Assembly (NCBI GenBank): GCA_017609985.1
Contig: JAFCCW010000018.1
Span: 1 to 15,850, forward strand
Length of the DNA: 15,850 nucleotides
Source: Candidatus Iainarchaeum sp.
GTDB lineage: Archaea > Iainarchaeota > Iainarchaeia > Iainarchaeales > JAFCCW01
Direction of reading: 5' to 3'
Shown: positions 1 to 15,850 of the stretch, one piece after another
Numbering within the stretch: the stretch's first letter is position 1
Layout: each line of letters opens with the position of its first letter
Notes under the pieces: model-generated
Databases searched by the model: none
The model's input: only the letters and a program-made list of their open reading frames with translations
What the model was told of the DNA's origin: nothing
Position numbers and translations under genes: made by a program

Positions 1-50
1 ACAATGTTCAGGTAATAGAAGACGTAATGTAAAAATGACGATGCACGATA

Positions 51-73
51 CTGCGGGCTTGAAAAGCCCGCAG
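51..73. repeat. GC-rich perfect inverted repeat (10-bp stem, 3-nt loop)
   Basis: CTGCGGGCTT-GAA-AAGCCCGCAG read directly. It lies about 20 nt after a possible + strand gene end (...NVQVIEDVM*, TAA 30-32). Confidence 0.7.
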
Positions 74-90
74 AGTAAATTCACGGGGTC

Positions 91-109
91 ATAGGGGCGG
101 AGCCCCTAT
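91..109. repeat. GC-rich hairpin (8-bp stem), terminator or mobile-element-end-like
   Basis: ATAGGGGC-GGA-GCCCCTAT, preceded by CGGGGTC. It contains the stop codon of the minus-strand ORF 106..411. Confidence 0.6.
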
Positions 110-411
110 TTCATTAGTACTCGGTGTTTTATCTGGATTGTCCTTTTTTTTCTCAAATCAAGACAAAGCAAACCATAAGCGCAGTGAAAGAAAGAATAAT
201 ATGCCAAGACGGCTTCAGTAAGAGGAGACTTCAATTCTTTTCCAGCCATAAAGGACAATATCAAATAGTTCATCGCCCAAACAAAATGTGCATCAGCTAT
301 GTTCAATTGCTCTTTTTGCGTTTTATCAATATTTCTGCTAAAGAATTTTTCTAAAATTTTTTTGTTAACTATTCTATTTGGTAAAGCCATACTCTTAATA
401 GGGTTTAACAT
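106..411 (-). pseudogene. HEPN-domain-like protein, apparently C-terminally truncated
   Basis: VLAYYSFFHCAYGLL...IKH resembles the HEPN N-terminal motif AYYAxFHAAxALL...K(S/T)H. The ORF stops 5 residues after the His and lacks the C-terminal half. Confidence 0.5.
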
Positions 412-633
412 TTAAAATGGGTTTCTGAGTTGCTCTTTAAAGTTTTTTTCACTTGTAAGTAACGATTTGGCACTGTGGTTTGCGTTCTTCTAGCTGCTTT
501 TTGAAGCAGTTCAAACTCTTAATTAGCCTCTCTGTTTCGTAAGTATCCTTTATTATTGCCTCCACTAATTTTCCAAAGCGATTTTAATAAACTGATTCAA
601 AAAGCCAAAGAAGAAGGAACCCTTATAGAATAA

Positions 634-831
634 AATCATGTTACTCGCAAAACCATTATACTTTGGGAAGACAACAATTTAAAAGAAAAAGAATGCGAAG
701 TAGAAGTTCGCGACAAAAACGGCAACCTCATCGAAACACTAAAAGAAAAATGCCAACAAGCCTCCGCCGAAAACGTGGAAAAAAACCAATACCTTGGAAA
801 AGTCGTATGGTGGATGACAATAATACCTTAG
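634..831 (+). pseudogene. Start-less protein-like reading-frame fragment (65 codons)
   Basis: Open frame NHVTRKTIILWEDNNLKEKECEVEVRDKNGNLIETLKEKCQQASAENVEKNQYLGKVVWWMTIIP*, with an in-frame TAA at 631-633 directly upstream and coding-like composition. Confidence 0.3.
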
Positions 832-860
832 CCTAAGAACGAATAAGAGTGGAATTGAAT

Positions 861-907
861 AAGAAAATTAATTAACCTTCCTAACCCTTATTTTAACTGG
901 TTAAAAT
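861..907 (+). promoter_or_regulatory. Putative archaeal promoter of argS (BRE/TATA-like) with palindrome over the start
   Basis: AAGAAAA followed by TTAATTAA (868-875), about 30 nt before the ATG. ATTTTAAC-TG-GTTAAAAT at 890-907. No Shine-Dalgarno site. Confidence 0.45.
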
Positions 908-2624
908 GCTTGAATTCAAAGAAGAAATTTCAACAGCGGTTGAAAAAGCATTGAATGGAAAACTTAAGCGAAACGAAATAGTTAACCTTATGGAAGTGCC
1001 TCCGTCTCCTGAACTGGGCGATTTTGCTTTCCCTTGTTTCAAGCTCTCTGCTTTAATGAAAAAAGCACCAAACGTCATCGCTGTGGAACTATCCAAAAAA
1101 ATCGTTTTGCCGGAATGCGTTGAGAAGACAGAACCTGCTGGTCCATACATCAATTTTTTTATAACAAAGCAGTTCATCGCAAGCCAGGCTATAAAAAAGG
1201 TTTTGTCGCAAAAAGAAGAGTTTGGCCGCAGCTCGCTTGGCAACGGACAAAAAGTAATGGTTGAGTACAGTGCGCCGAACACAAACAAGCCTTTGCATTT
1301 AGGGCATTTGAGAAATAACTTTCTTGGCATGTCTGTTGCAAGAATTTTGCAAGCAAACGGCTTTGAGGTTGTAAAGGCAAACCTTGTCAATGACAGGGGC
1401 ATTCATATCTGCAAGAGCATGCTTGCCTACAAGCTGTTTGGCAAAGGCAAAACTCCTGAATCTGAAAACAAGAAGTCAGACCATTTTGTTGGCGACTACT
1501 ATGTAATGTACAATCAAAAAGTCAAGGAAAATTCTGATTTGGAAAAGCAAGCCTATGACATGCTGCAAAAATGGGAAAAAGGAGACAAGGAAACAATTGC
1601 ATTGTGGGAAAAAATGACTAAATGGGCAGTTGACGGCTTCAAACAAACCTATAAAAAGTTTGGAACAAAATTTGACACTTGGTTTTTTGAATCCAAGTTC
1701 TACGACAAGGCAAAGCCTGTTCTTGAGCTTGGAAAAGAAAAAGGTCTTTTCAAAGAAAACGACGAAGGTGCTTTAATGGCGCAGCTTGAAGAGCATGGCA
1801 TGCCAAACAAAACCGTTTTGAGAGCAGACGGAACAAGCATTTACATTACAAACGACTTGGCTTTAACCAAGCACAAGTTTGAGCACTTCAAGCTTAATGA
1901 GGCGTTTTGGGTTGTTGCCTCTGAACAAGACTTATACTTCAAGCAGCTTTTCAAGATATTTGAACTGGTTGGCTTTCCTTGGGCAAAAAATTGCAAACAC
2001 TTAAGCTATGGCATGGTAAACCTGCCTTCCGGCAAGATGAAAAGCAGAGAAGGAACAGTTGTTGACGCTGATGACTTACTTGCCGAGCTCGAAGGGCTTG
2101 CAAGAGAAAAAATTAAAAAGCGTGACGAGAAGATTGGAAAGAAAGAGCTTGGTGAAAGAAGCATGGCGATTGCCCTGGCTGCCATAAAGTTTCACTTGCT
2201 CAAGGTTGCAGCCAAAAAGGACTTGCTTTTCAATCCAAAGGAAAGCGTTTCTTTTGAGGGTGAAACAGGCCCTTACATCCAGTACACTCACGCTAGGGCA
2301 AAAAGCATTCTGAGAAAAGCAAAAGATGCTGCCAAACCTACAGGCTTCAAGAACCTTTCAAGCGCGGAAGAACAAAAGCTTGCAAAGCTGCTTGCCTCCT
2401 TTCCAAGCATTGTGGAAAAAAGCTTGCAACAGATGAGCCCTCATATAATATGCCAGTTTTTGATTGAAACAGCCGAAGCCTTTAACACGTTTTACCACAA
2501 ACACCGCGTAATTCAAGCCTCTGACAAAGTCCGCAGCGAAAGGCTTGCCTTAGTGAAAGCAACGGCACAGGTTTTGAAAAACGGGTTGTCTTTGCTTGAC
2601 ATTGAAGCAATAGAAGAAATGTAG
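906..2624 (+). CDS. argS: Arginine--tRNA ligase
   Basis: 572 aa; VEYSAPNTNKPLHLGHLRN (HIGH motif), GKMKSREG (KMSKS-like), FEGETGPYIQYTHARAKSIL, C-terminal DALR-type domain ending IEEM. Confidence 0.98.
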   Translation: MLEFKEEISTAVEKALNGKLKRNEIVNLMEVPPSPELGDFAFPCFKLSALMKKAPNVIAVELSKKIVLPECVEKTEPAGPYINFFITKQFIASQAIKKVLSQKEEFGRSSLGNGQKVMVEYSAPNTNKPLHLGHLRNNFLGMSVARILQANGFEVVKANLVNDRGIHICKSMLAYKLFGKGKTPESENKKSDHFVGDYYVMYNQKVKENSDLEKQAYDMLQKWEKGDKETIALWEKMTKWAVDGFKQTYKKFGTKFDTWFFESKFYDKAKPVLELGKEKGLFKENDEGALMAQLEEHGMPNKTVLRADGTSIYITNDLALTKHKFEHFKLNEAFWVVASEQDLYFKQLFKIFELVGFPWAKNCKHLSYGMVNLPSGKMKSREGTVVDADDLLAELEGLAREKIKKRDEKIGKKELGERSMAIALAAIKFHLLKVAAKKDLLFNPKESVSFEGETGPYIQYTHARAKSILRKAKDAAKPTGFKNLSSAEEQKLAKLLASFPSIVEKSLQQMSPHIICQFLIETAEAFNTFYHKHRVIQASDKVRSERLALVKATAQVLKNGLSLLDIEAIEEM

Positions 2625-2654
2625 CATTAAAAAAAGGAAGGCGCCCTGCTTGCG

Positions 2655-3071
2655 TTACATTCTTCTTTTTCTTAACTCGGCTTGTGCTAGTGGTTGGTAG
2701 TGTTTGAATAGGTTGAGGTCTCTAAGCGCTTTGTGAAGCCTGATATCTATAGGGTTTTGAGAAGGCCCCCAATGACTGTGCGGGTCGAACCCTACAAAGT
2801 ATGGCTTTGCTTTTGCTTCGAGTTTGGCAATGTCTTGTGAAAGCCTGTAGTGCCTGTGCCCAAAGTCCCGAAGCTTTTCCTCGGCTTTTATGAAGCTGAA
2901 GTTTTTCATGTTTGTGTGGAATTCTTGAAACTGGTCTACAAGCTTCTGCGTTTTTTCAGCCAGGTTTTTGGAGTTTTTTTCCAGTTCCCTTCGAACAGCA
3001 ACTTTTTTCTTTAACGGCAGTCGCTTGAAGGTGGTTGAAAAGAAGCGTTTTTCAATTTTTGGACGTGGCAT
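2655..3071 (-). CDS. Hypothetical basic protein (ORFan, 138 aa)
   Basis: ATG start, TATA-like box about 22 nt upstream, fills the gap between argS and the ACT gene; no recognisable motif. Confidence 0.75.
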   Translation of the reverse strand: MPRPKIEKRFFSTTFKRLPLKKKVAVRRELEKNSKNLAEKTQKLVDQFQEFHTNMKNFSFIKAEEKLRDFGHRHYRLSQDIAKLEAKAKPYFVGFDPHSHWGPSQNPIDIRLHKALRDLNLFKHYQPLAQAELRKRRM

Positions 3072-3092
3072 AACAACTGAATGGCGTGAAAC

Positions 3093-3110
3093 TATTTAAA
3101 CATTCTTTCC
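3093..3110 (-). promoter_or_regulatory. Putative TATA/BRE for the leaderless 2655..3071 gene
   Basis: Minus strand reads GGAAAGAATG-TTTAAATA, about 22 nt before the ATG. Confidence 0.5.
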
Positions 3111-3127
3111 ATTTTTTTGGCTTGGTT

Positions 3128-3760
3128 TCAGAATTTCAGCACTTTCATCGCTTTTGCCAAGTCTTCTTCTTCTATTACAAACAAGGTGTCTGTCCAGCTT
3201 GACATTGTTTCCAAAATGTTGATTTCGTTTTCTCCAAACAGGGAGTAAAGGTATGCTACAATTCCTGATGTTTTCTCTATCTCCTTTGATGCCTTGAGGA
3301 GAATTTCAACCAAATCTTTTTTTTCATCAATTATCCCAAACTTGAATTTGTTCCTTATTTTTTTGCCGAACTTTTGGTCGGTAATCAAAGTAAAGGTTTT
3401 GCTTCCCTCTATAAGGTGAAAGGAGCCTTGTTCGCTTGTAATTTCTTTTGCCAAATCAATTATTCCTTCAAAGGAAACAGCTTGGTCCAAAATCGCCACC
3501 ATCATCTTGCTTTTTGTTTCCAAACGGCTTTTTTTGAGAATATCCATTATCTCATTTTCTTTGACCGCAGGTAATGCCATCTTTTCCGCATATCTCCTGC
3601 TTGCAACCAACACGGCCTCAAAATTTTTTAATCCCTCAAGTTTCAATTCTTCAATGATTTTTCTTGACAAAGCAGAATAATTAATCAGCCCCATCTTTAG
3701 GCAATCCTTAATACTTGGATGCGAAACAATGTATTCCTCTGTTGCTTTTGCTATGCTCAT
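3128..3760 (-). CDS. ACT-domain protein with N-terminal helical (HTH-like) domain; putative amino-acid-sensing regulator
   Basis: 210 aa; N-terminal DCLKMGLINYSALSRKI motif; C-terminal aspartokinase/CASTOR-type ACT signature TSGIVAYLYSLFGENEINILETMSSWTDTLFVIEEED; divergent from the arg operon. Confidence 0.85.
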   Translation of the reverse strand: MSIAKATEEYIVSHPSIKDCLKMGLINYSALSRKIIEELKLEGLKNFEAVLVASRRYAEKMALPAVKENEIMDILKKSRLETKSKMMVAILDQAVSFEGIIDLAKEITSEQGSFHLIEGSKTFTLITDQKFGKKIRNKFKFGIIDEKKDLVEILLKASKEIEKTSGIVAYLYSLFGENEINILETMSSWTDTLFVIEEEDLAKAMKVLKF

Positions 3761-3779
3761 AATAGGTTATTAAAGCGAC

Positions 3780-3800
3780 AAACATATAAATGTTTTATTT
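3780..3800 (-). promoter_or_regulatory. Putative TATA box of the ACT gene, inside a 6-4-6 palindrome
   Basis: Minus strand AAATAAAACA-TTTATATG about 22 nt before ATG 3760. AAACAT-ATAA-ATGTTT at 3780-3795. Confidence 0.5.
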
Positions 3801-3832
3801 AGGACATTTTTGGCTGAAATTGTCATAAATTT

Positions 3833-3850
3833 GCCAAAAAATATATAAAT
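3833..3850 (+). promoter_or_regulatory. Putative BRE/TATA promoter of the arg operon
   Basis: GCCAAAAAA-TATATAAAT (TATATAAA 3842-3849). SD-like GAGGT at 3926-3930 before ATG 3940. Confidence 0.55.
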
Positions 3851-3939
3851 AAAGCTTGCTCTAATTAGTTAGGTTAAAAGCAAACCTATTTTACGGATGC
3901 CCAACAAACCAAACCCTAGACATTAGAGGTAATGCAAAA

Positions 3940-5157
3940 ATGACAAAAGAGAAAATTGTTTTGGCCTTTTCAGGCGGACTGGACACATCGTTCTGTGTTC
4001 CATATTTGAAAGAAAAGTATAACGCAGACATAATCACAGCCATTGTTGACACAGGCGGCTTTTCAGAAAAAGAACTGAAAGAAATTGAAGAAAAATCAAA
4101 AAAGCTTGGCGCAATAAAACACTACACAGTTGACGGAAAAAGCAACGTGTTCAACGAATTTATAACCTATATAATCAAGGGAAATGTCTTAAGGGGAGGC
4201 GTCTATCCGCTAAGTGTTGCGGCCGAAAGGATTGTTCAAGCAGAGGAAATTGTAAAAATTGCCAAAAAAGAAAACGCAACTGCAATAGCCCATGGCTCAA
4301 CAGGAGCAGGAAACGACCAAGTAAGGTTTGACACAGCATTCAGTGTTCTTGCGCCAAACATAAAAATCATGACACCCATAAGGGTGCTTGGAATATCAAG
4401 GGAAGAGGAAACCAAATACCTAAACAAAAAAGGCTTTCCAGTTAAATCGGAAACAAAAAAATACTCAATAAACTCAGGGCTTTGGGGAACCACAATTGGC
4501 GGAGGAGAAACACACAACAGCTGGCAGGACATTCCAAACCAGGCATTTACCCAAACACAGCCAATAGAAAACACCCCTAATGACCCGGAAACGATTGAAA
4601 TAGAATTCAGCAAAGGAATTCCAATCGCGCTAAATGGAAAAAAAATGGCTGGAATAGAACTAGTCAAAAAACTGAACGAACTTGGAAACAAACATGGCAT
4701 AGGCCGAGGAATACACATCGGAGATACAATTATGGGAATCAAGGGAAGAATTGGCTTTGAGGCACCAGCGCCAATAATCCTAATCAAAGCACACAAAGAA
4801 CTTGAAAAATTGGTTTTAACCAAATGGCAACAGTTTTGGAAAGACCAACTTAGCAATTTTTTTGGAATGGCATTGCACGAAGCATTATACTTTGACCCAA
4901 TAACAACAGACATTAAGGCATTGATTGACTCAAGCCAGGAAAAAGTTTCAGGAAAAGTCAAAGCAAAACTCTTAAAGGGAAAGGCATCAATCACAGGATG
5001 CAAAAGCCCTTACTCAATGATGGACAAAGACATTGCAACATACGGCGAAGGCACCCTTCTCTGGAACGGGGAAGAAGCCAAAGGATTCTGCAAAATATAC
5101 GGAATTCAAAGCCTTCTGGCAAAAAAAGCAGCGGAAAAAGGAGCGAAACAAAAATGA
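3940..5157 (+). CDS. argG: Argininosuccinate synthase (copy 1)
   Basis: 405 aa; PP-loop LAFSGGLDTS, AHGSTGAGNDQVRFD, GIKGRIGFEAPA. Confidence 0.97.
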   Translation: MTKEKIVLAFSGGLDTSFCVPYLKEKYNADIITAIVDTGGFSEKELKEIEEKSKKLGAIKHYTVDGKSNVFNEFITYIIKGNVLRGGVYPLSVAAERIVQAEEIVKIAKKENATAIAHGSTGAGNDQVRFDTAFSVLAPNIKIMTPIRVLGISREEETKYLNKKGFPVKSETKKYSINSGLWGTTIGGGETHNSWQDIPNQAFTQTQPIENTPNDPETIEIEFSKGIPIALNGKKMAGIELVKKLNELGNKHGIGRGIHIGDTIMGIKGRIGFEAPAPIILIKAHKELEKLVLTKWQQFWKDQLSNFFGMALHEALYFDPITTDIKALIDSSQEKVSGKVKAKLLKGKASITGCKSPYSMMDKDIATYGEGTLLWNGEEAKGFCKIYGIQSLLAKKAAEKGAKQK

Positions 5158-6191
5158 AAATCAAAGTAGACAAAATATCCTCATCAACAAAAAACACAAA
5201 ACTTTCAACAATAGTGGAAGTATCCAAAAAAATTGATACAAAAGAAGGAAGCGTTATAATTGTTGAAGCCTTGGACGAAAACCTGGCTTACGGCAAAATT
5301 GAACTGCTTACAGGAAGAATGAGCAAAGTAATTGAAGGGGACATAATCGCAGGAACCCTCGGAGAAAGAAAAGCACTTAAAGGATACTCAGGCACAATTC
5401 CAAAAAAAGTCAAGCCAGGCGACAAGCTAAACCTGCTCAACCTTGGCGGCATAATTGGAAAACTTGTTTCAGGAAATCCCGAACTTGGAAAGCCAATCGA
5501 AGTAAAAGTCATAGGGCAGGCAATAATCTTTCCAGTGTTCGACCAAAGGATTGGAAAACCAGCCAACATAAAAGAAAACGCCATTGCCTGGAAAGACAAT
5601 CTGGAAAAAAGCGTTCCGCTAATAATCTTCTCAGCCTCCTGCATGGACACAGGCAAAACAACAGCCGCATGCGAGCTAATCAAAGGGCTTACAGCAAAAG
5701 GCTACAAGGTTGCCGCTACAAAACTTACAGGAGTCTCGCTTATGAGAGATACCCTAAACATGAAAGATTACGGCGCAGTCAAAGTCCTTGACTTCAACGA
5801 CGCAGGCATGGCCTCAACAACCGGCAAAAGCATTAACAGCCTTGCCAAAGGAATAATCTCAAAACTAACCAAAGAAAACATAGATTGCATTGTAATAGAA
5901 CTAGGAGACGGAATACTCGGAGACTACGGCGTCAAATCATTCCTGGAAGACAAGCAAATAATGAAATTCGCAAAAGCCCACATAATATGCGCAAACGACC
6001 AGGTTTCAGCATGGGGAGCCAAACAACTGTTCCAAAAATTTGGCTTAGAAATCACACTAATCTCCGGAAGAGTTACAGACAACACAGTTGGAACAGAATT
6101 TATCGAAAAAACACTAGGAATTCCAGCAGCAAACGGAATAACAAACCCAAAAAAAATTGTTTCAATAATTGAAAAGAAGGTGTTCAAATGA
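5154..6191 (+). CDS. DUF1611/DgcN-like P-loop protein; candidate glutamate N-acylating enzyme
   Basis: True start is probably ATG 5154 (ATGA overlap with the argG stop), 345 aa. Walker-A-like SASCMDTGKTT, KLTGVSLMRD, DFNDAG and VIELGDGILG. Its stop overlaps the argC ATG. The CDS is secure; the function is inferred. Confidence 0.8.
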   Translation: MKIKVDKISSSTKNTKLSTIVEVSKKIDTKEGSVIIVEALDENLAYGKIELLTGRMSKVIEGDIIAGTLGERKALKGYSGTIPKKVKPGDKLNLLNLGGIIGKLVSGNPELGKPIEVKVIGQAIIFPVFDQRIGKPANIKENAIAWKDNLEKSVPLIIFSASCMDTGKTTAACELIKGLTAKGYKVAATKLTGVSLMRDTLNMKDYGAVKVLDFNDAGMASTTGKSINSLAKGIISKLTKENIDCIVIELGDGILGDYGVKSFLEDKQIMKFAKAHIICANDQVSAWGAKQLFQKFGLEITLISGRVTDNTVGTEFIEKTLGIPAANGITNPKKIVSIIEKKVFK

Positions 6192-7207
6192 AGAAAAAAG
6201 TAGCAATAATTGGAGCAGGCGGATACGTCGGAAGCGAACTGCTGCGCTTGCTTTTATTCCACGACGGAGTTGAAGTAACCAAGGCAATAAGCCTTGAAAA
6301 CATAGGAGAAAACGTTGCAGTAGTGCACAAAAATCTGCAAAACCTCACAAGCCTGTGCTTTTCCAACGAACCAGCAGACAAAATAGCCAAAGAAGTCGAC
6401 CTGATTCTCTTTGCGCTGCCCCACTGCCTTGCAATGAACATGGTTCCAAAAGCAATTGGAAAAGCAAAAATAATTGACCTAAGTGCAGACTACAGAATAG
6501 AAAACCCAAAAACCTATGAGCAATTTTACAAAAAACACTCGTCGCCACAGCTAATCAAAGAATTCATATACGGGTTTCCTGAATTTAACAAAGAAGAAGT
6601 GAAAAAAGCCGAAAACATTGCCAATCCAGGCTGTTTTCCAACAGGCGCGCTTCTAGCCCTAATGCCGCTAGCAAAAGAAAATATGCTAACAGACCACGTG
6701 ATAGTTGACGCAAAAACTGGCTCAAGCGGTTCGGGAGTACACCCCGGACTTGGCACACACCATTCAGAAAGAGCAGAAGACTTCAAGGCATACAAAGTGC
6801 TAAAGCATCAGCATGGGCCAGAAATAGAACAAGAACTGAAAAAAGCAAACAAAAAAGAATTTGACTTCACATTCGTAACACACTCAGCACCAATGATTAG
6901 GGGAATTTTCATAACAGCCTATGTGTTCTTAGAAAAGGAAACCACAAAAGAAGAACTGGAAAAGATTTACAAAAAATACTACGAAAAAGAGCCATTCGTC
7001 AGAATTGTTGAGCAAGCAAGAAGCACTGTAGTAAAAGGAACAAACTTTTGCGACATAAGCATAGCATGCCAAGGCAAAAAAGCAGTGATAACAACAGCAG
7101 TCGACAATCTAGTGAAAGGAGCGGCAGGAACAGCAGTGCAAAACATGAACCTAATGCTTGGATTCGAAGAAACAAAGGGTTTGATGTTTCCAGGAACACA
7201 CCCCTAA
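6188..7207 (+). CDS. argC: N-acetyl(acyl)-gamma-glutamyl-phosphate reductase
   Basis: 339 aa; IIGAGGYVGSEL, ALPH, IDLSADYR, catalytic IANPGCFPTG, DNLVKGAAGTAVQNMN. Confidence 0.97.
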   Translation: MKKKVAIIGAGGYVGSELLRLLLFHDGVEVTKAISLENIGENVAVVHKNLQNLTSLCFSNEPADKIAKEVDLILFALPHCLAMNMVPKAIGKAKIIDLSADYRIENPKTYEQFYKKHSSPQLIKEFIYGFPEFNKEEVKKAENIANPGCFPTGALLALMPLAKENMLTDHVIVDAKTGSSGSGVHPGLGTHHSERAEDFKAYKVLKHQHGPEIEQELKKANKKEFDFTFVTHSAPMIRGIFITAYVFLEKETTKEELEKIYKKYYEKEPFVRIVEQARSTVVKGTNFCDISIACQGKKAVITTAVDNLVKGAAGTAVQNMNLMLGFEETKGLMFPGTHP

Positions 7208-7224
7208 AAAAAGAAGGTGAAAAA

Positions 7225-8397
7225 ATGAACAACGAAGAAATAATAAAACTGGAAGACAAATACCAACTGCAAACATACAAAAAATACCCAATCGCCTTGG
7301 TAAAAGGAAAAGGCTGCAAGGTATGGGATGCAGACGGAAAAGAATACACAGACTTCTACGGCGGTCACGCAGTAGCCCTAACAGGGCACTGCCATCCAAC
7401 AGTAGTCAAGGCAATCCAAGAACAAAGCCAAAAGCTGATATTCTACTCAAATGCAGTTTATAATGATGTGAGAGCAGAAGCAAGCCAGCAAATCATAAAA
7501 GTTTCACCAGAAGGCCTAACCAAAGTCTTTTTTTGCAACAGCGGAGCCGAAGCAAACGAAACAGCCCTAAAGATTGCAAGAAAATTCACAGGAAAAAACG
7601 AAATCATTGCAATGAAAAACGGCTTCCACGGCAGAACAATAGCAGCACTTAGCGTAACAGGAATAGACAAATACCGTGCACAATTCAAGCCACTGCTTGA
7701 ACACACAAAATTTGCCGAATTTGGCAACATTAAAAGCGTAAAAAAACTTGCAAGCGATAACACAGCAGCAATAATCCTAGAACCAGTTCAAAGCATGGCA
7801 GGAATAGTCACAGCAAACCAGCAATACTTCCAAGAACTAAAAGAATTCTGCTCAGAAAAAGGTATAGTGCTTATTTTTGACGAAATACAAACAGGATTTG
7901 GCAGAACAGGAAAAATGTTTGCAGCCCAATACTATGGCGTTACCCCAGACATTATTACCTGCGCCAAAGGAATAGCAAGCGGCTTTCCAATGGGCGCAAC
8001 AATTGTAAAAAACGAAATCGCAGAAACAATCTCATTTGGAGAACAAGGCTCAACATTCGGAGGCTCGCCACTAGCCTGTGCCGCAGCAAAAGCCTCGGTT
8101 GAAGCAATTCTGAAAGAAAACATGACAAAAAACGCAGACGAAATCGGCAAATACATCAAAGAAAAGCTAGGTGGACTAAAAGGAGTAAAAGAAATAAGAG
8201 GCCCAGGCCTGCTAAAAGGCATAAAGCTTGAAACAGAAGCAAAGCCAATTGTAGGAAAGCTTCTTGAAAAAGGATTCATAGTGGGAACAGCGGTTGTGGA
8301 AAATGACGTCATACGCCTGATGCCGCCCCTTACAATAGGAAAAAAAGAGGTTGATGAACTCTACGCAGTTCTGAAAGCCTTGCTGGAAGGAAACTAA
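7225..8397 (+). CDS. argD: Acetylornithine/succinylornithine aminotransferase (class III PLP)
   Basis: Start at ATG 7225 after AAGGTGA SD, 390 aa; CNSGAEANE, GFHGRT, EPVQ, DEIQTGFGRTG, PLP lysine in AKGIASG. Confidence 0.95.
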   Translation: MNNEEIIKLEDKYQLQTYKKYPIALVKGKGCKVWDADGKEYTDFYGGHAVALTGHCHPTVVKAIQEQSQKLIFYSNAVYNDVRAEASQQIIKVSPEGLTKVFFCNSGAEANETALKIARKFTGKNEIIAMKNGFHGRTIAALSVTGIDKYRAQFKPLLEHTKFAEFGNIKSVKKLASDNTAAIILEPVQSMAGIVTANQQYFQELKEFCSEKGIVLIFDEIQTGFGRTGKMFAAQYYGVTPDIITCAKGIASGFPMGATIVKNEIAETISFGEQGSTFGGSPLACAAAKASVEAILKENMTKNADEIGKYIKEKLGGLKGVKEIRGPGLLKGIKLETEAKPIVGKLLEKGFIVGTAVVENDVIRLMPPLTIGKKEVDELYAVLKALLEGN

Positions 8398-8400
8398 AAA

Positions 8401-9408
8401 ATGAGCCTAAAAAACAAAAACCTTGTTTCAACACAAGACTGGAAAAAAGAAGAACTAGACCAAGTGCTCGACCTAGCCATAAAACTGAAAAAAAAACCAT
8501 TCAACAAAAACCTGGCAAACAAAACCCTTTTTATGGTCTTCTTCAATCCATCACTTAGAACAAGATCCAGTTTCGAAACAGCAATGAACCAGTCCGGTGG
8601 ACACGCAGTTAACCTGGCAATAGGCCAAGGAATGTGGAAGCTTGAACACCAAGAAGGGACAGTAATGAATGGCGAATGCGCAGAACACATTAAAGACGCA
8701 GCAAAAGTTTTATCAAGATACGGCAACGCCATAGGCGTAAGATGCTTTCCAGAACTAAAAAACTGGAAAAAAGAAAAAAACGACTCGATTATCAAAGGAT
8801 TTGCCAAACACGCGTCCACGCCCGTAATAAACATGGAGTCAACGCTCTACCACCCCTGCCAAGCACTGGCAGACATCATGACAGTAAAAGAACACCTAGG
8901 CAAAACAAAAAAGAAAAAATTTGTTCTGGCATGGTGCTACCACCCAAAAGCATTGCCAACCGCAGTTCCAAACTCAGCAGCATTAATCGCAAGCAGATAT
9001 GGCATGGACACAACCATTGCCTGCCCAAAAGAATTCGAGCTAGACCCAAGCATAATCAAGTCAGTTAAAGAAAACTGCAAACTAAACGGAAGCAAAATGG
9101 AAATAGTGAACGACATGGACAAAGCACTCAAAGGAGCAGACATAGTTTATGCAAAAAGCTGGGGTTCAATAAACTACTATGGAAACTGGGACGAGGAAAA
9201 AATTCTTAGAAATAAGTTAAAAGACTGGAAAATAACAAAACAAAAAATGCAATTAACAAACAACGCAAAATTCATGCACTGCCTGCCAGTCAGAAGAAAC
9301 GTCGTAGTTGACGACGCTGTAATTGACAGCAAAAACAGTCTCGTTTACGATGAAGCAGAAAACAGGCTGCATGTACAAAAAGCGTTGCTAAACAGCATCA
9401 TGAGGTGA
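8401..9408 (+). CDS. argF: N-acylornithine carbamoyltransferase (ArgF', AOTCase/SOTCase family)
   Basis: 335 aa; FFNPSLRTR, EHIKD, INMES..HPCQ, WCYHPKALPTAVPNS, YAKSWG and HCLPVRRN are diagnostic of ArgF'. The DxxxSMG motif of canonical OTCase is absent. Confidence 0.95.
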   Translation: MSLKNKNLVSTQDWKKEELDQVLDLAIKLKKKPFNKNLANKTLFMVFFNPSLRTRSSFETAMNQSGGHAVNLAIGQGMWKLEHQEGTVMNGECAEHIKDAAKVLSRYGNAIGVRCFPELKNWKKEKNDSIIKGFAKHASTPVINMESTLYHPCQALADIMTVKEHLGKTKKKKFVLAWCYHPKALPTAVPNSAALIASRYGMDTTIACPKEFELDPSIIKSVKENCKLNGSKMEIVNDMDKALKGADIVYAKSWGSINYYGNWDEEKILRNKLKDWKITKQKMQLTNNAKFMHCLPVRRNVVVDDAVIDSKNSLVYDEAENRLHVQKALLNSIMR

Positions 9409-9416
9409 AAAAACAA

Positions 9417-10331
9417 ATGGAAAAAATCCCGTTTTTGATAGAAATACTTCCATACGTGCTAAAATTCAGAAAAACAACATTCGTAATCAAGCTAGGTGGA
9501 GACAACGCAAAAGAACAAAAAAAGCTGGAAGCTCTAGCCAAAGACATGACCTTGCTCCACAATCTTGGCGTAAACATCGTCATAGTCCACGGAGGCGGGC
9601 CACAAGCAAACGAACTGCTCAAAAAACTTGGCTACCCCCTCCAAAAAATAAACGGAAGAAGGATTACTGACAAGCAAACTCTGGAAGTGGCAAAAATGGT
9701 TTACGCAGGAAAAGTAAACACTGAGATAGTCGCAGCCCTGCAAAAAGCAGGAACTCATGCAGTAGGGCTTACAGGAGTAGACTGCAATCTTGTTTATGCA
9801 AAAAAAAGAGAACCCCAAAAAATCAAGAACAAAAAAACGGGAAAAACAGAAGAAATAGACTTTGGCTATGTAGGAGACATCAAAAAAATAAACCTTGAGG
9901 TAGTCCAAGACCTGCTTGAAAAAAACTGCGTGCCAGTAATAGCCTGTCTAGGGGCAGACAAAGACGGAACAATACTCAACATAAATGCAGACAACATTGC
10001 GGAAGAAATTTCCAAAGCACTGAAAGCCGAAAAATTTATCAGCGTAACCAATGTCCCAGGAATCCTTGAAAACAAAGAAGACAAAACAAGCACAATATCA
10101 TACCTAAACGTCTGCAATGCAAAAAAACTGCTGAAAAGCAAAAAAATCACAGACGGAATGCTGCCAAAACTAGAATCATGCATCGCAGTAGTCGAAGGCG
10201 GAGTAAAAAGAGCCCACATCATAGACATGACACAGCCACATAGCATCCTAATAGAAATCCTAACAAACCAAGGTAGTGGAACAATGATTGTGAGCAAAGA
10301 AGAAGAAGCAAAATACAAGCAAAAGGGGTAG
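9417..10331 (+). CDS. argB: Acetyl(acyl)glutamate kinase
   Basis: VIKLGG, VHGGGP, RITD, NINAD, GMLPKL. ATG 9417 follows a GAGGTGA SD; the alternative start is GTG 9405. No fused acetyltransferase domain. Confidence 0.96.
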   Translation: MEKIPFLIEILPYVLKFRKTTFVIKLGGDNAKEQKKLEALAKDMTLLHNLGVNIVIVHGGGPQANELLKKLGYPLQKINGRRITDKQTLEVAKMVYAGKVNTEIVAALQKAGTHAVGLTGVDCNLVYAKKREPQKIKNKKTGKTEEIDFGYVGDIKKINLEVVQDLLEKNCVPVIACLGADKDGTILNINADNIAEEISKALKAEKFISVTNVPGILENKEDKTSTISYLNVCNAKKLLKSKKITDGMLPKLESCIAVVEGGVKRAHIIDMTQPHSILIEILTNQGSGTMIVSKEEEAKYKQKG

Positions 10332-10339
10332 GCAAAAAA

Positions 10340-11380
10340 ATGGAAGCAAAAGAACTGCTAAAAAAGCTGGTGGAAATCCCAAGCATCTCAGGAAACGAGG
10401 CACAAATCAGCCAATTCGTTTTCGATCACCTGCAAGAAAACGGCTTGTCACCCAAACAATACAAAGACAACGTCTACTGTTCAATAGGAAAAGGCAAACA
10501 AATACTGCTCTTAAACAGCCACCTTGACACAGTACCAGTCTGCCCTGGCTGGAACCAAGATCCATTCAAACCAAAAGAAGCCAACGGAAAAATCTGCGGC
10601 TTGGGAGCAAACGACACAAAAGGCTCAATGACAGCAATGATCAACGCTTTCAAAAAGCTCGCTGACTCAAAAGACCTAAAAGGAAAAGTCTTTTTTGCAG
10701 CATCAACCCAAGAAGAAACAAACAACATCGGCATAAAGCAACTCACTGAAAAGATTCCCAAAGTTGACGCCGCAGTAATAGGCGAGCCAACAGAATTAAA
10801 CATTTGCACCGCAATGCGCGGTTTGGCAATACTAAAATTTGTTGCAAAAGGCAAAAGCGGGCACGCGTCCAGACCAAGCCAAGGAGTCAACGCCATATAC
10901 AAAGCAATTGAAGACATTAAAAAACTAAGATCGCTGGAATTTGAAAAAGCGCACAAGCTGCTTGGAAAGCCAACAATCACAACAACACTTATAAGCGGTG
11001 GCACAAAAAACAATGTGATTCCAGGCGAATGCGAGTTCACGACAGATGTGAGAACCACTCCAATTTATCCAAACAAGAAAATGATTGACCTGATAAAAGA
11101 AACAGCCACTTCTGAGGTTCAAGTGCTAAGCGATAGGTTGTGCCCCAAAGAAACAAGCGAAAGCGAAAAAATTGTTCTGGCAGCACAAAAAGCTTGTCCT
11201 GAAGGAAAACTTTTAGGCTTTCCCGCAATGTGCGACTGGGTATTCATCGACGCGCCAGGTATAATCTTCGGACCAGGAATAACAACCCAATCTCACACTC
11301 CAAACGAGTTCATCGAAATAAAGCAAGTTGAAAAAGCAGGCGAAATCTACCAAAAGATTGTGCATGAATTCTTCAAGTGA
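10340..11380 (+). CDS. argE: M20 family deacylase (ArgE/DapE-like; probable N-acylcitrulline/ornithine deacylase)
   Basis: 346 aa; metal-ligand motifs NSHLDTV, GANDTKG, QEE, IGEP, SHTPNE; operon context. Confidence 0.88.
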   Translation: MEAKELLKKLVEIPSISGNEAQISQFVFDHLQENGLSPKQYKDNVYCSIGKGKQILLLNSHLDTVPVCPGWNQDPFKPKEANGKICGLGANDTKGSMTAMINAFKKLADSKDLKGKVFFAASTQEETNNIGIKQLTEKIPKVDAAVIGEPTELNICTAMRGLAILKFVAKGKSGHASRPSQGVNAIYKAIEDIKKLRSLEFEKAHKLLGKPTITTTLISGGTKNNVIPGECEFTTDVRTTPIYPNKKMIDLIKETATSEVQVLSDRLCPKETSESEKIVLAAQKACPEGKLLGFPAMCDWVFIDAPGIIFGPGITTQSHTPNEFIEIKQVEKAGEIYQKIVHEFFK

Positions 11381-11386
11381 ATCAAA

Positions 11387-12733
11387 ATGAAGTTATGGCA
11401 AAAAAAGGGAACAACGCTTCACAAAGAAATCGAGCAATACACCGTAGGCAATGACCCATTCCTAGACCAAAAACTTGTCAAAGTTGACGCAATTGCATCC
11501 ATCGCACACGCTAGCATGCTTAACAAGATAAACATCCTAACAAAACAGGAACTCAAAGCACTGAAAAAAGAACTCTGCAACATAATAAAGCTTGACAAGA
11601 AAAACAAATTCAAAATAACCCTCAAAGACGAAGATGTTCACACAAAAATTGAAAACCACTTGACAAAAAAGCTTGGAAAACTTGGGAAAAAAATTCACAC
11701 AGGCAGAAGCAGAAACGACCAAGTAATAGTAGACACAAGACTATACTCTAAAGAAAAACTGCTGGGCATAGAAGAACAAGCCATAAAACTATGCCAGGCT
11801 TTAGCCAAGCAAAGCCAAAAAAACCAAAGCACTCCAATGCCTGGTTATACGCACATGCAAAAGGCAATGCCCTCATCAGTAGGCCTATGGCTAGGCAGCT
11901 TTGCCGAATCACTCTTAGATTACTTGGAATTGCTTGATGCAGCCTACAAGCTAAACAACCAAAATCCACTGGGCTCGGCAGCAGGCTACGGCGTTCCCCT
12001 AAACCTTGACAGAAATATGACAACAAAACTTTTGGGCTTTGCAAAAACCCAAAACAACATATTGTACGTGCAAAATAGCAGGGGAAAAATAGAACTTGCC
12101 ATCCTTAACGCTTTAACACAAATAATGCTTGATTTAAACAAACTGGCAACAGACCTTCTCTTGTTCACAATGCAAGAATTTCAGTTCTTTGAAATACCAG
12201 ACGAATTCTGCACCGGAAGCAGCATAATGCCCCACAAAAAAAACAAAGACGTGCTTGAATTGATTAGGGCAAACTATGGCATAATGCTTGGTTACTCCAC
12301 CCAAATCGCAAACATCATAAGTTCACTGCCATCAGGCTATAACAGGGACTTGCAGCTTACAAAAGAGCCACTAATGGCGGGACTTGAACTCGCAAACTCA
12401 ACACTCTCAATATGCACTCTTGTAATTTCAAAACTGGAAGTCAACAAAAAAAACCTGCTGAAAGCATGCACACCAGAGCTTTTTGCCACAGGAAAAGCAT
12501 TTGAACTGGCTAAAAAAGGAATTCCGTTCAGAGAAGCCTATAAGACAATAAAAAATACAAACGAATGGCACAAATCCGACGCAACCAAAAACATCATGCA
12601 AAAAAAATACGCTGGTGCAACAGGAAACCTTGGCCTGCCAAAACTAGAAAAGGAAATTGCCAAAAAGAAAAAAATAATTTCAAAAAAACAACACCAGCTA
12701 AACTCTACCCTAAACAAGCTTCTTAGACAATAG
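11387..12733 (+). CDS. argH: Argininosuccinate lyase
   Basis: 448 aa; IHTGRSRNDQ, MPGYTHMQKA, GSSIMPHKKN, LPSGYNRDLQ, GIPFREAY. No C-terminal ArgA fusion. Confidence 0.97.
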   Translation: MKLWQKKGTTLHKEIEQYTVGNDPFLDQKLVKVDAIASIAHASMLNKINILTKQELKALKKELCNIIKLDKKNKFKITLKDEDVHTKIENHLTKKLGKLGKKIHTGRSRNDQVIVDTRLYSKEKLLGIEEQAIKLCQALAKQSQKNQSTPMPGYTHMQKAMPSSVGLWLGSFAESLLDYLELLDAAYKLNNQNPLGSAAGYGVPLNLDRNMTTKLLGFAKTQNNILYVQNSRGKIELAILNALTQIMLDLNKLATDLLLFTMQEFQFFEIPDEFCTGSSIMPHKKNKDVLELIRANYGIMLGYSTQIANIISSLPSGYNRDLQLTKEPLMAGLELANSTLSICTLVISKLEVNKKNLLKACTPELFATGKAFELAKKGIPFREAYKTIKNTNEWHKSDATKNIMQKKYAGATGNLGLPKLEKEIAKKKKIISKKQHQLNSTLNKLLRQ

Positions 12734-12779
12734 CCTATTCTTTTATTCTGATTAGACAAACAATATTAACAGGGGTGCA

Positions 12780-13550
12780 ATGAAACCAAAAACAAGATCG
12801 AAAAAGCCAACAGACCTTTACAACTGGGGCAAAAAAGACATCTTTCTCAGCCAAGCCATCAAAAAGATTGGCATAACACCAAAAATCGTGACAGAAATCG
12901 CGCCAGGGCAAAACCCACACTTCTTCGCAGAAATCGCAAGAAACTTTCCAAGCCTTAAAAAATACAGGCTCGTAGACCAGAAAAAAACCCAATTCAAACA
13001 GTACGCCAAACACAAAGGCGTAAAAGAAGTCGAAAAACACAAAAACAAAATAGACGAAATAACACAACACTACTTTGCAACAAAAAAACTCCCATCAGAC
13101 CTGATAATAAGCCACCACGGCTTTGGCCCATGGATGTTCAACCACAGAACCAACCTTGTTAAAGTAGCAGGAGACCTCAAAATCGGAGGCGGCATAATAT
13201 TAAGGCAAAACTCAAAAGACTTCTCCCATTACATCAAACCAGATGCCCTAAAACTCTTAGCCAAAGCAGGATTCAAAGTTACGCTGTACGCAGACACGTT
13301 TCAAGGACTGAAAAAGATTTCGTTCAACGACCTAAAAAAAATAAACAAAAGCAAGCTGGTAAAAGGACAAGTTAGCCTCATAGCCAAAAAAGAAAGACAG
13401 CTTTCAGGCAAACAAAGAGGGCAACTGCTTTTGGAAGCCATGAACGCAGACATTCGCGACAAAAGATGGAAAGACCCAACAGCAGAAGTCGAAAAAAGAA
13501 AACTGCTTGAAGCAAAAGCAAAGCTGGAAAAAGCCCTTAGAAGAATGTAG
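12780..13550 (+). CDS. Hypothetical basic protein, possible degenerate class I SAM-methyltransferase fold
   Basis: 256 aa; VTEIAPGQ, YRLVD, DLIISH and LKIGGGIIL appear in Rossmann MTase order. Confidence 0.7.
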   Translation: MKPKTRSKKPTDLYNWGKKDIFLSQAIKKIGITPKIVTEIAPGQNPHFFAEIARNFPSLKKYRLVDQKKTQFKQYAKHKGVKEVEKHKNKIDEITQHYFATKKLPSDLIISHHGFGPWMFNHRTNLVKVAGDLKIGGGIILRQNSKDFSHYIKPDALKLLAKAGFKVTLYADTFQGLKKISFNDLKKINKSKLVKGQVSLIAKKERQLSGKQRGQLLLEAMNADIRDKRWKDPTAEVEKRKLLEAKAKLEKALRRM

Positions 13551-13551
13551 C

Positions 13552-14241
13552 TTATATCCTTCTTATAATTCTTCTTTTCTTCGCTCTCTTAACAAACTTT
13601 GAGAATTTTTGGCCCTTTTTTTCCCACAACTCCACCAAATCCATTGCATCATAGCCAGAAATGTCCCTTCCACGAATTTTCTTCTTTCTGCTTAACGCAA
13701 GCTGCAATTCGCTTATTGCTTTAGTCGTGTTAAATCCCGCTTTAATTGCAGCAAAAGCCAACGCCTCTCCACCCCTATGCGCTAAATCGGTTAAATGAGG
13801 ATCAGACTCTCCCCCTTTAGGATAACACACATCATAATAGCTTTTTCTAAACTGCTTTGTCAAGCTTTCCACCTTCTTTTTGTCCCTTTTCCTCAACGCA
13901 AGTTTGAATTGCTCCAGCCTGTCAAAAGCTTCACCTATCTTTAAATCCGGCCTAATCTTTAAACGTTTGTTAATATAAGAATTCATGACATGCGCTGCCT
14001 CTGCCACCACAACATAAGGATCTGGCTTTGAAATATAAACCAAATAGCCTCTTCCACCATACTCTAAAAGAGGAACCACCGTACCACCTTCCACTCTGGC
14101 AAATATGCTAGCGGACACGCCAAACTTTTTAGCATCACTGGTTTTGTTAATCAAAACACACCTAGGTTTTGTCTTAACCTGAAGTGTCTTCATCAACCTC
14201 TGCAAATCCCTTTCAAACAATTCCTTAGTTTTATCAACCAT
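13552..14241 (-). CDS. Hypothetical basic protein (229 aa)
   Basis: ATG start with upstream AGAAAAAA-TTTTAAAT; convergent with 12780..13550, 1-nt gap. Confidence 0.75.
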   Translation of the reverse strand: MVDKTKELFERDLQRLMKTLQVKTKPRCVLINKTSDAKKFGVSASIFARVEGGTVVPLLEYGGRGYLVYISKPDPYVVVAEAAHVMNSYINKRLKIRPDLKIGEAFDRLEQFKLALRKRDKKKVESLTKQFRKSYYDVCYPKGGESDPHLTDLAHRGGEALAFAAIKAGFNTTKAISELQLALSRKKKIRGRDISGYDAMDLVELWEKKGQKFSKFVKRAKKRRIIRRI

Positions 14242-14273
14242 TGACTCATCACATATAATTAGTAGTTAAACCC

Positions 14274-14290
14274 ATTTAAAATTTTTTCTT
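14274..14290 (-). promoter_or_regulatory. Putative BRE/TATA for 13552..14241
   Basis: Minus strand AAGAAAAAA-TTTTAAAT, about 32 nt before the ATG. Confidence 0.4.
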
Positions 14291-14489
14291 TAAAATCACC
14301 CAATGTTCTCATAAGCATCCATTCTATAACAAGAAAAGAGCCGTAATATTTTTAACCCTTAAACCAAGAAATGACACACCTGCTTCAAGAAAAACCCTTT
14401 AAAAATTTTTGAGGAAAAGTGTTAAAAGACATTTAACCCACCAATTATTAACACAATTCACCCTTTTCAGTACTGATACAGGTGACGGA

Positions 14490-15686
14490 ATGAAAAACAC
14501 AAAAAACAAAATAATACTGGCATTTTCAGGAGGTCTGGATACTTCCTTCGCAGTTTTACACCTTAAAGAAAAAGGATACGACGTTATCACTTTAACAGTT
14601 GACACTGGCGGACTAGGCAAAAAAAAGATTAAAGAAATTAAAAACAGAAGCAAACAGCTTGGCGCAAAAAAACATTACTTTATCGACGCCAAAAAAGAAA
14701 TCTTTGACGAAATAATCTCCTACCTAATAAAAGCAAACGGCCTATACCAAGGAATCTACCCCAACATGTGCGCTGACAGATACACCATCGCAAAACACTT
14801 GGTAAAAACAGCAAAAAAAGAAAACACAAAACTTGTTGCACACGGCTGCACAGGAGCAGGAAACGACCAAATAAGAATTGACATCACCTGCAATTGCCTA
14901 AACCCAAAACTTGAAATAATTGCGCCAATAAGAGACCTTGGAATCACAAGGCCGGAAGAAATAAAATACTTAAAAGAAAAAGGCTTCAAAGTCTCAAAAG
15001 AAACAAAAAAATACACGATAAACGAAAACATTTTCGGAAGAACAATCTCTGGCTCAGAAATAGACAAAAACAAGGAACCAAGCGAACAAGCATGGGTTCT
15101 AACAAAAGAAACAAAGCAAAAACCACAATACTTTGAAATAGAATTCAACAAAGGCATACCAGTTGCACTAAACGGAGAAAAAATGCACGGAGCCAACATA
15201 CTAAAAAAGCTAAACAAGGAAGTCGGCGCCCACGGATACGGAAGAGGCTTGTATATAGAAGACGAAACAATTGGAATAAAAGGCATCCAAGCATTTGAAG
15301 CACCAGGGCTGCTTCTTTTAATAGAAGCCCACAAAGCACTAGAAAGACTAACCCTAACATGGAACCAACTCTCAACCAAACAATTCCTAGACAACACCTG
15401 GGCAAGCATGGCATACAGAGGGCTATTGGCAGACCCAGTAATAGCAGACATTCAAGCATTCTTAAACAAAAACCAGGAAATGGTTTCAGGCAAAGTCAAA
15501 ATAAAAGTCCACCAAAAAACAGCCTTTCCCACCGAAGTCCACAGCCCAAACTCGCTGATAAGAGAAGACATAGCAAAATACGCCCAAAAAGCAACCTGGA
15601 CAGGAAAAGAAGCACAAGCCTTCATAAAACTATACTCACTACAACAAAAAATCGCGGCAAGCAGAAAAAAAGAAAAAAAACAATAA
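14490..15686 (+). CDS. argG: Argininosuccinate synthase family protein (copy 2, divergent)
   Basis: Start at ATG 14490 after AGGTGA SD, 398 aa; LAFSGGLDTS, AHGCTGAGNDQIRID, YTINEN, FEAPG. Confidence 0.93.
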   Translation: MKNTKNKIILAFSGGLDTSFAVLHLKEKGYDVITLTVDTGGLGKKKIKEIKNRSKQLGAKKHYFIDAKKEIFDEIISYLIKANGLYQGIYPNMCADRYTIAKHLVKTAKKENTKLVAHGCTGAGNDQIRIDITCNCLNPKLEIIAPIRDLGITRPEEIKYLKEKGFKVSKETKKYTINENIFGRTISGSEIDKNKEPSEQAWVLTKETKQKPQYFEIEFNKGIPVALNGEKMHGANILKKLNKEVGAHGYGRGLYIEDETIGIKGIQAFEAPGLLLLIEAHKALERLTLTWNQLSTKQFLDNTWASMAYRGLLADPVIADIQAFLNKNQEMVSGKVKIKVHQKTAFPTEVHSPNSLIREDIAKYAQKATWTGKEAQAFIKLYSLQQKIAASRKKEKKQ

Positions 15687-15689
15687 CTT

Positions 15690-15850
15690 CTATAATCCTA
15701 TTTTCATTCCATCAAATGCAAGCTTCAGCTTCAAGTCTTTATGCTTGCTCTCTATTTGCTTTACTTGCTTTCCATAGTTTCTCAGCTCGACTTCTTCCAC
15801 GTGAACCAAAACCGTTCTCTTAGGCTTCAATCTCTCAATTCTCTTAATCA
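15690..15850 (-). CDS. 3' end of an MBL-fold metallo-hydrolase (PhnP/RNase Z-like), partial
   Basis: Manual translation IKRIERLKPKRTVLVHVEE...LKLAFDGMKIGL* matches the typical MBL C-terminus (PKxxxLxH...AxDG). It runs off the window edge and is not in the ORF track. Confidence 0.75.
   Translation of the reverse strand, partial: IKRIERLKPKRTVLVHVEEVELRNYGKQVKQIESKHKDLKLKLAFDGMKIGL

Follow-up and report, generated by a model that had tools for sequence, protein, structure and literature searches.

TrpY of Methanothermobacter and the LysM and Lrp proteins of Sulfolobus are amino-acid-responsive one-component regulators of divergent biosynthetic promoters, acting from sites beside the BRE and TATA elements (PMC6737238, PMC2995911; these papers and those cited below are used in excerpt, and statements about them hold for the excerpted text). 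Lrp-type activators bind just upstream of the BRE at a constrained position, and the proposal for LysM is that its amino acid inactivates it (PMC2995911). Tar of Thermococcus kodakarensis (TK0271), annotated as 'hypothetical protein, conserved' in Table S1, is an activator of amino-acid operons that its authors relate to MarR-type HTH proteins, with erythrose 4-phosphate as effector (PMC6737238). ArgR/AhrC exerts arginine control over arg genes through paired palindromes. In the arginine sensor CASTOR1, the carboxyl group of arginine rests on G279-I280-V281 and the amino group on S111-V112, the guanidinium contacts T300, F301, F303 and D304, and D304A abolishes binding (PMC5020642, PMC5187391). 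We found no described answer to how the costly arginine pathway is controlled in archaea without ArgR, and nothing on DUF7523, the present family or its box, in a literature search that had subscription journals and bioRxiv supplements outside its coverage.

The locus described here lies in a window of 15,850 nt (the whole stretch of DNA that was analyzed) and is arranged as follows:

3128..3760, minus strand: regulator gene, 210 aa, DUF7523 plus tandem ACT, arginine-linked clade (ORF list of the window, Pfam, AF2 model, tree)
3926..3930, plus strand: Shine-Dalgarno-like GAGGT, 9 bp 5' of argG
3940..12733, plus strand: predicted target operon argG - P-loop protein - argC - argD - argF' - argB - argE-like - argH (ORFs, Pfam/NCBIfam)

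The operon gene argF' encodes N-acetylornithine carbamoyltransferase and argE-like a deacylase. The regulator ORF and argG, which starts at 3940 (+), stand head-to-head across a 179-bp spacer (3761-3939), confirming the divergent layout that an earlier note on this DNA had reported. The gene had also been placed between argS and argG; its argG side is direct, but a 138-aa ORF (2655-3071, minus strand) separates it from argS, which points towards it. The earlier note's remark that argR is absent from the window held for the genome as well, since no ArgR domain was found in either (host genome of 1.16 Mb, 86.6% complete). In a profile search of 61 genomes from the order, the host included, none had the ArgR C-terminal domain, against 8 of 14 control genomes; the N-terminal domain gave no match in the host genome. 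A three-codon ORF (window 3932-3943) begins 1 bp past the GAGGT and ends in a stop that shares bases with the start codon of argG. The genome encodes two arginyl-tRNA synthetases (window 906-2624 and contig C8:29528-31222, 57% identical) and two argininosuccinate synthases (window 3940-5157 and 14490-15686, 49% identical), and four window ORFs had no convincing Pfam or NCBIfam match (2655-3071, 12780-13550, 13552-14241 and 106-411).

The AF2 model of the regulator (pLDDT 95.7, from 137 sequences) consists of four N-terminal helices, a linker helix and tandem ACT domains, giving two parts:

3575..3760, minus strand: N-terminal four-helix domain, residues 1-62, predicted to bind DNA (AF2 model, conservation; weak fold match)
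3131..3532, minus strand: aspartate-kinase-type ACT pair, residues 77-210, predicted ligand-binding and dimerization module (AF2 model, 5yei_C Z 14.0)

Residues 73-210 of the model superposed on 5yei_C with a Z score of 14.0 (rmsd 2.1, 131 residues aligned), and the best Foldseek E value of the ACT part against aspartate kinase regulatory domains was 1.5e-8. The earlier note's reading of an ACT protein therefore stands firmly by structure, although the Pfam ACT matches (residues 162-208; ACT_7 23 bits, cut-off 27) remained below threshold. Its suggestion of a special closeness to CASTOR did not survive the comparison, as CASTOR1/2 ranked after the aspartate kinases (Z 7.6-7.8), and ArgR (1b4a) matched only in a common fold arrangement (Z 6.4, rmsd 8.4). 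The regulator superposes on the aspartate kinase ACT pair (5yei, 3c1m and the 2dtj beta subunit) and keeps the Gly-Ile and Asn-Ile motifs of its amino-acid site. Unlike those enzymes, it lacks a kinase domain (no AA_kinase match; NCBIfam aspartate kinase 17.6 bits against a cut-off of 402) and carries an extra, conserved four-helix N-terminal domain; the database label 'aspartate kinase' is a misnomer for it. With CASTOR1 it shares the ACT class, at a much weaker level than with the aspartate kinases (profile E about 0.8), and the Gly-to-Asp spacing of the arginine site; however, it has two ACT domains instead of four, so that an arginine site would form between subunits, and it would act on DNA, in contrast to the action of CASTOR1 on GATOR2. 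No Lrp HTH or RAM domain matched in Pfam at E<=0.1, in the protein or in the N-terminal fragments of the family, and the regulator differs from TrpY and LysM further in having no wing strands and in its tandem aspartate-kinase-type ACT domains. The comparison with TrpY is one of domain make-up. No Arg_repressor domain of Pfam matched the protein, which is thus separated from ArgR/AhrC, as it is by a different box.

The N-terminal residues 2-70 passed the gathering score of DUF7523 (PF24367; 28.5 bits, cut-off 27), a family of unknown function whose model covers only this part of the regulator well. DUF7523 also matched 100 of 119 N-terminal fragments of the family at E<=0.1, and the winged-helix model WH_PARP12 matched 36 of the 119 weakly (best E 1.7e-4). 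Modelled alone (pLDDT 83), the domain was all-helical, with helices at 15-22, 28-39 and 44-61 and no wing strands. The earlier note had expected an HTH, and structure prediction did not reveal a recognizable one: Foldseek gave nothing at E<=0.001, homeodomain, Myb-like and DEK entries reached only Z 4.6-4.8, and a structural atlas search of residues 1-68 returned only unnamed clusters, below 0.9. The best structural match (Z 6.3) was a 30S ribosomal protein chain, 9fhl_S, probably eS17, as 8hkx_S17E aligns over the same range. Given weak winged-helix matches and no confident fold match among the families listed, an HTH-like nature of the modelled domain is possible. N27, S29, A49 and R56 occurred in 94/94 members of the arginine-linked clade defined below and R33 in 93/94, all within the N-terminal domain; the INYSALxR motif spans residues 26-33.

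Run against 1.84 billion representatives, a profile of the family retrieved 2024 clusters (50% identity) at E<=0.001. Named homologues came from Diapherotrites/Iainarchaeia and Nanoarchaeota, which makes the host most likely a DPANN archaeon; a homologue was present in 23 of 61 related genomes, and genomes held up to five paralogues (five in G069); none was found in viral contigs. Longer forms occurred as well: one protein of 477 aa (P0240) has two matched stretches, a possible tandem duplication, and another of 476 aa (P0260) joins a Cache-type sensor domain to the ACT part. Two loci (L062, L072) come from bacterial-titled records and some among L035-L106 from records titled 'uncultured Methanosarcinales archaeon'; these show the archaeal layout of TATA plus box and Woesearchaeota-like homologues, so mis-binning or mislabelling is possible.

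The association of homologues with amino-acid biosynthesis genes, on which the earlier note had made its proposal depend, was found at every close locus. With the host genome excluded, an arg gene lies opposite the regulator at each of the 14 closest loci of relatives (E<1e-28): argG in seven, argJ in two, argF in two and an argB-type kinase, matched below the curated cut-off, in three. We extended the survey by tblastn to the best 80 of 265 confirmed GTDB loci, in which L089 repeats L006. An arg or car gene lay within 6 kb in 55 of these 80 further loci, 54 of them on the divergent side, and none was detected in 25; on a stricter list (carA/B, argD, argE and argA uncounted) the figure was 49/80, and argS was found at 16/80. 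For comparison, 57 of 1094 host-genome ORFs have an arg/car neighbour. Fourteen unlabelled facing genes were scanned and gave three N-acetylglutamate-synthase-type NAT domains, one GNAT and ten uninformative results. Co-occurrence followed the same trend, counted among genomes that are kin and not independent samples. Close homologues were present in 11 of the 14 genomes (of 61) in which argG was found; a further one (G051) has a shorter homologue form beside argG, and in the remaining two (G018, 67% complete, and G056) no close homologue was found. Among genomes without an argG match, 4 of 47 have a close homologue, in all four facing argB or argJ. In the phylum of G067 (Thermoplasmatales), 61 of 151 genomes gave a match, and an arg/car-like gene lay within 1.5 kb at 18 of 29 new top loci, in 8 of these 18 by an argD-like aminotransferase only.

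The host genome carries a second copy of the regulator (C8:27453-28079, 45% identical to the first) that faces an acetyltransferase passing the PRK07757 cut-off, which we take to be a short ArgA. Paralogue and ArgA-like gene (C8:27453-28639) lie under the same operator as the window locus, and the second argS is 1.4 kb from this copy. Since the paralogue faces an ArgA-like acetyltransferase, the host may possess, in addition to the P-loop protein of the operon (window 5154-6191), a first-step enzyme of the conventional type.

A quick tree was built from 91 rows, with L031-L110 thinned to every third row and the broken L019 left out; its 42 arg-linked rows all fell on one branch (SH-aLRT 95-96). 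A second branch contains three loci facing dapB-dapA (L027, L030, L124), one facing lysW-homocitrate synthase (L126) and four other members without a lysine gene within 1.5 kb. L017 and L019 face ilvE-leuA and leuB-leuC, and in the large branch to which they belong, the genes opposite most members are unrelated or unknown. By eye, no arg genes were seen at 30 distant Nanoarchaeota loci (L130-L159), and the one Bacteroidota plasmid homologue (22% identity) has none nearby, so the arginine link is a property of the clade and not of the family. In the large Nanoarchaeota branch (L130-L159, with G069 and G120) facing genes are highly variable and mostly unknown; by eye, these loci often lie near GAPDH-, D-2-hydroxyacid-dehydrogenase- or thioredoxin-reductase-like genes. 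Two shorter relatives of 198 aa (L018, L022) adjoin argG and have a different pocket hairpin (C-R-E-D); L018 has no box of the arginine type obvious to the eye.

Conservation within the arginine clade (n=94) pointed to a candidate ligand pocket:

3185..3211, minus strand: clade-specific pocket hairpin, residues 184-192 (S187 94/94, W189 85/94, D191 93/94; Arg-clade alignment)

E162 (91 members), G166 (93) and N181 (94) are similarly conserved, and the members with Tyr at position 189 number eight. Outside the clade, Trp at 189 occurs in no other clade and position 191 is mostly Glu, with Asp in 4/6 of the L020 group and 2/15 of another group; because an acid at 191 is family-wide, D191 is not diagnostic alone. 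G166-I167-V168 precedes D191 by 25 residues, as G279 precedes D304 in CASTOR1 (PMC5020642), a match of spacing and not of superposition, and in a sequence alignment to a CASTOR-like bacterial protein the Asp lies one column off. By this comparison, the arginine backbone would lie on G166-I167 and the partner subunit's N181-I182, and the guanidinium on D191 and the 187-190 hairpin.

The spacer between the two genes contains the elements listed below:

3784..3790, minus strand: predicted regulator TATA box, which would give a nearly leaderless mRNA (31-bp box-to-start distance recurs in homologues)
3791..3806, strandless: box 1, main palindrome TGTYY-N6-RRACA, abutting the regulator TATA and covering its BRE position (matrix, spacer comparison)
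3811..3815, plus strand: degenerate half-site at offset +20, TGTYY consensus in homologues (spacer comparison)
3821..3836, strandless: box 2, a palindrome weaker than box 1, at offset +30, its end 4-6 bp short of the operon TATA (spacer comparison)
3841..3851, plus strand: predicted arg operon TATA box at offset +50 from box 1 (pattern)

The two predicted TATA-like elements point outwards and are 50 bp apart, in line with the back-to-back boxes of the earlier note. Spacers of homologues share TGTYY-N6-RRACA, then half-sites at +20 and +30, RG[GT]CR at +41 and finally the target TATA. We built a 35-bp matrix from 14 relatives, leaving out the host genome and the TATA, and scanned both strands of the 1.16 Mb. 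Position 3791 of the window ranked first (28.7 bits) and C8:28110 second (27.5), followed by a site at 21.0 bits; among 1094 host upstream regions, the four that share the two regulator spacers led, and the next scored 14.9. At 22 bits, a threshold chosen after this background was known, 55 of the 79 independent loci (from the best 80 of 265) carry a site and the other 24 do not, and no site appeared in 237 shuffles. In 54 of the 55 the site is on the target strand and upstream of the regulator, at a distance of no more than 300 bp in 31. Across 61 sites TGT and GACA hardly vary, a partly circular count since the matrix chose them. The regulator-side TATA is flush with the box in 33/61 sites; a target TATA was found by pattern in only 31/61, at +50/51 in 20 of the 31. 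The left arm becomes TGTCY, a cleaner palindrome, where no promoter points the other way, and the box stays with the regulator's own promoter even when other genes intervene. An exact box also occupies the divergent argC-argG spacer in 5/5 Thermoplasmatota genomes (hand-chosen for near-complete assemblies), at 5-6 bp from a TATA-like stretch that is directed at argC. The regulator's own promoter lies outside this spacer: the distance to the regulator is 4.6-8 kb in four of the genomes and about 480 kb in G417.

Taken alone, the 16-bp pattern is no commoner across whole genomes than its reversed control (25-32 and 10-35 matches per genome, respectively), and weight is therefore given to position and to the longer matrix only; with one match in about 50 kb, any one spacer has a chance of about 1% of containing one. 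We considered a generic promoter artefact and rejected it, as 280 TATA-anchored host upstream regions showed no TGT/ACA bias and only the two regulator spacers scored high among the 1094. The matrix scan found no box at argS (701-915), the second argG or the second argS, and none was seen by eye before the host carA. At 860-910, a stretch at argS that the earlier note had named for a DNA-binding check, the best score was below zero. A TATA-abutting box-like site of 16 bp (C23:47707, minus strand, 16.6 bits), without downstream half-sites, lies close to two GNAT-like ORFs and immediately downstream of a gene resembling that of TBP. The box shares its GGACA/TGTCC half-site with the TGGACA-N8-TGTCCA motif of Tar (PMC6737238); there the half-sites are oppositely oriented, and the comparison with Tar covers its motif and published description.

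Operator type changed with protein clade, in patterns chosen after inspection and counted on the same sequences. The arginine-type box lay within 200 bp upstream in 45/94 Arg-clade members against 0/47 others, TGTTA-N6-TAACA (one mismatch) in 5/8 of the lysine group against 0/133 others, and a TGTCA-like half-site lay 4-7 bp before the TATA in 24/33 of the large branch (shuffled mean 0.6). This tracking is the best evidence that the protein itself binds DNA.

Neighbourhood, co-occurrence, clade-specific operator and pocket residues, all read from sequence, strongly support a predicted dedicated, ArgR-independent transcription factor for the arginine genes. We propose that it is a one-component, arginine-sensing and autorepressing regulator that would activate the arg genes when arginine is scarce, a reading to which we assign a probability of roughly 0.5. 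The earlier note's idea of an arginine-responsive regulator independent of ArgR thus keeps its link to the arg genes and loses its site at argS. That the protein is a DNA-binding regulator of arg genes is very probable and, if it is, arginine is likely to be the effector; for its sign of action we lean modestly towards activation over repression. In the proposed mechanism, the N-terminal helical domains would bind the TGTYY-N6-RRACA palindromes, one dimer per 16-bp box. Box 1 covers the BRE position of the regulator promoter, which points to autorepression: a dimer flush against this TATA would block TFB there. In target promoters, about 5 bp separate the end of the last half-site from the TATA. 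Archaeal activators typically occupy this constrained position, and the arginine-free form would accordingly assist in recruiting TFB/TBP; arginine bound between the ACT domains would switch activation off.

The possible alternative that shares protein, operator and ligand with this scheme is TrpY-like repression, in which the protein would always occupy box 1 and arginine, as co-repressor, would spread it cooperatively over +20, +30 and +41 and thereby keep TFB off the arg promoter. The neighbourhood and motif evidence holds for it in full, the succession of a strong box and weaker half-sites phased by 10 bp into the BRE position suits it, and TrpY acts in this manner on overlapping divergent promoters (PMC6737238). 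However, steric blocking would need no register so fixed, whereas two are seen, flush at the regulator's own TATA (33/61 sites, as above) and about 5 bp short of the TATA at targets, and a similar half-site-to-TATA register recurs in the 24/33 of the distant clade. Target sites leave free the A-rich positions -5/-4 of generic host promoters; repression would explain equally well that the BRE position shares its initial bases with the last half-site and that the TATA boxes of targets look consensus-like. We therefore favour activation by the arginine-free form only slightly over co-repression; either would lower arg expression when arginine is plentiful. An arg regulator that senses a pathway intermediate (citrulline, ornithine, N-acyl-ornithine or argininosuccinate) or several basic amino acids is unlikely. 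Its precedent is Tar, which responds to erythrose 4-phosphate and not to end products (PMC6737238), and the pocket was compared with CASTOR1 by spacing only; against it, pocket residues are constant across hosts with argJ, argA-like and N-acetylornithine carbamoyltransferase routes, and the sister clade adjoins both the DAP (dapB/dapA) and the LysW lysine routes, which points to end-product sensing.

Two further readings would take the protein off the DNA. As a stand-alone allosteric subunit (compare aspartate kinase beta) it would convey arginine feedback to ArgA, ArgB or ArgJ while another factor bound the palindrome. In its favour, the C-terminal two thirds fold like the regulatory part of aspartate kinase, a first-step enzyme is often encoded opposite and the N-terminal domain has no confident fold match, yet we judge this very unlikely because the box travels with the gene's own promoter across intervening genes, its type changes with the protein clade while the facing gene varies, and the extra N-terminal domain has invariant Arg, Asn and Ser. 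Binding to an arg mRNA leader, to which the ribosomal best match of the N-terminal domain (9fhl_S, Z 6.3) might point, is hardly credible: the element lies between outward-facing TATA boxes, would be transcribed in neither direction and so must act as DNA, and it is a double-strand palindrome.

The regulator of activation and autorepression proposed here is predicted to work like TrpY, LysM or ArgR, yet falls outside ArgR, Lrp, CASTOR and aspartate kinase by domain criteria. At the level of the family, we give slightly better than even odds to the view that DUF7523-ACT proteins form a widespread, unrecognized transcription factor family whose DNA-binding domain belongs to none of the known HTH classes, and that its paralogous clades use TGT-N10-ACA-type operators with clade-specific inner bases and different ligands; the present clade, with its CASTOR1-like pocket, would be the missing dedicated arginine regulator of DPANN archaea and Thermoplasmatota. 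The analysis defines a testable set that consists of one named protein, an operator of 16 bp, a regulon and the residues predicted for the pocket. If the proposal is true, DUF7523 gains a function and thousands of 'aspartate kinase' labels would be corrected; small-genome DPANN archaea would keep dedicated biosynthetic control, by means of a compact arginine-sensing module that is a prokaryotic counterpart of the CASTOR1 pocket. Sister clades that adjoin genes for lysine and leucine hint at an entire code of operators and ligands.

Follow-up and report, generated by a model that had tools for sequence, protein, structure and literature searches.

Two types of knotted-group transcarbamylase, N-acetylornithine carbamoyltransferase (AOTCase) and N-succinylornithine carbamoyltransferase (SOTCase), are distinguished in section 8 of PMC4581275 by the residues at three positions, which are Glu92, Asn185 and Lys302 in AOTCases and A/S/P/V/Q, P and V/I/E, respectively, in SOTCases. 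Replacement of Glu92 by Ala was reported to switch the Xanthomonas campestris AOTCase to N-succinylornithine (Shi 2007, as cited in PMC4581275, PMC7311316 and the GapMind 2026 preprint). In the parts of these sources on which we draw, the support for the residue rule comes from the Bacteroides fragilis enzyme, which carries Pro, and from engineered X. campestris mutants only, and the B. fragilis enzyme is the only natural enzyme lacking the Glu that is reported as characterised. Its anchors for the succinyl carboxylate are H176, R178 and R278. The sequence signatures given for the knotted group are a proline-rich loop, an extended 80's loop with a Trp and an extended 120's loop (PMC4581275). 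In Appendix 2 of the GapMind 2026 preprint, the position-92 argument was used to predict that a P-loop protein family is an alternative N-succinylglutamate synthase: among 70 ArgF' proteins whose genes adjoin that of a P-loop homologue, 90% have A/P/S/V at position 92, and succinylated intermediates were predicted. The cases in the parts of the preprint considered here are bacteria, whereas the host of the locus described here is an archaeon.

The window, i.e. the whole stretch of 15,850 nucleotides that was analysed, contains an arginine biosynthesis operon in the order argG-Ploop-argC-argD-argF'-argB-argE-argH. Its features are as follows.

906 to 2624, plus strand: argS, a lineage marker on the same contig (TIGR00456, 515 bits)
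3128 to 3760, minus strand: gene of a DUF7523 + ACT-domain protein, divergent from argG
3940 to 5157, plus strand: argG (copy 1), first gene of the operon (NF001770, 394 bits, cut-off 334)
5154 to 6191, plus strand: P-loop gene, 345 amino acids, candidate glutamate N-acylating enzyme; its ATG overlaps the argG stop
6188 to 7207, plus strand: argC (TIGR01850, 391.8 bits)
7225 to 8397, plus strand: argD, N-acyl-ornithine aminotransferase (TIGR00707, 440.8 bits)
8401 to 9408, plus strand: argF', knotted N-acyl-ornithine carbamoyltransferase, 335 amino acids, with a SOTCase-type signature
8680 to 8682, plus strand: codon GCA of Ala94, in the column of X. campestris Glu92 and B. fragilis Pro90
8956 to 8958, plus strand: codon of Pro186 (in HPKALP), in the column of X. 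campestris Asn185
9304 to 9306, plus strand: codon GTA of Val302, in the column of X. campestris Lys302
9405 to 10331, plus strand: argB, N-acyl-glutamate kinase (TIGR00761, 237.4 bits)
10340 to 11380, plus strand: argE-like M20 deacylase, expected to be the N-acyl-citrulline hydrolase (TIGR01910 ArgE/DapE, 205 bits, below the cut-off of 217.6)
11387 to 12733, plus strand: argH (TIGR00838, 333.7 bits)

The argD gene is likely to start at the ATG at 7225, behind GGTG, and family matches to the longer argD ORF begin near residue 60-74. The argB gene starts with a GTG at 9405 that overlaps the stop codon of argF' or, alternatively, with the in-frame ATG at 9417. A second argG was considered as an argG-related non-synthase gene, but this was rejected, as its scores exceed the cut-offs for argininosuccinate synthase, and the argG_rel model gave only 155 bits against 425.

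ArgF', which is encoded between argD and argB within the arginine cluster, is by its sequence a predicted knotted-group transcarbamylase of the AOTCase/SOTCase type. It matched the NF003384 model, named 'N-acetylornithine carbamoyltransferase', with 475.3 bits (cut-off 288), and the ornithine carbamoyltransferase (OTC) models stayed below their cut-offs (NF001986, 249 bits versus 306; TIGR00658, 232.8 versus 280.85). The protein contains the Pfam domains OTCace_N and OTCace and the transcarbamylase motifs S51-L-R-T54 (SxRT), H151-P-C-Q154 (HPxQ) and H293-C-L-P296 (HxLP), which, like R114, the conserved Arg of strand beta-4, are each invariant or near-invariant in 120 homologues. The family's residues for carbamoyl phosphate and the ornithine moiety, S51, R53, T54, W79, R114, E146, H151, Q154, K252, C294, L295 and R322, are all kept. 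The proline-rich loop reads YHPKALPTAVPNS, W79 aligns to X. campestris W77, and the 80's and 120's regions align to the X. campestris chain without gaps.

The initial annotation had drawn attention to Ala94 as a succinyl-type specificity residue. When ArgF' was aligned to PDB chains by phmmer (46 matches), Ala94, located in VMNGECAEH, fell on residue 92 of the X. campestris AOTCase, which is position 112 of the chain because the latter has a 20-residue tag; the codon was confirmed as GCA, and the alignment thus gives Ala at the column where a Glu would have contradicted the proposal. The best of the 46 matches, 3l02 (E 2.5e-104), also has Ala at this column and is the E92A mutant of the X. campestris AOTCase, and 3m4n, another X. 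campestris chain, has Glu. The Pro of the B. fragilis SOTCase was found at the same column in the Bacteroides ArgF' of locus L079. The Ala94 column is a homologous one rather than a chance motif. The Lys that follows RRNV in X. campestris is indeed missing, its aligned residue in HCLPVRRNVVV being Val302, and the Xanthomonas-like character of the rest of the protein was borne out, as TQDW, FFNPS and YAKSWG are all present and, among solved structures, the X. campestris AOTCase is the nearest, aligning over the full length with loops of equal length and the catalytic residues conserved.

ArgF' thus has Ala, Pro and Val at the three discriminator columns, where X. campestris has Glu92, Asn185 and Lys302; it is SOTCase-type at 3/3 and AOTCase-type at 0/3. 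Among its 120 top homologues, the Ala94 column contains T (37), A (31), E (25), S (17), V (6), P (3) and Q (1), so that 95 of them have a residue other than Glu. The Pro186 column has Pro in 94/120; Asn occurs there only together with Glu at column 94, in 23 of the 25 Glu sequences. The four commonest residues at the Val302 column are V (64), I (18), K (17) and E (13). ArgF' resembles the B. fragilis SOTCase in lacking Glu at the 90/92 column, in carrying Pro at the column of residue 185 and in having RRN[VM] followed by an aliphatic residue. The columns of the three succinyl anchors hold His181, Lys183 and Arg298: the His and the second Arg are conserved, but Arg178 is replaced by Lys183; a Lys is also found there in the X. 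campestris AOTCase and in 101/120 homologues. The two enzymes differ in the key column (Pro in B. fragilis, Ala here) and in the 240's region, which is longer in ArgF' and X. campestris-like, and the Bacteroides ArgF' is only 40% identical to that of the window. Because Ala94, Pro186 and Val302 are all SOTCase-type, N-succinyl-L-ornithine is the predicted and most likely substrate.

ArgF' might nevertheless be an N-acetyl-L-ornithine carbamoyltransferase despite the missing Glu92, with acetylated intermediates derived from acetyl-CoA. The NF003384 match above cut-off fits such an enzyme, as does the closer relationship to the X. campestris AOTCase than to the B. fragilis SOTCase chain (E 3.4e-62). 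However, NF003384 also matches a Pyrinomonadaceae protein with the T/P/V combination (450 bits) and, with 282 bits, a Bacteroides protein that is truncated, and since the model scores both enzyme types its name is uninformative on the acyl group. The total lack of AOTCase signature residues and the reported effect of Glu92 to Ala in X. campestris also speak against acetylornithine as the substrate, and we regard this alternative as unlikely, although further points in its favour arise from the metabolic context (see below).

The surroundings of argF' were compared across the 80 genome loci listed in the ArgF' scan, which are mostly bacterial and at most 50% identical. The P-loop gene is syntenic in 11 bacterial arg loci among these 80 (36-44% identity), all 11 of which show the non-Glu, Pro, V/I/A/E signature, and it occurs in 0/9 of the Glu/Asn/Lys loci. 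A GNAT gene is present in the arg cluster of 34 of the 80 loci, never together with the P-loop gene, and no homologue of it was found in the source genome (best E 0.56). Apart from the P-loop gene, the window shares the order argG-argC-argD-argF'-argB-M20-argH with the succinyl-pathway operons of Bacteroidota, in which, however, a GNAT gene lies upstream of argG, whereas the window has the P-loop gene inside the operon. Xanthomonadales operons differ in order (argF'-argG-argE-argB-argC-argH) and lack the P-loop gene, although the ArgF' of Xanthomonadales-type loci is 46-49% identical to that of the window. Operons of the Steroidobacter denitrificans ACG33_RS14135 family are like the window in having the P-loop gene between argG and argC, a residue other than Glu at ArgF' position 92 and neither ArgA nor ArgJ; in the four P-loop-carrying Steroidobacteraceae loci the P-loop gene is 41-43% identical to that of the window. 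The window has an M20 candidate for argE, whereas S. denitrificans is said to lack argE in the part of the GapMind 2026 preprint considered here.

ArgB is 44-45% identical to the ArgB proteins of Pyrinomonadaceae P-loop clusters versus 26-29% to Xanthomonadales ArgB. When the M20 protein was compared with the product of the M20 gene that follows argB elsewhere, it scored 174-236 bits in most Bacteroidota/Chlorobiota loci (137 bits in L076) versus 73-109 bits in Xanthomonadales-type loci. By sequence, ArgB and ArgE are closer to their counterparts in P-loop or Bacteroidota clusters than to those of Xanthomonadales. ArgG copy 1 shares 49-51% identity with the ArgG proteins of bacterial arg clusters. 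A metagenome scan with ArgF' alone gave 13 distant loci (24-42% identity), with close archaeal relatives absent from the matches. That ArgF' and the P-loop gene also lie together in other archaea is suggested by matches to the two proteins on contigs of equal length.

The three SOTCase-type residues and the Bacteroidota-like operon order support the suggestion of the initial annotation that the intermediates may be succinylated, and ArgF' is probably an N-succinylornithine carbamoyltransferase in a linear, succinyl-protected arginine pathway. The operon appears to be translationally coupled. The P-loop protein would produce N-succinylglutamate, which ArgB, ArgC and ArgD would convert to N-succinylornithine. 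ArgF' would then carbamoylate this N-alpha-protected ornithine at its delta-amino group, with carbamoyl phosphate as the donor, yielding N-succinylcitrulline, from which the M20 deacylase (ArgE) would release citrulline, and ArgG and ArgH would carry out the last steps to arginine. CarB is present and carbamoyl phosphate is therefore available.

The role of N-succinylglutamate synthase proposed earlier for the P-loop protein coincides with the prediction of the GapMind 2026 preprint, where the only characterised relative mentioned, a distant structural one, is a D-glutamate acetyltransferase that uses acetyl-CoA; this relative would also suit acetylated intermediates. No succinyl-CoA ligase domain and no CoA-transferase of the three families searched was found in the 86.6%-complete assembly, and the only 2-oxoacid:ferredoxin oxidoreductase encoded there belongs to the pyruvate rather than the 2-oxoglutarate type. 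Acetyl-CoA thus appears to be available, in accordance with the acetyl alternative, and no source of succinyl-CoA is recognisable in this assembly. With this gap in the supply, the genome is a useful test case for the real substrate of the P-loop enzyme.

The only Pfam match of the P-loop protein was a sub-threshold one to MobB. PF07755 (DUF1611) matched neither this protein at E <= 10 nor anything in the whole genome at E <= 0.001. In hhalign the P-loop family matched weakly (39% probability, E 3e-4, 176 columns, P-loop domain only) a four-sequence DUF1611 profile, which itself matches 7xrj at 6.6e-79; 7xrj was absent among the 49 Foldseek matches listed for the protein. A language-model search retrieved DUF1611-named clusters at 0.98. 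The family profile had no significant match in the PDB, the best being a dethiobiotin synthetase over the nucleotide loop (E 0.27), and dethiobiotin synthetases were among the top Foldseek matches at about E 1e-6. Enzymes of the dethiobiotin synthetase class activate carboxyl or carbamate oxygens with ATP.

The P-loop protein could accordingly ligate a free carboxylic acid to glutamate with ATP, the acyl group being either another one or a succinate attached without succinyl-CoA. The missing succinyl-CoA source fits such a reaction, and the His181, Lys183 and Arg298 pocket of ArgF' would suit an anionic acyl tail. The incompleteness of the assembly and the possibility that the contig comes from a co-binned relative, since the bin has two ArgS copies, weaken this argument; moreover, the likeness to dethiobiotin synthetases is weak and common to many P-loop NTPases (SRP54/FtsY and HypB in Foldseek), and the distant relative cited above uses acetyl-CoA. 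We therefore consider this distinctly improbable, and the combined proposition that the P-loop protein joins a free dicarboxylic acid (succinate or other) to glutamate with ATP and that the module displaced ArgJ/OTC at the same locus is a long shot; if it were true, arginine synthesis would open with a CoA-independent N-acylation and the Ala94/Pro186/Val302 ArgF' would act on its product. The succinyl-protected pathway remains the preferred reading.

A bacterial contamination of the archaeal bin would make the pathway non-archaeal. In tetranucleotide composition, just 2/55 chunks of the same size lie as far from the remaining bin as the contig does (distance 0.0198), the bin carries a second ArgS on another contig, and, among the genome loci listed, the nearest relatives of most operon genes are bacterial. 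However, the ArgS of the same contig is 63% and 61% identical to those of two genomes of the same archaeal order (G073 and G151, respectively), and G151 also has a 56% identical ArgH (37-47% for bacterial loci) and a 49.5% identical DUF7523 + ACT-domain protein. The contig GC content (40.1%) is close to the bin mean (38.7%, SD 1.4). In the ArgF' tree the query lies in a 14-row clade (SH-aLRT 95) whose named rows are only Woesearchaeota, Micrarchaeota and Thermoplasmatota, and the closest named homologues of the P-loop protein are archaeal. Contamination is thus scarcely credible; the contig is archaeal, from a small-genome archaeon, and the archaeal setting assumed at the outset holds.

The novelty is smaller than was first assumed. 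Most members of the family have a residue other than Glu at the Ala94 column, and the GapMind 2026 preprint has already put forward the same reasoning; since the state is common and already predicted for bacterial operons, ArgF' is mainly a new archaeal example. What is new here is the small-genome archaeal host, the canonical argJ/OTC genes at the syntenic site of a relative and the lack of a recognisable succinyl-CoA source. No description of an archaeal SOTCase-type pathway was found in the parts consulted of the literature on succinylornithine, archaea and arginine biosynthesis, nor any literature pairing acetylornithine carbamoyltransferase with DPANN. Should the assignment be correct, arginine synthesis with succinyl protection, which has been discussed for bacteria up to now, would also operate in small-genome archaea. 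ArgF' is a further case of a database name, 'N-acetylornithine carbamoyltransferase', that hides the acyl specificity.

The full-length P-loop gene was matched in only one of 215 genomes of the phylum, that of the window itself. ArgJ, found in 7/215, was not detected in the source genome, and de novo ornithine synthesis is rare among these 215 genomes. In G151, the arg cluster is flanked as in the window by argS on one side and the divergent ACT-domain gene on the other and leads to the same end product, but it contains argJ (438.6 bits) and an unknotted OTC (386 bits) and lacks the P-loop gene, ArgF' and argE. Identity to the window is only 33-40% for its ArgG (33%), ArgC, ArgD and ArgB. The window operon seems to have taken the place of an ArgJ/OTC acetyl-cycle cluster like the one that G151 carries at the same locus, and the two provide a clean natural example of arginine modules swapped at one chromosomal site. 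The DUF7523 + ACT-domain gene, which occupies the same divergent position beside argG in both genomes, possibly encodes an amino-acid-sensing regulator.

The arg operon of the window, which includes the gene of the knotted N-acyl-ornithine carbamoyltransferase ArgF', is tightly packed from argG to argH:

3940-5157, + strand, argG, first gene of the operon
5154-6191, + strand, P-loop protein, second gene
6188-7207, + strand, argC, third gene
7225-8397, + strand, argD, fourth gene, just before argF'
8401-9408, + strand, argF', 335 residues in translation, with TQDW, FFNPS, VMNGECAEH, YAKSWG and HCLPVRRNVVV
9405-10331, + strand, argB, sixth gene, just after argF'
10340-11380, + strand, argE (M20 deacylase), seventh gene
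11387-12733, + strand, argH, eighth gene

Both transcarbamylase domains were detected in ArgF' using Pfam. In the NCBIfam scan the protein stayed under the cut-offs of the ornithine carbamoyltransferase models and scored 475.3 bits against NF003384 (cut-off 288), which is named N-acetylornithine carbamoyltransferase. This model does not separate the N-acetyl type (AOTCase) from the N-succinyl type (SOTCase): a Lysobacter protein with Glu/Asn/Lys at Xanthomonas campestris columns 92/185/302 scored 627 bits, ArgF' 475, a Pyrinomonadaceae T/P/V protein 450 and a truncated Bacteroides P/P/I protein 282. ArgF' was compared to PDB chains using phmmer (E <= 1e-20; 46 distinct sequences). The top eight matches, with E-values from 2.5e-104 to 1.7e-103, were X. 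campestris AOTCase or point mutants of it, and B. fragilis SOTCase ranked after the X. campestris chains (E 3.4e-62). The alignment had few gaps, none of them near residue 92, and placed Ala94 (codon GCA, 8680-8682) in the column of X. campestris residue 92 and Val302 (codon GTA, 9304-9306) in that of the Lys following RRNV. The single best match, 3l02, has Ala in the residue-92 column, where 3l05, 3l06 and 3m4n, the last a further X. campestris chain, have Ser, Val and Glu, respectively. The initial annotation had reported Ala94 within VMNGECAEH in place of Glu, the absence of the Xanthomonas Lys, and a Xanthomonas-like protein otherwise (TQDW, FFNPS, YAKSWG). The translation and the alignment to the X. 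campestris and B. fragilis enzymes therefore confirm that observation in every detail.

According to the transcarbamylase review PMC4581275, AOTCase and SOTCase are told apart by Glu92, Asn185 and Lys302, for which SOTCase has A/S/P/V/Q, P and V/I/E, so that ArgF', with Ala94, Pro186 and Val302, is SOTCase-type at all three positions. The active-site table in the same review is fully matched (S51, R53, T54, W79, R114, E146, H151, Q154, K252, C294, L295 and R322), and the B. fragilis succinyl anchors H176, R178 and R278 correspond to His181, Lys183 and Arg298. Both GapMind 2020 (PMC7311316) and the GapMind 2026 preprint (10.1101/2024.10.14.618325) credit Shi et al. 2007 with the finding that changes at position 92 switch the specificity.

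Ala94 is not unusual within the family. Among the best 120 of 8000 scored homologues, column 94 holds T in 37, A in 31, E in 25, S in 17, V in 6, P in 3 and Q in 1; Asn accompanies Glu in 23 of 25 cases and Pro accompanies a non-Glu residue in 94 of 95. Seventeen of these 120, counting the ArgF' of the window, have exactly A/P/V at the three signature columns. The 80 genome loci listed comprise nine with Glu/Asn/Lys ArgF' (mostly Xanthomonadales-type, plus one Caulobacterales-labelled MAG), 61 with non-Glu ArgF' and 10 with a different transcarbamylase subfamily. A separate subfamily caught by the ArgF' patterns (L024, L043, L047, L053, L061, L068, L073, L075, L077, L084 and L091) has H[CP]LPADR where ArgF' has HCLPVRRN, and its members are without the 80's loop VMDG..EH; its hosts are Chloroflexota, Bathyarchaeia, an Actinomycetota MAG and one genome from the phylum of the window (G056). 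Two homologues, P0017 and P0019, combine Glu at column 94 with Met/Ile at the two remaining signature positions. In the ArgF' tree, which is unrooted, they branch beside the clade of the window, distant from the Xanthomonadales-type Glu/Asn/Lys clade, and Glu at this column may therefore have more than one origin.

The gene order of the operon is that of the Bacteroidota succinyl-pathway operons, which, unlike the window, carry a gene for a ~205-aa GNAT protein upstream of argG (position checked in two loci). Among the 80 loci listed, 34 have an arg-cluster GNAT gene and 11 a P-loop gene at the syntenic position, the latter gene being found in Pyrinomonadaceae, Holophagaceae, Steroidobacteraceae, Myxococcota, Planktophila and Fimbriimonadaceae; in none does the P-loop gene occur together with the GNAT gene or with a Glu/Asn/Lys ArgF'. 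ArgB and ArgE of the window are nearer to P-loop/Bacteroidota clusters than to Xanthomonadales. The genome of the window (G000) encodes CarB, and searches of it detected neither ArgJ nor any homologue of the arg-cluster GNAT. The succinyl-type reading of ArgF' and its pathway, proposed in the initial annotation, is supported by every available sequence-level test, the Ala94/Pro186/Val302 residues, the operon order and the co-occurrence of P-loop genes with non-Glu ArgF' being in agreement. The same argument has already been made for bacteria in Appendix 2 of the GapMind 2026 preprint, where A/P/S/V at position 92 in 90% of 70 neighbouring ArgF' is taken to argue for succinylated intermediates, and which describes its own prediction as untested. 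The concept is therefore published, and the window is a new archaeal example of the predicted kind; two points are modestly new, an apparent module swap at the locus level and a missing source of succinyl-CoA.

The same appendix predicts that the P-loop family serves as an alternative N-succinylglutamate synthase, and describes it as remotely similar in structure to a D-glutamate acetyltransferase (PDB 7XRJ). The only Pfam match of the P-loop protein is a sub-threshold one to MobB, and a language-model search returned DUF1611-named clusters at 0.98. The family is large (1754 matches among 6605 candidates), with none named among the 120 matches listed. The confident AlphaFold model (pLDDT 92.9) predicts a P-loop domain preceded by an all-beta N-terminal domain; its best Foldseek PDB matches are SRP54/FtsY, dethiobiotin synthetase and HypB (~E 1e-6), and 7XRJ is not among the 49 matches listed. 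An hhalign comparison to a four-sequence DUF1611 profile, which itself matches 7xrj at 6.6e-79, gave 39% probability, with the alignment confined to the P-loop domain. The link to D-glutamate acetyltransferase is therefore weak, and the predicted function is based mainly on gene context.

Across 215 genomes of the phylum, ArgF' (E <= 1e-60) was found in two, G000 and one carrying the divergent subfamily, and the P-loop protein (E <= 1e-10) in two, G000 and one with a weak partial match; ArgH was found in 34 and ArgJ in seven. The same-order relative G151 has a canonical argG-argH-argF(OTC)-argJ-argD-argC-argB cluster flanked by a divergent ACT-domain gene and argS. Both flanking genes are common to the window, where the P-loop/ArgF'/ArgE module lies between them. 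ArgH shares 56% identity with its G151 counterpart, against just 33-40% for the other arg enzymes. Together with the common flanks, this suggests that an acetyl-cycle cluster was replaced in place. The DUF7523 + ACT-domain gene of the window (3128-3760, - strand) is divergent from the adjoining argG and has relatives (44-50% identity) at G000:C8:27459-28079, near a second argS, and at L108:5592-6230, beside the canonical cluster of G151. Its product may regulate the arginine genes of this order in response to amino acids.

The host of the operon is archaeal: the G000 assembly (86.6% complete, 1.16 Mb in 37 contigs) contains an archaeal SSU rRNA, ArgS on the contig of the window is 63% and 61% identical to those of two same-order genomes, and ArgF' belongs to a clade of 14 rows (SH-aLRT 95) in which every row that has a name is from Woesearchaeota, Micrarchaeota or Thermoplasmatota. 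The closest named P-loop homologues among the matches listed are from Micrarchaeota, Woesearchaeota and Ranarchaeia, in which P-loop and ArgF' matches on equally long contigs suggest co-location of the two genes. Because contig C8 holds further copies of ArgS and the ACT-domain gene, one of each, and the composition of the window's contig, C1, is somewhat atypical (as great a distance in only 2 of 55 same-size chunks), C1 could belong to a relative within the order that ended up in the same bin. The two ArgS genes (G000:C8:29528-31222 and window 906-2624) share 57% identity, and each shows ~60-63% identity to its counterparts in same-order relatives; this points either to paralogy or to a bin that combines two related organisms.

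No succinyl-CoA ligase and no CoA-transferase of three families were found in the 86.6%-complete G000, and its sole 2-oxoacid:ferredoxin oxidoreductase is of the four-subunit pyruvate type. This missing succinyl-CoA source weighs against the succinyl reading, and at this completeness the absence is not proof. Possible explanations therefore include an acetyl pathway, an acyl group that is neither acetyl nor succinyl, and ATP-dependent acylation by the P-loop protein. The only Succ_CoA_lig domain of G000 lies in a 902-aa open frame (C34:59939-62095, - strand) with a GNAT domain, which we take to resemble Pat-type protein acetyltransferases.

Four ORFs of the window are without a Pfam match (106-411, - strand; 2655-3071, - strand; 12780-13550, + strand; 13552-14241, - strand), and the three of these that were scanned gave no NCBIfam match. 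Two of the four sit between argH and a second argininosuccinate synthase gene (14409-15686, + strand), whose product is 49% identical to the operon ArgG. G151 ArgG is not close to either copy (33% and 36% identity). The second copy falls short of the argG_rel model (155 against a cut-off of 425) and passes NF001770 with 369.7 bits (cut-off 334).
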